Program-made: the position numbers and the translations under genes | In this document: positions 1 through 64,000 of the stretch, one piece after another | How positions within the stretch are numbered: the first letter of the stretch is position 1 | How the letters are laid out: every line of letters begins with the position of its first letter | Origin: a virus | IMG/VR virus record: IMGVR_UViG_3300037840_000188 | Coordinates: 64,001 to 128,000 of that record | Direction: 5' to 3' (one strand) | DNA length: 64,000 bases | The notes under the pieces: generated by a model | Databases searched by the model: none | Told to the model about the DNA's origin: nothing | The model's input: only the letters and a program-made list of their open reading frames with translations

Positions 1-126
1 TGCCGGATTTACCTGCACGTCGGCGCGGGATTCTATCGGCAGGACGACTTGTGGGACGCAGGCTGGACCGGTCCCGTCACATTCACCAGGGGCGTGAACG
101 AGGCACTGTGTCACTTTGCCATCTCC

Positions 127-426
127 TCACACAGCCGCCGTACCTCTTCCAGATCCGCCTGGCGGAAGATTCGAAAGATCGGTCACGTGAATCGCCTGGG
201 GCGAATTTCTTACGCGGATGATCCACGGATGAAATCCCTCACGCCGCAGTGAGTCTCCCAGGATATTAAGAACGCGACGACTGATTCGGTTGGCGTCAGC
301 TTCGATCATGATGTACTTATTCTGCTCGCCGGTGCTTCTGACTGCGTCTCCTGGCTTCGGCGCTACTAGCACCGGCGTCGTCGCTGCGCCGAAGATCGTT
401 GAGAGGATGGTGCGGCGGGAGAGCAT
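127..426 (-). CDS. hypothetical protein with Tat-like N-terminal motif
   Basis: ORF track; MLSRRTILSTIFG; abuts upstream gene. Confidence 0.55.
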   Translation of the reverse strand: MLSRRTILSTIFGAATTPVLVAPKPGDAVRSTGEQNKYIMIEADANRISRRVLNILGDSLRREGFHPWIIRVRNSPQAIHVTDLSNLPPGGSGRGTAAV

Positions 427-753
427 TTATTTCTCCTCCCTTAACTCTTTAACTATGGTCACCTTAATCTTCCCATATCGCTCCAGTAATTCACAGAAGT
501 CGCCCGTATACCGAAGCCCCGCCATAGTCAGAGCGCCACGAAAGAACTCACCGTGCTCTTTGAATGTGAAGATCTTCTCAAAGGCGAAAGCCGCAGACTC
601 GCCTTCGTATGCGGGATCTTTTTTTTCGGTGGAGAAGCCCCTGATAATCGCCCGCTGAAGCTCAGCCCCGTTAGTTCGGCAATCGTGAGATATTGTCCAC
701 GCTGGAATGACGGGCTCAGCTGTCATATCGAGCATCCAACGCATATAGCTCAC
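427..753 (-). CDS. hypothetical protein
   Basis: ORF track; GTG start overlaps the stop of the RHH gene, RBS GGAGG. Confidence 0.6.
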   Translation of the reverse strand: MSYMRWMLDMTAEPVIPAWTISHDCRTNGAELQRAIIRGFSTEKKDPAYEGESAAFAFEKIFTFKEHGEFFRGALTMAGLRYTGDFCELLERYGKIKVTIVKELREEK

Positions 754-902
754 TTCGCCTCCCTGTAATATTTATCCGCGTACTTCCTGATCGCCTCCAT
801 CGCGATCCGGCTAACGGAGTCGCCGTTCTTTTTTGCAGCGCGCTTGGCGACTCGCAGGACTTTCTGGTCAGCAGGTGATGTGTAGATTGTCAGGTTTGCC
901 AT
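750..902 (-). CDS. small ribbon-helix-helix DNA-binding protein (not in ORF track)
   Basis: Manual translation MANLTIYTSPADQKVLRVAKRAAKKNGDSVSRIAMEAIRKY; beta-alpha-alpha pattern. Confidence 0.6.
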   Translation of the reverse strand: MANLTIYTSPADQKVLRVAKRAAKKNGDSVSRIAMEAIRKYADKYYREAK

Positions 903-911
903 ACGTGTGAG

Positions 912-939
912 TGTATCACAGCTTTAAGTCTGATACAAT
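912..939. promoter_or_regulatory. inverted repeat TGTATCA-N12-TGATACA over divergent promoters (putative operator)
   Basis: Seen directly; overlaps TACAAT -10 box. Confidence 0.45.
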
Positions 940-1003
940 AGAAAAAGCCGCCAGCATTCGCGTGCCGACGGCCTGACATCGTGCCCTGAAAGGAGGGGCG
1001 CTA

Positions 1004-2293
1004 ATGCCTCAAGAAGAGTCTACCGCATCTGCATCACGAACGATCAAGTTTAATTCGACGGCGTTTGAGCGCTTCTGGTCCAAGGTCGATAAGAATGGGC
1101 CGGTGCCGGAACATCGACCGGATCTGGGGCAGTGTTGGGTTTGGACGGGGCAGATCAGTAGCGTTGGTTATGGCGTGCTCCAGCCTGCAAGTTATGTCCC
1201 TGAAGAAAAAGCGCATCGCGTATCGTGGATATTTGCGTATGGTGAAATACCGGATGGACTCCAAGTGCTGCATCGTTGTGATCGACGATCTTGCGTCAAC
1301 CCGGCTCATTTGAGATTGGGCACGCGAGACGACAACAGCAGAGATATGGCCACGAAGCTCAGAGCATCCAAAACGAAACTTGACATTGAGGCGATTAGAG
1401 ATATTCGCTCTCAATACGCTCACCGATATTACGGGACCGTACTTGAACTGTCAGAGAAATACGGAATCAACAGAAGCGAAGTCAGAAGAGTGGCAAAGGG
1501 GTTAATCTTTCGGGATGTAGATGCCGAGCGTGATCCAGATTCAGAATTTATTGCCGGAAGCGGCCTTGAGCGTCCACCAGCGATGGATGGATCGCAAATC
1601 AATTTCGTGCCGATAATCGTTAAGCCGCTGATGGACATCTCTGGACACACCTACGGGCAACTGACTGTTAAATACCTTATTGAAGCACTACCAAATGGTG
1701 ACGCTCGCTGGCTATGTGCCTGCTCTTGTGGTACCGAAAAGTCAATCAGGATGCAGAACCTGCGCAAAACTGGAGGGACGCGCAGTTGTGGGTGCTTATC
1801 CGATAAGGCTCGAAGGAATAATAAGCCACCGCTCGAAAAACGCTTCTGGGATCTCGTTGATAAGCGAGGTCCAGATGAGTGCTGGCCATGGAAGGGATCG
1901 CTCCGGGAAGGCTACGGACGAATTAAGCGCAAGGGCGTTCCGATGGGGGCGCATCGCGCCTCGTGGGAGATCGCTCACCCCGATGAACCACGCCTCGGGC
2001 CTAACGACTTTGTGTGTCATACCTGCAACGCGCCAACTTGCGTCAATCCTGCCCACCTCCTGCGCGGCAATGTGACTCTCAACAACTTCGATAGAGACAT
2101 CAAGGCTGCAAATAAAGATTGGACGTTCGATAAAACGGCAAATCTAATTTTAGAAATAAAAGGACTGCGCGCGAACGGCCTTAGATACTCCGAAATATCA
2201 GAAATAACCGGCGTGCATGAGATTTATATCAAGGAGGTGTTGACCAAGAAGCACGATCAAGAGTTCTCCAGAATACTTAAAGTTGAGCTTTAA
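1004..2293 (+). CDS. HNH endonuclease with two HNH_3-type domains
   Basis: Two RFW..VDK..CW.W.G...GYG...AHR.SW...H.C....CVNPAHL modules; RBS AGGAGG. Confidence 0.9.
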   Translation: MPQEESTASASRTIKFNSTAFERFWSKVDKNGPVPEHRPDLGQCWVWTGQISSVGYGVLQPASYVPEEKAHRVSWIFAYGEIPDGLQVLHRCDRRSCVNPAHLRLGTRDDNSRDMATKLRASKTKLDIEAIRDIRSQYAHRYYGTVLELSEKYGINRSEVRRVAKGLIFRDVDAERDPDSEFIAGSGLERPPAMDGSQINFVPIIVKPLMDISGHTYGQLTVKYLIEALPNGDARWLCACSCGTEKSIRMQNLRKTGGTRSCGCLSDKARRNNKPPLEKRFWDLVDKRGPDECWPWKGSLREGYGRIKRKGVPMGAHRASWEIAHPDEPRLGPNDFVCHTCNAPTCVNPAHLLRGNVTLNNFDRDIKAANKDWTFDKTANLILEIKGLRANGLRYSEISEITGVHEIYIKEVLTKKHDQEFSRILKVEL

Positions 2294-2308
2294 GTATTTC
2301 TTGTAAGT

Positions 2309-3574
2309 CTATACAAGGTAAGGTGCGTGGCTCGCACGCCACTTGCCGGTGTCCCATGGCGCTAAAATTTGTTCGAGTTGTTCGTAAGAAATATTCGTGA
2401 GGCCGACTTCCTCATCATTTCTCTCCATATCATTCAATAATCCCTCTGCCTTGATTTGGTGTTGCGTCGCGAGATTCAAATTAAAGTAGGGGTTGGGGTG
2501 ATCAATATCCGCGCCAGGATAACGAGCGCATTTCTCCAGTGCCATCTCCAGAAGTACTTCTCCACGGTTGGCGACGAATGGCGGTAATTGCGGTTGCTGA
2601 ACGGTGAGATCGCTTTCTTTCGCGATATAAATGTAAGGCAGGAGCGCGCTCTGAAACGAAGTCTGAAATGACGGCGCAGGCCAAATCTCGTATCGCGGTA
2701 CGCCGCTTGTGATTTGTGACTGTGCATTAATGACGAAAAGATCTCCCGAGATGTACGAGCCGCTCGTTGGAAAATAAATCTGAACACCATCCTGAAGATC
2801 TACCGGACTTCCGTCGGAAGGGGTCACGATAGGGCCAGTAAATGAAGTCTGTCCGGAGCGCATCCACTGAAATGCAGCGGTGCCAGGCGCGCCGGTCGTA
2901 GTGATCTGCACGATGTAAGTGGCGCTTGAAACATAAGAGTAGCCAAAGGTGGTTGTCGAGACTGGCGCGCTGCCCGTCGCCGCGACCGGAATCACTGGTC
3001 CAATCGTCCCGCCAAAGTTCGCTGTGTAATCCCTGAATGCAACCCCAATCGGGACTCCCTGGTTCGTACGCTGGGGGTCATACACCGCCAGTTCATTCTC
3101 GGTTATATTTATCCATAGGCGATAAGCTCCGCTTAGTGAAATAACTACGTACCAATAACCGAAATCCGCCGGGACCGGATAGTAACATTGCAAAATTTGG
3201 TACGGCACGTTGGTGATATCAGGCCCAGACCATGGTTGGTCGATTAAGATCGAAGTCGGTGATAGGTAGTTCTGGATCGTGTAATATGGATAGAGCAATC
3301 CAAATGCGCGAATCTGCTGTCCGACCATTTGCGGAGTCCAAGTGGTCCCAATACCGGTCAGGAGGTTCGGATTGCCAGTGCTGACATTTGTGGATATCGT
3401 GCCGGTATTGTAAATCGGAGGCGGGGCGAAAGTTCCGGACCTGCGGCGAAAAGACCATTCTCTCCGGCTTTGAAATGTGTGCCACGAATCCTGGATAAGC
3501 TGGGACGAAAGCTGCACCCCGACCGCTGGGCAACGATTTAAGAGGCGCTGGGTTAGTGTGTTATAGTCATCCAT
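2309..3574 (-). CDS. virion structural protein (head-tail adaptor/tubular-like)
   Basis: 421 aa, last gene of head operon, adaptor-like N-terminus with W.F motif and beta-rich insert. Confidence 0.55.
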   Translation of the reverse strand: MDDYNTLTQRLLNRCPAVGVQLSSQLIQDSWHTFQSRREWSFRRRSGTFAPPPIYNTGTISTNVSTGNPNLLTGIGTTWTPQMVGQQIRAFGLLYPYYTIQNYLSPTSILIDQPWSGPDITNVPYQILQCYYPVPADFGYWYVVISLSGAYRLWINITENELAVYDPQRTNQGVPIGVAFRDYTANFGGTIGPVIPVAATGSAPVSTTTFGYSYVSSATYIVQITTTGAPGTAAFQWMRSGQTSFTGPIVTPSDGSPVDLQDGVQIYFPTSGSYISGDLFVINAQSQITSGVPRYEIWPAPSFQTSFQSALLPYIYIAKESDLTVQQPQLPPFVANRGEVLLEMALEKCARYPGADIDHPNPYFNLNLATQHQIKAEGLLNDMERNDEEVGLTNISYEQLEQILAPWDTGKWRASHAPYLV

Positions 3575-3585
3575 TCAAAGCGACC

Positions 3586-3620
3586 CAAAACAAAGAACGC
3601 CGCCCCCAAGGAGCGGCGTC
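3586..3620 (-). terminator. Rho-independent terminator/attenuator
   Basis: GACGCCGCTCC-TTG-GGGGCGGCGTT followed by CTTTGTTTT on minus strand. Confidence 0.6.
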
Positions 3621-3642
3621 ATAAAATCGAGCACCAGTTACG

Positions 3643-3894
3643 CTACCCATAAAGAAACGGAGCTTCCCGCGACTTCTCGACCACTGGAGCCTCCCGCGAT
3701 TCAGGATTAATCCTCATCCCGGCACTCTCGGCAAAAATCAAAATCGCCTTCGCGCCTTCGATGTACCCGGCCTGCACCCGGCTATCGAGCCGATCCCATT
3801 CCGGAATCGCCTTCTCGGTCACTGGCGAGGTTGAGCCTACCGCCGAGCGGTATGCGGCGAAGAAAGCCTGGGCAGCCCAGAGATTAACGTCCAC
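3643..3894 (-). CDS. hypothetical phage protein
   Basis: ORF track; IPEWDRL motif; in operon. Confidence 0.6.
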   Translation of the reverse strand: MDVNLWAAQAFFAAYRSAVGSTSPVTEKAIPEWDRLDSRVQAGYIEGAKAILIFAESAGMRINPESREAPVVEKSREAPFLYG

Positions 3895-3897
3895 AAG

Positions 3898-4119
3898 CTA
3901 GTACTTCTTCGACATGCCCCTGGACTTCTCGTGTTCCTTGTGCTCTTTCTTCTTCATGCCGATGGACTCGTGCTTGCGCCCTTCCTTCTTGTGCGCCATT
4001 TCCTTCTTCATGCCCATCGATTCGTGCTCTTCGGCTTTCTTCATCGGAGATCTCCTTTTGGATTGCCCGCTGATGTAGCGGCGGGTTGTGGTTTCGATTT
4101 GTGAGAGTTCGTCGGGGAT
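3898..4119 (-). CDS. small Lys/His/Glu-rich protein (ATG at 4044) with in-frame upstream extension resembling the MCP N-terminus
   Basis: MKKAEEHESMGMKKEMAHKK...; RBS AGGAG before 4044; upstream PDELSQIETTTRRYI. Confidence 0.7.
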   Translation of the reverse strand: MPDELSQIETTTRRYISGQSKRRSPMKKAEEHESMGMKKEMAHKKEGRKHESIGMKKKEHKEHEKSRGMSKKY

Positions 4120-4127
4120 ATGCGTGC

Positions 4128-4403
4128 CTATTTGACGCTGCTGTGGCCCTGTGCAGCCTTATTCCCGATAGGTTTGAAACAATCCTCCATGGAAGTCATC
4201 AAGTGCTCTGCCGCGTCTTCCTTGGTGGCGTGGACGGCAGTGTGGGACTCCGAGGGTCCATACTCATCGCCCTCGGCACGATGACGGCTCCGTGAGATCA
4301 CACCGCCCTCAGCAGGTTCGAAGCTTATCTCGACGAGCTTCTTCTTGCCTGTCTTCGGCTTGTGTGCCTGTTCACGGAGAGCGATAGCTGAGGTCTTGGC
4401 CAT
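4128..4403 (-). CDS. hypothetical head-operon protein
   Basis: ORF track, operon context. Confidence 0.7.
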   Translation of the reverse strand: MAKTSAIALREQAHKPKTGKKKLVEISFEPAEGGVISRSRHRAEGDEYGPSESHTAVHATKEDAAEHLMTSMEDCFKPIGNKAAQGHSSVK

Positions 4404-4412
4404 TATCTGTGC

Positions 4413-4682
4413 CTAGCCCTCGTGTGCCCAGACCATGATCACTTCGTTGACCATTGGAGCGGACGAGGTGAAGGTAATCACGCCGGTAACCGCATTGACG
4501 GTCATGCCAGTGATGAGCGAAGCGGTCCCAGCCTGGCAAAAGGACTGTACGTCCGCCCAGAGGATGCCGATCATATTCGTGTTCAGCGTCGAGCCGGTGG
4601 GTCCATTAACCACAAAGATACGGCTGATGTAGTTGCCTTGCAGGCGCTGGTTCGTGGGTGTACCGAAGGTTACCTGAGCCAT
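4413..4682 (-). CDS. putative small virion protein
   Basis: RBS AAGGAG, beta-rich, follows cement gene. Confidence 0.7.
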   Translation of the reverse strand: MAQVTFGTPTNQRLQGNYISRIFVVNGPTGSTLNTNMIGILWADVQSFCQAGTASLITGMTVNAVTGVITFTSSAPMVNEVIMVWAHEG

Positions 4683-4707
4683 GAATTCTCCTTAAGTCCT
4701 GCGCCGG

Positions 4708-5301
4708 TTAGTCAACGAAGCCGATGTTGACGTCGACCGGGGTGGTGTTTCCAGCGCTCAGTACGGAAGATGCGCAGATACCGATCACCTGGCTCACCGG
4801 AGCGGTCGTAACTGTCGCCTGGCTGATACCGCGCGCCACGCTTGCCGTGGTGTCCGCAATGAAGGCGGTTCCCTGGAGAATGGTTCCAGTGGCGGCAACA
4901 GGATACGCGCGCTTCTGGATGACAAGATCCGTGTAATACGTCACCGGGTTACCTGTCGCGTCATTCACGCCAGGAGCGGTGGATACCGCGAGTTGGAAAA
5001 TACCGGCCACACGATTGATCGCGCCAGACGGGCCGACATCGCATTGGTTCTTGTCGTTGGTGACAAGGGCATTAGCCTGATCCTTCCAGAATGCGAGCTG
5101 GCCAGCAGCTACCGCACCGACCGCAGTCGCCGACGTAGCGCCAGAATCGAGACGGACGCGGAGGTAAGAGCCGCCCGTCGTCTGGTCGTTGAAGGCGCAG
5201 CCGATTTCGCCATTCGCGTATGCCGGAGTCGGAGCATTGGTCTTATCCGGGGTGCCCTGTGGCATATATGGGTTCGGAATCCGTGGATATACTTGAGCCA
5301 T
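4708..5301 (-). CDS. putative capsid cement/decoration protein
   Basis: Directly downstream of MCP, A/G/T/V rich, RBS AAGGAG. Confidence 0.65.
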   Translation of the reverse strand: MAQVYPRIPNPYMPQGTPDKTNAPTPAYANGEIGCAFNDQTTGGSYLRVRLDSGATSATAVGAVAAGQLAFWKDQANALVTNDKNQCDVGPSGAINRVAGIFQLAVSTAPGVNDATGNPVTYYTDLVIQKRAYPVAATGTILQGTAFIADTTASVARGISQATVTTAPVSQVIGICASSVLSAGNTTPVDVNIGFVD

Positions 5302-5347
5302 AAAGACTTAACTCTCCTTGTCGTTCTGAAATTCTGGTACTAAAGTA

Positions 5348-6454
5348 CTACGCCACAAATCCGAACCCGGACGCATGATATCCCGGTAAGACCGATAAAT
5401 TGTGCGCTAGCAACACTTTACCGACTATTTTGGTGTTTCCAGCGCTGGGGATAAACCCATCATCATCCAGCGTCCCGTTGAACGGCGCATTCTTCGAAAT
5501 GCGGTACTTGATGTTCGGCTTGCGGGCGTTCAGGAACCAGATCGATTCGCCGCCCTGAAGGTTGCCGGACGGATACGCGGTCACCGCGCCGCCAGTGGTG
5601 TAAGACAGGTACCTGGTCGCCACGCGGTCGTTGGTGCCGCCGCTGGCTGTCAGGTAGGAGCCGGGAGCGTAACGAGAAGCCAGGATCACCGCACCGTTGT
5701 ATTCGAGGCCACGGAAACCGCCCTTGGCGATAGTGACGTTCTGGAAGCGCTGCTGAGTCTGATAGTTCGAACGAATGTAGCCCTGACCCTTGGCAGTTGT
5801 CAGGATGATGTTGGGCTCGTACTCGCCAGAACCATAGTTGACCGACTGGTACATGTTCTCCATCACCGGGAGGGTGATGTTCGCACCGGCGAAGTTGACG
5901 GGCGCGGGAGCCAGCATACGGCCACCATACAGCGAGCGAGTCAGGGTGCCATAGATCGGATAGGCCGAACCGTCCCAGCCGGGCGTCACGCCGTCAGAGA
6001 GGGCTTCATCGAGGCCGTTGATGACCTTGACATACGCGCCAGTCTGGCCCTGGAGATAGAGCTGGAGTGCGGTCTGCGCGCCGAGTTGCATGTAGGCGGA
6101 GTCCACGCGCTCTTCGACGAGCTTGATTACCGCGAGCGGCCCGTTGTTCAGCACCTTGATGTCTTCCTTGTAGAAGGGGATCATCACGGTCTGGTACTTC
6201 GGATCGAAGCGCAACTGCTGCTCGATCTGGCGCTGGTCGGCAGGCAGATCCTGACCCTTCGAGTACGAACCGCCATCCTGGACGTCATACTCGATGTTGT
6301 CGTTCCACGAAGAGCCGCCCTCGACCTCATCGAGACAGTTCTCGTCGAGGAAGGACATGAGCGGATCTTTATTGAATACGAGATCACGGAGCTTTGGCTG
6401 TTCGTCGATGTAGCGGCGAGTCGTGACTTCGATTTGCGAAAGAGTGTCAGGCGT
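5348..6454 (-). CDS. major capsid protein (probable ACG start at 6454; first ATG at 6358)
   Basis: Follows scaffold; ~368 aa; open frame extends 32 codons upstream of the ATG as (M)PDTLSQIEVTTRRYIDEQPKLRDLVFNKDPL. Confidence 0.8.
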   Translation of the reverse strand, partial: TPDTLSQIEVTTRRYIDEQPKLRDLVFNKDPLMSFLDENCLDEVEGGSSWNDNIEYDVQDGGSYSKGQDLPADQRQIEQQLRFDPKYQTVMIPFYKEDIKVLNNGPLAVIKLVEERVDSAYMQLGAQTALQLYLQGQTGAYVKVINGLDEALSDGVTPGWDGSAYPIYGTLTRSLYGGRMLAPAPVNFAGANITLPVMENMYQSVNYGSGEYEPNIILTTAKGQGYIRSNYQTQQRFQNVTIAKGGFRGLEYNGAVILASRYAPGSYLTASGGTNDRVATRYLSYTTGGAVTAYPSGNLQGGESIWFLNARKPNIKYRISKNAPFNGTLDDDGFIPSAGNTKIVGKVLLAHNLSVLPGYHASGFGFVA

Positions 6455-6486
6455 ATAGGTACCCTACCTTTGCTAGCTTAAATTCG

Positions 6487-7419
6487 TTACTGAACCGACT
6501 GAAACGCATCCAACAGCTTCGACCGGTCGTAAACTTTCTTGTCGCCACCGATTCCATCGCGTGACAGCGGCGATGGTGTACCGGCTCCAGTCGACGACGA
6601 CGCGCCCTCGGCACCTGCCGGGAAATTCGACTGCAACATCCGCTTCTTCATCCGCTCATTAACCTGGTCTTCGATGCGCTTTTCATCGGCGGCCAGCCGT
6701 GCGGCTTCAGCAGTCTTCTGGTCTTCGAGCACATTTGGCGCATCCCACTCTTCGTAGGCCTTGACCACGTCGCCCGCGATCTCTGGCTTTGCGGCCAGTT
6801 CGTCGAGCTTCTTCCAGTCGATGGGAGTCTTTTTGCCACGCGCGATATTGCGCATGATGTTCATCTCGACCGCAGTTCCGACTCCAATAAGAGTGCCCGT
6901 CACCTTCGGCGCGTAGACATTCTTATATGCCTCTTCGACACTCTCCTTCGCAGCGCCAGTACTGATTTCTTTGGCGATTGCCTGGACTTCTTCCTTGGTC
7001 AGGCCGGGGATCGAACTCGGGAGAGCAGGCGGGGTGGTGGTTGCGCCAATCTTCCCGTACTTGGCCTCATACTCCTTGACAGAAGCTTCAAGCGCCTTAC
7101 TGGAATCTTCGAGTTCTTTCAACTTGTTTGCGTTCCCGGTGATCGTCGCGTAGTTCTCGGCGTACCATTGCTGGTACTTGCGGCTGCCGGGCTTCGCATC
7201 GGTACCGATCAGTTCGGCTTCGAGTGTGGCCTTCGCGGCTTCGATCTGCTGCTTCTCGGCGAGCAGAGCATTAGCACGCTGCTCGATAGCCTGATACTCG
7301 GTGGCTTGGCGAAGTTGAGTTACCTTAGCCATCGTACTTGCGTTGCCAGTGAGCTTGGCGACCTCTTCGGTCGTCAACCCGCCTTCAATCAAAAGAGCCT
7401 GGAATTCTTGTGCGGTCAT
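6487..7419 (-). CDS. putative scaffolding protein
   Basis: Coiled-coil, charged, low-complexity C-terminus, immediately upstream of MCP. Confidence 0.7.
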   Translation of the reverse strand: MTAQEFQALLIEGGLTTEEVAKLTGNASTMAKVTQLRQATEYQAIEQRANALLAEKQQIEAAKATLEAELIGTDAKPGSRKYQQWYAENYATITGNANKLKELEDSSKALEASVKEYEAKYGKIGATTTPPALPSSIPGLTKEEVQAIAKEISTGAAKESVEEAYKNVYAPKVTGTLIGVGTAVEMNIMRNIARGKKTPIDWKKLDELAAKPEIAGDVVKAYEEWDAPNVLEDQKTAEAARLAADEKRIEDQVNERMKKRMLQSNFPAGAEGASSSTGAGTPSPLSRDGIGGDKKVYDRSKLLDAFQSVQ

Positions 7420-7426
7420 ACGTTAG

Positions 7427-7801
7427 TTACTGTCCTTGTGGCGGCGCGCCCTGAGGTGGCCCACCTGGCGGCGGAGTCAGTGGTGCCTGGCCGCCCTGCT
7501 GCGGTTGATTTCCTTGTCCGCCCATCGCCTGCTGTACGGCCATGGGTACGAGCTGCTGAGCGAGCGCGATGATCTGCGCACAAATCTGTTCCGAGCCAGG
7601 CACTGCCCCCGAGGTCACGACCTGTTTGCAGGCCTGCTGGATTGAAGTAACTGCATCCTGGACCGGCTGCGTACCCTGAAGGATCGCTTTTAAAAATCCG
7701 CCCTGCTTCGCTGGCGCTGCTGCGGGCTGCGCGGGAAGATCCGGCAACGGAGGCAGCGGTGCGGTACCGGCGCTGGTCGCGGGCGTTGGAGAAGGCGACA
7801 C
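7427..7801 (-). CDS. Pro/Gln-rich hypothetical protein
   Basis: ORF track, between portal region and scaffold. Confidence 0.65.
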   Translation of the reverse strand: MSPSPTPATSAGTAPLPPLPDLPAQPAAAPAKQGGFLKAILQGTQPVQDAVTSIQQACKQVVTSGAVPGSEQICAQIIALAQQLVPMAVQQAMGGQGNQPQQGGQAPLTPPPGGPPQGAPPQGQ

Positions 7802-7969
7802 TCAACGTATCCCCGCCTTATTTGCATCGCATGCGGGCGACGCGATTTCCTTGCCCATTGATTTTTGGCGACCGACCTTCGCGGAGAACCCGGTTTCCTT
7901 CTTCGTGAGTCCGACACCCCGGCTGGAGCCGCGCTTCTTACTGCCCATTGATTCGTGTTCGCGCTTCAT
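7802..7969 (-). CDS. small basic protein (not in ORF track)
   Basis: MKREHESMGSKKRGSSRGVG...; shares HESMG motif with the 3898 protein; ATGA overlap. Confidence 0.55.
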   Translation of the reverse strand: MKREHESMGSKKRGSSRGVGLTKKETGFSAKVGRQKSMGKEIASPACDANKAGIR

Positions 7970-8166
7970 TTGGCTATAGCCCCTTTACCCCTGAGCTTCG
8001 ACAATGTCTCCGCAAGGCGGGACTGTTTGCCGAGTTTTCCCGGCGATCCGGCGTTCTTCGCGGCAAATGACTGTGTGCCCATCCCGGCCTTCTTGGCTTT
8101 GGCTCCGAAAGCGCCCTTGTTGAGATTGGCGTGTTCTATCCAATCAGGGTCTGGGTTTGTGGGCAT
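7966..8166 (-). CDS. small basic phage protein
   Basis: WI..A..KGAF.AKAKKAG...GKLGKQSRLAETL.KL. Confidence 0.7.
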   Translation of the reverse strand: MPTNPDPDWIEHANLNKGAFGAKAKKAGMGTQSFAAKNAGSPGKLGKQSRLAETLSKLRGKGAIAK

Positions 8167-8266
8167 CTAAGTGTGATGATGGACCTCGGAAAAGCGGGAA
8201 GTAAAGCGATCAAAGGGGTTACATCAAAGAAAGAACGACTGTGATAAACTGGGCGCAATCAGGACA

Positions 8267-8437
8267 ATGCTCATTACCGAGAGAGAGGTTGCCTCTATCA
8301 TGAATGTCTCCGTCAGCGTGGTCCGCAAATGGAGATGGAAGAATCACCCGCCAAGTTTTTTTAAAATAGGAAAATCTATTCGCTACGAAGAGAAAGACAT
8401 CTACGCTCTTAAGCAGAAAATGCGGGTAGAGCGATGA
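8267..8437 (+). CDS. AlpA/excisionase-like HTH protein (not in ORF track)
   Basis: MLITEREVASIMNVSVSVVRKWR...P.FFKIGKSIRY. Confidence 0.75.
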   Translation: MLITEREVASIMNVSVSVVRKWRWKNHPPSFFKIGKSIRYEEKDIYALKQKMRVER

Positions 8438-8804
8438 TCGACCTGCGCATCGAGAGCCGCTTTAAGAATGCTGCGCTATATAACGCGATGATCGCGTATT
8501 GCCTCCCTGAGGAACGAGGACCCGGAAGATCTTTTCCCTCGCCACATCTATCAACTTTCGCTCCCCAAAATCGCCGTCACGGAACCGGCAGTACAGGAGA
8601 AGCCGGGGCCGCTGTCTGCGCTGCGCCGTAGCTGGGCACCGCTCGATCCGGATAAGTTCTGGATCGGGTTGCAGAAGGATCTGTTTGATAGAGGCATCGC
8701 CTTTGAATGACAATTTTCCAGAGCGGATGTGTTATTACGGGAGATCCGTGATTGCCTTGTCTTTGGGGTCATGAATCACCACTCTGGAATTCAAGGAGCA
8801 TAAA

Positions 8805-8999
8805 ATGAAACAGGTTTTCCTTTCTCGCGGCAGCACGCATCAAGTAGTCTGCGTCCCCGCTCAATTCGCAATACGCGGCGCGTATCTTCGCATCCTCGAC
8901 GAGGATGGCTGGCGCGTGGACGAGGTGTATTCAGTCGGCGCGTCGCTCGCGACAAGCGATAGAAGAAATCTGAGGGGATTGTTCGGATCACTGGCATGA
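8805..8999 (+). CDS. hypothetical protein
   Basis: RBS AAGGAG; ATGA coupling to next gene. Confidence 0.6.
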   Translation: MKQVFLSRGSTHQVVCVPAQFAIRGAYLRILDEDGWRVDEVYSVGASLATSDRRNLRGLFGSLA

Positions 9000-9235
9000 A
9001 AATGTCCTCCATCCAACCCGGCATGCGCCTGCGCTCGACCATTTCGCGAGTGCCGATGGAGGAGTTCATCACCGTCACAGAACTGACGGAGTCTGGGTTT
9101 CGATTTTCTCTCGATGCCGAGTACGTGATGATTACACGCTGGGGAATGACAATGGCAAAGGATGGCCACGAACATTTCGGATTCAATGGCGAGGCGTTTT
9201 ACGAGCCAGTGTATCAGTGCGAGGGCGCAGATTGA
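8996..9235 (+). CDS. hypothetical protein
   Basis: ORF track, coupled. Confidence 0.6.
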   Translation: MKMSSIQPGMRLRSTISRVPMEEFITVTELTESGFRFSLDAEYVMITRWGMTMAKDGHEHFGFNGEAFYEPVYQCEGAD

Positions 9236-9404
9236 AGCCCAAGGTTAAATATCTGAATGGCTCCTGGTACGTCACCGGCGGCCTCGTGCCCATTGATTTA
9301 AGATTTGTCGCGCACGAGACATTAGGTGCGGCGGTTGAGGCGCTGTGTCGGTGGTATCGGGGTGGTGGTGGGGCAGCAATGATTCCATATGGAGGACAAA
9401 CGCA

Positions 9405-9851
9405 ATGAATCTGTCCCGTCGCGGATTTCTCGGTGGTGCTATTGCCGCTATCACCCTGCGGATACTCCCATCGCCGCTCGCCGCTCGCGAGCCACGCAAA
9501 TGGATCTGGCTGCAATTCCACACAGGATTTGATCCGAACTGTACGAGGGCTTGGGCGCGATGGGCCGCATGTCGCTCAGATGGCGTTTACTTTACTACCG
9601 CCGGGCCGATATTCCTTGAAGACGTAGGCACGTCCAGCATGGAATCTTCACCGGCGGTCCTTGCCGTAAAGCAGCAGACCCGCATTCTCCTGAATGAATT
9701 CCTCGATTCTCGCTGTGACTGCCATCCTGGCTATTGGTGCCAGATTCACGAGCACATGAGGCCGAAGGATTTTTCTGGATATATTCCGGACGATGAAGAT
9801 GAGGATGAGGAAGATACGCCTACAGCGATTTATGAGGTAGTCTCCGGATGA
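9405..9851 (+). CDS. hypothetical protein with twin-arginine signal-like N-terminus
   Basis: MNLSRRGFLGGAIAA; RBS GGAGG. Confidence 0.65.
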   Translation: MNLSRRGFLGGAIAAITLRILPSPLAAREPRKWIWLQFHTGFDPNCTRAWARWAACRSDGVYFTTAGPIFLEDVGTSSMESSPAVLAVKQQTRILLNEFLDSRCDCHPGYWCQIHEHMRPKDFSGYIPDDEDEDEEDTPTAIYEVVSG

Positions 9852-10354
9852 TCTCTTGCGACCAACTCCCACCCGACAATAAACTTGTCTTCTCCGACGA
9901 CAGAGCACTACTTCCACATGGCTTTAACTGGGACATTCAGAAATGGCTATCGGAGTGGAGGCCGCTTCCGTATTTAATGCTTCGCGAACCGCTGCCGTAC
10001 GCAGACTGGACCGAGCTTCCAGACTTCCTTAAGATGACCATCCGGCAAGTCTGCTTCCAGCGCCAGCACTGGCAATTAAATAATATGCAACGCCTTTTCC
10101 GCGCGGCAGTCTGCGTAGAACACGGCTGGCAGATTCTTGGCCCGGAGATCGACACCCAGCATGGTCACGTAATCGCCGACTCTCCTGTCGTGGATGTGAT
10201 CGTTCGCCAGGCAGACCAGCCACCAGCGTCGATCCAGAGCCTAGCCGAGTTATCCGCGCAAGTATGGGCTGGGATGACAGATGCCGAGCGCGAGAAGCAT
10301 CCAAGGATCGGCGAGGTCGCCGCGTGTGCGGATCTAGATGGACTTAGCTTGTGA
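9848..10354 (+). CDS. hypothetical protein
   Basis: ORF track, ATGA coupling. Confidence 0.6.
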   Translation: MISCDQLPPDNKLVFSDDRALLPHGFNWDIQKWLSEWRPLPYLMLREPLPYADWTELPDFLKMTIRQVCFQRQHWQLNNMQRLFRAAVCVEHGWQILGPEIDTQHGHVIADSPVVDVIVRQADQPPASIQSLAELSAQVWAGMTDAEREKHPRIGEVAACADLDGLSL

Positions 10355-10623
10355 GTATGTGTCGTGGCTGCGGTCAAGCAGATGGACGACCACGCCTCTG
10401 CCATAGTTGCACTGTGAGGCGTCAGGATCTATTTGCCGTTCAGGTAATGACTATGCAAGCGATGGGTATGAGCTTGAGAGAGATCGGCGAGAGGCTGGGA
10501 AAATCAGCCGAGCGCGTGCGGCAGATCCTGTACTTGGGCTGCCGACGGTGTTTTGTGTTGCGCGATGAACGAGGAGCAATTATCCCCTCCGAACGCAAAT
10601 CGAGATTTTACGGTACAATCTAA
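10351..10623 (+). CDS. sigma-70 region 4-like HTH protein with N-terminal Cys motif
   Basis: GMSLREIGERLGKSAERVRQI. Confidence 0.65.
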   Translation: MSMCRGCGQADGRPRLCHSCTVRRQDLFAVQVMTMQAMGMSLREIGERLGKSAERVRQILYLGCRRCFVLRDERGAIIPSERKSRFYGTI

Positions 10624-10625
10624 TT

Positions 10626-10774
10626 CTGCGAGCAAGTTGATAGATCGGGATCGCTTCGTCAACGTCGCCCCTGATCCTTGCGTCCCCGTAGTTGCTGGAA
10701 GGAAGCCTCGGCCACCGGGGTGATAACAAAGCGACGGAGCGGTGAATCCGGCCAGTTCCGGAACTTGCTCGCAG
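10626..10774 (+). ncRNA. candidate ~150-nt rod-like structured RNA (6S-like architecture) or leader
   Basis: Perfect 13-bp closing stem CTGCGAGCAAGTT/AACTTGCTCGCAG, two nested inner stems, TACAAT 7 nt upstream. Confidence 0.5.
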
Positions 10775-10793
10775 CGTAATATCATCGTAGTCA

Positions 10794-12413
10794 GTGGCCC
10801 AAAACCAAATCCCCGCCCGTCTGCCCGGCGCAACGCCACAGACGATCAGCGACCTTTACGACAAAATTAACTACCTCCTCTCAAAGCAATCCCCATCTTC
10901 AACCCCAACCACCACCCCAACTGCCCCCACCACTCCGACCACCTCCATAGTCGCTGATATCAGCGGCGCGAGCGGTCAGGCATCTGGTCCACAGTTCGCC
11001 GACATCCCGATCCTCGCCACCCTTCCATCTAATAACCCCGTGCAGGGCGCACCGTACGCACAAAATGGCCTGATGATCGACGTTGGCGGTCAACTGTATA
11101 TCTATGTCGCGGGGCCAACCTTTGCCTGGACTCCTGCCGTTGCCGAAGCCACGTTTCAGGCTGCCGAGACGCTGACCGTTGGCGGCACTGCCAATGCGAT
11201 CACTGGCACCACGCCGACCACCTACGCCGCACTCGCTACCGGTTACGTAATCCGCCTTATTCCGACCGCTACAAATACCGGGGCCGTGACTATCAACATA
11301 AATTCCATCGGCGCAAAAGCCATCACAAAGAACGGCACTGCGGCGCTCGTTGGGGGAGAACTGGTCAATGGCAATACGTATTTCCTCTTATACGATGGCA
11401 CTCGTTTTCAGATTCTTGGTGAAATCATCAACGAAGTCACCTTGGCGAACAGTGAATGGGTGACCGTCGGGGGGGCGGCAAACGCCATCACTGGCATTAC
11501 GGCGAATAAATACACCGCACTCGCGAATGGTTTTCTCCTGCGCCTTATTCCAACCTCCACAAATACGGGGGCTACGACACTCAACATCAACAGTATCGGC
11601 GCGCACGCAGTCACAAAGAACGGCAACGTCGCCCTGACGGGCGGAGAACTCACTTCCGGAATTGTTTATTTTCTGCTCTGGGATGGTACGGAATTTCAGA
11701 TCGTCGGATCGCAACCTGTTACCGAGGCCGCGATTGCGAACAGTGAGTGGATAACGGTTGGCGGCACTGCGAATGCGATTACCGGTGCTACGGCTACCCC
11801 CTACACCTCTCTCGCTCCTGGATTCCTTATCCGGATCATTCCGACCGCAAATAATACCAGCGCCACGACGCTGAATGTAAATGGTATCGGCGCACAGCCG
11901 GTAACGAAGGACGGTAACACAGCCCTCTCGGGAGGTGAACTGCTCAGCGGCGTAGCGGCCTTTCTATTGTGGGATGGAACAGAATTTCAAATAGTTGGAG
12001 CTGCTGCCGGAGTGACGCAGACTGTGGCTACTTTCACTCCTGCGCTTCTTATCGGCGGCTCTGGTACCGGCATCACCTATTCCAACCAGACCGGCGTTTC
12101 TATCCTGACCGGCGATCAGGTAGTACTGCTCGTATCGCTGACCCTATCCGGAATCCCAGCCCCGAGTGGTGGTGCGCTGACAATCGACGTATCTGGTGCC
12201 GCTGTTCCTGTGTCGGTCGCCCCTGGCGGCATCGTGACGATCTGCTACATGACAGGCTGGCAGTCATTAACGGGCGCGCCGAGCGGGCTCCTTCCCACCG
12301 GAACCGGGAGCGTGCATCTTTACCAGTGGGGTGCTACGGGCGTTTCTGGCCTCACTGACGCCAACATCACTGCTGCCAGTGTGATTTATCTGGCGGTGGT
12401 CTATGTGACGTAG
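10794..12413 (+). CDS. tail fibre/receptor-binding-like protein with three ~95-aa tandem repeats
   Basis: 3x TVGG.ANAITG...P..NTGA.T.NIN.IGA..TKNG..AL.GGEL.....L..DGT.FQI. Confidence 0.75.
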   Translation: MAQNQIPARLPGATPQTISDLYDKINYLLSKQSPSSTPTTTPTAPTTPTTSIVADISGASGQASGPQFADIPILATLPSNNPVQGAPYAQNGLMIDVGGQLYIYVAGPTFAWTPAVAEATFQAAETLTVGGTANAITGTTPTTYAALATGYVIRLIPTATNTGAVTININSIGAKAITKNGTAALVGGELVNGNTYFLLYDGTRFQILGEIINEVTLANSEWVTVGGAANAITGITANKYTALANGFLLRLIPTSTNTGATTLNINSIGAHAVTKNGNVALTGGELTSGIVYFLLWDGTEFQIVGSQPVTEAAIANSEWITVGGTANAITGATATPYTSLAPGFLIRIIPTANNTSATTLNVNGIGAQPVTKDGNTALSGGELLSGVAAFLLWDGTEFQIVGAAAGVTQTVATFTPALLIGGSGTGITYSNQTGVSILTGDQVVLLVSLTLSGIPAPSGGALTIDVSGAAVPVSVAPGGIVTICYMTGWQSLTGAPSGLLPTGTGSVHLYQWGATGVSGLTDANITAASVIYLAVVYVT

Positions 12414-12926
12414 TGGTTTGCCTCATCACAATTCCGAGACTGTCGAGCGGACTTACGTCAACGCCGAAGCCGAAGATTGCGGAGCCGTGGCTGGCGGCTT
12501 CCTGGCGGCGGTTTTCGCGGAGAACGCCGAACTTTAATCGGGATTTGACGAAGACCACGGAATCACAGGCACGAAGGGCGCGCTGGAAGATGCGCGTGTC
12601 GGTGTGTGAGGGGATCAGCAGGACCACTTTTCGTGATTGGCCTTCGAGGATGCAGCGCTCGACCCAGCGGCCCCTAACTTCGCCATACGGTGGGTTTATG
12701 AAGCAGGTAGGACTATCCCACGGCAATACGCAACCGTCTTGGGGGGGGTATAGAAGGACAGAGCGCCAGTCGGATTATCCGGTTCCGTGCACGGGTCGAG
12801 GCCGATACCTCCCAAAAGAGCACGGATGGGCTCCAGTACGTACTCTGGCGTCAGCATTGCCTGCCTGGCGTGACTCTCTGGTCTTCGGCGTTTGGTGTTG
12901 TCGAAGCGGTGGGAGGCGGTTGGCAT
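12367..12926 (-). pseudogene. phage N6-adenine DNA methyltransferase split by a frameshift in a C8 tract
   Basis: TP..V....LDPC in first ORF, FINPPY in second; one extra C at 12741-12748 fuses them. Confidence 0.75.
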
Positions 12927-12976
12927 TCTAGCCTAGGCAGGCGAATTCGCGGTGCAATTGCTTCAGTGGAGCAGCT

Positions 12977-13318
12977 TTACAGTAGGCCTCGTGAGCCAAC
13001 TCCGGAGTCGAAAAACACCCAAGATGAATTCTCTTTTTTGACTTCTGTATAACGGCACGCCAGCGATTGCCGATCTTGTGGACGCCTTTGTATCCGATTC
13101 ATGACGACGTTTTCCATAAGGATCAACTTTCCATCCCCATAGCGACAGGCGTGGTAGCTGGCGGTTCTGGCGAGCCAAATAGCTTGCCACTTCCACTGCA
13201 TTAAATATTCGTAGTTATGCTCGTCTACAAGCGATGTCATTCCGTTATCGAGCGGAATGCGGTACTCTTTTATTGGCTGGGTTTCCTGCTCATTCAGGTT
13301 CATGTGGTCGCGCTCCAA
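12977..13318 (-). CDS. truncated HNH/AP2-associated N-terminal domain protein
   Basis: IPLDNGMTSLVDEHNYEYLMQWKW motif typical of HNH-AP2 N-termini; no HNH core. Confidence 0.5.
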   Translation of the reverse strand: MERDHMNLNEQETQPIKEYRIPLDNGMTSLVDEHNYEYLMQWKWQAIWLARTASYHACRYGDGKLILMENVVMNRIQRRPQDRQSLACRYTEVKKENSSWVFFDSGVGSRGLL

Positions 13319-13354
13319 CGCGAGTTACAACTCAGCCATTATATCACACTTGGA

Positions 13355-15340
13355 TCAACCCGATGTTGCTATTGTGGGTCCATTTGCATTCTGCTTGAGA
13401 CTTGGTGGGGCTTGGTCTGTCTGCTTCCGACCCGCCGAGTTCGCGATTAAGCCTATCCCGAGTTGCTGCTGAAGTGCCAGCCGACCAATTTCATCAGCAG
13501 GGATTTTTAATCCAGGAGGAGAAAAATTATCTCTTCCCGCAGCTTCCATGAGAGAAAAAACGGATAAATATCCCATTTTAGCCAACATAAAGTCCTGAAG
13601 GAGCTCCTGCTGCCCGGCAGAATTAAGCAACGAAGATGGCGCGAATTTAAATGCAAACGACGCAAGCATTGCCTTCGCTCTTTCATACAGCGGTCGCGGT
13701 CCATCAGACATAAAAGCATCCAGCGTCGAGCCCACGTCACCAGGCTCCCCATCCGGCACATCATCTGGAATGAAGTTTCCAGCAGAGAAATCATAATCCT
13801 CTGCTGTTACTGCGTCTGGACCAAACTTCATTAACCGCTTGGAAAGTGTATCGAATTCAGCAATACAATATAAAAATTGTTCGCTAAATTCCTTCATAAA
13901 CCCTTCCAGAATCCTTGATCTTAAACGGATTCCAGGCGTTTGAAACTTGGCGATGGTATCGAGTGTATCGTCGGATGGTATCTGATTTAACGACGCCATT
14001 CCCTGAATATTCGCCGTCCCTGCCGCCTCCCGCATCCATTCTTCGAGCTTCTCGATATGCGTCCAGATTGACTGCGGAAGAGTAGGCGGATTAACGATCT
14101 GAATTCCCTTCCCAGAAGCCGGATTAGATCTCACTTTATATCCGGCGACCGCCGAATTAAACTTAGTAAACTCGCTGCGGGAAACATTGCGATCCGCAAT
14201 AGCACCAGGCTGCGCAATTTGAGCGGCATTATTATCCACCACTCGACACAGACCGTTCAGCGACTCATTAAGCGGAAGAAGGTCCCAGAGCGGGGCCTTC
14301 CCCAAGAACGACATCGGCCACGGATTCAACGTGAGCTTGATGAGGGGATATTGACCATGCCAGTACGGCGACGTATCGTCATAAAGCATGACGCCGTTTG
14401 ACCATACAATCATCCGCTTAAACGGGTAGAGCGGCATCCCGGGCTTGACCTTGTATGACCATTGATTCTGCCCGACTAGTTCGCCTTTTTCGTTTTTCTC
14501 CCAACCCCCCATGTAGACATCGTGTTTATATGGATTAGTGCGCGGGTCGTCCAGATAGAGGGTACGCAGAAAGCACGTGGGAGTCTTTGGAATTGGGGCG
14601 TCTGCATGCTTCCGGTCTGGAGATAACGGCCCAGTAACCGAACTCTTGCCGGTAACTGCCCCCACTGCGTGAAGAAACCACCCGAAGATAGATTGCCCGC
14701 CAACGTTAGGGGCTACGTCTTTTCCGTACTCTGATTTAATCCATGCTGGAGTTTTTGCCTGATTGAGGATGACGCCCTCAGCATCCTGAAGGGTGTGATA
14801 CGAGATGGGTCCGATTGGAATTACGTTTCGTGGATCGACGGCATCCACCATCATGTCATTCAGGCGGCGGGAGTAATACAAGTGGGCATAGCCCGTACCG
14901 CAACACGTGTAGTATCGAATTACATCACTGATCCGCAGGTCGATGCAGCGCTGCGTATACCAAGCCGAAGCTTCTTTATTGGATATTCTAGCCTGATTTT
15001 CGTACTTGGGATTATTCGTGGAGTAGTTCCAAAACACCCGTGCGTCGGTCAGCATCGCCGTGATATCTTCAGCGGTAATTGCCACCTTGTTGACCCGAGT
15101 GTTACTCAGGGGGCGCGGCGTCGGAGCATAACTGGCATTCGATGAGGTCTTTTCGTAAGCGAAAATCGCCCCGATGGTCTTGTCGATCTTGTCGTACCCA
15201 ACCTGCGCCTCAATAAACTCCTGCCCCTGTTTAAGGCGAGCCTCGCACCAGCTGATGATCGCGTAATCCCGCGTCCCCGGCTTAGCAGGATCGGGCTCAG
15301 GCAGAGGCGGCAAATCAAAGTCAGGCATTGCCTCTATCAT
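13355..15340 (-). CDS. portal protein (P22/podovirus-like size)
   Basis: 661 aa between TerL and scaffold/MCP; VDPRNV, SPYWHGQYP, DLLPLNESLN portal-like motifs. Confidence 0.8.
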   Translation of the reverse strand: MIEAMPDFDLPPLPEPDPAKPGTRDYAIISWCEARLKQGQEFIEAQVGYDKIDKTIGAIFAYEKTSSNASYAPTPRPLSNTRVNKVAITAEDITAMLTDARVFWNYSTNNPKYENQARISNKEASAWYTQRCIDLRISDVIRYYTCCGTGYAHLYYSRRLNDMMVDAVDPRNVIPIGPISYHTLQDAEGVILNQAKTPAWIKSEYGKDVAPNVGGQSIFGWFLHAVGAVTGKSSVTGPLSPDRKHADAPIPKTPTCFLRTLYLDDPRTNPYKHDVYMGGWEKNEKGELVGQNQWSYKVKPGMPLYPFKRMIVWSNGVMLYDDTSPYWHGQYPLIKLTLNPWPMSFLGKAPLWDLLPLNESLNGLCRVVDNNAAQIAQPGAIADRNVSRSEFTKFNSAVAGYKVRSNPASGKGIQIVNPPTLPQSIWTHIEKLEEWMREAAGTANIQGMASLNQIPSDDTLDTIAKFQTPGIRLRSRILEGFMKEFSEQFLYCIAEFDTLSKRLMKFGPDAVTAEDYDFSAGNFIPDDVPDGEPGDVGSTLDAFMSDGPRPLYERAKAMLASFAFKFAPSSLLNSAGQQELLQDFMLAKMGYLSVFSLMEAAGRDNFSPPGLKIPADEIGRLALQQQLGIGLIANSAGRKQTDQAPPSLKQNANGPTIATSG

Positions 15341-15373
15341 ACGGCAAGTCGTGCCGAATCACCCAATTGCGAT

Positions 15374-15706
15374 ATGCTGGAGAGAATGAACTGGCCAGTC
15401 ATCGGCTCATGGATCGTTGCGTTTGCCACGAAACATGAAGAAGCTCTCGGACTTTTCGCGCTCGCCATGGCTGTGACGATGCGGCCAAAATTACCGTGGC
15501 CTTTCGCCCTGATCGAGCCACTCGAATGGCTTTACGAATGGGTACGGGACGGCCTGCTCACATTCGTGTCGATGCGCGGCCCAGCGCATTCAGAAGCAAG
15601 CGTAGAGAAAACCACGAAGTCCATCATAGACCAAACTGGCAAGACAACCGAGGTCACCTCTTCAATCAAGGCCGAAGAGGGAACGCACGAGGAGTCAGCG
15701 AAATGA
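15374..15706 (+). CDS. membrane protein (holin-like)
   Basis: Hydrophobic segments, charged C-terminus. Confidence 0.5.
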   Translation: MLERMNWPVIGSWIVAFATKHEEALGLFALAMAVTMRPKLPWPFALIEPLEWLYEWVRDGLLTFVSMRGPAHSEASVEKTTKSIIDQTGKTTEVTSSIKAEEGTHEESAK

Positions 15707-16239
15707 TGCGATTGATTCTCATTCTGGCAGTCTCCTCAGTCGCCCTCGCCGACTCCAAATCAGACAGAGACCGCATTGCTGAACTCAATCGCCAGAACGC
15801 GGATCTGATCCAGCAGATAAAAGCCTCGATAGCAGGAAATCAATCCGAACTTCTCAAGCTCCGCGCCCAGGTCGCCGCGCGGTCGAAAGATGCTGCTTCT
15901 CTCGCGGCCTCCGGTCGCTCTGAGGCAAAGGCAACAGCGAGCGGCCAGTCCGATGCCATTGCAACCGTACAGCAGTCCACGGATGCCATCCAGCTCCAGA
16001 TCGCGCAACTGAAGGCAGCGAGTCCGGTCAATTCAGTTCCAGTGTGGCTCGCGGCAATAGCTCTGATCGGGACGTTTTTCGGAACGCTCGGCACCGTGAT
16101 ACTCGCAATCATCAATCACACGAAAACGAGCGTCATTGAACAGCATGTCAACGGCATGGTAGAGAAGATGGGTGCGGCACGGGAACAAAAAGGCCGTGAC
16201 GATGCGCGCGCCGAGGACAGAGAAGTTCGTGGTGGATGA
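15703..16239 (+). CDS. signal peptide + coiled coil + C-terminal TM protein
   Basis: MMRLILILAVSSVALA; WLAAIALIGTFFGTLGTVILAII; RBS GAGGAG. Confidence 0.65.
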   Translation: MMRLILILAVSSVALADSKSDRDRIAELNRQNADLIQQIKASIAGNQSELLKLRAQVAARSKDAASLAASGRSEAKATASGQSDAIATVQQSTDAIQLQIAQLKAASPVNSVPVWLAAIALIGTFFGTLGTVILAIINHTKTSVIEQHVNGMVEKMGAAREQKGRDDARAEDREVRGG

Positions 16240-16461
16240 TGGACGGCGACGAGATAGGGCGTGCGGAAGAGGTCTATCAGTTTGTGTCGGAGCTAGCGGA
16301 CGCGCTCCAGGACGCGCTGGAGATGGTGGATTCAGGACCACACAGCAGAGAGTCTGTGCTTCAGGAGTTTGCAGCACGGCTGGTGCTTATGATGCGCTCG
16401 AATAGCGAGTAGAATCAGCGGACGGGCAGTGGCGTGCTCTTAGGTGGGGGAGGTGGTGCGC

Positions 16462-16671
16462 ATGCAGACCAGGAAAGCCAGTCCTCCGGCTGAGCAAGCT
16501 AAGGAGTTAGAGCGTCGCGTCAAGGCTCTCGAAGATCGACTCGCAGCAGGGCCAGGCGCTCAGGGACGTCCCGGCGAGAAGGGTGCCCGGGGCGAGAAGG
16601 GCGACACTGGCGAGTCTGGAAATCGCGGAGCAGAAGGACCACGGGGTCCTGGGTTTTGGGGAGGGGAATAA
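16462..16671 (+). CDS. short collagen-like (Gly-X-Y) protein
   Basis: GAQGRPGEKGARGEKGDTGESGNRGAEGPRG; RBS GGAGGT. Confidence 0.7.
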   Translation: MQTRKASPPAEQAKELERRVKALEDRLAAGPGAQGRPGEKGARGEKGDTGESGNRGAEGPRGPGFWGGE

Positions 16672-16674
16672 ATC

Positions 16675-16890
16675 ATGGAAACGTTGATCTATGTATTGAT
16701 CTGTATTGTCATATTCTGCATTCTTGCCTATGGGCTGCTTTGGGTCTGCGGCAAATTCTTCCCGGAATTTCCGCCCGCCCGCTGGATTTGCGGAGCCATC
16801 CTACTGATCGTTTTGCTTATTTTTGCGGCCAGTCAATTTGGTGGTGGAAGCGGCGTTCACTTCCCTGAATTTCGACACGATTCGCGTTAG
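16675..16890 (+). CDS. two-TM small membrane protein
   Basis: Two hydrophobic helices; RBS GGAGG. Confidence 0.7.
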   Translation: METLIYVLICIVIFCILAYGLLWVCGKFFPEFPPARWICGAILLIVLLIFAASQFGGGSGVHFPEFRHDSR

Positions 16891-17153
16891 CGCGGCGCGA
16901 GGAAGCAGTGAATCTTGCGGCCTTCGGTGCGAGTGCAGAGACGCCAGTCGCCCTTGTGGATACGTTGACCGGCGGTGAGAATTGTGGAGCGGAAGGAGGG
17001 AACCGTGAGATTGGTGGGGGTAACGACTTCCAGTTGCTGGCCCGGCTCAAGAGCCTTTAACTGGGAATTCAAACCGGACCAGTCGGATCGTTGTCTGGGG
17101 ATATCCAGAAGTTCACTGACCCGACCGATCCTGGTTCGAAGAGGACTCGCCAT
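16887..17153 (-). CDS. hypothetical protein (TROVE operon)
   Basis: ORF track, abuts upstream gene. Confidence 0.6.
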   Translation of the reverse strand: MASPLRTRIGRVSELLDIPRQRSDWSGLNSQLKALEPGQQLEVVTPTNLTVPSFRSTILTAGQRIHKGDWRLCTRTEGRKIHCFLAPR

Positions 17154-17498
17154 CTACCGCCCGGTTTTCGCCGGTGTGAGGCCGAGCTTGTTCTGGAGAG
17201 CCGCCATCTTCTTGACAGCTTCAGTCTTGCGCTCGCTCGTGGTCTTGTAACCCTCAAGCTCTGCTTCGATACGCTTCAGCTCTGCCATATCGGCAGCGCG
17301 AGTGCGACGGTCGATCTCATCACGCAGAACGGTGGTCGACTTCTCCAACCATTCCGGCGCGGAGATCTGAAGGTGGCCGTACTCATTCTCCAGATTGCGC
17401 GCGTAGGCCGATAGCGTCACCGCTTCGTCCATATCAAGAACGCGATCCAGATTCAGATTCTTCAATGCCTGTAACATTGCTTTAATCCTTTCTACCAC
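17154..17498 (-). CDS. coiled-coil hypothetical protein (TROVE operon)
   Basis: ORF track. Confidence 0.7.
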   Translation of the reverse strand: MVERIKAMLQALKNLNLDRVLDMDEAVTLSAYARNLENEYGHLQISAPEWLEKSTTVLRDEIDRRTRAADMAELKRIEAELEGYKTTSERKTEAVKKMAALQNKLGLTPAKTGR

Positions 17499-17503
17499 GA
17501 AGC

Positions 17504-18097
17504 TCAGCGCGAGCGCGGCTTGGCAGTTATTTTTCGCAAATCATTCAAGCGCTCGACGAGCGCCTCGTTAGCCAGGTAAGTCTTGTAATTTATCTCATCC
17601 GGCTGATTTAGATAATGCATATCCGAGGAAACACGACCATATTCGGATGAGGCTATCCACGCCGAATATTCCATGCTCCCCCGAAGCTTATTACAGCGAC
17701 GGCAGGCGCTAACTAGATTGTCCTCAGCCGTCGCCCCACCATCCTCCCAGAGAATTACGTGATCCACCGTTAATGGCTTTTCTTGACCACAGTACCTACA
17801 CCGAAAGTGATCTCTCCGAAAGACATTCCAGCTGACGAACTGATCTATCTGCCGCTGGCTCTTTCGAAGAATCGCCTTTCCCGGCCCTCGCACATCGAGC
17901 ACGTCGGACTGATTCAGGAAGCGCTCCCACTGAGCGGTGTCCATCACGAGCAGTTCGTGCTCGCCCGCGAGGTCTTCGTCTGGTAACGGGACGAGATACA
18001 CTTTCCCGTTACCAGTCCAGATCGCACCGCCGAGTTGAATCGTGTGGCCGACTTCGAGGATGTCGAGGTCGGCTAACGTCACCTGAGTGGCGGTCAT
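17504..18097 (-). CDS. HNH endonuclease (McrA-like core) coupled to TROVE gene
   Basis: RDHFRCRYCG..LTVDHV....GG...DNLVSACRRCN; ATGA overlap. Confidence 0.85.
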   Translation of the reverse strand: MTATQVTLADLDILEVGHTIQLGGAIWTGNGKVYLVPLPDEDLAGEHELLVMDTAQWERFLNQSDVLDVRGPGKAILRKSQRQIDQFVSWNVFRRDHFRCRYCGQEKPLTVDHVILWEDGGATAEDNLVSACRRCNKLRGSMEYSAWIASSEYGRVSSDMHYLNQPDEINYKTYLANEALVERLNDLRKITAKPRSR

Positions 18098-19614
18098 GCC
18101 GCCACCAACTCACGAACGCCGAGCACCTGATCGAGGGTCAACAGAGGGCACGACATGATCTTTTCAACGACACCAAACCGAGAGGCGTTCATCGACTGTA
18201 CGAGGTTTGGCAGCGCATAGTAGTCGGTCCCATTCGTCAGATCATATTCCGTGAACTGCAACCCAGCCGCTGCCATTGCGGCTCCAAACAGACGCGGACT
18301 TCCATTGCCCATCGCGTACCGAGCATCAACAAATGTCCGGTACAGGTAAACCGGAACCTGCTTGTCCGTCTGGCGCTTGAAATGTTGATACGCCGTCGCG
18401 AACATCGGGTGACTGTTCTCGCCTCCATCGCCCACGATTGCGATCCCATCGATATTAAGCTTCTTGTCGAGCGCCCAAGCGAGGCCAACGCCATACGAAG
18501 TACCACCGCTGGCGAAGATGAACTTCGTCTGCCCTTTGATCTCGTCAAGCGTCTTGCCGGTTACCTCGATAGGAGTCACGTCCGTATTGCAGAAAACAAG
18601 CCATACGCGGCCCGTCACAAACTTCGCAATAGCAGCACCGATGTGCGCTCCGAGTTCAATAGCCTGCTCCTGCGACTGGCTGCGATCCACGATCACAAGC
18701 CAATCACCCTCAATCCCCCGCCCCGCATCCTTCTGAGCCTGAATCTGACGCTCCTGGAGTTCGCGAAGCATGGTCTTCAATCCCTTGTCCTCGACTTCAT
18801 CAGCCGCGACCGAGGTCTTGAGCGTTGCCTTATTGCTCTTCGTCGCCTTCGCAACTTTCTTTCGGAAGGTGTCCTTCAGCGCGGCATCTCGCGAGAGACC
18901 CTTCTTTTCGAGGCTCTTTGCCCGCGTCACGACCTCGGTATCGCTCATTTGGTCCATACCGGCCTGAACGACCTCTGAGGCCTGCTGCGTGGCCTTTGCG
19001 CCAGTCATGGCACCACTGACCACCAGTGGAGACAAATGCCACTTCTGGATCGTTGCAGCAACCTGTGCCGGGGTCATCTTCGAGAGATTCTTGATGTCGG
19101 CGAAGATCGTACCCTGCGCCGGATTGCCGTTGAACAGCACATCCGCAGCGAAAGCTGGAATCTTCGCATGAGTCAGCGCGTACAGCGACTTCAAACTGCG
19201 CCGGTGGCGAGCCGCGAGGCGGTTCCATTTGCCCGGCTCGGCAGCCTTGGCGTCGAGATAAGAATGGATCATCCGTTTGATCGCCGTATCGCGACGGCGG
19301 GCCAAATTAAGTGTGGCCGAGAAGCGGAGCGCGCGAAGAATTTCGCGCGGCGACTGCATCGCCAGATGCGCCAGCGAGTTCTCGACAAGCTCATCGGGAA
19401 ACTCACGCGTGGCCAGCGTGATCACTGGGAGAGCGATCTTTGTATCCTTTATTTGCCCGTTCGTGAAGTCAAAAGCGATTAAATGGGCGAGAAATTCCGG
19501 GTCCTGACGGCAGGCTGCGCCGATCACGTTCTGATAGGCGGCGAGGTCTCCGTGAAGGGAAAGATTTAACTTCCCTACGATTTCGTTGCGCGTGATTCCG
19601 AGTTCTTGTGACAT
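18094..19614 (-). CDS. Ro60-like TROVE + vWA domain RNA-binding protein
   Basis: 506 aa; helical N-terminal region with DPEFLAHL; C-terminal vWA MIDAS DRSQS, GGT, IVGDGGEN; Y-like RNAs immediately upstream. Confidence 0.75.
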   Translation of the reverse strand: MSQELGITRNEIVGKLNLSLHGDLAAYQNVIGAACRQDPEFLAHLIAFDFTNGQIKDTKIALPVITLATREFPDELVENSLAHLAMQSPREILRALRFSATLNLARRRDTAIKRMIHSYLDAKAAEPGKWNRLAARHRRSLKSLYALTHAKIPAFAADVLFNGNPAQGTIFADIKNLSKMTPAQVAATIQKWHLSPLVVSGAMTGAKATQQASEVVQAGMDQMSDTEVVTRAKSLEKKGLSRDAALKDTFRKKVAKATKSNKATLKTSVAADEVEDKGLKTMLRELQERQIQAQKDAGRGIEGDWLVIVDRSQSQEQAIELGAHIGAAIAKFVTGRVWLVFCNTDVTPIEVTGKTLDEIKGQTKFIFASGGTSYGVGLAWALDKKLNIDGIAIVGDGGENSHPMFATAYQHFKRQTDKQVPVYLYRTFVDARYAMGNGSPRLFGAAMAAAGLQFTEYDLTNGTDYYALPNLVQSMNASRFGVVEKIMSCPLLTLDQVLGVRELVAA

Positions 19615-19622
19615 AAAAATAA

Positions 19623-19793
19623 AGGGCGGCGTGTCGATGGACTGTTGCTTTTAGGCAATCACCAAATGATTGTGCCCCGCCGTGGAGCCTCTCCCCCGTA
19701 AGCGCTTTTCAGCAGTTTTATGGGTGGGGGAGGTCGGAATCGAACCGACTGTCTTCTTGCGAAGATGCGTGTAAGTCCGTCAGTTTCCGCCCT
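19623..19793 (-). ncRNA. Y RNA-like C (YrlA-type, T-arm first)
   Basis: Terminal stem ACTGACGGACTTACACG...GTCCATCGACACG; T-arm GTCGGTTCGATTCCGAC. Confidence 0.7.
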
Positions 19794-19828
19794 AACTTAG
19801 TGCCTCAATAAAACGGAGGCGAAATCAA

Positions 19829-19995
19829 AGGAAGCCATGTCGATGCGCTTTGCTGTTATTGGCAAGTCATGCGCTCTACCGCTGAGCTAATCGCTCACTG
19901 GTGAAATCGTTTCCGACTAGTCGACCAGTGAACGATTCTGGATTTGAACCAGAGACCTCATGAATTAAACGTGTATGCGCGTCAGTTTGCTTCCT
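19829..19995 (-). ncRNA. Y RNA-like B (YrlA-type circularly permuted tRNA module)
   Basis: Same terminal stem; T-arm TCTGGTTCAAATCCAGA, closed acceptor-like stem, then D-arm TAGCTCAGCGGTAGAGC. Confidence 0.8.
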
Positions 19996-20033
19996 GTCTC
20001 GATGAAAGCCGCGTCGTCAGACTCTCGAACTTA

Positions 20034-20157
20034 TTCCCGGCATGTCGATGCGCGTTGATCCCTTACGGGAACGGTTGGAGTTGAACCAACTACCTAAAGC
20101 GTTGAAGGCTTTTGCTCTACCAAATGAGCTACGTGTAAGCGCGTCAGTGTCCGGGAA
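20034..20157 (-). ncRNA. Y RNA-like A (non-permuted D-anticodon-T module)
   Basis: Same terminal stem; GTAGCTCATTTGGTAGAGC, AAAGC-CTTCAAC-GCTTT, GTTGGTTCAACTCCAAC. Confidence 0.7.
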
Positions 20158-20185
20158 AACCTTTCGAACTTGCGTCCGAAACATC

Positions 20186-20216
20186 AGACTACCACATTAC
20201 CCATGTTACCTGTCAA
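20186..20216 (-). promoter_or_regulatory. putative sigma70 promoter of Y RNA/TROVE operon
   Basis: TTGACA-19-TAGTCT with TG extension. Confidence 0.45.
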
Positions 20217-20236
20217 GTGATTTCTGAAAATAAATC

Positions 20237-20725
20237 TCAGACCTTAACAGTCAGCACCGGATCTGAATAAGCCTGATCCAGAATCTTCGTCTCCTGAATG
20301 GGCGACCCGACATTCGTCAGCAGCTCCCGCTCCGCCGTAGCCGACCCCTTATCGAAGTGCGACGCCTCATGTACGAGCCCGGTCTTACGCTCGAAGTCGT
20401 TCCGCTTCTGATGGGTGTCAAGCTCGACGCGCTCATATCCCTGCCGCCGGTAGACTTCAGGCATCTGAAGATCGGCACGTGCGGGAATGCGGCGCTCGCC
20501 GGTGCGGGGGTTCATATACACCACGGCGCGTTCGGATGGGTGGATCGAGGAGATGCGGCTTCCACCGTGGGGGGCCGTATGTCCGTGCTTCCCGGATTCA
20601 TCCTGGCAATATGGCCAGGACCCTACCGGGCGCGGTCGGCCACATGAAGGACACAGATCAACAACACCAGCAGGAGCAGGGGGAGATTCTCGCGATTGAG
20701 CAGAAATTTCATTGACGGAAGTCAT
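20237..20725 (-). CDS. hypothetical phage protein (Zn-ribbon N-terminus)
   Basis: CPSCG...WPYC; downstream of TerL. Confidence 0.6.
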   Translation of the reverse strand: MTSVNEISAQSRESPPAPAGVVDLCPSCGRPRPVGSWPYCQDESGKHGHTAPHGGSRISSIHPSERAVVYMNPRTGERRIPARADLQMPEVYRRQGYERVELDTHQKRNDFERKTGLVHEASHFDKGSATAERELLTNVGSPIQETKILDQAYSDPVLTVKV

Positions 20726-21069
20726 TAGATTAGCACGCACACTTCCCAAACCTCTCCGCACACCGACACAGATTGCACCTGCAATCCCGAGATCGCGCTA
20801 TCCACGGCGACATCAGGATGGCGCTGAAGAGCAACGCAAGACCGAGGAGAGCAAGTAACGTGGGGCGAGTCAGGGTCATGTCCGCGAAGGCGTAAGCCGC
20901 CCGGTGACCACGGCAAATGCCGCTAGATCGTCCTCGTCTTTGATCGAGACGTTCACGCCGCCGAGGTCCACATCCATGTAATCTTTCTTCGTTACTGGAT
21001 CGATCTGCGGGGAGACCCGTACGACTTGATCGAGATTCAGGAGTTGGCCGGTTTTTAGCTTAAAGAGGG

Positions 21070-21375
21070 TCAATACGTCGCTCCGTACAGCGCAGGCCGG
21101 ATCACAGTGCTCCACGTGAATTCGCTCACCGAGACGCCCTGCGAGCGGTTCTTTAGTCGCTTCAGTACGTCTGGCGGGATGATAATTCTCGCAACACCTT
21201 CGCCATTCGGCATTTCCTCGATAGAGCATTCAGGGCAGACTGGCTTCGGCTTCGCCTGGCGTGGGGCTGGTGCGCCCTCGGGGGCTTCTTCGACTCGCTC
21301 CGCTTGCGGGAGCGGTATTGCGGATTGCTTGACTGGGGGGCGGAGGACTGTTGGCTTTTCGGCTGCTGTACTCAT
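21070..21375 (-). CDS. hypothetical protein
   Basis: ORF track, coupled. Confidence 0.55.
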   Translation of the reverse strand: MSTAAEKPTVLRPPVKQSAIPLPQAERVEEAPEGAPAPRQAKPKPVCPECSIEEMPNGEGVARIIIPPDVLKRLKNRSQGVSVSEFTWSTVIRPALYGATY

Positions 21376-21641
21376 TATTTCTGATCTCCGATATTTTCTA
21401 TTCTGACACATCTTCCAGCGTATTCTTCATCGGTCTCGTTAATCCGGCGCGACGGGAGCGCGTACATGGTTCCGTCCGGCATCCATGGCGCTGAGCGGAT
21501 GTCCGGCATCACGAACTGGATATCGTCTGGTGTTGCTGGGATCGTCTTGATGTTGGCCACTTTTCGGTAGACCTCGTCTGCGGCCCGAAAGGCGGCTATG
21601 TGGAGTGGGTTGAAGGGGTCGAATTTAAAAGTATCGCTCAT
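21375..21641 (-). CDS. hypothetical protein
   Basis: ORF track. Confidence 0.55.
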   Translation of the reverse strand: MSDTFKFDPFNPLHIAAFRAADEVYRKVANIKTIPATPDDIQFVMPDIRSAPWMPDGTMYALPSRRINETDEEYAGRCVRIENIGDQK

Positions 21642-21644
21642 GAT

Positions 21645-22562
21645 TTAATCGTCAGACCAGTCGTCCACCGCCGCTGCCCAAGCCTCGCGATACGACTTTT
21701 GCTCGCCGCTCATCGTTGGAGCTAGGTGCTGCCAGTCTACATCGAGTCGCTCTGTGACAGGCTCGTCAGTTCGCTCTGGATTATCTGTCCAGCGATGACC
21801 AGCCCAGAATGCCAGGTTACAGGCCCGGAGGCGATCATCGTGGATTCCATAAGCACCACGAGCAGTCATTCTTTGCATGTCAACAACGGCATTAGCGTAC
21901 TCATCTACAGCCCACGGCGACATTAATTTCACCCTGCGAGACATCAGGTGCATGCGTGCCCTGGTCCACAGAATTCTCGTGCTCCTTGGCGTCGCCTGCC
22001 AGCCTATAACGTTCGTGTCTTCCGCGACGGTGTTGGCAAACTGCTGCCACATCCACATATTCCCGTACCCAAGTCGGATTAATTCCTGCGTCATTAGGGG
22101 ACCGGGGCCGGGGTATGACTCGTATATAAACTCGCACTGATCCCCTTCTTCTCCCGCGTACATGCGCCCCATGACATTGGCTACTTTTGCCAGCTCTGCA
22201 GCATCAACAGGAGCCGCGAACTCGGCCACCTGAAGATCCCGCATGACAAACGCTTGTGTGCCCGTAGCCTTGTCGATGACCGGCTTATTATTCTTGAATA
22301 GCGGCATCTTTATGGCATTCGGTCGGAAAATTTCGATCACGCCGTTATCGGTCTTATAGTCATCTTCGCGACGAGACCCTCGGCTCCAGTTCGTAATCCC
22401 CTCGGACGGGTCCGCCGCCATTATGTATTTGGCCCAATGTTTTGGCTCTTCCCAGACGAGCAGTAATCCCCTGGGGTCACCATTGACAGACTCGTCGGCT
22501 TCGCCAGTTCGCAAGAAGGAACTTCCAGATACGTGGAAGGCGGATTGGAATTCGTCGTTCAC
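21645..22562 (-). CDS. terL: terminase large subunit, nuclease half
   Basis: VWEEP...YIMAADPSEG, QVAEF, HDDRLRA RNase H-like motifs; in frame with ATPase half across one TAG. Confidence 0.85.
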   Translation of the reverse strand: MNDEFQSAFHVSGSSFLRTGEADESVNGDPRGLLLVWEEPKHWAKYIMAADPSEGITNWSRGSRREDDYKTDNGVIEIFRPNAIKMPLFKNNKPVIDKATGTQAFVMRDLQVAEFAAPVDAAELAKVANVMGRMYAGEEGDQCEFIYESYPGPGPLMTQELIRLGYGNMWMWQQFANTVAEDTNVIGWQATPRSTRILWTRARMHLMSRRVKLMSPWAVDEYANAVVDMQRMTARGAYGIHDDRLRACNLAFWAGHRWTDNPERTDEPVTERLDVDWQHLAPTMSGEQKSYREAWAAAVDDWSDD

Positions 22563-22568
22563 AATATC

Positions 22569-23825
22569 CTAGTTTACCGACAACTCATACTCATAACAGG
22601 CCCCTGGATTCATGCACTCGTTAGTTAGCTGCTCGATAAGCTCTGGCGACAAGGCCCCTTTATGTGGCGATTGAAAGGTCTCTCCGGGATCAGCCCCAAA
22701 ATTGGTCAGAAACTCTGGCAACTCTCCGTTACTTACATGCTCTGCCCGCGTGGACTCCCACCAATAAAGCTGCTCGCGAGTCGGTCGATATGTAATGCCA
22801 TCATTGAACTCCGGCGAAGTGCGCTCGATCTTCTCGGCGTGCTTACGTGTATGCTCTTCCGGAACCCAATCATCTGGCGCAATGGCTCGATATTTGGTTT
22901 TGTTATACCACCACGGAACGAAGCAATAAATCCAGTCCTCGTAACCTCGACGGTGCCACCTCGCTCCCTCCGAAGACTCATGCCAATAATTCCCCTTACC
23001 GTCAGACGTAGATTCCTGCACGTGGAGGGTCGTGATGGCTTTTGGAATCGAAGGAACGAAGCTGAACCTTATTTTTCCAGGCTGCTTGAATAACGCGACC
23101 TCAGTGAGGTGCGAAATATCGTTCTGCGTACCCGTGCCAAAGCCAGTTTCCGAATTCTCCGCCTGATAGCTGATACGACTTGATATCGGATCTTCAAATC
23201 CCAGTTCCGCATTCTGTTTGTCAGGATAAATGTTAGGCTTTAACCACCAGGCGAGCTTATCGAGAAAGAGATGATCACGAGCAAAAACTTCCGAAATGCG
23301 CTGATCGTCGAGAGTCGCGAACAGGCCGCGCACTGGATACCAGAAAAGCATCCGATGCCACATCATGCCGCGCACTGTCGCTGTTGCGGCGACCTGGCGA
23401 ACCTTGTGGATGTACGCCTTAATGCCTGTCGTGAACTTATACTTGCGCTGCTCTTCGTGGCACTCTACCTCGCGCTTGCCAAAAAGTTTGATATATCGAT
23501 GCTGAGATTCAAGCAGCATTGGCGGTCCGATACCGCTGCCACGCCCGACGCCGGGGTCGATTTCCAGATTGAAATATCTCGAAAAAAAATACTCGAAGTC
23601 TACCTTGCATAACAGGCGCTCACTATCCAGAAATTCTTCTTCCTCGCGGTTTAGTGGCCTGATTAATTGCCCCTGCGGTAGGAGCTTTCTTGTTTTCGGA
23701 TCGCGAATCAGCGTCTCTAGGTGCGTAGAAAATTCAATCGAACGGTCGCGGCTCTGGCGCTGGAATTTGAGACCAGCCTTTTTGGCCTTGTGTAAACGCT
23801 GGGCGATTATTTCCTGACTGTACGT
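22569..23825 (-). CDS. terL: terminase large subunit, ATPase half (probable ACG start at 23825)
   Basis: HKVRQVAAT Walker A-like, HLTEVA Walker B, ESTSDG coupling motif, FVPWW; frame open 102 codons upstream of first ATG with RBS GGAGA. Confidence 0.8.
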   Translation of the reverse strand, partial: TYSQEIIAQRLHKAKKAGLKFQRQSRDRSIEFSTHLETLIRDPKTRKLLPQGQLIRPLNREEEEFLDSERLLCKVDFEYFFSRYFNLEIDPGVGRGSGIGPPMLLESQHRYIKLFGKREVECHEEQRKYKFTTGIKAYIHKVRQVAATATVRGMMWHRMLFWYPVRGLFATLDDQRISEVFARDHLFLDKLAWWLKPNIYPDKQNAELGFEDPISSRISYQAENSETGFGTGTQNDISHLTEVALFKQPGKIRFSFVPSIPKAITTLHVQESTSDGKGNYWHESSEGARWHRRGYEDWIYCFVPWWYNKTKYRAIAPDDWVPEEHTRKHAEKIERTSPEFNDGITYRPTREQLYWWESTRAEHVSNGELPEFLTNFGADPGETFQSPHKGALSPELIEQLTNECMNPGACYEYELSVN

Positions 23826-24016
23826 AGCCGATTCTCCTGTGCCATCCCGACGCGCTCTGTATAACCCTGCCTGCTCTGCGCCTCGGTAGCCTTACGATAC
23901 TCCGCAGCATCCCGAGCCGTCCACTGCCTGTTACCGATGGCGCGCAGGGCGACTACGTTGTCAGTGGGACCGTCGCCGAAGAGGCGGAATTTTTTGGAGA
24001 GGATGGGTTCTGTCAT
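23807..24016 (-). CDS. hypothetical protein
   Basis: ORF track; overlaps TerL start. Confidence 0.5.
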   Translation of the reverse strand: MTEPILSKKFRLFGDGPTDNVVALRAIGNRQWTARDAAEYRKATEAQSRQGYTERVGMAQENRLRTVRK

Positions 24017-24095
24017 ACCGTGTTAAGCTAAGGGCTGACCGCCCAGTGCGTCAAACACTGAACGGCCAGCAAACGACCACGGGAGGGTCGCCGCA

Positions 24096-24710
24096 TTGCC
24101 CAACTTAAAGCCTACCGCACTTGAACGCCTGATGGCGAAAGTAATCGTACTGCCGAATGGATGCTGGCAGTGGACGGGCTCGCTGGATGATTGTGGATAT
24201 GGATTCTTTCGAATGGATCGAGGGGTAATGTGGCGAGCGCATCGTGCGTCGTATGTCCTGCGAAATGGACCAATCCTAAAAGGAGCGGAATTGGATCACT
24301 CGTGCCATGATCCTAAATTATGCAAGCTGGGGAATAAATGCCCTCATCGAGCGTGCGTAAATCCTGAACATATGGTCGTTTCAACTCACGCTAATAATTG
24401 TTCTCGCGAGCGAGCTAATAATGGCATGGAGGCAGCCCATGCCGCACAGAGAGCAAGGACACACTGCAAGCATGGTCACGAATTTACTCCGGAAAATACG
24501 TATAAAACAAAGAGCGGAAGAAGTTGCAGGCTATGTACATTGCTGAGTATGAGGGTAAAGCCACAGTTGAAATTAGAATGCATCCGTGGCCATATACTCA
24601 CCCCAGATAATCGATGCGGGAAAAGATCTAACTCATGCAAAATGTGCAGAAAGGAGCAGCTACACGCTAACTACATAGCGAGAAAAAATAAACATCAAGA
24701 CCTGATCTGA
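24096..24710 (+). CDS. HNH endonuclease with C-terminal Cys/His repeats
   Basis: CWQWTG...GYG...AHRASY...DHSC...CVNPEH; THCKHGHEFTPENT. Confidence 0.9.
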   Translation: MPNLKPTALERLMAKVIVLPNGCWQWTGSLDDCGYGFFRMDRGVMWRAHRASYVLRNGPILKGAELDHSCHDPKLCKLGNKCPHRACVNPEHMVVSTHANNCSRERANNGMEAAHAAQRARTHCKHGHEFTPENTYKTKSGRSCRLCTLLSMRVKPQLKLECIRGHILTPDNRCGKRSNSCKMCRKEQLHANYIARKNKHQDLI

Positions 24711-24955
24711 TCATCAAATTCATCGTCATTGACATCTGGTTTATCGAAAGCAAGAAAGCGTCGCCATGCAGGCTTTTCATCAGAGCCATCAAATACCTCA
24801 GTATCAAATCTTGGATTCGGCTCTTCGGTTCTTCTAATGATCGGCGGCATTCGTGAGCCAAGCTCCTCCTCGTAAAGCTCTCGAATGATTCGCAACTCTC
24901 GCGCAATCTCCTTCATGGGGGAAAAAATCAACCGCAACATCCGAAGGAGTTTCAA
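24695..24955 (-). CDS. hypothetical protein
   Basis: ORF track, coupled. Confidence 0.55.
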   Translation of the reverse strand: MKLLRMLRLIFSPMKEIARELRIIRELYEEELGSRMPPIIRRTEEPNPRFDTEVFDGSDEKPAWRRFLAFDKPDVNDDEFDDQIRS

Positions 24956-25152
24956 GCTCGATACTCCCTCTCCGCGTGATTCGGTTCCGCCAATTCTCGC
25001 CGATCAAAGCTGTTATGAACTATCACGTCAGCCGTAGTTTCAGGATGCCGCTCGGGATGGCAGTGGCAATCCGGTATCTCGAAATGGGGCTCCACGTCTT
25101 CTGTGGGGATGATATGCATGACACCGCTTACGCTGCGTACCTTCCACGGCAT
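24952..25152 (-). CDS. small His/Cys phage protein
   Basis: HIIP.ED..PH...CHCHP...IVHNSFDRRE. Confidence 0.65.
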   Translation of the reverse strand: MPWKVRSVSGVMHIIPTEDVEPHFEIPDCHCHPERHPETTADVIVHNSFDRRELAEPNHAEREYRA

Positions 25153-25927
25153 TACTTGAAGTCCTCGAAATAAACAGGCATGTACTTATCCTGCGTAACG
25201 TTCCTCAGGACGCCACAATAAATCGGCAGATATTTATTTTCGCGGATCGGAATCAGCGTGCTGCCAAATGCAGATTTATTCTCCTTCTCGGAGGCGTCAA
25301 AGAAGTCTCGATATCGATTCGGGCTCTCGGGGTGTACATGAAGCTCGATCACGTCCAGTACGGGCGGAAGGGAATTATAGAGCGCCTCTATATCTGCGAG
25401 AGTGAGACTGCCGGTCATAGCCGCACTCCATACCACCGCGCCACATTCCTCACCGCTGACGCCCACTCGAAATAATTACACGGAGGATCGTCGTCTGTCG
25501 ATACACGCCAGAGCCAGACACCGGGCCAGCGGCTCGGGGCGGAGAAGATGCGGGGTTTGATTTTCATACAGGCAGCCTCGCCGGAGTCGCAGGATATCGA
25601 AGACCGCCATCCATGCGCTTCCAACCCTCGCCGGGTTTTCGATAGTATTTGTCGCCAGGCGACCACCGAACGTCGGGATCATTCCTCAGAGCCCACTTCG
25701 CGTTCAGATACTCAAAGACGGGCGATGAGCAGAAGATCATATCAGGGAGTCCGGCGTCACTCATGTATTGCAGCGTGATCGAATTTATTTGATCGAGGCC
25801 CCCGTTCCATGTTGGGTTAATCTGCTCATTGATAAACGTCCCGATCTCTGGCTGTTTAATTGGCAGAAATCGAGCCGCCAACGGGGCAAGCACTGGCGCG
25901 AGAAGCGCAGCGAAAAATGAGTGGCGA

Positions 25928-26734
25928 TTATTCTCCATTTTCAACCTCGGATATGTCGGCGGGACCTTTATCAGAATGTTCGGGCACCTGATTCCAGTCC
26001 CGCTCCGCTTCGATTGCTGGATCACCCCCTTCTGTGATTGTGTCGGCACTTAAATCGAAAGTGACTCCCGCCAAGCGGTTCCCAGCCGCTTCAATACCGT
26101 GGCCGCCGTAATTATTATTTATGGCGACCGTCACACCAGCCGACTTATTGGAAATGCCGTTCATAAGGAGAATCTTCTCTCGCGCATGGCTATCGCCCGG
26201 CTTACTCAGCTTACCTTTACCGCTGCATTGTGGGCAGTCCCGAACAAACCTCGCTCCCATCGGACGAATACCTCCTGGTATTGGTCCGCCATCCTCAGGT
26301 AACGGTGGCATCTCCTGCTCTGACACATTCACAAACCCCCACCCGTCACACCGGCCACACGCCTCCTTCTGTGTGAGCGCATCGTCGGCCATGTGAGAGG
26401 TGATCTCGGGGAGTCGCTGCGCCGCTATGGAAAGCGCGCGGGTCCGACTGGCACTACGGAGGAAGTCTGTAAACTCTGCGAGCGAGATATCCATTATCTT
26501 CGCGAGAGTCGAGGCCTTTTTGTTGCGGTTCTTAGGGAGGTTTAGCTGGCGCAGGTACTCGCGGAAGCGCTTATCGGTTGACGCGGCCAGCGCCTGCTGC
26601 ATCTCCGGGCTCTGGAGTTTGGCTTCTTCAAGGAAAGCCTGGTACGGGACGTCGATCTCTTCAGCGTCCCACGCCGGAACAAGGCCGCGATACTTTTCGA
26701 GCATCATGCCGGGCGGGATGGGGGGTTTAGGCAT
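25928..26734 (-). CDS. putative terminase small subunit with DnaJ-type Zn-finger insert
   Basis: Upstream of TerL, helical; CGRCDGWG/CPQCSGKG; C-terminal VTVAINNN. Confidence 0.45.
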   Translation of the reverse strand: MPKPPIPPGMMLEKYRGLVPAWDAEEIDVPYQAFLEEAKLQSPEMQQALAASTDKRFREYLRQLNLPKNRNKKASTLAKIMDISLAEFTDFLRSASRTRALSIAAQRLPEITSHMADDALTQKEACGRCDGWGFVNVSEQEMPPLPEDGGPIPGGIRPMGARFVRDCPQCSGKGKLSKPGDSHAREKILLMNGISNKSAGVTVAINNNYGGHGIEAAGNRLAGVTFDLSADTITEGGDPAIEAERDWNQVPEHSDKGPADISEVENGE

Positions 26735-26913
26735 TACGCTACCCACATAGCGACGACGCCGGTATTTATACCCACAGCAGCCGCCGAAACAATATAAGAC
26801 CAGTATTTTTTCTGATTACCCATAGCGAAGGCCATGAGAGTAAATGCAATTGAAAGCGCAATAGCGGTAACCGCCAACTTCCATATGGGAATACAGATCA
26901 CGTGACTAATCGC

Positions 26914-27093
26914 CTATTTCTTCTTCGCGGTCGAGCGGCCAGACATCTTGGCTTCGTGCTTCTGATCCATCTTGCGGCCTAGGGCAGTTTCGTTGGGACC
27001 CTTCATCCAGCCTTTAGCGTTCGCGATCTTATACGGAATTTTGCTATCAGCGCCATACTCCTGCTTCAGCTTTTTTAAAAGGAATTCCGGCAT
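26914..27093 (-). CDS. small basic protein (not in ORF track)
   Basis: MPEFLLKKLKQEYGADSKIPYKIANAKGWMKG; RBS GGAGG. Confidence 0.6.
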   Translation of the reverse strand: MPEFLLKKLKQEYGADSKIPYKIANAKGWMKGPNETALGRKMDQKHEAKMSGRSTAKKK

Positions 27094-27375
27094 TACCCCT
27101 CCACCTTCCTCAGCCCCATCGGCGTCACCTGAAAAACCTTGGGATCGTCAGGATACTTACAGTCAGGGCAGTTATAGAGGTTCTCTCCAGTCCACTTTCC
27201 ATTCTCGGCGGTGCCAAGCTGCCGAAGTTCCGTGCTGTGGATCGGACACCTGTGCCCCATGCGTCCATCTTAACGCAAAGAGGGACCACACGCGGAGGAT
27301 GGGTTGCCCCTCTTCGTTGCACCCGGAAAAGCTTCCGGCGACTGATTCCCTTACCGCTAAAGCCGCTCGCGCGAG

Positions 27376-27654
27376 TTACGGAGTGGGCAGGCCGGTACGA
27401 AGGGCGGGTGCGATATCAATCAGATCTCTTCTCGACGTAGCGCCTGTCTTGTCAAAGATGTGGCGCATGAATGTCTTAATGCTTCCTTTCGCGATCCCGA
27501 GCGTGCTCGCGATCACTCTATCAGAACAGCCACGCGCCGCCAGTGCGGCTACCTCAGATTCACGCTGAGAGAGACCCTTGGAGGTGACCCCGCGCGGCTT
27601 GTAGTCGCGGCGTGGGGTGCGCTGGAGAGAGAAGGTGGAGAGGGCGGAATTCAT
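27376..27654 (-). CDS. LuxR-type HTH protein
   Basis: LSQRESEVAALAARGCSDRVIASTLGIAKGSIKTFMRHIFDKTG. Confidence 0.85.
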   Translation of the reverse strand: MNSALSTFSLQRTPRRDYKPRGVTSKGLSQRESEVAALAARGCSDRVIASTLGIAKGSIKTFMRHIFDKTGATSRRDLIDIAPALRTGLPTP

Positions 27655-27657
27655 GGG

Positions 27658-27900
27658 CTAGCCGATAAGCCTCGACTCTGGAATATATCGCTCGCGCCAA
27701 AGGAACTCTGCCTGCCTTGCGGTGAATCCAGCGCGCCTCGCGGCGGCGATAAAGTTCAGACGCGGAGCCTCTCGCTCGCGCACTCTCGCGGCCTCCTGCT
27801 CGACATGTACGCGTTTCAACGCCTCGTTTAACTTATTTAACTGTGCGGGTGATAGTCGCTTACCCATCTGATTGAGAGAGCGAGAGTGGATGACACTCAT
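27658..27900 (-). CDS. hypothetical protein (start lies in IS target duplication)
   Basis: ATG within duplicated TCATGAGT. Confidence 0.55.
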   Translation of the reverse strand: MSVIHSRSLNQMGKRLSPAQLNKLNEALKRVHVEQEAARVREREAPRLNFIAAARRAGFTARQAEFLWRERYIPESRLIG

Positions 27901-27950
27901 GAGGTGAAAATATACTTGACTCCTCAAATCAGTTCTCCTAAAATGGGTTT

Positions 27951-28934
27951 ATGGAAGCCGCCGCACCCGAACCAAAGACATTTCTGGAAGCCGTTCAGTA
28001 CTTCGCTAACATCGACAATTGCATCGCATACCTTGCTAACAAGCGTTGGTCGAACGGCATCGTAGAGTGTCCGACGTGTGGCCGTAAGGATGCGGCCTAC
28101 GTGCCGTCTCGTCGTTACTGGCAGTGCAAGACGCGGCACCCTAAGGCGCAGTTCTCGGTTAAGGTCGGGACGATCTTTGAGGACTCTCCTATCGGTCTCG
28201 ACAAGTGGCTTCCCGTCATGTGGCAGGTTGCCAGTTGCAAGAATGGCGTCTCGTCCTGGGAAATCAGCCGGAACCTCGGAGTAACCCAGAAGACCGCGTG
28301 GTTCATGCTCCATCGCATCCGGCTTGCAATGCAGGACGACTTCACGGGCGGAAAGCTTGGTGGCGAAGTGGAAGTCGACGAGACTTTCATCGGCGGTAAG
28401 GCACGGAACATGCACAAGGACCGCAAGTGGCGTGCGCTTGAAGGGGCTGGTGGTGGCCAAGTCGGAAAGACCGCCGTTATCGGGCTGCTCGAACGTGGCG
28501 GCAAGGTTCGCACTCAAGTCATCCCGAACCGGAAGCGGCCCACGATTCAGGCCGAAGTACGGAAGCACGTTGAGCCGGGATCGCCGCTGTACACGGATCA
28601 GCTTGAGTCCTATCGCGGCCTGAATGAGTTTGAGCATCAGGTGATCGATCACGCCGTGGCATACGTCAATGGGCAGGTTCATACCAACGGGCTCGAAAAC
28701 TTCTGGTCCTTGCTCAAGCGCGGATTGGGCGGCACCTATGTTTCCGTCGAACCGTTCCATCTGTTTCGGTACGTTGACGAACAGGCGTTCCGCTACAACA
28801 CGCGCAAGGACGCGGACGGCGAAGTGATCCCCGATGCAGAGCGTTTCGGCGAACTGTGTCGAAAGGTCGTGGGTAAGCGGCTGACGTATGCCGAACTCAC
28901 CGGCAAGGTGGGACAAAAACCGGAAGACTTCTAG
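27951..28934 (+). CDS. IS1595-family DDE transposase
   Basis: Zn ribbon CPTCG, VEVDETFIGG, LYTD, HTNGLENFWSLLKR, FRYN. Confidence 0.95.
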   Translation: MEAAAPEPKTFLEAVQYFANIDNCIAYLANKRWSNGIVECPTCGRKDAAYVPSRRYWQCKTRHPKAQFSVKVGTIFEDSPIGLDKWLPVMWQVASCKNGVSSWEISRNLGVTQKTAWFMLHRIRLAMQDDFTGGKLGGEVEVDETFIGGKARNMHKDRKWRALEGAGGGQVGKTAVIGLLERGGKVRTQVIPNRKRPTIQAEVRKHVEPGSPLYTDQLESYRGLNEFEHQVIDHAVAYVNGQVHTNGLENFWSLLKRGLGGTYVSVEPFHLFRYVDEQAFRYNTRKDADGEVIPDAERFGELCRKVVGKRLTYAELTGKVGQKPEDF

Positions 28935-29113
28935 GAATCTTCCCCGTGGTCCGAAGCGGAAGGCTTGACCCTCCGTTTTGGTCCGCGCCTGTTGGGGTTC
29001 GCGTCTACCTGTTTCCGATACTCCGCCTCGCGGCGCTGCATCTCTTCGCGCGATACAGACAGAACCCTTCCGACCAGCCCATCGAAGGCGTTGAACTCGG
29101 CAGAGTGTTTCAT
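28931..29113 (-). CDS. IS1595-associated small protein
   Basis: MKHSAEFNAFDGLVGRVLSVSREEMQRRE, convergent with transposase. Confidence 0.6.
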   Translation of the reverse strand: MKHSAEFNAFDGLVGRVLSVSREEMQRREAEYRKQVDANPNRRGPKRRVKPSASDHGEDS

Positions 29114-29165
29114 TCGTGCCCATCCTATCAATTTCCTCGCGGCGACGCGGTGATAGACTCCCCAG

Positions 29166-29606
29166 ATGGCGAAGCCGCGACCATTTGACCCTCAATACCC
29201 ACTCCTCTGCAAGGGTGAGGGTTGTTCGCAATATATCTGGCTCCCTCAAGGAATCCTCGCAGATATACTTGGCGATCCACTGGGCCGCCCAAAAATCCAG
29301 TATCCCGCCATAGCCGTTGTATGCCCTCACTGCAAGCAACTTCAAACGCTATCGAAGGACCAATTTGTCGCGGGTCACATGGAAGGGCGATACCTTGATG
29401 TGGCCACCGAGTTTTATACGTTGCTTCAATGCGACGAGGAAAAGTGCAGCATTCAAGTACCACTGTACGTGCAATGGAAAGCTCCCACATTTCCCTCCAC
29501 CGAAGCAGAGTTATTCGAAGAAACCGATACATGGAAATGGGGTGACCTGCGCTGTGCTGCTGGGCACTCAATTGTGAAACCACCCCATTGGCCGCTGGTC
29601 TCATAG
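29166..29606 (+). CDS. Cys-rich passenger protein
   Basis: Inside TIRs; several CxxC-like pairs. Confidence 0.6.
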   Translation: MAKPRPFDPQYPLLCKGEGCSQYIWLPQGILADILGDPLGRPKIQYPAIAVVCPHCKQLQTLSKDQFVAGHMEGRYLDVATEFYTLLQCDEEKCSIQVPLYVQWKAPTFPSTEAELFEETDTWKWGDLRCAAGHSIVKPPHWPLVS

Positions 29607-30473
29607 TTAGCCGCCGCCCTTCGCCTCGTCCAGACGCGCAAACATGTTATCCACGATCCCGGCCAATTGCTTGGTGGTCCACTTGTGCTCGTCAGGTTTA
29701 GCGGCACGACCATACAGTAATCGAAGTCGCTTAAGGTCCACCGTATCTGCTTTCCCTGAAAGCTTACGTTGGCGATGCCAGCACAACACGTCCGCAGCCT
29801 GTAACGGAAGACGGGTCTCCATGTCGCCAGGTATGACATCTCCGATGTAACGGTAAGCGTCTGGATAAAGGGACCCGAACCATTCCCTGAAGTCGTCCTG
29901 AGTCTTATCGAGTGTTTTGGAGATGTATTGCTTTTTGGAAACTACGAAGTCCACCTTGTCCGCATCTGGGAAGTGCCTGCGAACCGCTGCCACGACTCTT
30001 ACCATGTATGTCAAATAGCAGTAGTAATCCGGAAACTTTAAGCGGTCTGGAATATGCCTTTTCTTTTGAAATCGAGAGTGAATGAGATTCTTTATTTCAT
30101 CTTGGCTGATCGCCGATGTTGTTACCCGCAGCGAACCGCAACAAGACAGGATTCTGGCTGCTTGGTCGATTCTGTTCTGTGCCTCAATGTATGACATCCC
30201 GATTTTCTTAAGCCACTCCTCTGACATCTCGGACATGTGCAGATAAGGCAACGACCCAGTGCGTGGCGGTCCATCCAATACTTGCTCCTGCCACGCTCGG
30301 GCGATGTATGGCCAGTCATCCTTCGGGGCGATATAACCGCCAACAAAAAACTCGCTAGTATTTTTTACTTCCGACTCATCCGAATGAGAAATAAACACAG
30401 CCACTCGCTTATACCTCGGAGAGAAGCCAGAGAATAGCGAATCCGTGAGAGCCGCTGCTGTAGCTCCCCTCAT
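29607..30473 (-). CDS. DUF3800-like passenger protein
   Basis: HSDES...FFVGGY...LHM...PLQAADVLCW. Confidence 0.75.
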   Translation of the reverse strand: MRGATAAALTDSLFSGFSPRYKRVAVFISHSDESEVKNTSEFFVGGYIAPKDDWPYIARAWQEQVLDGPPRTGSLPYLHMSEMSEEWLKKIGMSYIEAQNRIDQAARILSCCGSLRVTTSAISQDEIKNLIHSRFQKKRHIPDRLKFPDYYCYLTYMVRVVAAVRRHFPDADKVDFVVSKKQYISKTLDKTQDDFREWFGSLYPDAYRYIGDVIPGDMETRLPLQAADVLCWHRQRKLSGKADTVDLKRLRLLYGRAAKPDEHKWTTKQLAGIVDNMFARLDEAKGGG

Positions 30474-30543
30474 GCGTAACCCCTGCGACTCTGTGAAAAA
30501 TGGTACCGCTCTCCGCTTGAGGAGTCAACGATATTATCACCAC

Positions 30544-30888
30544 TCATGAGCCGACCTGTTCCGTTGTCCCTTCCCACACGAACTGATCGAGAGGGTAATG
30601 CGCCCCGCACCGGCAGCAAAATGTCCCGCTATAAAAGCCGGGATCGCGGGCATAGGTTTCCGCCAGAGCGGTTCCCATTGTGGTTACGGAGCCGCATTTT
30701 TTATGAATATAGGAGCGTCGCACTGGCCGAACAAAACCCTTGGCGCGTTCCTTTTCACAGAGGACCACATATCCCTTCTGCTGGCCATCTGATCGCAACT
30801 CACGGTGATCTTCCGTCACGGGAGAGCCATCGGTCAGAACGCGACAACTGCGATCCACTGGCGGAATTTGATCTATTTCCATGTCCAT
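30544..30888 (-). CDS. conserved phage Zn-binding protein
   Basis: GFVRPVRRSYIHKKCG...AETYARDPGFYSGTFCCRC. Confidence 0.75.
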   Translation of the reverse strand: MDMEIDQIPPVDRSCRVLTDGSPVTEDHRELRSDGQQKGYVVLCEKERAKGFVRPVRRSYIHKKCGSVTTMGTALAETYARDPGFYSGTFCCRCGAHYPLDQFVWEGTTEQVGS

Positions 30889-30893
30889 TACCC

Positions 30894-31136
30894 TTAATTA
30901 AGCGGTGGCGCGACCTTTACTAAAATTGTTTCCGGTACCGGCCCATCCCCTTGATATATGACCCGAATACCAGGAAACCGCTCCTTTAACTTCGCGATGT
31001 AACGATCCGCTTTGCCTTCCTCGGAATCCGTGACGAAACCCACCACCAGCTTTTCCTGCATCGCCTTTTCGCCGATCTGACGAATACGCTCGTCTTCTTG
31101 CAGATCCGCTATATCTTTGTAGGGTATTGGCTTCAC
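30894..31136 (-). CDS. hypothetical protein
   Basis: ORF track; RBS GGAG. Confidence 0.65.
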   Translation of the reverse strand: MKPIPYKDIADLQEDERIRQIGEKAMQEKLVVGFVTDSEEGKADRYIAKLKERFPGIRVIYQGDGPVPETILVKVAPPLN

Positions 31137-31466
31137 GGCGTCGCTCCCATCTGCGCTCTCTCTCGGGGATTCGAGTCCACATTTAACCCAAGATCATCCG
31201 ACAGTCTGACGCCGAGCCAGAGGCCAACTACGGTGAGCGCCAGAGCGGAGATGATTACCCAGCGGCTCATAGATCGGCCATCCTCTCCAGCTCATCAACG
31301 GCCCGGCCTGCCCACAACTCCTCAATAAACATCTGGACCACGTGCTCGTTACTCACACTGCTCAGATCAGTCGCTCGGTCGGACCTATCCACTCGCAACG
31401 CAGTTCCATGCGGAGACGTAGACGCCTTGACATCAGAGTCCCTACCGCCTTGCGAGTAGAGAGCCA

Positions 31467-31931
31467 TCACTTGATCGCTTTCAATTTCAAACCGCACGCA
31501 ATCCAGTCCGTCGTCAGACAAGCTTGTCCATCATAGAGCGTCATCTTTCCAGAGCAGATTGCGCGGTTAACCGCCTTTTCAACCACGTCCTTGACGCGGG
31601 CGTTGTATTTACCGGAATACGGCTCTGCCCAGAGATTCTTGTCAGGATCGTTAGATCCACCGTTCTCCAGACTGAGGTAGTGATCTACTTCACAGCATCC
31701 GCTCTTCATCTGCTTGTCGCGAGCCAGGATTTGCTTCTTCGTCGCCTCGGTGACAGAGCGGACGGTCGCCGTGTATCCAACAACGCAGATCGTTGAATTG
31801 ATCGTCGCCTGCGTTACAGCCTTATCGCGGTCGCCAGTCACACCCACTGGCGGATAAGCCTCAGGAGGCCCAATCCGGTCGGCAGCGAAGAGTGCCACGC
31901 AAAGGCAGGAGACCAGTACGAGTGGCCGCAT
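31467..31931 (-). CDS. secreted HNH-like protein
   Basis: Signal peptide; EVDHYLSLENGGSND..NLWAEP. Confidence 0.7.
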   Translation of the reverse strand: MRPLVLVSCLCVALFAADRIGPPEAYPPVGVTGDRDKAVTQATINSTICVVGYTATVRSVTEATKKQILARDKQMKSGCCEVDHYLSLENGGSNDPDKNLWAEPYSGKYNARVKDVVEKAVNRAICSGKMTLYDGQACLTTDWIACGLKLKAIK

Positions 31932-32115
31932 TATGCCGCCTTCACGTACTCGCGGAGAAGTCCGACGATAAGTTGCGACATATTCTTATTTTCGCCCTCA
32001 GCCTTCTTCTTCGCTTTTGCACGGAGAGGAGCGGGAACGGATACATTGACCCGAGGGTCGGTTGCTGGAATTCGTTTTGACATGAGTTCAGATTAATTCA
32101 GGGCGGGGATTAATG

Positions 32116-32487
32116 TCAAATCTTCTGAAGGATGTGCTTGCCCTCTTCTGTCGTTAATCGATATATATGGCCGCTCACGGTATGCCTCAGAATGACACTG
32201 TCTGGAGTTTTCTCTTCAATCTGTTCCCAATCCACGCATTGACCGATGACCCAGGTTTTATCGTCCATCTGCCATAGGTCACGGATCTCCACTTTCTTGC
32301 CCTCGCCGAGTGGATAGCACGGATACGAGTAGAGTTTCGGCGGCGGAGCTTTAAGTGCGGGCTTGCCGCTTAACAGACGACGCAGGAGTGCGGAGTGATC
32401 GGCGTCTACATCGCGAGTGCCGCGTCCGTAATGCTCGCATATACGAAGCCATTCGGAAACGGCTTTTACTTGCTGCTCTATGTCCAT
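32116..32487 (-). CDS. hypothetical protein
   Basis: ORF track. Confidence 0.6.
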   Translation of the reverse strand: MDIEQQVKAVSEWLRICEHYGRGTRDVDADHSALLRRLLSGKPALKAPPPKLYSYPCYPLGEGKKVEIRDLWQMDDKTWVIGQCVDWEQIEEKTPDSVILRHTVSGHIYRLTTEEGKHILQKI

Positions 32488-33096
32488 CTACCGGCTTTCT
32501 CTCAGCCTCATTCCGATTCTCGCAAGTTCATCTTTTACCTCAGCGAGTGAGCGTTTTCCGAAATTCTGGATTCTCATGAGATCGCGTTCGGTCATGGATA
32601 GCAACTGCCCAATGGTTTGAATCCCAGCATTTTTCACACAGTTATACGCACGGACTGATAATTCTAATTCCTCTACTGATTTACTATTGTCTGGGGCAGC
32701 GATTTCTCTCCGCTCACCTCCCGGAATCTCCGCCGGATGCTAGCTCTTCATGTGCTCAGCAATATTCTCAAATGTGCGATTGCAACACGGGCAGACACCG
32801 TGCATGACACGATTTTTCAGTCTGGCCAGTTCTTGTTTTTCCTCTGCGAGTGCCTTCTCCGCAACTAAGCGCGCATGCCGCTCTTCATTGGCTTTCGCCT
32901 GAACCTGATTCACCTTCTCGCGCTCAATATCGAGATCCGTCTTCCCGGCATACTGCTGCTGATGGCCCATCGGACAATAAAACCAATTGTGCGACTTTAT
33001 TAATTCCGCCTTAAAATCTGAAGCAATAGCGAAATGCATGCCGCACTGGCAACATCGCAAAACGTCAAAACCAATCCCAAATACGATCTGGGCCAC
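32488..33096 (-). CDS. Zn-finger/coiled-coil protein fused across an in-frame TAG (32740-32742) to an RNA polymerase alpha-CTD-like domain
   Basis: CPCCNRTF...HMKS*HP then SVEELELSVRAYNCVKNAGIQTIGQLL...IQNFGKRSLAEVKDEL. Confidence 0.75.
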
Positions 33097-33099
33097 AGA

Positions 33100-33339
33100 T
33101 TACTCCTTGATCATCTTCTTCAACTCTTCCACCGTCGGCGTCCCCGGCTCAACTGCTTCCCAATCGAGAGCGTCGTAACGCCCCACGAATACACGCCAGG
33201 CGATCTTCCAGCGACGAGGATGGAGCAGCGATAGCTCAAAGCTGAGGCAGCGCGCAGGCCGATATTTACCGGATTCGTATTCCTCCCCAACGGGCCAGTG
33301 CTGGAGTTCGGACGGGGTGTGGATGGAGGGGGCTCTCAT
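33100..33339 (-). CDS. hypothetical protein
   Basis: ORF track. Confidence 0.6.
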   Translation of the reverse strand: MRAPSIHTPSELQHWPVGEEYESGKYRPARCLSFELSLLHPRRWKIAWRVFVGRYDALDWEAVEPGTPTVEELKKMIKE

Positions 33340-33342
33340 GTT

Positions 33343-33537
33343 TTATGGGCGATGCTGACCGACCTTAAAGTTCTTAGCTCCAAATCCAGGAGGATGCCAA
33401 TTGTGATAACCACCACAGAACCTACATCGATAATGATTCAGTCCGCGCATCTTTGTCCCAGCGGCAGCTTCAGCGGCTGTGTTGTAACGAATCTTTCCCT
33501 CACACGATCTTCGCCTGACGCGCCTCTTACTGCTCAT
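33343..33537 (-). CDS. small Zn-binding phage protein
   Basis: CEGKIRY...YRCRFCGGYH. Confidence 0.65.
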   Translation of the reverse strand: MSSKRRVRRRSCEGKIRYNTAAEAAAGTKMRGLNHYRCRFCGGYHNWHPPGFGAKNFKVGQHRP

Positions 33538-33538
33538 T

Positions 33539-33898
33539 TCACCAGTAATTCGCAGTAACGCTAATCTTCGCCTTACACCGATGCCGCATGCAGATATCAG
33601 AAGCCCACGATGCCAGTTCTTCTTTTTGCGCGGCCAGCTTCTCCCATGAGATCTGCTCGCCGTATCCGTACGTCACCAGATCGAAGATAATGATGTCGCC
33701 TTCCTGCGCACCGATCTGCCAGTCACTGTCGTAGCGGGATTCCATCACCTTGATGTTGTATTTCTCGGTGCCGATGGGAATCTGGACATCGTCGTCGAAC
33801 ACGACGCCGGACTCTACGATAATTTCACGGTGCGTCTTCCGCGCCAGATCATCTGGCGTGAGCGTCAGGAGGAGGATTACATTCGGATGCTGGCTCAT
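33539..33898 (-). CDS. hypothetical protein
   Basis: ORF track, ATG coupled to upstream stop. Confidence 0.6.
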   Translation of the reverse strand: MSQHPNVILLLTLTPDDLARKTHREIIVESGVVFDDDVQIPIGTEKYNIKVMESRYDSDWQIGAQEGDIIIFDLVTYGYGEQISWEKLAAQKEELASWASDICMRHRCKAKISVTANYW

Positions 33899-34108
33899 GC
33901 CGTCGCCGCCGGAGCAATCAGTTCCGAGATTTTCTTGTGTACGCAGGATTCCCCGCACAGATCGAATACGACAGCGCCATCGGAGCCTACAGCTCGTACA
34001 TCACCGTGAGTGAGGATATAAATGCAACCATCGCCAGTCTTGCCAACGACATACCAGTGATTAGTCTGCTGCTTCACGGCCCTGCATACATCGCACGTGA
34101 TGGCTTCA

Positions 34109-34864
34109 CTACGCATTATTCTTCGCCACCTGCTTCCGTTCCGCTGCCACCATCAGACCATCGAATACTGGCCCATCTATCAGTCGCTGGCAGGCCTCCA
34201 GTACGTGCCCGACCTTCTTCATATCCAGCCTGTCGTCAGAGTCGCGGACGCGTCCTTCCATATCGATCCAAAATGCGCCAGAACGAAACGCCATAATGCC
34301 GCCCACAGTCTCAGTCACGTCATCCGGCCCGATACCGCCCGCATAACCCACGTACTCAGAATCAACCATCCCATCCCACGCCCGCACCTGACGGCCTTCG
34401 CCGCCAGATTCGTCAAATAATGGAGCGCAGTTGAGGCCCTGTTCCTGACAGGCTCGCATATACTGACCCGCACGTGGATACTGAAAGACCAACTGTTGCT
34501 TGGCACCATACATGCTCATCTCTGCCGCCAACGCAGAAGCTGAGAGGCGCGTCCATAACGGTGTCTCGCCATTAATCTGCACTCGCTGGACGCCAGCGCG
34601 GATCGGAGGCAGCACATCCCACCTCATCTCCCCTGCCATCAGATCGCGAGCCCATTTCCCACAGATATGCATGGACAAGTTCATCCGGTGCGCGTACTTC
34701 AGGAGTTTCTCCTGCCAGGCGCGAGAAGGATAGCGCGGGGAGCCTTCTCTCTTATGGCTAACGAGAATTCCGAACTCCAACCACGGATAAGCCAACGCCA
34801 GATCGAGGAGTTCAAGTGGGTCGGTTTGGTCGTCGGAGCCGGTGATGGTTACGCGGTCAAGCAT
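34109..34864 (-). CDS. phage TrpF/PRAI-like TIM-barrel protein
   Basis: VTITGSDD, LFDESGGEG, GYAGGIGPDDV, WIDMEGRVR. Confidence 0.7.
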   Translation of the reverse strand: MLDRVTITGSDDQTDPLELLDLALAYPWLEFGILVSHKREGSPRYPSRAWQEKLLKYAHRMNLSMHICGKWARDLMAGEMRWDVLPPIRAGVQRVQINGETPLWTRLSASALAAEMSMYGAKQQLVFQYPRAGQYMRACQEQGLNCAPLFDESGGEGRQVRAWDGMVDSEYVGYAGGIGPDDVTETVGGIMAFRSGAFWIDMEGRVRDSDDRLDMKKVGHVLEACQRLIDGPVFDGLMVAAERKQVAKNNA

Positions 34865-35089
34865 GTTTACTCACTATAGACGCAGCGCTGGTTCTACGAT
34901 TCCTCCACTCACCAACCTCTCTCTCCTGTACCCGAATATTCTCGTAGCGCGGAGCCCGACCACTTACCATCAAGCGCTTATTCGCCTGCCTGGCTCGGAG
35001 GATAGCTTTATCGATCTTCTCCTGAAAGCGGAGCGCTGTACTGATCGGTGATAGTTTTCCATTGAGATCAGCAACTACGCGCAACTCAG

Positions 35090-35428
35090 TCATACGGACT
35101 CACTCCGTTGCAACCTATCGATTTCCGCCGCAATAAGCGCCCCAGCCTTCTCCAGCATTCGAATGCGCTCAGTCGAATTAGGTGTACCGGTCGTCCGCTT
35201 ATCCCAGTGCCGCTGCCATGGCCATGGATCGGAGAATTTATGAAATCGCTCTGTCCTGTATTCGTGACTCCGTAAAGTATAAACGCGATCCCCAACTGCG
35301 GCTGCGGCGTAACAAATAGCCGCCATCACCATCTCCCCGGCATCGTGCTTATCATCGTGCTCGGGCGTCCATCTCTCGACGGATATCTGGCGGTTGCGTT
35401 CGGCGGAGATTCTCTCGGAGCCGGTCAT
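35090..35428 (-). CDS. conserved phage protein
   Basis: ERNRQI...EHDDKH...WPW...LEKAGALIAAEIDRL. Confidence 0.75.
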   Translation of the reverse strand: MTGSERISAERNRQISVERWTPEHDDKHDAGEMVMAAICYAAAAVGDRVYTLRSHEYRTERFHKFSDPWPWQRHWDKRTTGTPNSTERIRMLEKAGALIAAEIDRLQRSESV

Positions 35429-35712
35429 GCGGTTGCCCTCAGAACATCCTCAGCGGTGGCAATAGAGGGAAGGCTGTAGCCACCCTTCAAATTTGAAAGC
35501 TGAACGAGCGAAATGTCCATCCGTTTTGCAATATTACTCAATTCCCCAGTGCCCTCAAACGACTGGAGATGATCCTGGAGAGCAGCCCGCATTTCCTCGC
35601 GCTTCTGGCGGAAGACTGCTTTGGCTTCTTTTAATTCCGCGACCTTAATGGTCAATTTTTTACCAGTGATCTTCACTGGTAGTACTGTACACGCTGCGCG
35701 CCAGCCTGTCAA
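35425..35712 (-). CDS. HTH-containing protein (start uncertain)
   Basis: LSNIAKRMDISLVQLSNLKGGYSLPS. Confidence 0.5.
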   Translation of the reverse strand: MTGWRAACTVLPVKITGKKLTIKVAELKEAKAVFRQKREEMRAALQDHLQSFEGTGELSNIAKRMDISLVQLSNLKGGYSLPSIATAEDVLRATA

Positions 35713-35718
35713 GAAAAT

Positions 35719-35754
35719 AAAAAGCCCGCCCTCCCCGAAGAGAGAAGCGGGCTC
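35719..35754 (-). terminator. Rho-independent terminator
   Basis: GAGCCCGCTTCTCTC-TTCG-GGGAGGGCGGGCTTTTT. Confidence 0.75.
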
Positions 35755-35786
35755 GTGGTGACAGTGGATTGGTCCGAGTATAGCAG

Positions 35787-36128
35787 TTACTTTGGCGTGC
35801 CGAAAGTAAACACAAGCGAAGCTGCGACCGACGGGGGTGGCGGAGGCGCGGCGGTCAATACGATAGTTGCGACGCCCTGAACCTGCTCAGTCGTCGTGCC
35901 GTCCGGCTCTAAAGCGGTTGCCACTTCTGTGAGCGTGGCAGTGCCAACGCCGACGCCGGTGATGATCGCTCCATTGGGAGTGCTGGGGTCCGGCGCAACA
36001 GTAAAGACTGTCGGGTCCGAACTCGTGTAAGAGGTACTCGAAAGAGTCGCCGTACTGGCTCCTCCCGAGGCGTTTACTGGCGAGCCGATCACACTGACCG
36101 ACTGCGTTGCGAGCATGGTGAATTGCAT
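35787..36128 (-). CDS. Ig-like (Big_2-type) domain protein
   Basis: YTSSDPTVFTV...IITGVGVGTATLT; RBS CAGGAG. Confidence 0.65.
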   Translation of the reverse strand: MQFTMLATQSVSVIGSPVNASGGASTATLSSTSYTSSDPTVFTVAPDPSTPNGAIITGVGVGTATLTEVATALEPDGTTTEQVQGVATIVLTAAPPPPPSVAASLVFTFGTPK

Positions 36129-36463
36129 TTGTTCTCCTGAAATTTGGTTTTGACCAAGGCTGAATGTAAATCTGATCCTGTGCGCGTGGTGGCGAAACCG
36201 GTGTTCTCTGAAGTACCGGGTTAGCGAGAACCAGTGACACTGGCTACGGTGGGACATTAGGCAACTTAAGTATGACAGAAGGCTGGTTAACGTCTGGTGT
36301 CCGTACTATGCGGCTTCCCATCACTATACGACATCGCGTTGAGTGTGGGCAGGGGGCTGCAATGCTACCCCACCCCCTCCCGGCTCGGAGATGGCCATCG
36401 TTGGCCTTGCTGCTATGCGGGTGGTTTAGTTAATCCCTGCCTGTACTCGGTTTAAAATTTCTC

Positions 36464-36491
36464 TTGACATGATACCTAGTTTTATGTCACA
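36464..36491 (+). promoter_or_regulatory. promoter with inverted repeat TGACAT-N13-ATGTCA upstream of recombinase
   Basis: TTGACA -35 embedded in the inverted repeat; near-leaderless ATG. Confidence 0.45.
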
Positions 36492-36499
36492 ATCAAATC

Positions 36500-37219
36500 A
36501 TGGAAACAATCAAGAAGGTCATCGGTTACTGCCGCGTGTCAACAAATCGACAGGAGCACTCTCGCGATGCCCAGGAGTTTCGCATTCGAAAAACAGCTGA
36601 AAGCCACCCGGAGTGGGAGCTTCAGGATGTGATTATCGACTTCGATGAATGCAGTGGAAATCTAAACCGACCCGGCGTTCAGCGAGTCTTGGAGATGGTT
36701 CGCAATAAGACCGTCGACGCGGTCATCATCTGCAAGATGGATCGCATAACCCGCTCAACCCGCGACGCCATCGATCTGATTGAGTTGTTTGCGAAGCAGG
36801 GTGTGACGCTCGTGAGTCTTAACGAGTCGCTCGACACCAGCAGTGCTATCGGTCGTTTCTTTGTGCGCACGCTTGCCAGTATTGCCGAGCTTGAAAGGGA
36901 GATCACGAGCGAGCGCACCACGGCGGTCCTGCGCTATCAAAAGTCGCAGGGGTATCCAGCCGGAGCGACGCCTTACGGATGGACGCGTCAGCCAAAGGTC
37001 GCCAATGTTAACGGAAGGCTGGTATCCCAGCCGCTGGTGATTAATGAATCCGAGCAGGAGATTTTATCTAAAGCTCGCGATCTGCGTGCCACCGGCCAGA
37101 GCTATCAGCGAATCGCGGCGGCCCTGAACGAAGGCGGCTATCGCACTCGCACTGGCGGCCAGTGGGTCAAACAGTATGTGATTGGAATCCTGAAGACTTC
37201 TGAGGTTGCGGCTGCGTGA
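36500..37219 (+). CDS. serine recombinase (resolvase domain + recombinase DNA-binding domain)
   Basis: GYCRVST, SG.LNRPG, KMDRITR, AELERE.TSERT. Confidence 0.92.
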   Translation: METIKKVIGYCRVSTNRQEHSRDAQEFRIRKTAESHPEWELQDVIIDFDECSGNLNRPGVQRVLEMVRNKTVDAVIICKMDRITRSTRDAIDLIELFAKQGVTLVSLNESLDTSSAIGRFFVRTLASIAELEREITSERTTAVLRYQKSQGYPAGATPYGWTRQPKVANVNGRLVSQPLVINESEQEILSKARDLRATGQSYQRIAAALNEGGYRTRTGGQWVKQYVIGILKTSEVAAA

Positions 37220-37827
37220 AGCACCCCAACCGAGCGCCCTTCGAGTCTGCATTCAAGGCCATACGTCCATTTGTAATTGAGCGCGATGGCGGTCGCTGTG
37301 TGAAGTGCGCGTCAGATGTGCGCATAGAGGTCCATCATGTAAATGGATACGAAGATAACGCGCCCGATAATCTTCAGACTTTATGCTATTTCTGTCATGG
37401 TGTCGCGCCAATGGGAGATGAATATTGGATATGGAAGCAGTCTGGCGCTGATGGATGGAATCACTTTTTCGCGGCGATGCGATTGTCGTTCCCGAATCTG
37501 ACGGAAGAGTATATGCGGTCCACGGCAGCAGAGATTGTCAAGTACCAAAAGATAATGGAATCTGGGTCGGCACGCGCGGCACGCGCGATCATCCGTCAAC
37601 GTTCTGGCCGTTGTGAGGGACCCAAGCCTTACGGGCACAGGCCTCATGAAATGTCATGTCTGCTAAAAATGCGTGAACTACGCGCCTCTGGCATGACCTA
37701 CGAATCAGTAGCTATGGCGCTGAATGACGGTGGTTTCGTCACTCGCTATGGCAAGCAATGGAGCAGGGCTGCTATCTATCAGATCCTCCAGCGTAACCGC
37801 GATGCCGCCACTCGCCCGCCCCAATAA
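37216..37827 (+). CDS. HNH nuclease fused to recombinase-type DNA-binding domain
   Basis: RDGGRCVKC...EVHH...NLQTLCYFCH; C-terminus parallels that of the adjacent recombinase. Confidence 0.75.
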   Translation: MKHPNRAPFESAFKAIRPFVIERDGGRCVKCASDVRIEVHHVNGYEDNAPDNLQTLCYFCHGVAPMGDEYWIWKQSGADGWNHFFAAMRLSFPNLTEEYMRSTAAEIVKYQKIMESGSARAARAIIRQRSGRCEGPKPYGHRPHEMSCLLKMRELRASGMTYESVAMALNDGGFVTRYGKQWSRAAIYQILQRNRDAATRPPQ

Positions 37828-38400
37828 GAAACGGCCCAATCATTCTCGGAGGAAGAAGTTGATCGGGCCGCCTCACGCGTCTCTAACTGTGCAGGGTAGT
37901 ATATCTCACCTGACGCAGTGAAACCACAACCCCTTGCGTCCACCGCCACGGTTGCCACTACGCCGCAAAATTCCTCACAATCCAGTTGCAATGTTCTGCG
38001 GTGCTCAGTATGATCGATTCTGTCCCGGCGAGCGGGCGGCACAGAAGCGACGGCTGATGTGTTCGGAAGGCGGCGGGTGCCACATACGCCCGCCGTCGCT
38101 CTTTTATGTGGAAAGGGTACGTGTGCAACGCAACGGCAGTCCATTCTCTGATCTCCAGAAATTCCCCCTCCTCCGCACTACCATCTGCCCCTGTGGCGAG
38201 TCCGTGCTCCACGAGTTCATCCAGCCGGGGACTGTTTACTCCCTCGACATGTCGACCCGGCGCGGTGGCTTCACTTATCGGTGCGGGAGATGCGGCGTTG
38301 AACAACCCGACGTTCAGGTCGTCAAGGCCAGCCAGCAGTTGAATCCTGACCTTGGAATGGGGTGGTTGCCGTGGGGGTTGTTCAGCGAGGCAGAAGCGGC

Positions 38401-39201
38401 GTGAATTACTACAACGACAATAATCCAGATTCAGTTGCATGGCTAAAGCAATTGATTCTCGCCAATTTAATCCCAAATGGAGATATCGATGACCGATCCA
38501 TCGCCGACGTTGCGGGCGACGACCTTAAAGGCTATACCCAGTGTCATTTCTTTGCCGGGATCGGAGGATGGGCGGAGGCCCTGCGGCTCGCTGGATGGCC
38601 ATCTGACAGACCAGTGTGGACAGGGAGTTGTCCCTGTCAGCCATTCAGCGCAGGCGGACAGCAAAAAGGATTTAATGACGAGCGCCATTTATGGCCGCAC
38701 TTCAGACGCCTCATCGCGGAGCGCCGTCCTTCAGTTATCTTTGGAGAGCAAGTTGCATCGAAGCTTGGACGTAAATGGCTCGCCTCTTTACGACTTGACC
38801 TGGAAGCATTGGACTATGCAGTGGGGGGGGCAGATTTGTGCGCTGCGGGCCTCTGTGCGCCACATATCAGGCAGCGACTTTACTGGGTGGCTGACTCCGC
38901 TAGCTCGGGACTGGAAGGGGTATACGAAGCGATCCGGGGAATCGATATGCAATCAACTATCACGGCTTTACGGTCGCAGTGGGACGCCGAACCCAAAATG
39001 GACCGCGTGGCTTATGGGATACCCGCCAAAGTGGGACGATTGTGCGGTTTTGGGAATTCCATCGTCCCGCAGATCGGGGCGGTCTTCGTGAGGTCCTGCA
39101 TGGAAGCCGTTAATCAACCAGTTATTTCCTGTCACATATGCGGTGACGTTACGTCTATCAATACTGCGTGCCCCTCCTGTGGCGAGGTCTGTACCGCATG
39201 A
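38401..39201 (+). CDS. DNA cytosine-5 methyltransferase
   Basis: FFAGIGG, GSCPCQPFS, GEQV, PHIRQR, GNSIVPQ. Confidence 0.9.
   Translation: MNYYNDNNPDSVAWLKQLILANLIPNGDIDDRSIADVAGDDLKGYTQCHFFAGIGGWAEALRLAGWPSDRPVWTGSCPCQPFSAGGQQKGFNDERHLWPHFRRLIAERRPSVIFGEQVASKLGRKWLASLRLDLEALDYAVGGADLCAAGLCAPHIRQRLYWVADSASSGLEGVYEAIRGIDMQSTITALRSQWDAEPKMDRVAYGIPAKVGRLCGFGNSIVPQIGAVFVRSCMEAVNQPVISCHICGDVTSINTACPSCGEVCTA
38477..39091 (+). CDS. overlapping alternative-frame ORF within C5-MTase
   Basis: 204 codons open; WLTPLARDWKG and NPKWTAWLMGYPPKW motifs. Confidence 0.5.
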   Translation: MEISMTDPSPTLRATTLKAIPSVISLPGSEDGRRPCGSLDGHLTDQCGQGVVPVSHSAQADSKKDLMTSAIYGRTSDASSRSAVLQLSLESKLHRSLDVNGSPLYDLTWKHWTMQWGGQICALRASVRHISGSDFTGWLTPLARDWKGYTKRSGESICNQLSRLYGRSGTPNPKWTAWLMGYPPKWDDCAVLGIPSSRRSGRSS

Positions 39202-39241
39202 TCTGGCACCTCTCCCACCGCGCGGATAAGCGAGCGCTGCT

Positions 39242-39793
39242 ATGAAGTTCGCCTACTGCGATCCGCCATATATCGGCCAAGCCGCTCGACACTACAATTG
39301 CGCTGAAGTTGATCACCCGAAATTAATCACGCGACTCGTTGACGAGTTTCCTGACGGATGGGCGCTGTCGCTTTCGTCCACAACGCTTCAACAAATCCTG
39401 CCTCTCTGTCCGGCTGATGTCCGCATAGCGGCTTGGTGCAAATCATTCTGCGCTTTCAAGAAGGGCGTGAGGCCGTGCTACGCGTGGGAGCCGATCATCT
39501 TCTGGGGGGGGCGTAATCCGATGAACGGCTACAAGCACGCGCCGCCACCTAAGAATGGCAAGCAGAATACACCGAAGGATTTTCTGGTCGAGCCGATCAC
39601 CATGAAGAAAGGATTAACTGGCGCAAAGCCGCAGAAGGTCTGCGCCTGGATTCTGGATCTTCTCAACTTCCAGTACGGCGAAGACGAGATCCACGACCTC
39701 TTTCCCGGCAGTGGCTCCATGGCGGCGACGGTTGCAGGGCGTTGCGCCGATGGCTATATCGGCTATACCGAACGCTTCGAGGTGGTAGCGTGA
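39242..39793 (+). CDS. putative amino (N6A/N4C) DNA methyltransferase
   Basis: YCDPPY catalytic motif; DLFPGSG SAM-binding motif. Confidence 0.75.
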   Translation: MKFAYCDPPYIGQAARHYNCAEVDHPKLITRLVDEFPDGWALSLSSTTLQQILPLCPADVRIAAWCKSFCAFKKGVRPCYAWEPIIFWGGRNPMNGYKHAPPPKNGKQNTPKDFLVEPITMKKGLTGAKPQKVCAWILDLLNFQYGEDEIHDLFPGSGSMAATVAGRCADGYIGYTERFEVVA

Positions 39794-40180
39794 GTGTCCT
39801 CTGCCCTGCGCCCGTCGTCGTCCACCTCGCCACCGCTGACCTGCCAGCGGCTCGGGCAGCGCTGCCTTATCTTGCCGTTTAAGAATTTTATGAAAATCAA
39901 CAATCAAAACGAACTCCTTTGTGCCGCGTGTGGGTACAACTACACCCACCTGATTTCCATCGAGGCTTTCGAGCGCGCCGAGGATGCTGTCTCGGGGCTT
40001 CATGTCATTATTGAAGGCCAATCAGCCATCACGAATACAGCCCTCGACGGCAATCCCAGTGATCGCCGAGATGCTGTTCGTCTTACTTATTCCTGTGAAG
40101 GTTGCGATAAGCTGACGGTTATTTCCTTTATCCAGCACAAGGGCAATACTTTTGTGGAGTACGGTATTCAAGTCTGATCT

Positions 40181-43165
40181 GTGTCCCCACTCCAGCCCGA
40201 CCTCGATACAATTCGCCGCTCCGTCGCTCTATTCCTTAAACCAGGCTCAGTAGCCGAACTGCGCGCCCCGAAATCCAGTCAGGGCGTCATTTCCGGTTAC
40301 TTTTCTGATCCCGAGGCTCTCGTCAAAGCGGCGGCCTCAGTTAGTGGGCGAGCGCCGGGCGTTTACGCCACGATCAACAAGGTCCATCCAGACGCGCTTA
40401 AAAAGAATACTCCAAACCAGGCGCGTGCCAACGCTATCGAGACCACAGCCGACCGCGAGATCACGCACCGCTGCTGGCTCCTTTTTGACTTCGATCCGAA
40501 CCGTGCCACCGGAACTTCATCCACAGACGCCGAACACGATGAGGCTCTGAAGGTAGCCGCCGAGGTCGGAAACGCCATTATCGGTGAAGGGTGGCCCGAG
40601 CCGATTTATGCGGACTCTGGAAATGGCGGACATCTTCTCTACCCGCTCGATCTTCCAAACACAGACTATACCCGCGATCTCATAAAAGCCGTCCTTAAAG
40701 CACTGGCGAAGCGCTACGAGACCACCTCGATCACCATCGATAAAACGGTATTTAACGCTTCGCGCATTTCGAAGATATACGGCACTGCGGCATGCAAGGG
40801 GCAGCATACCGAAGAGCGCCCACACCGCCTCAGCTCGCTGATCCACGTACCGTCCGATCTTAAACCAGTTACACAGGATCTTCTCGAAGCCCTTGCAGCG
40901 GAAGTGAAGCCTGAGCCCGCGCCTCCCGCGCCGGAAAGATACTCAAACGCGCCATCGAATTTCCGTCTCGAAGATTTCATGTCCCGTTACGGGATCAGAG
41001 TACATCGCGGGCCGATTCCTTATGACGGCGGAGAAAAATGGCAGCTGAAGAACTGTCCTTTCAATCCAGAGCACAAAGCTCCGGATTCGATGATTTTCCG
41101 CGCACCATCGGGACGTCTTGGATTCCGGTGCCTCCATAATTCCTGCGCGGATTACAACTGGACCAGCCTGCGCGATCTTTTCGAACCAGAGCGGCCAAAG
41201 GCCAAAGTCACGTCAATCACGAATGGCCATGCCGCTGATCACCCGCCCGCCGAGCCAGAACCAGAAGAAGATCCGGACAGTCATCTCCTCGCGTTATGCG
41301 ATGAGATCATCGCCTCAAAGCAGTCTCACCGGATATACGAGAAGAGCCTATTCGACCTGATCGGAAAAGCAGACAAGTACGTCGGTATCCAAGTCCGTTC
41401 CATGCTCCGAAAAGAGTTCGGGACCGATATGGTGATGACTGGCACTGGATCATGGCCCGAGCTTTATCGGGACGCGATTAAAACCGCCCCATGGCGAAAG
41501 AGAACTCCGGAACTGGAAGACAATCCATCCCCCGGCTCACTACTTCCGGTTCAGATAACCGACCGCCAGCTCCGTGATATATCGCTCGATGCGATCCGTC
41601 AGGTGAAAGCCAAGAACGACCCACCCAGCCTGTTTGTCCGCTCGGGCGCGCTGGTCCACGTCATTCAGGACGAGAAGGAACGCCCCAGCGTCTCCGTAGT
41701 TACCGAATCCCGGCTGCGAGGAGTCCTCGCCCGCGTCGCCAATTTCATGAAGACCGACCGAAACGGCGAGCAGAGAAACGCGTTCCCGCCGGTCGAGGTT
41801 GTGAAGGACATCATGGCCTTCAATCCCCAATCCTGGCCGTTCCCGCGCCTGATCAGCGTGGCTGAAGTGCCGACCCTCCGTCCGGACGGGACTATCCTCG
41901 ACCAGCCCGGATACGACGAGGACTCGGCTATTTTCTACGCCCCCGCCAGCACCCTGAAGCCTTTCCCGCTCCCGGAGTCTCCCACTTTCGACGATGTAGA
42001 GAGCGCGAAGTGCCTGGTAGAGGAGGCTATCGGAGAATTTCCTTATGCGGACCTAGCCAGCCACGCCAATACCTACGGCTTGCTTCTCACGCCAATCCTG
42101 CGCCCGGCATTCAGCGGCTGCGCCCCCCTCGCCGTGGTAGACGCGCCTCAGGCCGGAACCGGTAAGTCTCTCCTGATCGACGTCCTCTCGATCATCACCA
42201 CCGGACGCCCGGCGGCTATGATGCCATACCCATACAAGGAAGAAGAGATGCAGAAACAGATTGGCGCGTCGCTCTCCGCTGGACGCCAACTCATCGTCTT
42301 CGACAACCTGGAAGGTGAACTCCGGAGCCCGGCTCTCGCGCTCGCAATCACCGCCAAAGAATTCGAGGCCAGAATCCTCGGCGTCAGCCAAAACATGACG
42401 GTCGAGAATTCATCGACGTGGGTAGTAACAGGAAACAATATCCGGCCCGCTGGCGATATGCCCCGACGGTGCTATCAGATCCGGCTGAATGCACAGAGAT
42501 CAAAGCCGTACATGGACCGCCAGTTCAAGCACCCCAGACTGCTTAATTGGGTGACTGAAAATCGGTCACAGATCCTCCACGCTCTACTCGTTATCGCCAG
42601 AGCGTGGTTCGCTGATGGCCGAAAAGAAACGGTCCAAAAGACGCTCGGTAGTTTCGAGGAATGGCATCAGATTGTGGGTAGTGTAATTGAACATGCCAAG
42701 ATGCCAGAATTTTTGAAGAACTACTCCGACTTCATAGACCAGGAAGACGAGAGTCCTAGACAGTGGGAGGAGTTTCTTTTACAGATATTTACAATTTGGG
42801 GCGCTGCGAATGCCGAGAAAACTAATGAATTTACTATCGCCGACTTGATTATAGCGATCAATACCGATAAGACGGAACTTCGCACCGTCCTTCCAGCGGA
42901 GGTCGCTGACTGCCTCGAAAAGAAAATCAGTCACCGGATCGTGATCGGCAAGATGTTCCGCACCCGCCGACAACGCCACTTTGGCATCGGTGCACGTGAG
43001 TGCTGGCTTGACCGAGCCGACGACGGTACAGAGCACAAAGGCTCGGCTAAGTGGGTGGTCTGCCGATCCCTGAAGGGTGCTCAAGCTACGGTTGAAACTA
43101 ATCCCCAGATCGAGAGCAAGCCGCCCGACGAAGACCTAGAAGACCGGATGACGCTCTGGTCATAA
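40181..43165 (+). CDS. primase-helicase-like replication protein
   Basis: AEP-like FDFD and SGNGGH, Zn finger CPF..H...CLH.SC, P-loop APQAGTGKS, FDN, TGNN. Confidence 0.85.
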   Translation: MSPLQPDLDTIRRSVALFLKPGSVAELRAPKSSQGVISGYFSDPEALVKAAASVSGRAPGVYATINKVHPDALKKNTPNQARANAIETTADREITHRCWLLFDFDPNRATGTSSTDAEHDEALKVAAEVGNAIIGEGWPEPIYADSGNGGHLLYPLDLPNTDYTRDLIKAVLKALAKRYETTSITIDKTVFNASRISKIYGTAACKGQHTEERPHRLSSLIHVPSDLKPVTQDLLEALAAEVKPEPAPPAPERYSNAPSNFRLEDFMSRYGIRVHRGPIPYDGGEKWQLKNCPFNPEHKAPDSMIFRAPSGRLGFRCLHNSCADYNWTSLRDLFEPERPKAKVTSITNGHAADHPPAEPEPEEDPDSHLLALCDEIIASKQSHRIYEKSLFDLIGKADKYVGIQVRSMLRKEFGTDMVMTGTGSWPELYRDAIKTAPWRKRTPELEDNPSPGSLLPVQITDRQLRDISLDAIRQVKAKNDPPSLFVRSGALVHVIQDEKERPSVSVVTESRLRGVLARVANFMKTDRNGEQRNAFPPVEVVKDIMAFNPQSWPFPRLISVAEVPTLRPDGTILDQPGYDEDSAIFYAPASTLKPFPLPESPTFDDVESAKCLVEEAIGEFPYADLASHANTYGLLLTPILRPAFSGCAPLAVVDAPQAGTGKSLLIDVLSIITTGRPAAMMPYPYKEEEMQKQIGASLSAGRQLIVFDNLEGELRSPALALAITAKEFEARILGVSQNMTVENSSTWVVTGNNIRPAGDMPRRCYQIRLNAQRSKPYMDRQFKHPRLLNWVTENRSQILHALLVIARAWFADGRKETVQKTLGSFEEWHQIVGSVIEHAKMPEFLKNYSDFIDQEDESPRQWEEFLLQIFTIWGAANAEKTNEFTIADLIIAINTDKTELRTVLPAEVADCLEKKISHRIVIGKMFRTRRQRHFGIGARECWLDRADDGTEHKGSAKWVVCRSLKGAQATVETNPQIESKPPDEDLEDRMTLWS

Positions 43166-43199
43166 TCGAGCCCAACTTTAGGTTCATTCCGAGAATAAA

Positions 43200-43510
43200 A
43201 ACAAAAACACTCCCCATTGTTTTTTTGTGTACTACAGATGAAGTTTTTACGATTTATTCGGGGAGTCGCGGAAACTACTTAGATCTCCCCAGCAATTCCC
43301 CATACACACTCCCCAAATTTATAAGTCTGTATATATGTTATATTTATACGGATACTACGTTTATAGTATGGGGAGTTGGGGAGTCATATGGACTTCGTAT
43401 ATGAGAACAAAATAAAATACACATTTCCGCATATAATCTTTATTGCTGCATGTGTTCTCACAGCGCCGGGCGGCTCTACAACTCCCCCGACTCCCCAACC
43501 CCCCAAAAAA
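43200..43510. repeat. putative replication origin: (A)CTCCCC iteron-like repeats around an AT-rich core
   Basis: About 8-9 CTCCCC/GGGGAG-like copies in both orientations flanking AT-rich 43317-43368, directly after primase. Confidence 0.55.
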
Positions 43511-44432
43511 AATCAGCGCCCGATGGAAGGCGTTTTCCGCTCACCCCGCTCACCTCCGCCACGCACATTCGAAACTGCTCCTGTTCGCTCGGCTCTCGGG
43601 GGCGACTCCGTGGCGCTGGCGATCCGCCAAGCTCCGTGAGGTCGCCCAACCGCCGGAAATTCGCTGTAGGCCTCCCTAGCACGAAAGGAGGCCATCCCAC
43701 GAACCACTCACACAGCTCCATGGAGCCTAGCTTTACGGCCTTCCTAATTTTTTTTTGATTTTTTTTGGAATTTTACGGTGGTTCCTGAAAAAACCGTTAT
43801 TGGGCCTGAGCGTTCAGCGACGCGTCCGCGCGTGGCGTCCGGACCCATCAAACAATGTGGAAGTCTATTTAAGTCAATACTTTGAATGTCTTACGTGCGG
43901 TCTCCGGATACCATGAAAGGACACATAACCGCTCGGTTACGTGTCAACACGAGACGGCATAAACACAGCTAACAACAACAAAACAAACAACATAATAGCG
44001 GGATAATGGGATAATGGCCGCCGGAGAGTGGCGGTAGTGCCGGAGACCGCGTTACAGGCCGCGTGTAGGGAGTCCGGCGCGCCGATAAAGAGCTGCCACG
44101 CGTTCACTTGCCGCATGTTCACGCGCTAAATCTGCCAATTCCCGACGTGTGCGCCCTAGGTAATCCCGAGGGTGCGCGCAAACAGAACACGCGGTTTTAC
44201 TCCGTCGATTGAAGTGTTTACATTGACTGCATCGCCAATCTGAAGCGCCAATCAGCACGTAGACAATCTTACCTAGTCAATGAATATTTATGCAATCAGA
44301 TGACGGATTTAAGCATAGATCAAGTATGGACTCATGTTTCCCGAGTGACCGCGCGGAATGAATAGATATTCATCGCGGTGAATATTTATACATATTCGCG
44401 GGAGACCACAAACAGCACGGCGAAGATAGGTA

Positions 44433-44461
44433 TTGACGCCAGCAGTGGTACATGCTAACTT
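44433..44461 (+). promoter_or_regulatory. early promoter P1
   Basis: TTGACG-17-TAACTT, shared GTACATGCTAA. Confidence 0.8.
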
Positions 44462-44480
44462 ACATAGTGAGGTGATAGCC

Positions 44481-44702
44481 ATGAAACAGAGACAGATTAC
44501 AGTGCTGGCAGCTGAGAGTCAAGACATGTTGGAGTCTCACGGCGCTAGTGTAGAGCAATTATTCGATACCATCGGTGAAGCGAAGAAACGCGCTAAATAC
44601 TACCTCACTGAGGACTACATGAACGTTTGCGAGTCCAGTACGAAACTCGGGTATGCTCGGGTCCTGGTGAATGGTGATTGCGTGGCGGACTATGGCGAAT
44701 AG
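44481..44702 (+). CDS. early hypothetical protein
   Basis: RBS GAGGTG after P1. Confidence 0.7.
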   Translation: MKQRQITVLAAESQDMLESHGASVEQLFDTIGEAKKRAKYYLTEDYMNVCESSTKLGYARVLVNGDCVADYGE

Positions 44703-45006
44703 CTTGGAACGCGATCCGTTCGGAAAATGCGAGTGTGGCTGTAACCGCGCGCAACATTCAGGCGGACTTGGAATGTGCAATGGCTTCAAATGCCGTTGTG
44801 GACGTTACAAAAAACAGACTCGCGAGTTTCTGCATATGCAAATGATGCGAGACGCGCTGAATGCGGCAATCGAAATGATTGAAGATTTACCCGGCGATGG
44901 ACGGACTATAAAGGTATGCTTGCCGAATTACCAGGAACGTAATGATATGGTTCGGCAAATGAAGGCCGCTATCTCGGGTCCGGTGACACTCGAAAAAAAG
45001 TCTTGA
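44692..45006 (+). CDS. early Cys-rich hypothetical protein
   Basis: CECGC...H...C...C.C. Confidence 0.6.
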   Translation: MANSLERDPFGKCECGCNRAQHSGGLGMCNGFKCRCGRYKKQTREFLHMQMMRDALNAAIEMIEDLPGDGRTIKVCLPNYQERNDMVRQMKAAISGPVTLEKKS

Positions 45007-45031
45007 CTTGGTGCATCGTACATGCTAAGCT
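45003..45031 (+). promoter_or_regulatory. early promoter P2
   Basis: TTGACT-17-TAAGCT, shared GTACATGCTAA. Confidence 0.8.
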
Positions 45032-45037
45032 GGTTTC

Positions 45038-45635
45038 AGTTAAGGCGAGACACAAGCAAGCGGATAGAGTCACTCCAAGGATACTCACCGATAGCGCGGG
45101 AAACTGCAAGCTTTAACGAGACCACGGGTTACCACGGGACACGGGCAGGGGTTAAATGAGACCTGCCCGTATTACAGGTGCGCCATTCGTTTGCGGAATG
45201 CGGGTAAACTCCGATTCGTCAGCAAGCTTATACGCTCACTTGCGGGAGACACGGGAGACCAGCACGGCGAGACCTGACGCACGCGAGTGGCGACACTGGT
45301 AAGGGTCTCAAGAGTAGTAACCGCGAAACGCGTTCGAGTGGCGACACTGATATCGCGGAGACCACGGGTAGTCAGTTCATTGATATAGCGTCTCGGGACA
45401 AGCTTACGCTTGCTTCGGATGCAATCGGCCATGGGATACGCGGCCATGGCTATCGTCAGAGACACTGGCGATTCATAACCGGAAACATCAGGTTCGCAAA
45501 AACGTCCGGTTAACGTGCTGATAGACCGCGTGGCACGCGCGGGACTGTGACAGAGTCGGATAGGTGTCAACACACTACGGGAGACCGTAGACGAACATAT
45601 AGAGCCATGAGTGCTTACGCATTCGTGGCTCTTAG
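45038..45635 (+). ncRNA. candidate ~600-nt structured ncRNA / long leader
   Basis: Follows P2, no plus-strand ORF of 60 aa or more, many GNRA- and TTAC-capped hairpins, repeated GAGAC and CACGGG. Confidence 0.55.
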
Positions 45636-45649
45636 TGTTTGGAGATAAC

Positions 45650-46342
45650 ATGTCAAAACTGATTAAAGACGGCGATAGCCTGGTTTCCGCTAAGACGTCA
45701 GGCGGATATGAAATCCATGTCTATGATGACGGATTCGGCCCATTGTGGATATCCCGAAACTCAATCGGGATTAACGGTATCGTTCGCGCGCGGTCATGGG
45801 AAGACGCGTACTCGATTTGTGAAGACGAGTTTTTTCCGGAAGCGGACGAGACCATAGAACAGCTGGTTAAAGAGTACGGATTTAAGCGGGAGAATGTCAA
45901 AATCATTCATCCTGCGCACCGTAAGACTTCCCCAGTGACGTACGCCAATGGCCACGTGGAAGAATTCGACATAGAAACATCCGTCCAACGTGATGCGACT
46001 ATGGCGGATTACCAGCTAACCGGCGGTAGTCTATTGCCTGGCCAGTTCGTACGCTGGGAAACGCGGGAAACTCCGGATGCGGACGCGTGGTCCGAGAATG
46101 AACTGTTTTGTGAGGCGTACGGATTCCGTCCAAATGGCCGCAATGAACGGGATACCATCGGCCATGGGATTTACTCGAAAGACTTGAACGGCGATAGCCT
46201 GGATAGGCTCACTCCGGAATTGCTGGCGGATATCGGTATTGAACTGGTGATTGAGGCTGAAGAGTCCGAAGAATCGGACCCGCGCGACGATCCTGCAAAT
46301 AACCCGGATGACGGCGGACGCGAGACACTGGCGGACGCGTAG
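45650..46342 (+). CDS. acidic early hypothetical protein
   Basis: RBS GGAG; D/E-rich. Confidence 0.75.
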   Translation: MSKLIKDGDSLVSAKTSGGYEIHVYDDGFGPLWISRNSIGINGIVRARSWEDAYSICEDEFFPEADETIEQLVKEYGFKRENVKIIHPAHRKTSPVTYANGHVEEFDIETSVQRDATMADYQLTGGSLLPGQFVRWETRETPDADAWSENELFCEAYGFRPNGRNERDTIGHGIYSKDLNGDSLDRLTPELLADIGIELVIEAEESEESDPRDDPANNPDDGGRETLADA

Positions 46343-46660
46343 ACCATGGAAAAACGCAAAAAACACTCCCATCGTTGCGCGATATGCCGTCAAGGCGTGT
46401 GAGGGGGTGTGTGCGTGTATTGGGCGGGTGGCGGTGAGCTACCCGGATGGTACGGAGGCTAAAGGTGAAATATAACGACAAAACCACACGCGCAATCGCG
46501 CTTCGTGAGACATGGCCAGCCACCTATGGTGCGGAATTCGTATCTCGCATAATGCTCGACGATGAGAACGTGAGCACCGAGCAAAAGGCACTCATCCGCG
46601 AATGGCTGGAACGCGACACTACCGCGCGGATCTCTGGAGCATAAGTTTTGTCGAGTGCGC

Positions 46661-46689
46661 TTGACAGCGTACTTCGTACATGCTAAGCT
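46661..46689 (+). promoter_or_regulatory. early promoter P3
   Basis: TTGACA-17-TAAGCT, shared GTACATGCTAA; near-leaderless ATG at 46697. Confidence 0.8.
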
Positions 46690-47222
46690 ACAAACCATGA
46701 CAGAGACGCCCACGCAAAAACTACAGCGTCATACGGCCCTGAGCGTCGAGTACCGGCGCGAAGCCTGGGCAGCGGGCATTACGTCACCGTACCGCCTCGG
46801 GCGCTACGTTCAGGATCGCTTGTGTGGCGTGAGCCATGCACGGGCGATGGAGTTGCAGAAAGGGAAGAGAGAGCCAGTATGAGCAAACGGGAAGCGCTTG
46901 ACATTATCATGGACCTCGCACTCGGGAACATGTGCGACCGGGACAAGATGCCAGAAGAGCACACACGGCAGGCGCAGGCAATGGATATTGTGCTAGCGAT
47001 GGCGCAGGAGAGCTGAGGCATGCCCAAGCCAACCGAGAAAAGCGGCGACTGCTTTCTTTGCCGGTCCGCGCGTACTCAAATGCGGGGAATTATCCGCCGT
47101 TTGGAGATTTGTGCGCGAACGAATCAGAGCGAGCCAAGGGGCGAGATCGGGGCGCACGCGGTAGCGGCTGAGCAGTGGCGTGTCGCCGCGATCCTGAAAC
47201 ACTTCGTCGCGGAGTGTCTCTC

Positions 47223-47444
47223 ATGACCACCCAGACCCAGACCCCCGCCGAATGGCTGGCGGAATAGTTCGAATACGAGTATTGCGCCGAATGCGGCGGG
47301 GACGCGGAGCACCATACCGTTATCGGAGTGCTTGGCAATTACTTCGCGCGCTGCGATTATCCGCCATCGGAGGCTACGGGATTGGGGTTTGATCCGGTCA
47401 TCGTGGAATACAGGGCACAGAAAGAGAAGGCGACTTCGATCTGA
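47223..47444 (+). CDS. Zn-binding small protein with internal in-frame TAG (47265-47267)
   Basis: MTTQTQTPAEWLAE*FEYEYCAECGGDAEHH...; ATGA-coupled to upstream gene. Confidence 0.6.
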
Positions 47445-47471
47445 TGGCGAAGGAAGGGGATATTTAAGCGA

Positions 47472-47861
47472 ATGTCGACACGTTGCACGACTCATTTTAA
47501 GTACGGCGAACGCACGGCAGCAGTTGTCTTCCGGCATACCGACGGCTATCCGTCAGGCGCGGGCGTCGACCTGCGTAAGTTTCTGGTCGAATGTAAGGCG
47601 CTGGAAGATAGCAGACTAAGCGACCCCTCAATGCTGGCCGCAAGATATGTGGTTTACCTTGCGGATATGTTCAGGGAGCACGGTGCGTCGCGGTTAAACT
47701 TTCTCTCGGTGCGAGTGATGATGGACGATTCTGGAGACGCTCAGTATCGGTATGTCATCGACTGTGCAAAAATTGACGCGGACGGCCTGCCGGAGCTGAC
47801 CTGCCTGAGTGTTTACGACGATCACAAAGAGGTAGCGATACCGAAGGCGGTCGCACTATGA
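47472..47861 (+). CDS. conserved phage early protein
   Basis: MSTR...FRHTDGYPSGAG...YRYVID. Confidence 0.75.
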   Translation: MSTRCTTHFKYGERTAAVVFRHTDGYPSGAGVDLRKFLVECKALEDSRLSDPSMLAARYVVYLADMFREHGASRLNFLSVRVMMDDSGDAQYRYVIDCAKIDADGLPELTCLSVYDDHKEVAIPKAVAL

Positions 47862-48469
47862 CCGACGCCCTGATAGCAGGAGTCTGTTTCGCGGCCATGA
47901 TAATCGCGGTTATCATTGGGACAAGGAAGGAGTACTGATGCGCGCGTTAATACTCGGCTGTTTTCTATGCGCCTCTGCGCTGGGATGCGACTACACCCCT
48001 ATCGGCGACAACTGGCGGGAAATCAAGACCGCGCCTCACGTCAGCACGGTCGAGCTGTTCGATGCGACCCAGCCGTGGTATGGCCTTTACAGGTGGCGTG
48101 CTGGCCGGTGGGATCGGATAAGCGCGGGCGGCGATGGGCATTGGCGAATTAAAGAGAGCGGGTGTTTGTTCTGGCGTCCTTACGTTGGACGACTCGCGGA
48201 GTATAAAGATCCTACCGGCGGCGGGCAAGTGGGAAACCATCGACGGGATGCCGTGGGAATGCCGGGAACGAAGCGCACCGAAGCCATCAAAGAATTACGT
48301 TCTCGCTGAGGCCGGGAAGATGTTCATCAGGAAGGGCAGGGCGACAAGCGTGACGGCGGCTAAGCCTGCCTGCCTGTAGGTGATCTCTGGGCGCGAGTCG
48401 GGCGGCTTGCCCGACGCTGCAAGCAAAGCATTTGGTTTTGGTGTTTGAGTAGGGGAGGTAGAGAGGGAA

Positions 48470-48868
48470 ATGGAATTCGACACGAAAGAACTGGAGCGGC
48501 TGGAGGCAAAGGCCGCTTTGGACTTACAAGCTCATCGTATAGCCGAAAAGACGTGGCGTGAAACCTCGGAGGCGGAGGCATCTGAGCGATCGCGGCTACG
48601 CGCTCTCGGATATGGATCACCGTTTCCGCTTGGGAGCCGCGTTATCAAAACCTCATGGGGAAGAAAAAGCAAATCCATTAAAGGTGTCGTCGAATGCATG
48701 ACAAATGAGAATCGCCGCACTTATGCCGAAAACGGCGGCTCTGGTCATGGCGGTGTATTCGTGGTGCGTCATCTAAAGGCCGATGGAACACCCGGGATTG
48801 CGTTCACTTCGCTTGATCGGTGGGAGTTGGGGAATTGGTCGCTCGTGAAGTCCGAGGTATCTGCATGA
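48470..48868 (+). CDS. hypothetical protein
   Basis: ORF track, RBS. Confidence 0.65.
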   Translation: MEFDTKELERLEAKAALDLQAHRIAEKTWRETSEAEASERSRLRALGYGSPFPLGSRVIKTSWGRKSKSIKGVVECMTNENRRTYAENGGSGHGGVFVVRHLKADGTPGIAFTSLDRWELGNWSLVKSEVSA

Positions 48869-49608
48869 CCCCTCCAAAGACACCGCAGGCCGAAAGAGAT
48901 CCGCGAGTTAACCCGCGCGTCGGTGATGTCTGCTCGTTTCGGGACAAGCCGAGTCGAACCGTGACCAAGCGATTCACCGACGCCTGCGGCTCTGAATGGG
49001 TGGACTACACGATCACAAAGCAGATTCGCCTCGAAGGATGGAAGCGGACGATGAAGAACAGCCGCGTTTGGGTGGTTTCGGTATGAGCCAGTCTACCCGC
49101 AGGGAGCAGCACACGCCGAACCGCTTCCGCATTATCTTCAACGGCGAAGAGTATCGAGTTTCGATTCCGAACTACGAGGGCGGCGAGGTTGTTACGGCTG
49201 AGATCGCCGATCAGATGCTGGTGGCACTAAAATCCATCAACGAATGGATACTCGATACCGGACATCCGATTGAGCGTCGGGATTTGTGGAACGCGAAGTT
49301 TTTGAAGGCTCACGATCTCGCCGCCGCTGCGATCAAGAGAGCAGAGGGTACAGCCCGATGAGACAACCAAAACCGAAGATTGAGATCCGCGTCGGCCAAG
49401 TGTGGCGGGACAAGGACCGCAGACGGCAAGAGGATGGGAATGTGCGCGAGATGACGGTAGCCTTCGTAAACGAGACAATGATAACCGTTGATGTCCATCA
49501 CGGACAGGAGCCGGAACTCGACTGGCGCACGATGTTTCAGCGCTCACGTTTCGGCTCAGGCCGCGCGAACGACAGTTTTGAGCTTGTTTCTGAACCGGAG
49601 GCCACGAA

Positions 49609-50755
49609 GTCAACGACTATCGACCGAAAGTCGATAGCTTGTCCCGCCCGCTGAAAGCGGGCTGAAGACGTTCGGCGCGTTGACGTTGCGCCCTGCGGCG
49701 GTGATTTGCCGCAGCGTTGGTATCTGCATGGGCCTCGTGATGGCACGAGACGCAGCGGAACTTAGACTGGCTGGAGCGGTTGGATTTTGAGATATGACTG
49801 CAACGATTACATTCGCGGGACGAGTTTCGGGGATCGGTCACCTCGACCGGCACGCCCCCAATTCCAGCTTTGTAAGCCACGAACGATCTCAATTGCCTGA
49901 ACGCCCAACTTCGCAGAACTACCCGTTGCGACTTCCTAACCTTTACCCGGTCGAGAATACCGCCAAGTTCTTCGATGGCGATACCCCGACCAGTGCCTTT
50001 GGCTGTCGCAACGATCTGTTTGGATATGCAATGGTTAATGTCACGAGCAAAACGCGATTCTTTGCCCGCCAATTTACGAAGACGACGGCGTGCCGACTTC
50101 GTTTGAAGCTTCTGGAGTTTGGTTCTCAGTCGGCGCTGCCGATGCCGCACGGCTTTGACCGGCTTACCGCTGTAGTGCTTTCCGTCCGAGTCGCTGGCGA
50201 TATTAGTAATCCCGAAGTCGACGCCAAGGAAATCATCGGCGTCTCTCGGTTCGGGCTCCTCAACGTTACACGTGGCTGTCAGAAACCAGTTGCCGCGATG
50301 GAAGAGAAGATCAGATTCGCCCTGGCGGGATGCGAGCAGCGCCAGCTGCCTCTCTCCTGCGACAAAGTTGCATTTTATGCGCCCGTCGAGAGTGCTTATG
50401 GAAACTGTCTTCTTATCGACATGCCACGTCAGATTTCGGTCGTCGAATGCGAGGCTACCGAGCGGCTTAAATCGCCGCTTTGTTTTCTTGTCGAGCTTAT
50501 ATGCGTCCGCGACCTTCGCTGTGCATCGGACGGCCACTTGGGCTGGAATTCCGAAGGTCTCTCGCAGTTCTCGGTACGAGAGTTTCTGGAGCGCGTATTG
50601 GGCAAACGTCTTCTGTTTCCACGCTTGATCGCTCAGCCAATTGCAGGCTTTATTTGCCGTGCGCAGTAACTTATCGAGAGCCATCCGTTGCGCGGCGTCG
50701 GGGAGCAATTTAACTTTTGCGGAAAGCTTCAATGATCCAGTATAATCAAGTATTG
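49609..50755 (-). mobile_element. IS200/IS605-family (IS1341-type, tnpB only) element
   Basis: Right end hairpin CTATCGAC-TTTCG-GTCGATAG then TTGAC; left end preceded by TTCAT; removal restores GGAGG-N7-ATG and an ATGA junction. Confidence 0.75.
49617..50732 (-). CDS. tnpB: TnpB RNA-guided endonuclease
   Basis: GVDFG, IAIEEL, CNRC...CVSC, ADTNAA; probable TTG start. Confidence 0.92.
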   Translation of the reverse strand: MKLSAKVKLLPDAAQRMALDKLLRTANKACNWLSDQAWKQKTFAQYALQKLSYRELRETFGIPAQVAVRCTAKVADAYKLDKKTKRRFKPLGSLAFDDRNLTWHVDKKTVSISTLDGRIKCNFVAGERQLALLASRQGESDLLFHRGNWFLTATCNVEEPEPRDADDFLGVDFGITNIASDSDGKHYSGKPVKAVRHRQRRLRTKLQKLQTKSARRRLRKLAGKESRFARDINHCISKQIVATAKGTGRGIAIEELGGILDRVKVRKSQRVVLRSWAFRQLRSFVAYKAGIGGVPVEVTDPRNSSRECNRCSHISKSNRSSQSKFRCVSCHHEAHADTNAAANHRRRAQRQRAERLQPAFSGRDKLSTFGR

Positions 50756-51025
50756 ATGAAAAAAGCAAATCTCGACGGAAACTGGCAGTCGATGGGCGAC
50801 GAGAAGTTGGATGCCGTAGCCGCTGCCTTGGGCTGGGAAGATCCCGCTGGCTGCACGTCTGAGGCGAAGCAATGAGCGACCGCCTGAAAGGCTGCATTGT
50901 CAGTTTCGACCACGATATCCGCGAAGACGACGCCGAGTTTTACCTAAACGCCATCCGTGCAATAAAAGGGAATTATATACATAATTTCCCTTGACTCCTT
51001 TGGGGTAATCATCTACTATTGAGAC

Positions 51026-51349
51026 ATGGAGAGCAACACAATGACCTGCGAAAAATGTACCGAACAGATAACAATTCACGCCGACGGCACGGCTGCTTGC
51101 GGATGCGAACTTCGGAGTTTGGCCGAGTTGCTGGCGGGTAAAACCGACCCGGCGGGATGGGACGCGGAACTGGTGACGCGGGACGCGGCGAAAGAAGTCC
51201 TGATGTCCGCAATCGACGATGAAGAGTTGGCCGATTTCGTCCACGAATCGGTGGATGAGCCTGCTGTGCTTCTTCGTGCCAAGGGCGACATCGAACTCGC
51301 TATATCTTTGTGCCAGGCAGCTCTGGCCGATTTTAAGGCGGAAGCGTAA
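51026..51349 (+). CDS. IS passenger protein
   Basis: Inside TIRs, abuts transposase. Confidence 0.65.
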   Translation: MESNTMTCEKCTEQITIHADGTAACGCELRSLAELLAGKTDPAGWDAELVTRDAAKEVLMSAIDDEELADFVHESVDEPAVLLRAKGDIELAISLCQAALADFKAEA

Positions 51350-52273
51350 ATGTCGAAATCCACCATCTCCACCTTCCAACTTTTCGCGCTGTTTCCCGAC
51401 GAGGAGACGGCGCGAAAATATCTGGAGGGCCGTCTGTGGCCCAACGGGCTGGTTTGCCCGCAGTGCGGTAATGCCGCGTTGCTGACGCGCCCAAACGGCT
51501 TCTTTCGCTGCAATCCGTGTGGGAAGTACACGTTTTCTGTGCGCGAAGGCACAATCTTCGGACGCTCGAAGATCCCACTGCACAAGTGGATTTACGCGAT
51601 GTATCTGCTGGTCACCGCCCGCAAGGGCATCAGCAGCCTGCAACTCGCAAAAGAGATCGGCGTCACCCAGAAATCCGCGTGGTTCATGCTTCAGCGCCTG
51701 CGGGAGGCGTGCGGAGACTCTGACGACATCGACAAACTGCGCGGCGATATTGAGATCGATGAATGCTTTGTGGGCGGGAAAGAGGCCAACAAGCACGAGC
51801 GGAAGAAGCTCCACGCGGGACGAGGCGCGGTCGGCAAAGTCGCAGTACTCGGAATGCGGGAGCGCGGCGGCAGGACGCGGGCGCAAGTCATCGACCAGCG
51901 CACCATCGAGACGATCCAGGGCGCGATTCACGCTGGCGTTGAGGTTGGATCGCAACTCTACACCGATGAGCACGTAGCGTATACGGATCTGGACGGCCTG
52001 TTCTTCCGTCACGAGACAGTCAACCACGGCGCGGGAGAATACGCGCGGGGCGAAGCTCACACGAACAGCATTGAGAGCGTCTGGGCGGTCCTGAAGCGCG
52101 GGCTGCATGGCGTCTACCACCACGCCAGTCCGAAGCATCTCAGCCGATACGTTGACGAGTTCACATTTCGGCTGAACGAGGGCAAGGTGTCCCGGCACAG
52201 TCTGGAGCGGCTCGCGTCGTTTGTTGATCGCGTGGCGGGTAAGCGGATCACCTATGCGGAGGTCATCGCATGA
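51350..52273 (+). CDS. IS1595-family DDE transposase
   Basis: CPQCG, IEIDECFVGG, LYTDE, HTNSIESVWAVLKR, FRLN. Confidence 0.95.
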   Translation: MSKSTISTFQLFALFPDEETARKYLEGRLWPNGLVCPQCGNAALLTRPNGFFRCNPCGKYTFSVREGTIFGRSKIPLHKWIYAMYLLVTARKGISSLQLAKEIGVTQKSAWFMLQRLREACGDSDDIDKLRGDIEIDECFVGGKEANKHERKKLHAGRGAVGKVAVLGMRERGGRTRAQVIDQRTIETIQGAIHAGVEVGSQLYTDEHVAYTDLDGLFFRHETVNHGAGEYARGEAHTNSIESVWAVLKRGLHGVYHHASPKHLSRYVDEFTFRLNEGKVSRHSLERLASFVDRVAGKRITYAEVIA

Positions 52274-52551
52274 GCGAGACTCCCAAGGTGCCAGAGCTGC
52301 TCGATTTGATCGTTGACAAGGTGCTGGCATACAAGCCGAAGCCTGTGAGCGTGGCGCAAAAGCGTCTCGCCCGAAAAGCGAAGAAGGCAAAGGCGAAAGA
52401 TCAATGTGGGAAATCATCTATATAATTCCCCAATAAAAGGCGTCGTAGATGTGAAGCCGGTACTTGCCGACACGGACGACTGGATAGTACGGTCGCGAGT
52501 ACGACGTGATGTCAGTATGAAGCTATACGACGCCATCAAGAGCATTACCGA

Positions 52552-52896
52552 ATGACCCCCGACCCTCAGTCTAAATCCGAAGCCCGCGAAATGTGGCGCG
52601 AGCTGGAGAGCGCCCCGCGTGAGAAGGAGAGCGCCCCGCGACCACGCCAGATCGAGCGCCCCAACACCGGTTCGCCGTTCGATCTGATGAACGAGGCTCA
52701 CGACATTGAAATCACCCGAGTTATCGAGCACTACGAGGGCGCTGTACAGCACCTGGAGAATCGCATTATCGAAGCCGAGATCGAATGCGAGGATATGCGG
52801 GAGGAAAAGACGCGACAGAAGCAGAAAATCGACCGCCTGTGGCTCGGCATCTTCGCGGCGGGGTTGTTTATTTGCTATCTGGTGGGGAAGTCATGA
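52552..52896 (+). CDS. coiled-coil protein with C-terminal TM
   Basis: ORF track. Confidence 0.6.
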   Translation: MTPDPQSKSEAREMWRELESAPREKESAPRPRQIERPNTGSPFDLMNEAHDIEITRVIEHYEGAVQHLENRIIEAEIECEDMREEKTRQKQKIDRLWLGIFAAGLFICYLVGKS

Positions 52897-53113
52897 CTTG
52901 GGAGCACCAAACAGAGACCGAAAAGTACGGCGAGAGTTGGCGACTTCGGGACGCCGAGCTACCCTTGGCGCTGGTGGTCAAGCACCACGAAAAACTGTAT
53001 AGCGCCTGCATTTATTCGCTGGGTAAAAGCATCAAGGTCGGCGATGTTTACAGTTCGGCTGGCGGCGCGAAGGCCGCTTGCGTGAAGCGGTTGAGGAAGG
53101 CGGGGGTAATTAC

Positions 53114-53509
53114 ATGAAGTACAGATACGAATATAACGGCAATACCGAATACGTGACTCTGCATCTGACGGAGGCACTCATATCCTGTGATTTTCTGTCA
53201 AAATTTGCGAGTAATGCAACCGCTGAGGATAACTTTCGCCTCGGCCTCTTCGAAGTGGTTAAAGGGGTTACGGATATCACTTTACGGCGATATTCGGTAA
53301 CTGCCAAGCGCGGCGCAGCGTTTGATCGGGATGCGATTCTTGATAGTCTTCTTGAGATCGCCAGGATGATCTTTTCGTGGGAAGAGTCATGGACTGCTCT
53401 ACCCACCCTGCGGAGTGATATCAACTATCACATGTGCGAGCAATGCGTGGCCGAGCGAAACCGGGAAGCCGCCATCGCGATGCGGGACTTCGATGCGCTG
53501 GATTACTGA
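53114..53509 (+). CDS. hypothetical protein
   Basis: ORF track. Confidence 0.55.
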   Translation: MKYRYEYNGNTEYVTLHLTEALISCDFLSKFASNATAEDNFRLGLFEVVKGVTDITLRRYSVTAKRGAAFDRDAILDSLLEIARMIFSWEESWTALPTLRSDINYHMCEQCVAERNREAAIAMRDFDALDY

Positions 53510-53510
53510 T

Positions 53511-53873
53511 ATGACCACTGAACAGATCCAAGCCTGGCGTGCTGCCGCCGAGGCTGACGGCTGGGAAGTTAATCCGACCTATAGCCATGAGCCAGTCGAC
53601 CGGGCTGCAACAATGTCGCGCGAAGGTTTTCAGGCGCAGGCCATCACGCGCGGCAATCGCGGGGACGAACTGACAATCTGGGGTCCTGACAAGCTTCAGG
53701 TGACCGTACCTGACGCGTATTTATGGGCCACGCTCACGGAGAACCTGAAGCGGTGTATGGAGTGCGCTCGGGTAGTAGCGCACGTTCAGCGCGTTGGTTT
53801 TGCTGGCCGATGCTGCGATGCGTGTTTGCCTAGCGCGCGGAGACGGGATGAGTTTCCGGGGTGGACGAGGTGA
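53511..53873 (+). CDS. hypothetical protein with C-terminal Zn finger
   Basis: CMECA...RVGFAGRCCDAC. Confidence 0.6.
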   Translation: MTTEQIQAWRAAAEADGWEVNPTYSHEPVDRAATMSREGFQAQAITRGNRGDELTIWGPDKLQVTVPDAYLWATLTENLKRCMECARVVAHVQRVGFAGRCCDACLPSARRRDEFPGWTR

Positions 53874-53885
53874 GGGAGAGGGATT

Positions 53886-54269
53886 ATGGCGGAACTGAGT
53901 TGGAAAGCAAGACGAAACGGCGCAATCTACTGCGCACCTGCATGTGGCGCTCGCTGCACATGGGTCGCGCATCAACGGGCCGTGAAGGATGCGACAGCAC
54001 TAGCGAGGGAGCTTGGTAAAGGATGGAGCCCGCGCGTTCATGAGAACCTCGGGTGGCATTTCAGCGCGACTCGCGGCAAGGGATACTGTACCGTCTATCG
54101 CCATGGTAGAAACTATACGGCCTATATCGGTCCGAATCAACCCGGCGGTTGGTGGGTCGGTAGTGGCAAGACCGCGATTGAAGCGGTGCGTGATGGAGTT
54201 CGGCAGGCGCAGGATGAACTTGCGGAAATCAAGGCGGTAGTGGAGTTTGTCGAAGGAATGGCGGCATAA
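53886..54269 (+). CDS. conserved phage protein
   Basis: YCAPACGARCT...W.PRVHENLGWH. Confidence 0.7.
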   Translation: MAELSWKARRNGAIYCAPACGARCTWVAHQRAVKDATALARELGKGWSPRVHENLGWHFSATRGKGYCTVYRHGRNYTAYIGPNQPGGWWVGSGKTAIEAVRDGVRQAQDELAEIKAVVEFVEGMAA

Positions 54270-54270
54270 A

Positions 54271-54726
54271 ATGAGCCTCGATGTTTACCTGACATCCGAA
54301 GAGCCGGTCGCTGCGCCAGTGGGGCAGAGCGGTATTTTCATCCGGCATGAAGGGCGCACGGTGGAAATTACCCGCGACCAGTGGAATCTCATGAATCCTG
54401 GACGCGAGCCACTGTTCGCGCAGTCCACCGAAGAAACTACCACTTTATTCAGTTGCAATATCACTCACAACTTGGGGCGCATGGCTCGGGCGGCTGGTAT
54501 TTATGAGTTTCTATGGCGTCCCGAAGAAGTCAGCGTAACGCGAGCGGCACAGCTTATCGAGCCGCTACGAGCAGGATTGCGGCGGTTGGCCGTAGATCCG
54601 GATCGGTTCCGCCAGTTCAATCCTGCTAACGGCTGGGGCAATTACGAAGGGCTGGTGGACTTCGTGGGTAGGTATCTGACGGCATGTGAACATTGGCCCG
54701 AAGCCCTTGTGAGGGCTAGCCGATGA
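54271..54726 (+). CDS. conserved phage protein
   Basis: MSLDVYL...NITHNLGRMA...NPANGWGNYEGLV. Confidence 0.75.
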   Translation: MSLDVYLTSEEPVAAPVGQSGIFIRHEGRTVEITRDQWNLMNPGREPLFAQSTEETTTLFSCNITHNLGRMARAAGIYEFLWRPEEVSVTRAAQLIEPLRAGLRRLAVDPDRFRQFNPANGWGNYEGLVDFVGRYLTACEHWPEALVRASR

Positions 54727-54805
54727 GCACCCCGCGCTACAAGCGCACCGATAAAAACTTCCATGACGATATACTTCACACAAGGCGTGTGGTAGCATTC
54801 GGCAC

Positions 54806-55549
54806 ATGGATTTCAAGCCAATACGTTTTATCGCCACTGTATGGAATCACTGGGAGGCGCGCTTTGGCACGACGTTCGCCGTGCTTCTAGCGGTTATGCA
54901 GGCAGTAATAGTCGCAGTGGCAGATCCGGTGAAAGTTCCTGAATGGATCAAAACATTTCCACCTCTGCTATGGCTATCCATAGGAGCGGTGCTTTTATTT
55001 TGGTCATGCTATGCAGCATGGAGGGACGTTGATACTAAACTTGCAGTACTCAAAGCGACTAACTCGAAGCCTAGCTTTTCGGGAAAGATAAAACTACTCT
55101 CGTTTGCTTCTGGTGGACCGAATAACGAGTCGTCAATTGTAACGGCTGTACTATCTCTGAATAATCCAACTGGTCCACCGAGTATCACTGAGGACTGGAA
55201 AATATCAGTCATTATTGGAGGTGAGGAGATAGTGAGCAAGGCGATTCTTTCTCCAAAGGGCGATATTCGATTGGGGTTCGCGTCGGACCCGCAAAAGAAC
55301 ATTATTTTGGGTAATGACAACTGGCTACCACGAGCCGGGAAGATAACTCCGATACCTTCTGGCGGCGGAATAGACGGATGGCTGATGGGTCTAGTGCCAT
55401 GCCGCAGGGAGATTCTACAGAGGGCAGGTAATATGGTCCGGATTAGATTTAACGACGTTACCGGATATGAACACACAATTGATGAACCAATAACCGGTAT
55501 AACCAGTGACCCCCTAGGGATGGATGGGTTACAAAATAAAACCTCCTAG
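54806..55549 (+). CDS. two-TM passenger protein, lower GC
   Basis: Inside TIRs; two N-terminal TM helices plus beta-rich domain. Confidence 0.7.
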   Translation: MDFKPIRFIATVWNHWEARFGTTFAVLLAVMQAVIVAVADPVKVPEWIKTFPPLLWLSIGAVLLFWSCYAAWRDVDTKLAVLKATNSKPSFSGKIKLLSFASGGPNNESSIVTAVLSLNNPTGPPSITEDWKISVIIGGEEIVSKAILSPKGDIRLGFASDPQKNIILGNDNWLPRAGKITPIPSGGGIDGWLMGLVPCRREILQRAGNMVRIRFNDVTGYEHTIDEPITGITSDPLGMDGLQNKTS

Positions 55550-56454
55550 GCGATGAGTTCCCTATACTCCATCTTCTCGGTCTGTACCAACCGCGTGAGC
55601 GTGTCACGGAACAGGAACGGATTCTCCCGGTTGTTGAAACGAAACTCAAACTCTTCAAGGTAACGATCCAAATGCTTCGCGCTCACCTGATGATAGGAAC
55701 CGACGATAGACCGTTTGAACAGCGACCATGCGCCCTCGATGCCGTTCGTGTGAACGTCTCCCCTGACCCATTCTTCCGCGCTGTGGTTCACGCTGTGGTG
55801 CTCGGTGTCTGCGTCCGCGATCCCCGAGTATCCGGGGTTGTCATCAGTGACAATGCGCGATGTATCCGGCTTCGTGGTTTCCGCTACGAAGGCGTGCAGG
55901 GCTTTCTTGTTGCCCCGCTTCTTTTGCTTCTCGACGCGCAGCCGAATCTGTCCGCCGCGTTCGAGCGCCCCGAGGACCATTGTTTTGTTGTCGAGGTTCC
56001 CGCTGCCTACGTGCCGCTTGTGTCCGCCTACATAGGTTTCGTCCATCTCAACCGTTTTACCGATCCCGCCGATCTTGGTAGGACTCACTTCGGTCATAGC
56101 CTTGCGGATGCGATGACAGAGGTACCAAGCGGTCTTATAGGCCACTTTGATCGACCGGCCCAACTGATTAGCAGAGATGCCTTTCTTTCCCTCGCACATC
56201 AGATACACAGCAAGAAACCACTTCCAGAGCGGAAGGTGAGTGTCATTGAAGATCGTACCGGCGGTTACGGAGAACTGGTAGCGGCATGAGTCACAGTCAT
56301 ACACTCCGCGTTCTGCGATGCGGGAGACCGTCGTCTTGCCCGGGCAACGCGGGCAACGCGCGCCAGTGGGCCAGCGCAGCAACTCCAGGTATTCACGGCA
56401 GGCATCATCATTACCGCCAAACTGTTCAACTAGAGCGACAAGGTTAGTTTCCAT
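55546..56454 (-). CDS. IS1595-family DDE transposase
   Basis: CPRC, VEMDETYVGG, IVTDD, HTNGIEGAWSLFKR, FRFN. Confidence 0.95.
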   Translation of the reverse strand: METNLVALVEQFGGNDDACREYLELLRWPTGARCPRCPGKTTVSRIAERGVYDCDSCRYQFSVTAGTIFNDTHLPLWKWFLAVYLMCEGKKGISANQLGRSIKVAYKTAWYLCHRIRKAMTEVSPTKIGGIGKTVEMDETYVGGHKRHVGSGNLDNKTMVLGALERGGQIRLRVEKQKKRGNKKALHAFVAETTKPDTSRIVTDDNPGYSGIADADTEHHSVNHSAEEWVRGDVHTNGIEGAWSLFKRSIVGSYHQVSAKHLDRYLEEFEFRFNNRENPFLFRDTLTRLVQTEKMEYRELIA

Positions 56455-56987
56455 GAAAAAGCCTCAGAAGCATCCCGAGAAAATGACGACCCCAGAGGTC
56501 ATCCGGCACCTGTTCCATCCCAAGGTTGTAGAGGAAATGGAAAGGCACTCGAAGGAACTCAATGGGAAGCCGTCAAAGGTAAGAAAGGTCGCCACTAAGT
56601 AAATTCTAGCGGATCACATACCATGTGTCAAGTATATAATCATGAAAACTTCCATGCCTGCTTGCTGTTGGCTGGAATTGGCTGTTGCGCCCTCATGTAT
56701 CTGGTTGTCAGGTGGGTAGGGTGAGATACAACAAGAAGCACTGGTCAAAGATTTACTTTAAAGTCGGGACCATGCCGGGAGATCATTACTTTGTCGCCAC
56801 GTCCGACCTGCCAAATATGGTCATCGGTGGGCATTTGACCATACGACGTGACGATGGATCGACAAATCCAGCGTATCAACATGGAGAATCAGTGTTGATA
56901 GACGAAATTCGGTCGATTGGCCCTAGGCAGATACTGTACGTAGTTGAGAGGATGTAAGCACCGCGCGGTGCCTGTCAAAATAGATTA

Positions 56988-57314
56988 ATGCCCCGAAAAA
57001 ATATATACACCTCTCGCTCCGAAGCCAACCGCGCCAACGTCCTGAAGCGCTGGTCTAAATTAACGCCAGCCCAGCGCCGTGTGCAGATGCAACCCGCTAT
57101 CGACGGACATACCGAGGAATCCCGCGCCATGGCCGGGACCGCCGGAGGGTGGGCGACAGCTCGTGGGATGACCAAGGCCGAGCGTCGCGAACGCGGACAG
57201 AAGGGCGGCGAAGCCCGAGGTGCGGCGTGGGCGAAATTAACGGCGGGTGAGCGTAAAAAGCAGGCGCAGGTTATGCGGGCTGGTCGGGCGAAGAAAAGCA
57301 ATAAGGCGGCTTGA
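56988..57314 (+). CDS. basic repeat protein (KGG-like)
   Basis: 3x (W.K)LT.A.R(R/K) repeat, GQKGGEARG. Confidence 0.6.
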   Translation: MPRKNIYTSRSEANRANVLKRWSKLTPAQRRVQMQPAIDGHTEESRAMAGTAGGWATARGMTKAERRERGQKGGEARGAAWAKLTAGERKKQAQVMRAGRAKKSNKAA

Positions 57315-57642
57315 AAAAGGAAGGTGTTTGATGCCTGAAGACTCTGTACCGGGATCGGCGGAAGCAATAAGGGAGATCGCGGAGAAGATCATGGGGTGGG
57401 GTTGCGCGGCCTCCATACCAGACGGGCAGATTATATTCGCCTACCCAGATGACGGACCAGCTATTCGCGCATTTGATCCCTACACCAACCCGGCCCACTC
57501 TATGCTTAGTGGCGTTAGTGGGTAGCTTCGAGACAGAGCCGGTGAGATGGTGGGAGCCGTGGTTCATCAGGGCCTTGGGAATTTGTTGGGGATGGATGAG
57601 TTTTCTTCTGTTTAGATATTCCTTTACCGGAAAGGAGATCAT

Positions 57643-58095
57643 ATGACTGATCTCTCAGCAGCTCTGGAGCGGTGCTGTAAAGCGGCGGGGTGGACCTACA
57701 TCGAATACAACGGCTACCAGCACGTACTGGAGAAGCCAACAGGCACGACCACTAAAGCAACGTGGCACTTCGATGACTCGTCTCACGACGACGCCATAGC
57801 CCTTCAGTCCGCTCTGGTGAAGCGGTATCCACAGATGTGGCCTTCGTTCGTTTCCCAAGTAAGGGCACAAGCTCTGAGTGTTGTTGGGTGGGAACTGTTG
57901 GCGGTTCATCTGTTGACCCTTGCCCCCTCCGCCCGTATTCTGGCGCTTGAAGCTGCGTTGCCGAGATGTGGGGAGTGCGGGGGCAGCGGTGAAAAACCGA
58001 CGGAGCGCAGCATCAGGCTATGCCTTGAAACCGGCTCGCCGATGGAAACTGGTATGTGCCCCGCCTGCGACGGTGTGGGGATAGAGACGTGCTGA
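57643..58095 (+). CDS. hypothetical protein with DnaJ-type Zn finger
   Basis: CGECGGSG...CPACDGVG; RBS AAGGAG. Confidence 0.65.
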   Translation: MTDLSAALERCCKAAGWTYIEYNGYQHVLEKPTGTTTKATWHFDDSSHDDAIALQSALVKRYPQMWPSFVSQVRAQALSVVGWELLAVHLLTLAPSARILALEAALPRCGECGGSGEKPTERSIRLCLETGSPMETGMCPACDGVGIETC

Positions 58096-59201
58096 GAACG
58101 TATCAATTCAGGCTGCTTCCGAACGCCACCCAAACAGCGATACTTGAGCGCGTTCTTGCGGATAACTGTGAAACCTACAATGCTGCCCTTCAGGAGCGCA
58201 GGGATGCATGGCGACTATGCCGCGAGGGTATAACCTACCAGGATCAACAAAGGGAATTGACCGAGTTACGGAAAGACCCAAGTTTCAGTTGGATAGCCTG
58301 CAAAATTCAACGAGATGCCCTGCATCGAGTAGATCGTGCATTCAAGGCATTCTTCCGTCGATGCAAGGATGGGGAGAAGCCCGGATTTCCGAGATTTCGA
58401 TCCATCTACAGGTACAGGTCGTTCACAATTGAAAGCAAACCAAGCATCAAGCATCGGTCGATTCTTATCCCCAAGATAGGGTACATCCGGATGCGAGGAG
58501 GAAGGCCGGTAGCGGGGATCGTAAAAACAGCGACGATCAAAAAAGACGGAAGCATCTGGAATGCGAATATCGTGTGTGATATCGGGGCATCGCCGACCCG
58601 ACAACCGGTGTCACATCCGGTCGGAATTGACGTAGGCCTGACAAATCTCGCCGTTCTTAGCGATGGGACAAAAATCGACAACCCGCGCTGGACCAGGAAG
58701 CACGAAGCGAGGATCGCCGCCGCAAGCCGACGATTGGCCGTTAAACAGAAGCGATCAAAAAATCGTATCCGCGCACGAGAAGTTTTGCGTCGTGCCCACC
58801 AGCGAGCAGCAGATGCGCGTAAGAATTACCTGCATCATGTCTCTAAGTGGCTCATATTAAATTACGATCTGATCGCCCACGAAGACCTGAAGATCCGAAA
58901 CATGGTAAAGTCCCCGCGACTTGCCAAATCAATCATGGACGCCGCCTGGGGTATTCTCATCTGGCAACTGACGTACAAAGCTGAAAAGGCTGGGCGTTGG
59001 ATTGTTCCGGTGAATCCGCGCGGGACATCGATCCGTTGCTCTGGCTGTGGCGAGGCGGTCCCGAAGACACTGGCAGACCGTCAGCATACTTGCGTCTGTG
59101 GTGTGAGCCTCGGACGCGATCACAACGCAGCAATTAACATTCAAAGGCTCGGGATGAGCCTTGCGGGCTTTGGGCCTTCAGAACGTGAGGTCAACTCATG
59201 A
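58089..59201 (+). CDS. tnpB: TnpB-family protein embedded in operon
   Basis: RTYQFRLLP HTH, GIDVG, HEDL, CSGC...CVC, RDHNAA. Confidence 0.9.
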   Translation: MLRTYQFRLLPNATQTAILERVLADNCETYNAALQERRDAWRLCREGITYQDQQRELTELRKDPSFSWIACKIQRDALHRVDRAFKAFFRRCKDGEKPGFPRFRSIYRYRSFTIESKPSIKHRSILIPKIGYIRMRGGRPVAGIVKTATIKKDGSIWNANIVCDIGASPTRQPVSHPVGIDVGLTNLAVLSDGTKIDNPRWTRKHEARIAAASRRLAVKQKRSKNRIRAREVLRRAHQRAADARKNYLHHVSKWLILNYDLIAHEDLKIRNMVKSPRLAKSIMDAAWGILIWQLTYKAEKAGRWIVPVNPRGTSIRCSGCGEAVPKTLADRQHTCVCGVSLGRDHNAAINIQRLGMSLAGFGPSEREVNS

Positions 59202-59489
59202 GTTCCATAGAGAAGCCGAAGGAGAAAGCGTGACCAGCAAAGAGAAGCAGTATTTGGCAACGGAGCGGCAGAAGTCCGAAGCCATCACCAATCCCGTCGC
59301 TGGCGATGTCTGGGTATCGAAGCGGATGACGAGGATGGTGGTGTGGGCATACCTAGGTAATAGGATTCAAGTGGCACAGCCAAAGTCAATGTCTCTGGAT
59401 CGTTGTGATAAGTGGATGGAGCCGTGTGAGTTCCGCCGTTGGTGCCGCACGGCAACGCTTGTGTCTCGTGGGCGTGGGGATGAAAAACA

Positions 59490-60521
59490 GTGAACGTTGA
59501 GTTACTCCAGATCGACGGCAAGATTCCGAACATTGCGCTGATGCGCCTTGCGGCTCACCACAAGCAACTCGGTGATGACGTGGTGTATCACCGCGCAGAT
59601 TCGCTCGCGTCGGTCCATCCATTTCGTTTCCGGCCCGATGCGAAGGTTTACGCCAGTACGATATTTTCGCGGTCCGCGCCGGTCGTGAAGGAATTACTGA
59701 AGGGCAGGCCGGATGCCATTGTCGGCGGAACCGGCAGTGACGTTCCTCCATTGCAGATATCCCAACTCGAAAAACACGGCGTCACTAGTCTTGATCAGGA
59801 CTATTCGATCTACCCAAACTTCCGGCAGTCCATTGGATTCACGCAGCGCGGTTGCCGGTTGAAGTGCTCGTTTTGCGTCGTTCCTCAGAAGGAGGGACGC
59901 ATCCGCGAAGAGAAGACTATCGCGGAAATCTGGCGCGGCGATCCGTGGCCACGTGAAATCATTCTGTTGGATAACGACTTCTTCGGACAGCCAAACTGGA
60001 GAGGACGGATCGCAGAGATTCGTGACGGCGGATTCAAGGTCAGTTTCAATCAAGGCATCAACGCACGCTGCATCACAGACGAAGCGGCGGAAGCGATTGC
60101 CTCGGTTAAGTATCGGGATGACAACTTCAAGACGAAGACTATCTATACGGCATGGGATAGCCGGGAAGACGAGGAACGCCTTTTTACCGGCCTGGGCCGA
60201 CTGGTCAAGTACGGCGTGAAGCCCGACAACATCACCGTTTACATGCTGATCGGGTACTGGCCAGGTGAAACAGCCGAGGACCGCGAATATCGAAGGGCGA
60301 AGCTGAGAGCGTTTGGCGCTCGTCCGTTTCCAATGGCATACATTACAAACGACACGCCACCCGAGAAGGCCCTCGAACTCAGGGGTTTTCAGCGGTGGGT
60401 TATTCGCCGCGCAGATGTGGGGAAGAATCGGTGCTCGTGGGCTGAGTTTACGGCAGCGCGCTACCGGCCCGAGAAAATCGGCATGAGGGTTGGCGGGCGT
60501 GGGGATGAGGGAGGAAAATGA
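59490..60521 (+). CDS. radical SAM protein
   Basis: TQRGCRLKCSFC (CxxxCxxC), LLDNDFF. Confidence 0.88.
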   Translation: MNVELLQIDGKIPNIALMRLAAHHKQLGDDVVYHRADSLASVHPFRFRPDAKVYASTIFSRSAPVVKELLKGRPDAIVGGTGSDVPPLQISQLEKHGVTSLDQDYSIYPNFRQSIGFTQRGCRLKCSFCVVPQKEGRIREEKTIAEIWRGDPWPREIILLDNDFFGQPNWRGRIAEIRDGGFKVSFNQGINARCITDEAAEAIASVKYRDDNFKTKTIYTAWDSREDEERLFTGLGRLVKYGVKPDNITVYMLIGYWPGETAEDREYRRAKLRAFGARPFPMAYITNDTPPEKALELRGFQRWVIRRADVGKNRCSWAEFTAARYRPEKIGMRVGGRGDEGGK

Positions 60522-61432
60522 CGCTAACCGAAGCAAAAAGAGAGTTCTGTAGCGCATATCCAAATCTGCGCGTCAACGGCTGGGACGAGCGGGATTACGA
60601 TCTGTGGGGCAAGCTGCAAAGTCTACCTTCATGGGGGCTGATCGCAGGCGACGTGAATGACCCGATGATCTCGCGCAAGCACGTGATCGCCTTGTTGGAA
60701 GAGGCTGCTGAGGCACGCTTTGAACAGGATTGGAAAGCAAGATTCGGTCGCCCCACACCGGAGAAGGACACCCCATGGAAAGTAACCTGACACCTAGGCG
60801 GGCGATGGAACTGGCGAATATACAAGCTGAATTGCATCATGTCAGTGATGCGTCGCTCGTGGATATACGGAGGTTGGCCCGCTTCATCCTCTCCCGAGAG
60901 ACGGCGGTGAGGCCACAGCGAAAGGGTGGCACTGACGGCGACGACACCGAATGCACCTGTGGTGCCCACGTGGTTGGGTGGATGAGTTACTGCGCCGATT
61001 GCGGAAAACCCCTCGACTGGACCCCAGCGCCCGAGAAGGAGACAACGAAGTGACACCTATGGATCATAACGAGAACGTGACAATGGCGAATGCCGTCGAA
61101 CTGCAACGTCAGGAAATAGAATTTCTAGGGTCTGCACTTGAAAAGGCCGATGCGGATAAGACCCAAGCATTCTCTGAGATAATTCAACTCCGGGCCGAAC
61201 ACGACAATCTTCAGCGCCGATTCGATCACCACTGCGACACCATTCGTGCTTATGATGCCGTAATGGGCAGCATCTCAGCCCGCTGGCATGTGGACTTCAT
61301 CGGTGTCAATCCGCCAGAAGCGATGCTCCGCGCCATTGAGTTGCTGTGCTTATCTGCCATTACGCCAGTACCGAGGAGCGGTAATCGCGTGGATGCCGAC
61401 AAAGAACTGAAAGAAGCGATGGAGGCCTTGAA

Positions 61433-62059
61433 ATGGGACAAGTAGGCGGCGGTGGGGGTTGTGGCCCGATCAACTACAAACTGGAATTACGGGTGGCCAA
61501 CGAGCGCATCGCCACCCTGACCGCCGAACGGGATCGGGCGCGGGCCGCACTGTCCTTGGCTAAAGAGGCGGGGCATTTCTACCTTCGGAAAGCTGCCGAC
61601 GCCGGTATTCTGCGCAATTCAGCGGAGTCCGAACTCTCCACCATGCGGGAGCGTGCGGAGGGTGCTGAGTATGTCGGCTCTCTTTATCGTAGTCGTTTAG
61701 ACGAGCTTGAACCAATCGCCAGCTATCCCGGCCACTACGTCTCTAGTTCTTGTCAGGCCGGTCTGCATGGGCAGTGCCGGTGCGTCAGCAAGTACGGTGA
61801 GCAGTGTCAGTGCTCGTGTGGGCATACCGACGCATCCACAAAGCCGACGTATCGGGAACTGGAGCGGGAACTCGCGGAGATCAAGGAAAAGCAGGAGTGG
61901 GGTGTGGAATGCCTGACGGGCAACCTTTCGCGGAAAGGTAACGTACTGACCGCTCTCGATGAGGCTGATGCCAGCAGAATTGAATCACGGTTTCCAGATG
62001 AATACAGGGCTGTTTCCCGCCGCGCTCCCGGCCCTTGGGTGACAAAGGAAGATAGCTAA
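61433..62059 (+). CDS. coiled-coil/Cys-rich hypothetical protein
   Basis: ORF track; RBS GGAGG. Confidence 0.55.
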   Translation: MGQVGGGGGCGPINYKLELRVANERIATLTAERDRARAALSLAKEAGHFYLRKAADAGILRNSAESELSTMRERAEGAEYVGSLYRSRLDELEPIASYPGHYVSSSCQAGLHGQCRCVSKYGEQCQCSCGHTDASTKPTYRELERELAEIKEKQEWGVECLTGNLSRKGNVLTALDEADASRIESRFPDEYRAVSRRAPGPWVTKEDS

Positions 62060-62708
62060 TGTGGAAAACGCAATGCCGGTATTGCAAGGGCAGAGGATGT
62101 CCTATCTGCTGGCCGAAGAGTGGTGACATTCTACGCAAACGTGGGTGGGTTCGTATGGTCACGCGGACAAGCCCTAACGATGGTTTATTTGGCGTATTTG
62201 TCGATTACCGCGTTAGACGTACCAACGAACGTTTTTATCGCAGGACTGTTCGCTCGGCATGGTACAGCGATCTTGTTAAGTGGGCGGCAAATGCCGTGGT
62301 CGTAAAAGCAGCGAATCGTGGGTGACAAAGGAGAAATAAAAGATGAAACTGTTCCGTTGGATCGCAAAGATGATTCACAGGTTCGATGATTATGCAATGG
62401 GGAGGCGTTGATGCCTGAACCCGGAGCACCCATACCGACCGAAGAGAGCCTGACGCTCCGCGATCTGGACCGAAGCCATCCATTCGAGCGCCCCAAGGCG
62501 TACCGCGTATCCGGCGATACGATCTGCGATACTCTTTGCCTGTTGGCTTTGCTGGAAGCTGGGAACCGGCAACTGAAAATGGAAGCCCTCTCCAGCAGGG
62601 AGAGGATTGCAGCGCTGGAGAAAGAGGTAGAAGAGTTGACCGACGAACTGGGGTCAGCTGTGGCGAACGCCGAAGAAGATGAAGGCTACGCGATCATGCG
62701 CCACGGAC

Positions 62709-63509
62709 GTGGCGAGTAATCTGGTGCTTAATGCCCTTGGTCTCAGCGGCGGCAAGGACTCAACGGTTCTTGCGTTCCTGTTGAAAGAGCGCGAGCCCGA
62801 ACTGGACATGCAGTACATCTGCACGCCAACCGGGAATGAATTGCCTGAGATGGTTGAGCACTGGCTAAATCTTGGCGAAAAGCTGGGAAAGCCTCTCATT
62901 CGGATCACCAACCAAGAGCGCACGCTATACGACATCATCGACCTCAACGGAATGATCCCAAACTTTCGCGCCCGTTTCTGCACGCGCCAGTTGAAGATTG
63001 AGCCGACAATAGCGTGGTGCGTCCGCCACGCGCCGGTAACGCTGCACGTGGGGCTTCGTGCCGATGAAGAGACACGCGAGGGGATATATGGCGACCTAGT
63101 AAAGAGTCGGTTCTACTTCCGCGAGATCGGCTGGGGATTGAAGCAGGTTTTGGGTTATGCGGTGATGTTGCGGGAAAAATTCGGCATCGTGATACCAGAG
63201 CGAACGGATTGCGGGGATTGCTATCACCAGCGCATCCGTGAATGGTGGAATTATTGGCGAAAGTATCCAGATCGATTCTGGCACGCCGCTGCCAAGGAAA
63301 CGGCGATGGGGCATACATTCCGTTCACCTGGTCGCGACACATGGCCCGTGTCTCTGGCTGACCTCGGAGCCGAGTTTCAGCGCCTCTGGGATCTGGGCTG
63401 TCACGATTTCAAAGCGTGTCAGGATCGCCGGGACATCGAGCGCGGACGCAAGCCACGGAAAGAACGAGAGGAAAGGCAGGGCGAACTATGTCGAGTGTGC
63501 AGTCTGTAG
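62709..63509 (+). CDS. PAPS-reductase-family (PP-loop) protein
   Basis: LSGGKDS, TPTGNELP, RFCTRQLKI, GLRADE, RTDCGDC. Confidence 0.85.
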   Translation: MASNLVLNALGLSGGKDSTVLAFLLKEREPELDMQYICTPTGNELPEMVEHWLNLGEKLGKPLIRITNQERTLYDIIDLNGMIPNFRARFCTRQLKIEPTIAWCVRHAPVTLHVGLRADEETREGIYGDLVKSRFYFREIGWGLKQVLGYAVMLREKFGIVIPERTDCGDCYHQRIREWWNYWRKYPDRFWHAAAKETAMGHTFRSPGRDTWPVSLADLGAEFQRLWDLGCHDFKACQDRRDIERGRKPRKEREERQGELCRVCSL

Positions 63510-64000
63510 TTGAGATGGAACGACGAATCGCAGAATTGGAGGAGAGGATTGCAGCGGCACCGCACGCGCCGGATTGCGCAGCTTTCAATTACGATCACGA
63601 TTTTGTTCGTGTCGATGCGGATAAGGGTTGGTGCTTGAAGTGCTTCAACGGAGAAGATCATCCACAGCACATCAAGATTTGCAACTGCTGGAAATCAACT
63701 GGTATCCCTGACTCCCAGAAAGAGATCGACCGGCTCAACATGGTCATCCGCGATTTGCAACCGCACAAGTACCCGGTTGCTGTCGCCTGCGCGGTGATCG
63801 TGCGCGCCGGGAAAGTGTTGCTGGAGCGACACGCCCCAGTGGACGAAAAAGCCTACCTGTGGGACGTACCGGGCGGCAAGGTCGAATGCGGCGAGTCTCC
63901 GTCCGAGGCCGTAATACGCGAGATCCGCGAAGAGACCGGCTGTACGGTGCGCGTGCTGCGCGCTGGCAGCATCTACTCGTCGGTATGGGGAAACGACGGT
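63488..64000 (+). CDS. Nudix hydrolase domain protein (runs off window; not in ORF track)
   Basis: Nudix box GGKVECGESPSEAVIREIREETG. Confidence 0.85.
   Translation, partial: MSSVQSVVEMERRIAELEERIAAAPHAPDCAAFNYDHDFVRVDADKGWCLKCFNGEDHPQHIKICNCWKSTGIPDSQKEIDRLNMVIRDLQPHKYPVAVACAVIVRAGKVLLERHAPVDEKAYLWDVPGGKVECGESPSEAVIREIREETGCTVRVLRAGSIYSSVWGNDG

Follow-up and report, generated by a model that had tools for sequence, protein, structure and literature searches.

The segment from 3898 to 4119 on the (-) strand of the window (the whole stretch of DNA analyzed, 64,000 nucleotides of a 141-kb record) constitutes a single small late gene, carried by an uncultured soil phage, and encodes a chimeric protein of ∼73 residues. 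Its N-terminal part is a helix copied from the N-terminal arm (N-arm) of the major capsid protein; a linker of four residues joins this helix to a tail that is disordered, strongly basic, and rich in Lys, His, Glu, and Met. The codon-level data show that the copied segment is a coding sequence under purifying selection. Two products are likely to be made from the gene, a scarce long form starting at ATC 4119 (GTG in relatives) and an abundant short form of 48 residues starting at ATG 4044. We tentatively propose that, in this two-product chimera, the N-arm copy serves as an address label for the capsid interior, a proposal that we rate somewhat short of an even chance. The features concerned are collected in Table 1.

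Table 1. Features of the small gene and its surroundings (window positions)
Feature	Positions	Strand	Remarks
48-aa Lys/His/Glu/Met-rich tail ORF (short form)	3898..4044	(-)	pI 9.8; His-Glu-Ser-x-Gly-Met-Lys-Lys repeats; predicted disordered
Linker Arg-Arg-Ser-Pro, four codons	4045..4056	(-)	Ribosome site AAGGAGA of the internal ATG is built from AGG AGA
N-arm copy, 20 codons	4057..4116	(-)	15/20 residues identical to capsid N-arm (6451-6392); predicted helix
ATC at the long-form start position	4117..4119	(-)	Aligns with GTG of four lineages and with the capsid ACG/ATG start
91-aa ORF just upstream of the copy	4128..4403	(-)	Lys/Met-rich tail at the end of its homologues in two distant relatives
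Major capsid protein gene, 368 codons, HK97 fold	5348..6454	(-)	ACG start 6454-6452; donor N-arm 6392-6451
Helical protein of 310 aa, encoded immediately upstream of the capsid gene	6487..7419	(-)	Presumed scaffolding protein; conserved C-terminal segment

A preliminary description of this DNA had set a 20-residue peptide of the small gene (4116-4057(-)) beside the N terminus of the capsid protein (6451-6392). Both peptides were found at the coordinates claimed, with 15 of their 20 residues in common, and the seven pairs of synonymous codons listed there were all present (CCC/CCT, CTC/CTT, TCA/TCG, ACA/ACG, ACC/ACT, CAA/CAG, and AAA/AAG). The copy was also confirmed to be in frame with the 48-residue ORF at 3898-4044(-), and from the upstream in-frame TAA to the peptide there is no ATG, GTG, or TTG, while ATC (4119-4117) and ACG (4125-4123) are present. 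In alignment, the DNA of the copy and that of the capsid block are ∼75% identical, and the duplication reaches ∼12 nt into the leader ahead of the start position. When the 21-residue peptide was compared with the whole 141-kb record, matches were found in two places only, the copy and the capsid N terminus, the second with E = 1.9e-5; the likeness is therefore beyond chance. It stops abruptly past Lys21 in both proteins. Residues 2 to 21 alone of the small protein match, the other 52 forming the disordered basic tail, and the P and A domains of the HK97 fold are lacking; the small protein is not a capsid paralogue. The AF2 model of the fusion, which is of low confidence, has a helix at residues 4 to 17 and a tail without structure, and this helix agrees with the N-arm helix at residues 4 to 18 of the capsid model.

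The inclusion of the leader in the duplication would suit a shared nucleic acid element, such as a promoter, a leader, or an RNA-binding site, in place of a shared peptide. The differences between the two copies, however, fall at third codon positions, which indicates constraint at the protein level, and the RNA folding of the region was ordinary, being no better than that of shuffled sequence (z = +0.54). The pattern across codon positions largely refutes this alternative, to which we give next to no credence. An RNA element in particular was rejected, as the folding did not exceed that of the shuffles and the substitutions were codon-phased.

The donor sequence was identified with the aid of capsid homologues. 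ORF calling places the capsid start only at the internal ATG 6358. The extended frame is covered by 281 database homologues, almost all of them starting with Met-Pro-Asp and the same peptide and having ∼368 residues. Since they start with Met-Pro-Asp where the window has ACG (6454-6452), 6451-6392 is the true capsid N terminus. With distant annotated relatives (the Tunturiibacter phages Tunturi_1 and Tunturi_2 and the Myxococcus phage Mx9), the alignment likewise starts at this N-terminal motif. The capsid protein matches phrog_9953, a major head protein, and its AF2 model (pLDDT 74, pTM 0.77) shows an HK97 fold with the N-arm (helix at residues 4 to 18), the spine helix, and the P and A domains. 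The top Foldseek matches of this model were phage capsids and encapsulins, with a probability of 1.00.

The capsid ACG is preceded by a ribosome site, GGTAGGG, and an independent soil metagenome run (X2) is identical to the window over 4246-6520, this ACG included; the X2 contigs end before the copy. In related contigs the start codon at the capsid position is ATG in most, GTG in three, ACG in L012/L013 and in L017, CTG in L020, and ATT in L021, and the two lineages with ACG are mutually distant. The non-ATG starts of L012, L017, and L020 (each at 5998-6000) and of L021 (5207-5209) all have a normal ribosome site upstream, and the lineages with ACG have the leader GGGTAYYTAT in common. A phage tRNA that reads ACG or AUC as an initiator was considered and rejected, since aragorn found 23 tRNAs in the 141-kb record, two with a CAU anticodon and none with CGU or GAU. 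The record is about twice as long as most related contigs (61 to 64 kb) and contains one capsid gene only along with its 23 tRNA genes; the region tied to this observation, record positions G000:C1 52678-62037, lies before the window.

Orthologues of the small gene were found by a protein search with the 73-residue reading, followed by contig retrieval, with one JGI contig in addition. The same N-arm was in frame with the same tail in four other lineages, represented by six short soil metagenome contigs (L026, L027 to L029, L030, and L032). The search returned a 75-residue protein with a canonical start that carries N-arm, linker, and tail, as well as entries of 48 to 49 residues that begin at the internal ATG. 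All four lineages have GTG where the window has ATC 4119, and a 3-nt insertion in the linker of L027 to L029 keeps the frame. The 3.4-kb contig L032 contains both the fusion and a normal capsid gene, 98% identical to that of the window, and has a different gene between the 92-residue ORF and the fusion. Because the upstream neighbor of the fusion is a different gene in L026, L030, and L032, the N-arm travels with the tail and not with that neighbor. Synthesis of the N-arm by frameshift or readthrough from the upstream gene was rejected, as the frame relation varies, being -1 in the window and L027 and in frame after a TGA in L026 and L032.

The preliminary description had expected relatives to keep the second copy free of stops and frameshifts, and this held in part. 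The N-arm in frame with the tail was present in the four further lineages, with a frame-preserving indel and under purifying selection, whereas most relatives are without the gene and one contig has a stop within the N-arm. This contig, L028 (∼76-84), is a variant of the L027 lineage in which CAG has become TAG at N-arm codon 7 while the 48-residue ORF is intact. A stop at this point would prevent synthesis of the long form, which can therefore be lost, unless the stop is an assembly error.

Among the orthologues, pN/pS (Nei-Gojobori) was 0.06 to 0.36 for the N-arm and 0.11 to 0.47 for the tail; purifying selection on the N-arm is equal to that on the tail. Between the window and L027 there are 10 synonymous and 2 nonsynonymous differences (Fisher p = 7.5e-7). 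The earlier claim of selection on the protein encoded by the copy was thus borne out, both by these ratios and by the codon-phased differences. When any copy was compared with any capsid gene, pS ranged from 0.68 to above 0.9, near or at saturation, and pN from 0.13 to 0.19. The copies have Gly-Gln-Ser-Lys in common where capsids have Glu-Gln-Pro-Lys. Given the near saturation of synonymous sites and these shared residues, it appears that one old duplication was followed by independent purifying selection; the same two features point away from recent gene conversion and from a decaying relic.

A relic of recombination was nevertheless weighed, in which a capsid 5′ fragment was left in a recombination-prone slot by illegitimate recombination, or was captured as a translation start, and the 48-residue ORF is the sole functional product. 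Relatives vary strongly in the region that separates the head genes from the 421-residue gene, and in L032 the next gene, a homologue of the 83-residue ORF, is likewise partly duplicated at its 5′ end. The lack of a canonical start in the window, the stop in L028, and the strong ribosome site on the short ORF would fit as well. Such a relic is, however, very unlikely in view of the frame kept through the indel, the GTG starts in four lineages, and a pN/pS of 0.06 to 0.36 in spite of near-saturated synonymous divergence.

Selection shows that the peptide matters, not why, and the capsid-derived helix could also have been kept as a useful N-terminal helix for the tail, unrelated to capsid assembly, with a role in stability, in oligomerization, or in binding DNA, membrane, or metal. 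Asp17, nearly invariant in capsids, varies in the copy, and the repeated His and Met motifs of the tail could by themselves bind metals or nucleic acid, both of which would agree with such an exaptation. On the other side, the capsid-invariant residues Pro2, Asp3, Thr12, Arg13, and Arg14 and the nearly invariant Tyr15 and Ile16 are all invariant in the copy, so that almost all of the constrained N-arm residues have stayed fixed in spite of synonymous saturation. Because residues suited to the original partner were kept in this way, an exaptation is less expected, and we give it a real but minor chance.

The position and surroundings of the start codons provided an indication of how the two products would be made. 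ATC 4119, which was read from one run only (the probable source run), lies 8 nt past the TAG stop of the upstream 91-residue ORF and has a weak ribosome site. The GTG starts of the relatives are likewise without good ribosome sites and lie 2 to 15 nt past the upstream stop. Since the start follows closely on the upstream stop and the ribosome site is weak, reinitiation through coupling is the likely route to the long form. In Escherichia coli, AUC initiates at ∼1 to 2% of the level of AUG, and most other codons, ACG included, at 0.1 to 1% (10.1101/063800). With its ATC start and weak ribosome site, the long form may be very scarce in this window.

The internal ATG 4044, by comparison, has AAGGAGA 7 nt upstream, made of an AGG and an AGA codon. 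Because these two codons are rare, accounting for 6 of the 62 Arg codons in neighboring genes, the ribosome site itself appears to be selected. The internal ATG and a sequence resembling a ribosome site (AGG-AGA or AGG-GGA) are kept in all lineages, and this conservation makes the earlier suggestion of two isoforms plausible. The further suggestion that gene callers miss the long form applies to the window, for which the 48-residue P0122 is the only entry on record, but not where the start is GTG and the 75-residue P0121 was called. The ribosome site had also been placed inside a palindrome, GGAGATCTCC. This palindrome does lie at 4055-4046 and holds GGAG 7 nt before ATG 4044, but it is absent from all relatives. 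As it is not conserved and the RNA folding is ordinary, it carries no weight.

With regard to function, the N-arm of a capsid protein normally contributes to a docking site on that protein. In the procapsid of phage 80alpha, the N-arm helix of the capsid protein is bound by the C-terminal helix of the scaffold (PMC5644958). It is because scaffold C termini are known to bind capsid N-arm helices that the copy may be read as an encapsidation tag. In the window, the 310-residue protein encoded directly upstream of the capsid gene is presumed, from its position and conservation, to be the scaffolding protein. During assembly, the copied helix would occupy the docking position of the capsid N-arm helix, its likeliest partner being the C-terminal segment of this scaffold at the inner procapsid face. 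The basic tail would thereby be brought into the head, with the N-arm copy acting as the address label. In this scheme, the identity of the binding partner, the entry into the head, and any function of the tail are inferred. Docking of scaffold residues 170 to 310 with the fusion, run as a single job, gave a score of 0.00 and no verdict either way. In its more specific form, with the N-arm of the phage's own capsid protein used as a portable cargo tag that binds the scaffold or the inner shell, and with tagged long and untagged short forms possibly co-assembling, the proposal is possible, although we lean against it.

Only for a small number of model phages is the route of accessory proteins into the head understood, and a copied N-arm on an unrelated small protein makes the question testable with one peptide, the scaffold, and the shell protein. 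If the peptide binds, the N-arm partner in this soil phage family would be identified and a minimal loading tag obtained. The address label, if real, would be the first natural one for the capsid interior to be derived from the capsid protein itself, and would offer a ready-made tag of 20 residues for loading HK97-fold particles. Even with another function, the gene would indicate that short N-terminal extensions on noncanonical starts, which are missed by gene callers, can be under strong selection.

The small gene was compared with known systems for addressing proteins to capsids. The internal proteins of phage T4 carry a short N-terminal capsid targeting sequence (CTS) that loads highly variable, often basic small proteins into the prohead core, and foreign proteins fused to the CTS are encapsidated (PMC3012670). 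The soil phage gene resembles this system in that a small accessory protein bears a short peptide at its N terminus, with packaging proposed here by analogy. The T4 CTS differs in that it is not copied from the capsid N terminus and is common to several internal proteins; in the 141-kb record the peptide occurs twice, once in the capsid protein and once in a single accessory gene. A prohead protease removes the CTS in T4. When the 141-kb record was searched for the HK97-type (S78) and S49 prohead protease families, neither was found.

This search also bears on the possibility that the 20 shared residues are a processing signal, either a propeptide or a site at which both proteins are recognized by the same protease or modifying enzyme. 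Shared N-terminal leaders that are cut off by a protease are known in other phages, and the sharp end of the likeness past Lys21 would fit such a signal. Apart from the two missing protease families, the conservation of the N-arm as a helix across the capsid family, out to Mx9 and the Tunturi phages, fits a structural role and argues against processing, which we hold to be highly improbable. Together with the nucleic acid element, it has the least support among the alternatives considered.

A second comparison is with CpmB of SaPI1, likewise a small accessory protein with a terminal peptide that duplicates that of an essential assembly protein. A C-terminal helix-and-hook is shared by CpmB and the scaffold of 80alpha, so that CpmB uses the same capsid-scaffold interface, in which the capsid N-arm helix takes part (PMC5644958). 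Unlike the gene described here, which is phage encoded and copies the capsid N-arm, CpmB is satellite encoded, copies the ligand end of the scaffold, and resizes the capsid. CpmB competes with the 80alpha scaffold for the capsid N-arm (PMC5644958), and this precedent of a terminal peptide shared by an accessory protein and an essential assembly protein would suit a different function, in which the long form would not be cargo but a modulator or decoy that competes with the capsid protein for the scaffold C terminus or for the docking groove of the N-arm. It would then tune scaffold release or capsid size, or hinder the assembly of competing related phages. This alternative rests on the same sequence evidence as the address label, and it would suit an accessory gene in a hypervariable slot, where interference genes are often found. 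The gene, however, is flanked by head and tail genes on the late strand of the phage itself, a satellite context is absent, and the tail is disordered and basic, without an obvious size-determining architecture. The chance of a modulator or decoy is accordingly put as slim.

Returning to the proposed address label, a short terminal peptide directed to the inner face of an HK97-fold shell would also resemble the cargo-loading peptides of encapsulins, which are Foldseek neighbors of the capsid model. Encapsulin cargo peptides differ in being usually C-terminal and not derived from the shell, and they bind a pocket that includes the shell N-terminal helix. T4 gp24 and Ccm of SaPIbov5 are further cases of duplicated capsid gene sequence that takes part in or redirects assembly (PMC8569155). 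They are full-length HK97-fold paralogues that enter the lattice, whereas the small gene has the first 20 residues only. With these likenesses and differences, the gene would join the known capsid-addressing peptides as a plausible variant, and a function as an encapsidation tag is plausible.

The origin of the tail may lie in the gene just upstream. In L014, the homologue of the 91-residue ORF resembles the tail, with 59% identity over 32 residues, and for L012 a likeness was seen in the alignment only. These traces hint that the gene may be a chimera of a capsid 5′ fragment and the Lys/Met-rich tail of the 91-residue ORF family. Tails of the Gly-Met-Lys-Lys type are present on the homologues in L014 (8641-8961) and L012 (8275-8544), and the window keeps a degenerate version at 4128-4403. 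Searches of Pfam and PHROGs gave no match for the small protein, for its neighbors of 91, 89, 83, and 197 residues, or for the scaffold-like protein, and the ESM Atlas returned only subthreshold leads. Upstream of the scaffold gene, a 55-residue ORF (7802-7969(-)) starts with Glu-His-Glu-Ser-Met-Gly, like the repeats of the tail (pairwise BLASTP, E = 6e-4), and may be a paralogue or a chance low-complexity match. A basic family of 62 to 80 residues, with a C terminus of the Gly-Lys-Leu-Gly-Lys-Arg-Ala-Arg-Leu-Ala-Glu type and no Pfam match, was seen to change place within the head module; its members are at 7966-8166(-) in the window, 2805-3047 in L032, 8450-8644 in L014, and 8083-8271 in L012.

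The small gene is accessory and rare, being confined to a few soil phage lineages. A second N-arm copy was not found on 24 related IMG/VR contigs, in 18 of which the peptide motif was sought over 1.5 to 6 kb beyond the capsid gene. A degenerate DNA pattern of the N-arm matched eight IMG/VR contigs, one of them new, once each and none twice, and an IMG/VR scan with the fusion alignment gave no further locus. A metagenome scan added one locus, L032. In a profile search of 1.84 billion representatives with the fusion alignment, one real relative of 49 residues and one spurious repeat protein were obtained, and in the wider databases the gene was not found beyond the six short contigs. GTDB genomes scanned with the capsid alignment gave no match and hence no clue to the host. 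Because most relatives are without it, this group of phages does not depend on the gene for assembly. The content of the slot that separates the head genes from the 421-residue gene varies from one contig to the next. At 3290-3423 of L032, the first ∼9 codons of the homologue of the 83-residue ORF occur twice in tandem, the first copy ending in a stop. This being a second case beside the N-arm copy, it appears that short duplications of 5′ ends arise in this slot.

Follow-up and report, generated by a model that had tools for sequence, protein, structure and literature searches.

How translation of a phage capsid gene begins when its frame offers no ATG, GTG or TTG ahead of a conserved N-terminal sequence is the question raised by the minus strand of the window, by which we mean the whole 64,000-nucleotide stretch of DNA analysed here (bases 64001-128000 of a 140,995-base IMG/VR virus record). 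The codon found at the position where orthologous genes start is ACG, a codon that NCBI table 11 does not list as a start.

The capsid gene and the position of its start

The open frame matches PHROG 9953 'major head protein' with an E value of 4e-13 over residues 7-262, and tblastn found 24-25% identity to proteins annotated as major head proteins in Myxococcus phage Mx9 and in two Tunturiibacter phages; a search for Pfam domains in the capsid protein gave no match. An AlphaFold2 model of moderate quality (pLDDT 65.5, pTM 0.68), built with 35 homologous sequences, shows the N-terminal 28 residues as disordered. Superposition of this model on the PDB by Foldseek returned top matches that were all HK97-fold phage capsids and encapsulins, with E values down to 8e-7 and a probability of 1.0. 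As judged from the modelled structure, the gene product is the major capsid protein, with a predicted HK97 fold. Relatives of the gene were searched for in 185,579 species-representative genomes, and none was found there.

The preliminary description of this locus had reported a capsid frame open for 32 codons 5' of its first ATG and bounded by TAG-GGT-ACC-TAT-ACG-CCT, which is exact on the sequence. In the capsid frame the minus strand reads TAG, GGT, ACC, TAT, ACG, CCT and GAC, and the first ATG, GTG or TTG is the ATG at 6358-6356, codon 33. The upstream gene ends with a TAA at 6489-6487, and a 32-base spacer separates it from the ACG (Table 1). Within this spacer lies AAAGGTAGGGTA, the purine-rich ribosome-binding site that had also been described; it is real and ends five bases 5' of the ACG, a working Shine-Dalgarno distance. 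Start-less leaders of at least 35 codons occur in roughly 14 of 207 crude ORFs of the genome, being uncommon but not rare by chance. A start-less leader alone is therefore unremarkable, and the observation gains its significance only through homology.

Table 1. Features of the capsid start region and related loci (positions in the window)
Feature	Position	Strand	Remarks
Major capsid protein gene, re-annotated	5348..6454	minus	368 codons, ACG (6454-6452) to stop TAG (5350-5348)
ACG, proposed initiation codon	6452..6454	minus	aligned with the start codon of orthologues
Spacer CCTAT	6455..6459	minus	5 bases, TAT at -3..-1
Purine-rich Shine-Dalgarno region AAAGGTAGGGTA	6460..6471	minus	hexamer AGGGTA at 6465-6460
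In-frame TAG	6464..6466	minus	closes the frame three codons 5' of the ACG
Second in-frame TAG	6475-6473	minus	
Codons 2-32, N-terminal arm 5' of the first canonical ATG	6359..6451	minus	purifying selection
First canonical ATG (Met33)	6356..6358	minus	choice of gene finders; no Shine-Dalgarno sequence
Upstream gene	6487..7419	minus	310 codons, no family match; occupies the usual place of the scaffolding protein gene
Old, incomplete copy of the start region and the first 26 codons of the capsid gene	4051..4131	minus	tblastn 69% identity over 26 residues
ACG start of the large terminase subunit gene	23823..23825	minus	ordinary AGGAG Shine-Dalgarno, ACAGGAGAA

A search of 5.8 billion proteins yielded 281 capsid homologues. 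Among the best 120 of these (clusters, 62-98% identical), about 110, with lengths of 366-412 residues, start at the codon aligned with the ACG and begin with M-P-D-[TISL] where the window reads T-P-D-T. Nine clusters had been called at 337-363 residues from internal Met or Val codons, and one further cluster had been called with a long N-terminal extension and carries Ile at the start position. DNA was retrieved for eight short-called homologues, and one ran off its contig; in every other one examined the true start is near-cognate, being ACG in L029, L030, L034, L035 and L020 (= P0043), ATC in L031 and L033, and ATT in L032. As in the window, no ATG, GTG or TTG lies between the upstream in-frame stop and the conserved sequence in L020, L029, L030, L035 and L013. 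The window ACG, one base from ATG, is aligned with 39 canonical and 14 other non-canonical starts. The nearest relative, L037 (98% protein identity), has GTG at this position, and seven other relatives at 62-88% identity have ACG, so that the close orthologues do not all have ATG. The alignment of orthologous starts, together with the coding character of the extension and a ribosome-binding site at the right distance, supports the earlier proposal that ACG is the capsid start and places the start position, on this comparison, at the ACG.

Codon differences within the N-terminal arm point to selection on the protein. Over codons 2-33, the window and L020, which also has ACG, differ by 22 synonymous and no non-synonymous codon changes; the corresponding numbers are 14 and 2 against L029 and 10 and 2 against L035, and the more distant non-canonical genes give 10-16 synonymous and 7-11 non-synonymous differences. 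In each comparison with estimable dS, dN of the N-terminal codons was far below dS, indicating that the 32-codon extension is coding. The preliminary description had derived the same conclusion from a paralogous copy of the region. Such a copy is present at 4128-4051, with 69% identity over 26 residues, but its support is weak and the real support comes from the orthologues. In this copy ATC (4119-4117) stands at the aligned start position behind a degenerate version of the leader; a Lys-rich ORF of 48 codons (ATG at 4044) lies in the same frame, and an unrelated 60-codon gene occupies the same place in the sister phage L037.

Start codons and leaders across the family

Start regions from IMG/VR, JGI metagenome loci and other sources were pooled and duplicates were removed, giving 54 distinct capsid start regions. 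Canonical codons were found in 39 of them (ATG in 27, GTG in 10 and TTG in 2) and non-canonical codons in 15 (ACG in 8, ATC in 4, ATT in 2 and CTG in 1). The pooled 15/54 is not a frequency, as 8 of the 15 non-canonical cases had been chosen for their short-called proteins. In the samples not selected by gene length, 5 of 21 loci from IMG/VR and 6 of 42 from JGI metagenomes had non-canonical starts, so that between about one-seventh and one-quarter of related phages would carry a weak start. By this comparison the non-canonical capsid start recurs in the family.

A maximum-likelihood tree of 26 complete capsid proteins revealed that ACG genes fall in both major clades, and at least five changes of start are forced by well-supported branches alone. 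Sister pairs differ in their starts, with ACG in the window versus GTG in L037, and ACG in L035 versus ATG in L022. Outside the ribosome-binding site the intergenic sequence of relatives differs widely. For the window and L037, the 3' ends of the upstream genes are homologous and the spacers can be aligned, the window reading TAGG-GTACCTAT-ACG versus TAGG-AGACTTACA-GTG in L037. Since the two spacers are alignable, the type of ribosome-binding site, the spacing and the start codon must have changed together in place. A lineage with GTG, L003, carries a near-variant of the leader, GAGGTATTTAC.

The leaders of the two classes differ. The hexamer AGGGTA occupies positions -11 to -6 in 15/15 non-canonical versus 0/39 canonical start regions (Fisher 1e-13, with relatedness ignored), and the five-base spacer from AGGGTA to the start is invariant in all 15 non-canonical genes. 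TAT lies directly 5' of the start in 11/15 non-canonical versus 0/39 canonical regions; UAU was reportedly found by Hui and colleagues in 1984 to be among the best triplets at -3 to -1 in E. coli. Sequence 5' of AGGGTA is purine-rich, as in GAAAGGAGGGTA, GAAAAGAGGGTA and AAAGGTAGGGTA. The motif is thus associated, in the regions compared, with non-canonical starts, and part of this association may come from common descent of one leader. Across the 141-kb genome AGGGTA-N5 occurs at 32 sites, of which the capsid site alone precedes a start-less conserved frame; the sites at genome positions 12248 and 35127 were checked and are not starts. Scans of IMG/VR for AGGGTA-N5 followed by ATG or GTG and CCNGAYA gave only unrelated loci among the matches listed (ATG scan), and none of the 39 canonical start regions showed an AGGGTA leader, which suggests that intermediates combining AGGGTA with a canonical codon are short-lived.

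The predicted duplex between the Shine-Dalgarno and anti-Shine-Dalgarno sequences has a median of -10.6 kcal/mol for non-canonical versus -8.2 kcal/mol for canonical regions (one-sided Mann-Whitney p 0.0009), calculated with an assumed anti-Shine-Dalgarno tail that may not be that of the host. The tail used was GAUCACCUCCUUUCU, as in five 16S genes. In the closest pair the predicted strengths are similar, -9.1 kcal/mol in the window and -8.2 kcal/mol in L037, so that this pair gives no support to compensation by Shine-Dalgarno strength alone. In addition, pairing with the anti-Shine-Dalgarno sequence leaves the invariant GTA of AGGGTA unaccounted for.

Predicted folding of the start regions does not exceed that of shuffled sequence (window z +1.6). 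The hairpin AGGTA-GGG-TACCT, proposed earlier to hold the ribosome-binding site, can be drawn, but its energy amounts to only -2.5 to -3.5 kcal/mol, the minimum-energy fold of the region does not include it, and relatives do not conserve it, the five pairs being broken in L033 and L020. A second candidate hairpin, GUAAGU/ACUUAU around the Shine-Dalgarno sequence, occurs in five relatives only and is absent from the window. Two other readings of the leader were discarded: by eye, no hexamer in TAYYTAT fits the -10 box pattern T-A-x-x-x-T of a promoter, and initiation at the out-of-frame ATA in TATACG would enter a frame that is not the conserved one.

The large terminase subunit gene of the window phage appears to have an ACG start as well, at the position where L038 and G001 have ATG and G004 has GTG. 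This start lacks the AGGGTA motif. A homology screen of five genomes gave no further clear non-canonical start in the window phage, its output being mostly shadow frames. Three candidates in G000, with frames opening at genome positions 13438, 15190 and 92337, proved to have ordinary starts. A crude scan for a Shine-Dalgarno sequence with a near-cognate codon listed other candidates in the genome.

How an ACG could serve a capsid gene

Based on these comparisons, we propose that translation of the capsid gene probably starts at the ACG through near-cognate pairing with the ordinary initiator tRNA of the host, as an inherited and selected state. The start region would exist in two forms in the phage family. 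The first would combine an ordinary AGGAG-type Shine-Dalgarno sequence with ATG, GTG or TTG. The second would combine a purine-rich Shine-Dalgarno sequence ending in AGGGTA, the invariant five-base spacer, usually ending in TAT, and ACG, ATC, ATT or CTG. Close relatives would pass from one form to the other by a joint switch of ribosome-binding site and start codon. A stronger ribosome-binding site, exactly spaced and free of structure, would make up for the weak codon and so keep the output of capsid protein in a workable range. By this proposal fMet-tRNA would read the ACG, the strength of the site would compensate for the weak codon, and no phage factor would be needed. In E. coli, ACG gives about 0.1-1% of AUG-level initiation (bioRxiv 10.1101/063800). 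For the protein that is most abundant in the virion, such a level would appear insufficient, barring a difference in host or context.

A late change induced by the phage, either through a factor that inhibits proofreading by IF3 or through an initiator tRNA of its own, might instead license ACG starts, so that capsid and terminase would be translated only late. Two late genes, capsid and terminase, do use ACG, and the 141-kb record carries 23 tRNA genes, including one Met(CAU) tRNA with an unpaired 1:72 (an A1-C72 mismatch), which is a hallmark of initiators, but without the three G:C pairs of the anticodon stem. Against this, two relatives with ACG starts whose genomes are rated complete, G001 (62.8 kb) and G002 (94.7 kb), carry no tRNA gene, so that a special phage tRNA, such as the altered initiator tRNA considered in the preliminary description, is not needed. 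None of the tRNAs in the record has a CGU anticodon, no IF3 or IF1 domain was found in the phage, and no candidate for such an inhibitor emerged. The capsid gene of G001 starts with ACG but its terminase gene with ATG, which argues against a shared late regulon of ACG starts. We regard late licensing as unlikely.

In a different view, AGGGTA-N5 would be a cis element devoted to making initiation largely indifferent to the start codon, possibly by pairing with the 790 loop of 16S rRNA, and a canonical codon behind it would be selected against. We consider this quite improbable. If true, AGGGTA-N5 would be a new mRNA-encoded escape from IF3 proofreading for a highly expressed gene.

A very unlikely version of this pairing was considered in its own right, that AGGGUAYYUA pairs with the 790 loop (UAGAUACCCU, 789-798), the dock of the C-terminal domain of IF3, and relaxes proofreading on the capsid mRNA. 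This loop is bound by the C-terminal domain of IF3, and IF3 affinity falls ten-fold when position 791 is mutated (PMC3130014). Positions -11 to -2 of the mRNA score 8.5-10 of 10 against this loop, which is the unique best site in the full 16S for 12 of the 15 non-canonical genes (the canonical median is 4.5), at least 120 genomes were confirmed to carry this rRNA sequence, and the pairing would account for the invariant GTA. However, the match was found after the fact, and in trials with random 10-mers a score of 8.5 was attained at some place in the 16S in 22% of cases, and a score of 9 in 6%. Position -5 is mismatched in 12 of the 15, the AGG of the motif would have to serve both this pairing and that with the anti-Shine-Dalgarno sequence, and the terminase ACG start does without the motif. 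In addition, four of the ten target bases are presumably paired in the stem of helix 24 in E. coli.

Editing of C to U in the mRNA, which had been put forward earlier, would turn ACG into AUG as in plant organelles, and would likewise repair CUG to UUG. Editing of ACG starts is common in chloroplasts (PMC9845219). Relatives with ATC (4) and ATT (2) at the same position and behind the same motif could not become canonical in this way, which makes editing a highly improbable explanation. We know of no C-to-U mRNA editing system in bacteria or phages.

The ACG would be irrelevant if translation began at the internal ATG of codon 33, the codon picked by gene finders, or if ribosomes entered from the upstream gene by readthrough, frameshift or bypass, the last of which was left as an alternative by the authors of the Corndog study (PMC4351075). 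Such routes are hardly to be expected here. The internal ATG has no Shine-Dalgarno sequence, and codons 2-32 are conserved as protein. The upstream gene lies in a different frame and ends 32 bases away, and the capsid frame is closed by two in-frame TAGs, with TGA or TAA in relatives. By eye, no matched take-off and landing codons were seen in the end of the upstream gene and the spacer of the window, and the spacers of relatives are unrelated outside the ribosome-binding site.

Over 6000-6900, including position 6453, the window sequence recurs without a difference in Logan contigs (contigs, not raw reads) of two soil runs from two studies, one run possibly being the source sample; no RNA run was listed as containing the stretch. 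In a third run a relative is found whose GTG follows AAAGGAGA. A fault of assembly or base calling, or else a recent mutation that inactivated a functional ATG, as the preliminary description had allowed, would fit an ATG one base away and the canonical GTG of the nearest relative (98%). It is rejected with near certainty, given the identical contigs of two studies, the presence of ACG in seven further relatives, with cases drawn from different samples and from the four sources IMG/VR, JGI, NCBI and Logan, the co-variation of the upstream motif with the start type and the purifying selection on the N-terminal codons. Sequence comparison therefore indicates that the ACG start is an inherited mode of translation start overlooked by gene finders, and not an error.

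Relation to known systems and meaning for the phage family

Nearest to the present case comes mycobacteriophage Corndog (Cluster O), in whose tape-measure gene peptides map 5' of the first canonical start codon and an ACG is aligned with the ATG found in sister phages; its authors saw no obvious loss of expression and left ACG initiation versus bypass open (PMC4351075). Similar to the capsid gene, a phage structural gene there lacks ATG, GTG and TTG before a conserved N-terminal sequence and has ACG versus ATG in its sisters. The Corndog case differs in being confined to one lineage, linked to an inserted HNH gene and backed by peptide evidence, whereas the capsid case involves no insertion and its evidence is comparative only. 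Beyond Corndog, the capsid case extends to at least 15 distinct relatives, with the alternative weak codons ATC, ATT and CTG and one perfectly associated leader motif.

The E. coli infC gene, encoding IF3, starts with AUU, one of the rare near-cognate starts of bacteria, kept by selection and with an efficiency set by IF3 proofreading. Common to both starts would be a near-cognate codon that selection maintains and the initiator tRNA decodes. In infC, whose product is of low abundance, the start acts as a feedback sensor for IF3, whereas the capsid protein is the most abundant virion protein, and the capsid ACG, unlike the AUU of infC, has its mismatch at the middle position. The measurement of all 64 codons in E. 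coli agrees in that ACG can initiate, with Met at the N-terminus; it differs in its level of 0.1-1% of AUG and its artificial context, and gives no hint of natural use in a highly expressed gene (bioRxiv 10.1101/063800). The edited ACG starts of plant organelles are likewise genomic ACGs at the start of a conserved gene (PMC9845219). There the codon is repaired by C-to-U change, whereas the ATC and ATT of the capsid family rule editing out as a general explanation. In the literature we found no report of ACG starts in phage capsid genes.

Bacterial starts beyond ATG, GTG and TTG are seen as rare oddities of low-abundance proteins, and gene finders reject ACG. For annotation, the comparison implies that about a tenth of the capsid genes of the family are 30-35 residues too short in public databases, and that the terminase of the window phage is 102 residues too short. 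In this family of soil phages, the most abundant virion protein appears to flip repeatedly between canonical and very weak starts, the weak ones always behind one leader. The capsid start would thus offer a natural, sequence-defined system in which to study how a ribosome-binding site lets ACG serve a highly expressed gene, and it would also allow one to ask whether the stringency of start-codon selection differs among soil bacteria.

Capsid leader and the 16S rRNA 790 loop

The leader preceding the non-canonical capsid start, AGGGTAYYTA (window 6455-6465, minus strand, and the equivalent positions in 14 relatives), is complementary to 16S rRNA positions 789-798, which form the 790 loop, the docking site of IF3C. 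Across the full 16S rRNA this is the unique best site for 12 of the 15 leaders. Judged statistically, the complementarity of these sequences is only suggestive.

The full virus record G000 carries a tRNA-Met(CAU) gene and a second tRNA-Met gene. The A1-C72 end of the tRNA-Met(CAU) is unpaired, as in an initiator; its anticodon stem is without the three consecutive G:C pairs, and position 11 is C11, not A11. This tRNA is possibly an initiator of an unusual type.

Coordinates of features discussed in the text
Feature	Coordinates	Strand	Remark
Capsid N-arm copy	window 4051-4131	minus	includes degenerate leader copy
Large terminase gene	window 22569-23825	minus	ACG start position at 23823-23825
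tRNA-Met(CAU)	G000 genome 55725-55802	complement	~8.2 kb ahead of window start
Second tRNA-Met	G000 genome 54441-54517		elongator-like

Start positions elsewhere in the virus

The ACG of the large terminase gene aligns with ATG or GTG in the orthologues of the relatives L038, G001 and G004, and is preceded by an ordinary AGGAG Shine-Dalgarno sequence. The second copy of the capsid N-arm has ATC (4119-4117) at its start position and shares its reading frame with a Lys-rich ORF of 48 codons, for which a separate Shine-Dalgarno sequence and ATG are present. In the 98% sister phage L037, an unrelated 60-codon gene occupies the place of this copy.

A crude scan of start-less leaders for near-cognate codons accompanied by a Shine-Dalgarno sequence gave a candidate CTG at G000 genome ~365 (plus strand), preceded by AAGGA; the ORF concerned, of 498 codons, has its first canonical start 51 codons further downstream.

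Gene annotation

As called by gene finders, the terminase protein is 102 residues too short. Public annotations of the capsid genes of L029 (NCBI GCA_040383985.1), L020 and L030-L035, relatives with non-canonical starts, are 30-35 residues too short because callers accept only ATG, GTG and TTG. In the capsid homologue cluster P0091, the annotated protein is instead extended upstream, with Ile at the true start position.

What the first reader, a model, noticed from the sequence alone, without database searches (positions are those of the whole stretch)
16887..20216. Phage Ro60/TROVE operon with a tandem array of three modular Y RNAs and a coupled HNH nuclease
Seen: promoter, then three RNAs, TROVE-vWA, HNH (ATGA-coupled) and two small genes. 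All three RNAs share a bulged terminal stem (5' ACTGACG..C.TACACG, 3' CATCGACA.G) but carry different inserts: one permuted tRNA module (T-arm, closed acceptor, D-arm), one T-arm plus divergent arms, and one non-permuted tRNA module. Established: bacterial Ro60 binds Y RNAs (YrlA is a tRNA mimic) that tether Ro to effectors such as PNPase, and some phages encode them. Inference: a constant Ro handle with swappable tRNA-mimic payloads, for example decoys against host tRNA-targeting defences or adaptors recruiting the HNH. I do not know of this three-RNA plus HNH layout being described.
Basis: partly seen in the sequence, partly recalled or inferred. Interest (0 to 1): 0.82.

Follow-up and report, generated by a model that had tools for sequence, protein, structure and literature searches.

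The report
Cryptic Ro60-like phage RNP operon
An uncultured 141-kb phage carries a very divergent relative of the RNA-binding ring protein Ro60, preceded by three small RNAs that share one conserved stem "handle" but carry different tRNA-shaped inserts; the same kit recurs in many phages and some bacteria and seems to have escaped annotation.

Summary

The three RNAs share a two-tier terminal stem ending in UACAYG, which covaries across relatives. The inserts are one non-permuted and two permuted, YrlA-like tRNA mimics.

- The handle RNAs occur 0-6 per locus in 58 non-redundant loci.
- A model of the non-permuted class scores at least 65 bits in 48 of 57 related viral loci and 27 of 53 cellular loci, mostly cyanobacteria.
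- The 114-aa gene follows the Ro-like gene in 54 of 67 viral loci. A dedicated HNH family lies next to it in 32 of 67.

Best reading: a cryptic second Ro60-Y RNA family with a handle of its own, probably acting on tRNA-related conflict. RNA binding, expression and function are all untested. My look-ups of earlier scan findings showed nothing like it on other DNA. It is a new variant of a known kind.

The parts
20209..20214 (-). -35-like TTGACA upstream of the RNA array; a promoter candidate only
   Evidence: Read. The 13-nt CTTGACAGGTAAC is identical upstream of the RNA array in L001. The sigma-70 scan found no complete promoter in 16500-20800.
20035..20156 (-). RNA1, class 1: handle plus a non-permuted tRNA-like module (D-arm, anticodon arm with loop CUUCAAC, T-arm). 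The acceptor is cut to 3 bp and followed by a GUAA hairpin.
   Evidence: Rfam tRNA 51.8 bits at 20134-20071, model 5-66/71. Model R1 scores 120.4 bits over its full length. Handle coordinates. Covariation.
19830..19994 (-). RNA2, permuted class: handle, then T-arm, a long closed acceptor-like hairpin, D-arm and a small hairpin (YrlA-like order)
   Evidence: YrlA RF02553 27.2 bits, below its gathering score of 69. MFE z-score -3.3. Aligns with 31 other permuted RNAs; T-arm, 7-bp closed stem and D-arm covary.
19624..19792 (-). RNA3, permuted class: handle, GCAA hairpin, T-arm, 7-bp closed acceptor (CUCCCCC/GGGGGAG), divergent D-arm and an anticodon-arm-like hairpin. It ends 9 nt before the ATG of the 506-aa gene.
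   Evidence: tmRNA_permuted 29.9 bits over T-arm plus acceptor. MFE z-score -2.6. Aligned in A5. Handle. Spacer read.
18094..19614 (-). Ro60-like protein, 506 aa: helical-repeat domain (about 1-296) plus vWA domain (about 300-500) with all MIDAS residues
17504..18097 (-). HNH nuclease, 197 aa, with a family-specific N-terminal domain; its start overlaps the Ro-like stop as ATGA
17154..17498 (-). p114: a conserved helical or coiled-coil partner protein with no known family
   Evidence: tblastn finds a homologue shortly downstream of the Ro-like gene (hit start 5,451-6,353; Ro-like ends ~5,416-5,611) in 54 of 67 viral loci. Alignment A3 has P48 invariant and E61, I62, L101 at 90% or more. No Pfam, PHROGs, NCBIfam or PADLOC hit.
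16887..17153 (-). p88: a small gene found only in the closest relatives
   Evidence: tblastn hits in only 3 of 67 loci, L001-L003, all at the same position. No family hit.

Best explanation
This is a phage-borne ribonucleoprotein kit of the Ro60/Y-RNA kind, built on a cryptic, very divergent Ro60-like protein family.

Shown:
- The 506-aa protein is predicted to fold as a Ro60-type helical-repeat domain closed by a vWA domain with a complete metal-ion site.
- Three RNAs lie directly upstream. Each has the same terminal structure: a 6-bp outer stem, a small internal loop (5' YAC, 3' ACAU/ACUU), a 7-8-bp inner helix, then 5' UACAYG.
- The stems covary and the loop letters stay fixed.
- The inserts are tRNA look-alikes of different topology.

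Inferred:
- The ring protein binds the constant handle, as Ro60 binds the Y RNA stem. Each RNA would then display a different tRNA-shaped module.
- These modules engage tRNA-recognising proteins, either host tRNA enzymes or tRNA-cleaving defence nucleases.
- The RNP would act as a decoy or as an adaptor for RNA surveillance during infection by a phage that itself brings 23 tRNAs.
- The vWA metal site is the likely docking point for a protein partner. The best candidates are the co-inherited 114-aa helical protein, which has a near-invariant glutamate, and the dedicated IscB/Cas9-type HNH nuclease.
- RNA3 ends 9 nt before the Ro-like ATG and no Shine-Dalgarno sequence lies between. Binding of the protein to RNA3 may therefore also throttle its own translation.

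My odds: a Ro-like protein bound to handle RNAs about 0.8; a role in tRNA-centred conflict or quality control about 0.45; HNH acting as a recruited effector about 0.35.
For: Fold:
- AF2 model pLDDT 86.2, pTM 0.65.
- Foldseek PDB: the first 12 listed rows (ranks 1-13) are all Ro60/Rsr/phage Ro60, with 470-530 alignment columns.
- BFVD top hits include 'Ro-like RNA binding protein' of Gordonia phage VanLee and TROVE proteins.
- A profile of the family gives a weak colinear hit to phage phiLo Ro60, E 0.22.
- 5 of 40 members touch PF25045 vWA_Ro60.
- MIDAS residues are invariant.

RNAs:
- Shared handle read.
- Covariation in 21 of 23 pairs and 20 of 21 pairs.
- 26-fold enrichment upstream of the gene.
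- Model R1 scores 65 bits or more in 48 of 57 viral loci, while true phage tRNAs score 57 or less. It also does so in 27 of 53 cellular loci.
- The phage's own 23 tRNAs lack the handle.
- Payload classes among 149 handle RNAs: 37 non-permuted, 30 permuted, 39 T-arm only, 42 none, 1 D-arm only.
- In a hand-picked set of 18 loci, the 3' loop variant is the same in 76 of 91 within-locus pairs against 565 of 1739 between-locus pairs.

Partners: p114 in 54 of 67 loci and HNH in 32 of 67, p114 shortly downstream, the HNH next to or within about 2 kb upstream.

Context: 18 of 57 related loci hold 5 or more tRNA genes within about 9 kb.

Precedent: Ro60 with tRNA-like YrlA in bacteria and 22 phages (PMC4201824, passages and supplement). 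Thermus phage phiLo Ro60 binds two phage Y-like RNAs and host PNPase (PMC12135203, passages).
Against: - No sequence-level proof of homology to Ro60. Pfam TROVE gives no hit at E<=10. PDB phmmer gives nothing. hhalign against canonical Acaryochloris Ro gives 0.4% probability.
- The handle lacks the CGAA motif through which known Y RNAs are thought to bind Ro.
- RNA1's minimum-free-energy fold is no better than shuffles, z -0.85.
- There is no direct evidence that the RNAs are made or bound.
- 6 of 58 non-redundant loci show no strict handle hit. 35 of 67 lack the HNH and 13 of 67 lack p114.
- Within-locus sameness of the loop could come from recent duplication rather than co-evolution with the protein. 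The 18 loci were picked by eye.
- Anticodons of class-1 RNAs vary freely. That pattern fits a decoy for many nucleases, or no constraint at all.
Confidence: 0.7

Rival explanations
1. The handle is a leader-trailer duplex of unusual tRNA precursors. On this view the RNAs are processed by RNase P and 3' nucleases to release working or regulatory tRNAs. The Ro-like protein would be their chaperone or quality-control gate rather than the holder of a stable Y-RNA-like partner.
For: - In several relatives the class-1 payload is a complete cloverleaf with a 7-bp acceptor and an encoded CCA, starting at the G of UACAUG. An example is L002 2860-2935, called tRNA-Glu by ARAGORN.
- ARAGORN calls many class-1 payloads as tRNAs.
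- PMC4201824 (passage) reports that a YrlA is cut by RNase P in vitro and gets CCA in vivo.
- The system often sits in tRNA arrays.
Against: - In this window none of the three payloads is a usable tRNA. ARAGORN finds none. RNA1 keeps only 3 acceptor pairs. RNA2 and RNA3 are permuted with a closed acceptor.
- Called anticodons are erratic: AAU, AAA, UCA and two-letter loops.
- The phage's 23 real tRNAs have no handle.
Confidence: 0.12
2. The HNH gene is a selfish homing-type endonuclease that merely lodges beside the Ro-like gene, as HNH genes often do in phage tRNA islands. It would have no role in the RNP.
For: - It is absent from 35 of 67 loci.
- Its position varies: downstream in the window, L001 and L003, but upstream elsewhere.
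- Extra, unrelated HNH-only hits occur in the tRNA arrays of L005, L011, L044, L047 and L048.
- HNH models of PHROGs match it broadly.
Against: - The homologues share a specific N-terminal domain of about 85 aa. Invariant P39, D65, R78 and K79 lie outside the HNH core.
- They lie next to or within about 2 kb upstream of the Ro-like gene on the same strand.
- In this window the gene is translationally coupled by ATGA.
- Catalytic and zinc residues are intact in all 26 aligned sequences.
Confidence: 0.2
3. The RNAs are decaying tRNA genes and duplication relics. The 506-aa protein would be an unrelated vWA protein of the CoxE or MoxR-partner type, and their adjacency would carry no function.
For: - The only Pfam families that members hit are vWA families: VWA_CoxE in 19 of 40 and VWA_2 in 16 of 40.
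- No TROVE hit.
- The RNA1 fold energy is unremarkable.
Against: - Compensatory changes keep both handle stems and the payload stems.
- The RNA-protein adjacency is kept from phages to cyanobacteria, at 25-30% protein identity.
- The full-length structural match is to Ro60 only.
Confidence: 0.03

Closest known systems
Bacterial Ro60 (Rsr) with YrlA-type Y RNAs, as in Salmonella, Mycobacterium smegmatis and 22 phages (Chen et al. 2014, PMC4201824)
   Same: - Ring-type helical-repeat plus vWA protein.
- RNA genes directly upstream on the same strand.
- Each RNA has a 5'/3' terminal stem and a tRNA-like module in the order T-arm, closed acceptor, D-arm. RNA2 and RNA3 fit this order.
- More than one RNA per locus.
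   Different: - No TROVE sequence signature.
- The handle carries UACAYG and a YAC/ACUU loop instead of GNCGAAN0-1G.
- RNA2 reaches only 27 of the 69 bits needed for RF02553.
- A conserved non-permuted tRNA-like RNA, class 1, is part of the kit.
- Up to 6 RNAs per locus.
- Partners are p114 and an HNH rather than RtcB/RtcA.
- Acaryochloris marina and a Gemmataceae genome carry both a canonical TROVE Ro and a member of this family at different loci.
Thermus phage phiLo Ro60 with Yrl1 and Yrl2 (NAR 2025, PMC12135203; PDB 9KOP, 9L5Y)
   Same: - A phage-encoded Ro60-type ring with phage-encoded Y-like RNAs upstream.
- It is the only PDB protein family touched by the sequence profile, E 0.22.
   Different: - 14-16% identity.
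- The phiLo RNAs were found through the CGAA motif, which is absent here.
- No HNH is mentioned in that paper (0 occurrences).
- phiLo has two RNAs, with no array of tRNA-shaped payloads described.
Deinococcus radiodurans Rsr-Yrn1-PNPase machine (RYPER)
   Same: The working model is the same: an RNA with a protein-binding stem and a second module that tethers the ring to another enzyme. Source: abstract and passages of PMC4201824. 2NVO is the second-best structural match.
   Different: The tethered partner here is unknown. No PNPase gene was seen in the operon. The candidates are instead an HNH nuclease and a 114-aa protein.
HNH domains of IscB and type II-C/D Cas9
   Different: The score is below the family cut-off of 175 bits. 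There is no RuvC, no bridge helix and no guide-RNA scaffold. The protein is a stand-alone 197 aa with an N-terminal domain for which no fold match was seen. It is not an IscB.

Membership tests
Ro60 / TROVE (Pfam PF05731) | Sequence match to the TROVE domain model | tested here: not met
   No PF05731 hit at E<=0.01 or at E<=10. TROVE is not among the 25 listed of 30 families hit by the 40 members. hhalign of the family profile against canonical Acaryochloris Ro gives 0.4% probability. PF05731 finds the canonical Ro but not this family's member in that genome.
Ro60 / TROVE (Pfam PF05731) | Fold: helical (HEAT) repeat ring followed by a C-terminal vWA domain | tested here: met
Ro60 / TROVE (Pfam PF05731) | MIDAS metal site in the vWA domain (DxSxS...T...D; motif recalled) | tested here: met
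   D310, S312, S314, T372 and D396 are invariant in 40 aligned sequences.
Ro60 / TROVE (Pfam PF05731) | Binds a Y RNA through the RNA's terminal stem | not testable with these tools
   Only indirect evidence: conserved adjacency and a conserved handle.
YrlA Y RNA (Rfam RF02553) | Score at or above the Rfam gathering threshold of 69 bits | tested here: not met
   RNA2 scores 27.2 bits, E 0.0015. RNA1 and RNA3 give no YrlA match.
YrlA Y RNA (Rfam RF02553) | GNCGAAN0-1G / CGAA motif in the 5' strand of the stem (PMC4201824, PMC12135203) | tested here: not met
   The 5' strands read ACUGACGCGC(U/A)UACACG and ACUGACGGACUUACACG, with no CGAA. UACAYG is invariant in its place in 30 plus 32 aligned RNAs.
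YrlA Y RNA (Rfam RF02553) | Module order T-arm, closed acceptor-like stem-loop, D-arm, enclosed by a 5'/3' stem | tested here: met
   True of RNA2 and RNA3 and 30 relatives, with covarying T-arm, 7-bp stem and D-arm. Not true of RNA1, which is non-permuted.
tRNA (Rfam RF00005 / ARAGORN) | Complete cloverleaf with a 7-bp acceptor stem | tested here: not met
   ARAGORN finds 0 tRNA genes in the window. The Rfam match of RNA1 covers model positions 5-66 only.
HNH endonuclease (PF01844) | HNH motif with catalytic His and zinc-binding cysteines | tested here: met
   PF01844 9.6e-13, 48.5 bits against a cut-off of 21.4. D112, H113, N136, C100, C103 and C132 are invariant in 26 sequences.
RNA-guided IscB (NCBIfam NF040563) | Full-length match above the 175-bit cut-off | tested here: not met
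   44.6 bits, covering the HNH part only.

The most novel reading that the evidence does not exclude
The Ro-like ring plus universal handle may be a plug-and-play RNP platform. Any tRNA-shaped cargo (permuted, non-permuted, even full tRNAs with CCA) would be mounted on one protein and used to watch or bait enzymes that touch tRNA.

In bacteria (cyanobacteria, planctomycetes) the platform would be wired to an E1-like (ThiF) / JAB / second-vWA cassette as a previously unrecognised immune or stress sensor. Phages would have captured the platform, swapped the output module for an IscB/Cas9-type HNH and a 114-aa adaptor, and use it as counter-defence against tRNA-cleaving immunity.
Probability: 0.15. 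Interest if true: 0.9.

Novelty: new variant of a known kind. Interest (0 to 1): 0.72.

Why it matters
Ro60 and its Y RNAs are conserved from bacteria to humans, yet what the tRNA-like part of bacterial Y RNAs does remains open. This finding offers a second, sequence-invisible Ro60-like family.

- It is large: 500 representative clusters at E<=0.001 and 67 viral loci, plus cellular members.
- It shows the modular logic plainly: one constant handle, 0-6 RNAs per locus, and payloads that range from mini hairpins to permuted and complete tRNA shapes.
- It has new protein partners: p114 and an HNH in phages; E1-like, JAB and a second vWA protein in bacteria.

This gives natural variants for testing what the tRNA mimic is for. 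It also suggests that surveys based on the TROVE model have undercounted Ro-type RNPs. Finally, it links these RNPs to tRNA-rich phages, where tRNA-directed defence and counter-defence is a live question. Cultured cyanobacteria such as Acaryochloris marina MBIC11017, Fischerella and Calothrix carry cellular members, so experiments are possible.

Tried and rejected
- Sequence routes to a name for the 506-aa protein all gave nothing usable: Pfam, PHROGs, NCBIfam, PADLOC and PDB phmmer.
- hhalign of the profile against itself was a wasted call.
- hhalign against canonical Acaryochloris Ro was not significant.
- Complex prediction for Ro-like protein + p114 + Mg was not available. No test of protein-protein binding was made.
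- Expression: no RNA holder was listed for window 17100-20260.
- p114 has no family. There are only weak coiled-coil look-alikes, such as Seryl_tRNA_N in 6 of 33 members with best E 0.0081, PDB E>=0.0044, and no usable ESM Atlas hit. I do not read the seryl-tRNA synthetase arm likeness as evidence.
- HNH N-terminal domain: no fold match was listed. The model there is of low confidence (pLDDT 57-76).
- I considered that the R1 hits at 52-61 kb of the phage genome were further handle RNAs. They are the phage's 23 ordinary tRNAs, and the handle columns do not pair there.
- The sigma-70 and terminator scan gave no promoter and only chance-level terminators.
- GenBank phages: 1 of 50,697 records holds a relative, an unannotated 595-kb uncultured phage at 28.6% identity. 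No cultured phage model was found.
- Earlier scan findings by place, sequence and words gave nothing on this system elsewhere.
- Literature searches found no description of this family, handle or partner set. The 2016 Burroughs and Aravind paper on RNA repair systems is not held in the library. One search found only papers citing it, so I did not see it, and it may bear on the novelty claim.

Full report
WHAT IS THERE

The operon lies on the minus strand. The ORF list gives four genes:
- a 506-aa gene at 19614-18094;
- a 197-aa gene at 18097-17504, whose ATG overlaps the upstream TGA as ATGA (plus strand tcat at 18094-18097);
- a 114-aa gene at 17498-17154;
- an 88-aa gene at 17153-16887, whose ATG directly follows the previous stop.

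A handle scan places them at 20156-20035 (RNA1), 19994-19830 (RNA2) and 19792-19624 (RNA3). ARAGORN finds no tRNA in the whole window.

Rfam results:
- At gathering thresholds there is a single match. It is a tRNA hit inside RNA1 covering model positions 5-66 of 71, a cloverleaf without the outer four acceptor pairs.
- At relaxed thresholds RNA2 aligns end to end with the YrlA model but reaches only 27.2 bits against the 69 required.
- RNA3 matches the T-arm plus acceptor part of permuted tmRNA, at 29.9 bits against 47.

A -35-like TTGACA sits at 20214-20209. It lies inside a 13-nt stretch that is identical in the closest viral relative. The promoter scan finds no complete sigma-70 site, so the promoter remains a candidate only.

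THE PROTEIN

Sequence libraries do not name it. Pfam gives nothing at E<=0.01, and only two chance-level rows at E<=10. PHROGs, NCBIfam and PADLOC give nothing. PDB phmmer gives nothing.

The family is nevertheless large.
- 392 proteins scored E<=0.001 among the 8000 candidates examined.
- 500 representative clusters reach E<=0.001, 165 of them at E<=1e-30, among 1.84 billion representatives.
- Single members hit only vWA families: VWA_CoxE in 19 of 40, VWA_2 in 16 of 40, and vWA_Ro60 in 5 of 40 with best E 0.017.
- A profile of 40 members touches the PDB only weakly. Among those weak hits the only full-length, colinear one is the Ro60 of Thermus phage phiLo, E 0.22.

An AlphaFold2 model built on the 40-sequence alignment has mean pLDDT 86.2. 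It is all-helical to about residue 296, followed by an alpha/beta vWA domain.
- Foldseek against the PDB puts 12 Ro60/Rsr/TROVE chains first (ranks 1-13), at E 1.3e-8 to 2.4e-6 with 470-530 alignment columns. vWA-only hits follow.
- Among viral models the best named hits are a 'Ro-like RNA binding protein' of a Gordonia phage and TROVE-domain proteins.
- The vWA metal-site residues D310, S312, S314, T372 and D396 are invariant. That DxSxS...T...D is the MIDAS pattern is recalled knowledge.

hhalign of the family profile against a canonical Ro60 fetched from Acaryochloris marina is not significant, at 0.4% probability. The claim is therefore that the protein folds and is built like Ro60. It is not that it is a demonstrable TROVE family member.

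THE RNAS

All three have the same terminal architecture:
- a 6-bp outer stem, for example GGGCGG/CCGCCC in RNA3;
- an internal loop, 5' (A)AAC or CAC and 3' ACAU or ACAC;
- an inner helix UGA-C-NNNN / NNNN-A-UCG with a C/A mismatch;
- then 5' (U/A)UACACG.

The same architecture recurs upstream of the homologous gene in related contigs. A simple scan requires TACAYG, at least 7 of 8 inner pairs and at least 5 of 6 outer pairs.
- It gives 201 hits in 99,720 nt upstream against 187 in 1,081,706 nt elsewhere (all 67 loci plus the window).
- At a stricter score on 58 non-redundant loci it gives 158 in 139,254 nt against 38 in 856,066 nt.

Class 1, the RNA1 type. A MAFFT alignment of 30 RNAs shows UACA-G invariant, ACU of the 5' loop nearly invariant, and both stems changing by compensation. 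21 of 23 RNAalifold pairs have double changes. The covariance model built from it scores RNA1 at 120 bits. It finds 55 hits of 65 bits or more in 48 of 57 viral loci, while ordinary phage tRNAs reach at most about 57 bits.

Permuted class, the RNA2 and RNA3 type. An alignment of 32 RNAs shows the order: handle, optional hairpin, T-arm, 7-bp closed acceptor-like stem, D-arm, optional anticodon-like arm, handle. 20 of 21 pairs show compensatory change.

Across 58 non-redundant loci the strict scan finds 149 handle RNAs.
- Per locus: 0 in 6 loci, 1 in 11, 2 in 13, 3 in 12, 4 in 8, 5 in 4, 6 in 4.
- By payload: 37 non-permuted, 30 permuted, 39 with a T-arm only, 42 with neither motif (mostly 30-60-nt hairpins), 1 with a D-arm only.

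So 'constant handle, swappable payload' is a property of the family. Three RNAs is an ordinary number.

In a hand-picked subset of 18 loci with clean handles, the four letters after the inner helix (GACA, GACU, GAUA, GAUU, GAUC, GAAU) are the same in 76 of 91 within-locus pairs, against 565 of 1739 between loci. This fits co-evolution with a locus-specific protein. Recent duplication would give the same pattern.

THE PARTNERS

tblastn of the window's proteins against the 67 viral loci:
- The 114-aa protein is found in 54 of 67, shortly downstream of the Ro-like gene (hit start 5,451-6,353).
- The HNH is found in 32 of 67, next to or within about 2 kb upstream of the Ro-like gene. It lies downstream in L001 and L003, as here. 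It lies directly upstream, between the RNAs and the Ro-like gene, in most others.
- The 88-aa protein is found in only 3 of 67.
- The upstream 174-aa ORF is found in none.

p114 is helical, with no family. P48 is invariant and E61 and I62 are nearly so. A conserved glutamate is what a MIDAS site would bind, but that is inference only. The complex predictor was unavailable.

CONTEXT

The window is bases 64001-128000 of a 140,995-bp virus record rated complete. The operon sits between the portal-sized ORF (13355-15340) and the terminase region (about 21.6-23.8 kb) noted by an earlier scan entry.

The phage encodes 23 ordinary tRNAs, 22-31 kb away on the same strand. None of them has the handle. 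In 18 of 57 related viral loci, 5 or more tRNA genes lie within the fetched stretch of about 9 kb.

The closest relatives in genomes are Acidobacteriota MAG contigs at 68% and 40% identity. These also carry p114, and two also carry the HNH partner. Acidobacteria are therefore the likely hosts.

More distant relatives (25-31% identity) are chromosomal, in cyanobacteria, Planctomycetota and others. 339 stretches were confirmed and 80 kept.
- 27 of the 53 searched have a class-1 handle RNA of 65 bits or more upstream.
- They lack p114 and the phage HNH family.
- Downstream they carry a conserved protein of about 290 aa (21 of 80), a ThiF-type E1-like protein (18 of 80), a JAB peptidase (6 of 80) or a second vWA protein (14 of 80).

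Acaryochloris marina has both families. Its canonical TROVE Ro and YrlA are listed by Chen et al. (supplement; PF05731 hit). A member of this family sits at another locus and hits only VWA_2. The two families are therefore distinct and can coexist.

HOW IT MOST LIKELY WORKS

Shown: a Ro60-like predicted fold, an intact metal site, conserved RNA structures with a constant handle and tRNA-shaped payloads, and conserved gene partners.

Inferred, by analogy with Ro60 binding the stem of Y RNAs and Y RNAs tethering Ro60 to other enzymes (PMC4201824 and PMC12135203, passages read):
- The protein binds the handle.
- Each RNA presents a different tRNA mimic to tRNA-recognising proteins.
- The vWA site or the RNA recruits p114 and the HNH.

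Because the kit rides in tRNA-rich phages, I favour a role in tRNA-centred conflict or quality control. That could be as a decoy for tRNA-cleaving defences or as a surveillance or repair adaptor, at odds of about 0.45.

RNA3 ends 9 nt before the Ro-like ATG and no Shine-Dalgarno-like run lies between. The last handle also abuts the start codon in several relatives without an upstream HNH, for example L003, L017, L052 and L056. This suggests autoregulation by the protein binding its own leader.

The main rival is that the handle is a leader-trailer duplex of unusual tRNA precursors. In its favour, relatives have payloads that are full tRNAs with CCA. Against it, none of the three payloads here is usable as a tRNA.

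COMPARISON AND NOVELTY

It works like Ro60-YrlA but fails two defining tests for membership: the TROVE sequence model and the YrlA covariance model with its CGAA motif.

Phage Ro60 with Y-like RNAs is known: 22 phages in Chen et al. 2014, and phiLo in 2025. I did not find any of the following in print:
- this sequence-invisible family;
- its UACAYG handle;
- the conserved non-permuted tRNA-like member;
- arrays of up to six;
- p114 and the dedicated HNH;
- the bacterial E1/JAB linkage.

Passages were read in PMC4201824, PMC12135203, PMC7824862 and PMC7159879. One likely relevant paper (Burroughs and Aravind 2016) is not held and was not seen. I class the finding as a new variant of a known kind.

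LIMITS

- No evidence of expression. No RNA run was listed.
- No binding test.
- The fold comes from a prediction.
- The helical domain was not searched alone.
- The handle scan requires pairing, so its hits cannot themselves prove pairing. The controls are the upstream enrichment and the MAFFT/RNAalifold covariation.

Noticed in passing
window 19996-20020 (- strand), between RNA1 and RNA2: A short stretch reads like a handle with its payload deleted: CUGACG..., a few bases, then ...CAUCGAGAC. It has no UACAYG. It may be the remnant of a fourth handle RNA.
   Followed up: no
window about 20165-20170, 20029-20034 and 19800-19806 (- strand); also L001 and L002 spacers: Each RNA is preceded by AAGTT(C/A). 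The 3' flank of the outer stem tends to read A(T/A)TAA, so junctions read ...AATAAGTT.... This could be a processing site or a -10-like element for each RNA.
   Followed up: partly
L123, L133, L143, L154, L136, L106, L126 and others (cellular relatives); also viral L065: In bacterial relatives the Ro-like gene is followed by a conserved unknown protein of about 290 aa (21 of 80 loci), a ThiF-type E1-like protein (18 of 80), sometimes a JAB peptidase (6 of 80), and a second vWA_4 protein (14 of 80). This looks like a ubiquitin-like conjugation cassette tied to a Ro-like RNP.
   Followed up: partly
L143 4854-4936 (Moorena producens 3L): Just downstream of the Ro-like gene, Rfam reports an 83-nt match to bacterial 23S rRNA positions 1077-1160 (55.1 bits, above gathering). 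This may be an rRNA-fragment mimic beside the tRNA mimics.
   Followed up: no
L002 2860-2935; also the L031, L037, L040 and L064 class-1 RNAs: Some class-1 payloads are complete cloverleaves with a 7-bp acceptor and an encoded CCA, enclosed by the handle. The tRNA starts at the G of UACAUG.
   Followed up: partly
G000:C1 52,678-62,037 (L076 2678-12037), outside the window: The phage carries 23 tRNA genes on the minus strand in three groups. None has the handle.
   Followed up: yes
L046 7446-7531, L056 1840-1914, L004 361-435, L047 8996-9071: Related phages carry suppressor-type tRNAs (anticodons UUA and CUA) in their tRNA arrays. This hints at stop-codon reassignment in some of these phages.
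   Followed up: no
L063 25-437: ARAGORN calls a tmRNA gene with tag peptide AEDNALPMAA in a viral contig, next to the tRNA array and the Ro-like locus.
   Followed up: no
L095 6531-7124; L123 1939-2616: Single cases of RNA-end or RNA-lesion enzymes near cellular Ro-like genes: a Tpt1/KptA RNA 2'-phosphotransferase in a Phormidium MAG and endonuclease V in Acaryochloris.
   Followed up: no
LR756511.1 285759-287216: The only GenBank phage record with a relative (28.6% identity, 95% coverage) is an unannotated 595-kb uncultured phage.
   Followed up: no

Follow-up and report, generated by a model that had tools for sequence, protein, structure and literature searches.

A probable ACG initiation codon, recurring among relatives, in the terminase ATPase gene of an uncultured phage

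Where does translation of a phage gene begin when its reading frame holds no ATG, GTG or TTG ahead of a long and conserved N-terminal region? The question is raised by the terminase large-subunit ATPase gene of an uncultured phage, which lies on the minus strand of the window, the 64,000-nucleotide stretch of DNA analysed here (bases 64001-128000 of the 140,995-bp IMG/VR phage record IMGVR_UViG_3300037840_000188). An earlier interpretation of the same DNA, the sequence-only reading, had proposed that this gene initiates at ACG, and had placed the terminase frame, a GGAG element, the ACG followed by TAC AGT CAG, and an upstream in-frame TAA. All of these were found as described on the minus strand (Table 1), and position 23824, the base singled out by that reading, is the middle C of the ACG. 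Our analysis makes it quite probable that the ACG at 23825-23823 is the real, inherited start of the terminase gene, most likely decoded as (f)Met by the host initiator tRNA.

The anatomy of the locus frames the problem. The count of 102 open codons before the first ATG, with no canonical start back to the TAA, was confirmed: not one ATG, GTG or TTG occurs in the terminase frame from the TAA (23894-23892) to the ATG at 23519, which is codon 103 counting from the ACG. The 8 nt between GGAG and ACG read AATCGGCT (minus strand), and translation from the ACG gives (T/M)YSQEIIAQRL...LCKVDFEYFFSRYFNL. The initiation region is predicted to fold more weakly than 194 of 200 shuffled versions (folding z-score +1.75). 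With the codon usage of this genome, a run of 101 terminase codons free of ATG, GTG and TTG has a probability of about 0.008, a value that is biased, as the gap itself drew attention to the locus; the same stretch carries one to nine such in-frame codons in 22 orthologues. Competing internal starts may have been purged from codons 2-102, although this observation too is biased by how the finding arose. In a coding-potential survey of the whole genome (141 kb), a long, strongly coding 5′ stretch without a canonical start was found in two genes only, those for the terminase and the capsid protein.

Table 1. Positions of the terminase and capsid features in the window
Feature	Position	Strand	Remarks
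Proposed terminase ATPase initiation codon, ACG	23823..23825	-	Preceded by T at 23826; aligned with orthologue starts
Shine-Dalgarno-like GGAG	23834..23837	-	8 nt 5′ of the terminase ACG
Terminase large-subunit ATPase-domain gene	22569..23825	-	418 codons plus TAG stop at 22571-22569
Terminase codons 2-102, conserved N-terminal region	23520..23822	-	Lost by gene callers that start at the first ATG
First canonical terminase start, ATG (Met103)	23517..23519	-	No Shine-Dalgarno sequence; Ile in L090
In-frame TAA closing the terminase frame upstream	23892..23894	-	Nearest upstream stop to the ACG
up69, upstream ORF of 69 codons	23807..24016	-	19-nt overlap with the terminase start
Second terminase gene, presumed nuclease part	21645..22562	-	305 codons; GTG start; same frame after the TAG
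Major capsid gene	5348..6454	-	ACG start at 6454-6452; PHROG 9953 major head protein, E 5e-13
Leader motif AGGGTACCTAT	6455..6465	-	Abuts the capsid ACG; common to other ACG/CTG capsid leaders and the L205 terminase leader

The terminase product and its split gene

An AlphaFold2 model of the terminase ATPase product, built on 45 orthologues, had a mean pLDDT of 91.6, with values of 95-98 over residues 1-90 and a dip to 86 at residues 91-100. The top Foldseek match of the model was the ATPase domain of T4 gp17 (E 2e-12, TM 0.56/0.64), with further matches to the terminases of T7, P74-26, HK97, D6E and Sf6. The predicted structure identifies the gene product as a T4 gp17-like large-terminase ATPase domain, with the ASCE ATPase fold of phage packaging motors. 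PHROG 5989 (terminase large subunit) matched the product weakly (E 0.0038), and searches of the product against Pfam and against PDB sequences returned no match. Residues Y2, E69, D76 and Y79 are invariant across the 45 terminase sequences, as are E242 and the K141, R143 and Q144 of the stretch KVRQVAATAT, from which the classic GK[ST] of Walker A is absent.

The sequence-only reading had called the product the large terminase subunit, which holds for the ATPase part and not for a complete subunit, the terminase being divided between two genes. The frame stops at the TAG, the ATPase protein lacks a C-terminal RNase H-like nuclease domain, and the second terminase gene has orthologues (46-72% identical) downstream of the ATPase gene in relatives. 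The split is kept in relatives with TAA, TGA or TAG at the junction, with shifted frames (a TAATG overlap) or with three small genes inserted, and in the distant relatives L066 and L068 the terminase frame is continuous as a single ORF of 675-711 aa. These varied junctions and single-ORF relatives together mean that the terminase is a genuine two-gene split, and not a case of amber readthrough or TAG recoding. Recoding was also rejected because reading TAG as Gln extends few frames in the genome and because the split carries TAA or TGA in orthologues.

The start codon among terminase relatives

We gathered 44 distinct terminase orthologues from viral and metagenome contigs, making 45 sequences with that of the window. 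A survey of orthologue start codons had been put forward by the sequence-only reading: the codon aligned with the window ACG is ATG in 25 of the 44, and a different codon in the other 19 (GTG 12, TTG 6, CTG 1). Tyr directly after the aligned start is invariant in all 44 and is kept in the window, and 34 orthologues have no alternative in-frame start upstream of the aligned codon. Weak start codons are a general habit of this terminase family. The closest orthologue (L090, 89% identical) has a TTG start, and its GAGG is as far from that codon as the GGAG of the window is from the ACG. Between these two genes, amino-acid identity is 87% over codons 2-102 and 89% over the rest of the protein, while synonymous sites are saturated; the N-terminal stretch has therefore been kept under protein-level selection, and no frame decay is visible in the window gene. 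The evidence that we regard as decisive for the putative ACG start is comparative, namely its codon-for-codon alignment with the starts of the orthologues.

Translation might alternatively begin downstream, at the near-cognate codons ATA (23810) and ATC (23807), which are codons 6 and 7 of the terminase frame, or at ATG103, giving a product without 5 to 102 of the N-terminal residues. Both AUA and AUC outperform ACG for initiation in E. coli, an AGGA lies 1-4 nt ahead of codons 6-7, and ATC is the aligned start in three relatives. However, the spacing of that AGGA to codons 6-7 is too short, Tyr2 is invariant in the 45 sequences and retained in the window, and Met103 lacks a Shine-Dalgarno sequence and corresponds to Ile in the closest relative. 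Residues 1-102 are, moreover, conserved and predicted to be folded. We consider a downstream start very unlikely, and the ATG at 23519 probably does no more than encode an internal Met.

From the 5.8 billion proteins searched, 131 terminase relatives were recovered, a few of them N-terminally short, and the DNA of those short entries was examined. The aligned start is ACG in L203/L204 (P0003; 77% identical to the window terminase), after GAGGAGGAGTAGTT, and in L205/L206 (P0050; 62% identical), after GAGGGTACCCAC. It is ATC in L207, L209 and L211, and GTG in L208 and L210, where the gene finder had miscalled the start. Outside the window, ACG terminase starts are therefore found in two lineages and four independent assemblies (two each). 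In the tree, the window terminase falls within a 99%-supported clade of five, the starts of which are ACG (window), TTG, ACG, ACG and ATC, with ATG or GTG in none. Taken with the alignment of 44 orthologues, this recurrence in two lineages leaves initiation of the terminase at ACG, as originally claimed, very probable, and not an accident.

One of these relatives also shares the local gene arrangement. In the window, the C and G of the terminase ACG are the first two bases of a CGT (Arg) codon of up69, and the up69 stop comes 16 nt past the ACG. In L212, which covers more of the L205 contig, an up69 homologue (46% identity) at positions 9639-9848 lies ahead of the ACG-start terminase gene and overlaps it by the same 19 nt. 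Because an ACG relative has both the upstream ORF and the overlap in common with the window, we take the terminase ACG to be old, inherited and maintained, and not an error.

The ACG could in principle have arisen as an artefact of sequencing or assembly, or as a mutation that recently disabled a now defective genome. This exact genome is represented by a single record, and it was not met again when viral and metagenome collections were scanned for exact patterns. Yet the same codon is ACG in the two other lineages and their four assemblies, one of them with the overlapping upstream ORF, and the frame has not visibly decayed, so that we give an error or a disabling mutation next to no weight. 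Bacterial genomes, scanned twice, yielded no prophage related to this phage, and megablast against phage and E. coli collections gave no match.

We regard as hardly credible that the ACG is converted to AUG by C-to-U editing of the mRNA, as in plant organelles, or that it is bypassed by a frameshift fusion of the terminase with the upstream ORF. Editing of ACG to AUG is established in organellar mRNAs, but a search of the phage genome for a dCMP/cytidine-deaminase domain (PF00383) found none, and a TadA-type enzyme acting at UACG would yield ICG, which is not a start codon. For a fusion, a -1 slip out of the up69 frame would indeed lead into that of the terminase. However, codon-by-codon inspection in the up69 frame found no X XXY YYZ slippery heptamer in the 85-nt overlap (23891-23807), and every orthologue starts directly at Met-Tyr, behind upstream genes of unrelated kinds.

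Two HNH endonuclease genes lie in this part of the window. One, at 24096-24710 on the plus strand (PHROG 826, E 3e-42), is divergent from the up69-terminase operon and just upstream of it, and the second, at 17504-18097 on the minus strand, is located between the terminase and portal genes. A tie between ACG starts and HNH cassettes, as might be drawn from the mycobacteriophage Corndog, was unsupported in the terminase family, in which L212 and L203 have ACG starts without an adjacent HNH gene.

The capsid gene and its leader

For the capsid gene, 22 orthologues were aligned, and most have ATG, GTG or TTG opposite the window ACG. The non-canonical aligned starts are ACG in L017/L018 and L024, CTG in L027 and ATT in L028, and the three relatives with ACG belong to two well-separated capsid clades. 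Over the 19 codons that follow the ACG, the window and L024 are separated by 11 synonymous changes and no replacements (by inspection). When the same coding-potential survey was applied to the relatives G001 and G002, the capsid gene alone was flagged at comparable strength, and nothing comparable was flagged in the controls G003 and G004. As the sequence-only reading had observed, the terminase and capsid starts both stand in a T-ACG context, a T also preceding the capsid ACG.

A supposed third ACG gene at 4125 was rejected, being a partial copy of the capsid 5′ end; the small ORF that follows it starts independently, from a Shine-Dalgarno sequence and an ATG at 4044. The copy (window 4060-4119, minus strand) covers the first ~20 capsid codons (IPDELSQIETTTRRYI), with ATC replacing the start codon, and adjoins, on the upstream side, the small ORF, which is rich in Lys, His and Glu and has AAGGAG before its ATG. 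It looks like a recombination remnant.

The leaders of the ACG and CTG capsid starts have a further feature in common. In two capsid clades (the window, L017, L024 and L027), AGGGTAYYTAT stands directly before a capsid start that is ACG or CTG, and both the window capsid gene and the L205 terminase gene have the octamer AGGGTACC 3 nt ahead of the ACG. Counted over capsid and terminase genes of different phages, the core GGGTAYY is present in 5/8 leaders of ACG or CTG starts and in 0/66 others, which have canonical or ATC/ATT starts (Fisher P 3.5e-6, a value that ignores kinship, with about three independent origins of the motif). A conserved hairpin at the capsid ribosome-binding site was considered and rejected, as the AGGTA/TACCT pairing seen in this phage is kept in none of L017, L024 and L027. 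An Rfam search of window positions 23400-24200 found no known RNA element.

The two genes together had led the sequence-only reading to propose a coordinated translational lock. Formulated as a regulated gate, this would be a programmed switch in which the ACG starts of the terminase and capsid genes (in relatives also CTG or ATC) are released when start-codon proofreading is relaxed late in infection, for example when IF3 is limiting or inhibited; an element of the leader dedicated to this role (AGGGUAYY, 3 nt, ACG) might assist. IF3 is known to gate non-AUG starts, both start-less genes belong to the morphogenesis module, and the leader motif and the presence of capsid ACG in two separate clades are in keeping with such a device. 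The capsid protein also demands a high output, of which plain ACG decoding would fall short.

However, in the relative G002 the capsid gene starts at ACG and the terminase gene at ATG, and the GGGTAYY motif, with its few independent origins, is missing from the terminase leader of the window itself. A search of the phage for an IF3_C domain found none, and no tRNA gene is present in G001 or G002. With the two codons uncoupled in a relative and no phage-encoded 'key' found, the coordinated lock is not supported by our analysis, and we judge a regulated gate improbable. This phage is the one genome in which capsid and terminase ACG were seen together, the L212 and L203 contigs ending short of the capsid gene. 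It is similarly doubtful that a selected control device operates across this group of soil phages, in which AGGGUAYY, 3 nt and ACG would make ACG initiation efficient or conditional and so allow virion genes to sense the proofreading of start codons by the host.

Decoding of the ACG codon and known systems

Our data are most consistent with initiation at the terminase ACG by the ordinary machinery of the host. The initiator tRNA would read the codon as (f)Met with the middle base mismatched, on ribosomes directed by the GGAG to a poorly structured initiation region. The U at position -1 could pair with A37 of the initiator tRNA as a fourth base pair, and T is found at this position in 5/6 of the ACG starts identified here. 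Ribosomes terminating on up69 would probably reinitiate at the nearby terminase ACG. The outcome would be a low, fixed rate of terminase synthesis, which would suit an enzyme needed in few copies and a family in which weak starts are common, in keeping with selection for low output.

The start codons of translation table 11 exclude ACG, which is among the weakest near-cognate start codons in E. coli. Initiation at ACG in that species proceeds at ~0.1-1% of the rate at AUG, and the resulting protein mostly carries Met at its N-terminus (bioRxiv 10.1101/063800). In the model bacterial genomes that Hecht et al. surveyed, no ACG starts were annotated. The U(-1):A37 pairing with initiator tRNA has been described (PMC10018350). 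The account of low output meets a difficulty within this phage, as ACG is also the start of the capsid gene, whose product the phage needs in quantity. The capsid ACG fits poorly with the notion that a weak start means low expression, and hints at something further.

The phage carries 23 tRNA genes, none of them with a CGU or suppressor anticodon, and the ACG-capsid relatives G001 and G002 carry none at all. No phage tRNA is therefore needed for ACG starts, and a suppressor or unusual initiator tRNA was rejected as a requirement. A phage S21 protein was likewise rejected, the sole S21 match being spurious and containing stop codons. One of the two tRNA-Met(CAU) genes, located outside the window at genome positions 55725-55802 (complement), has an initiator-like A1xC72 mismatch atop the acceptor stem, and its anticodon stem is without the three G-C pairs of initiator tRNAs.

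The proposed start has consequences for annotation. Standard gene finders trim 102 conserved residues from the terminase and 32 residues from the capsid protein, and truncated relatives are already present in public protein collections, for example P0003 (369 aa) and P0050 (363 aa). The result is a distortion, for this phage group, of annotation, of protein-family models and of predicted structures. Natural ACG initiation in bacterial systems is, in addition, barely documented, with a single phage case. The terminase family, with several independent ACG starts and canonical sister alleles, represents a comparative set for bacterial ACG initiation, in which it can be asked if the codon is compensated for by its leader context, by a U at -1 or by coupling to an upstream ORF.

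Among known systems, adeno-associated virus (AAV) VP2 and Sendai virus C′ are viral structural proteins whose quantity is set by the reading of ACG by initiator tRNA. Those examples depend on eukaryotic scanning and leaky initiation, whereas initiation here would be of the bacterial, Shine-Dalgarno-directed kind. The near-cognate starts of bacteria, such as the AUU of infC and the CUG, AUA and AUC of table 11, resemble the present case in that a weak start lies behind a normal Shine-Dalgarno sequence, with a low or IF3-sensitive rate of initiation and with orthologues that have canonical codons at the same position. In contrast to infC-type starts, ACG is not part of table 11 and no autoregulatory loop is evident here. 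As for the product, T4 gp17 has the same ATPase-domain fold and its gene likewise belongs to a head-morphogenesis module; it differs in that here the ATPase and C-terminal parts are separate genes, GK[ST] of Walker A is not seen and identity is ~12%.

The nearest precedent is the tape-measure gene of mycobacteriophage Corndog (Cluster O), which has ACG where sister phages have ATG and no canonical start upstream (PMC4351075). Peptides detected by LC-MS/MS begin right after that ACG, and expression is not obviously reduced (PMC4351075). Both cases concern a phage late gene with ACG at the position of a canonical start in relatives. They differ in that the Corndog case involves a tape-measure gene, a Mycobacterium host, a single lineage and an HNH insertion by the site, and ribosome bypass was kept as an alternative by its authors (PMC4351075). 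The putative ACG start described here recurs in several lineages and in two genes. Overall, the terminase ACG is a comparatively well-supported example of a rare and already known kind of start, rather than a new kind.
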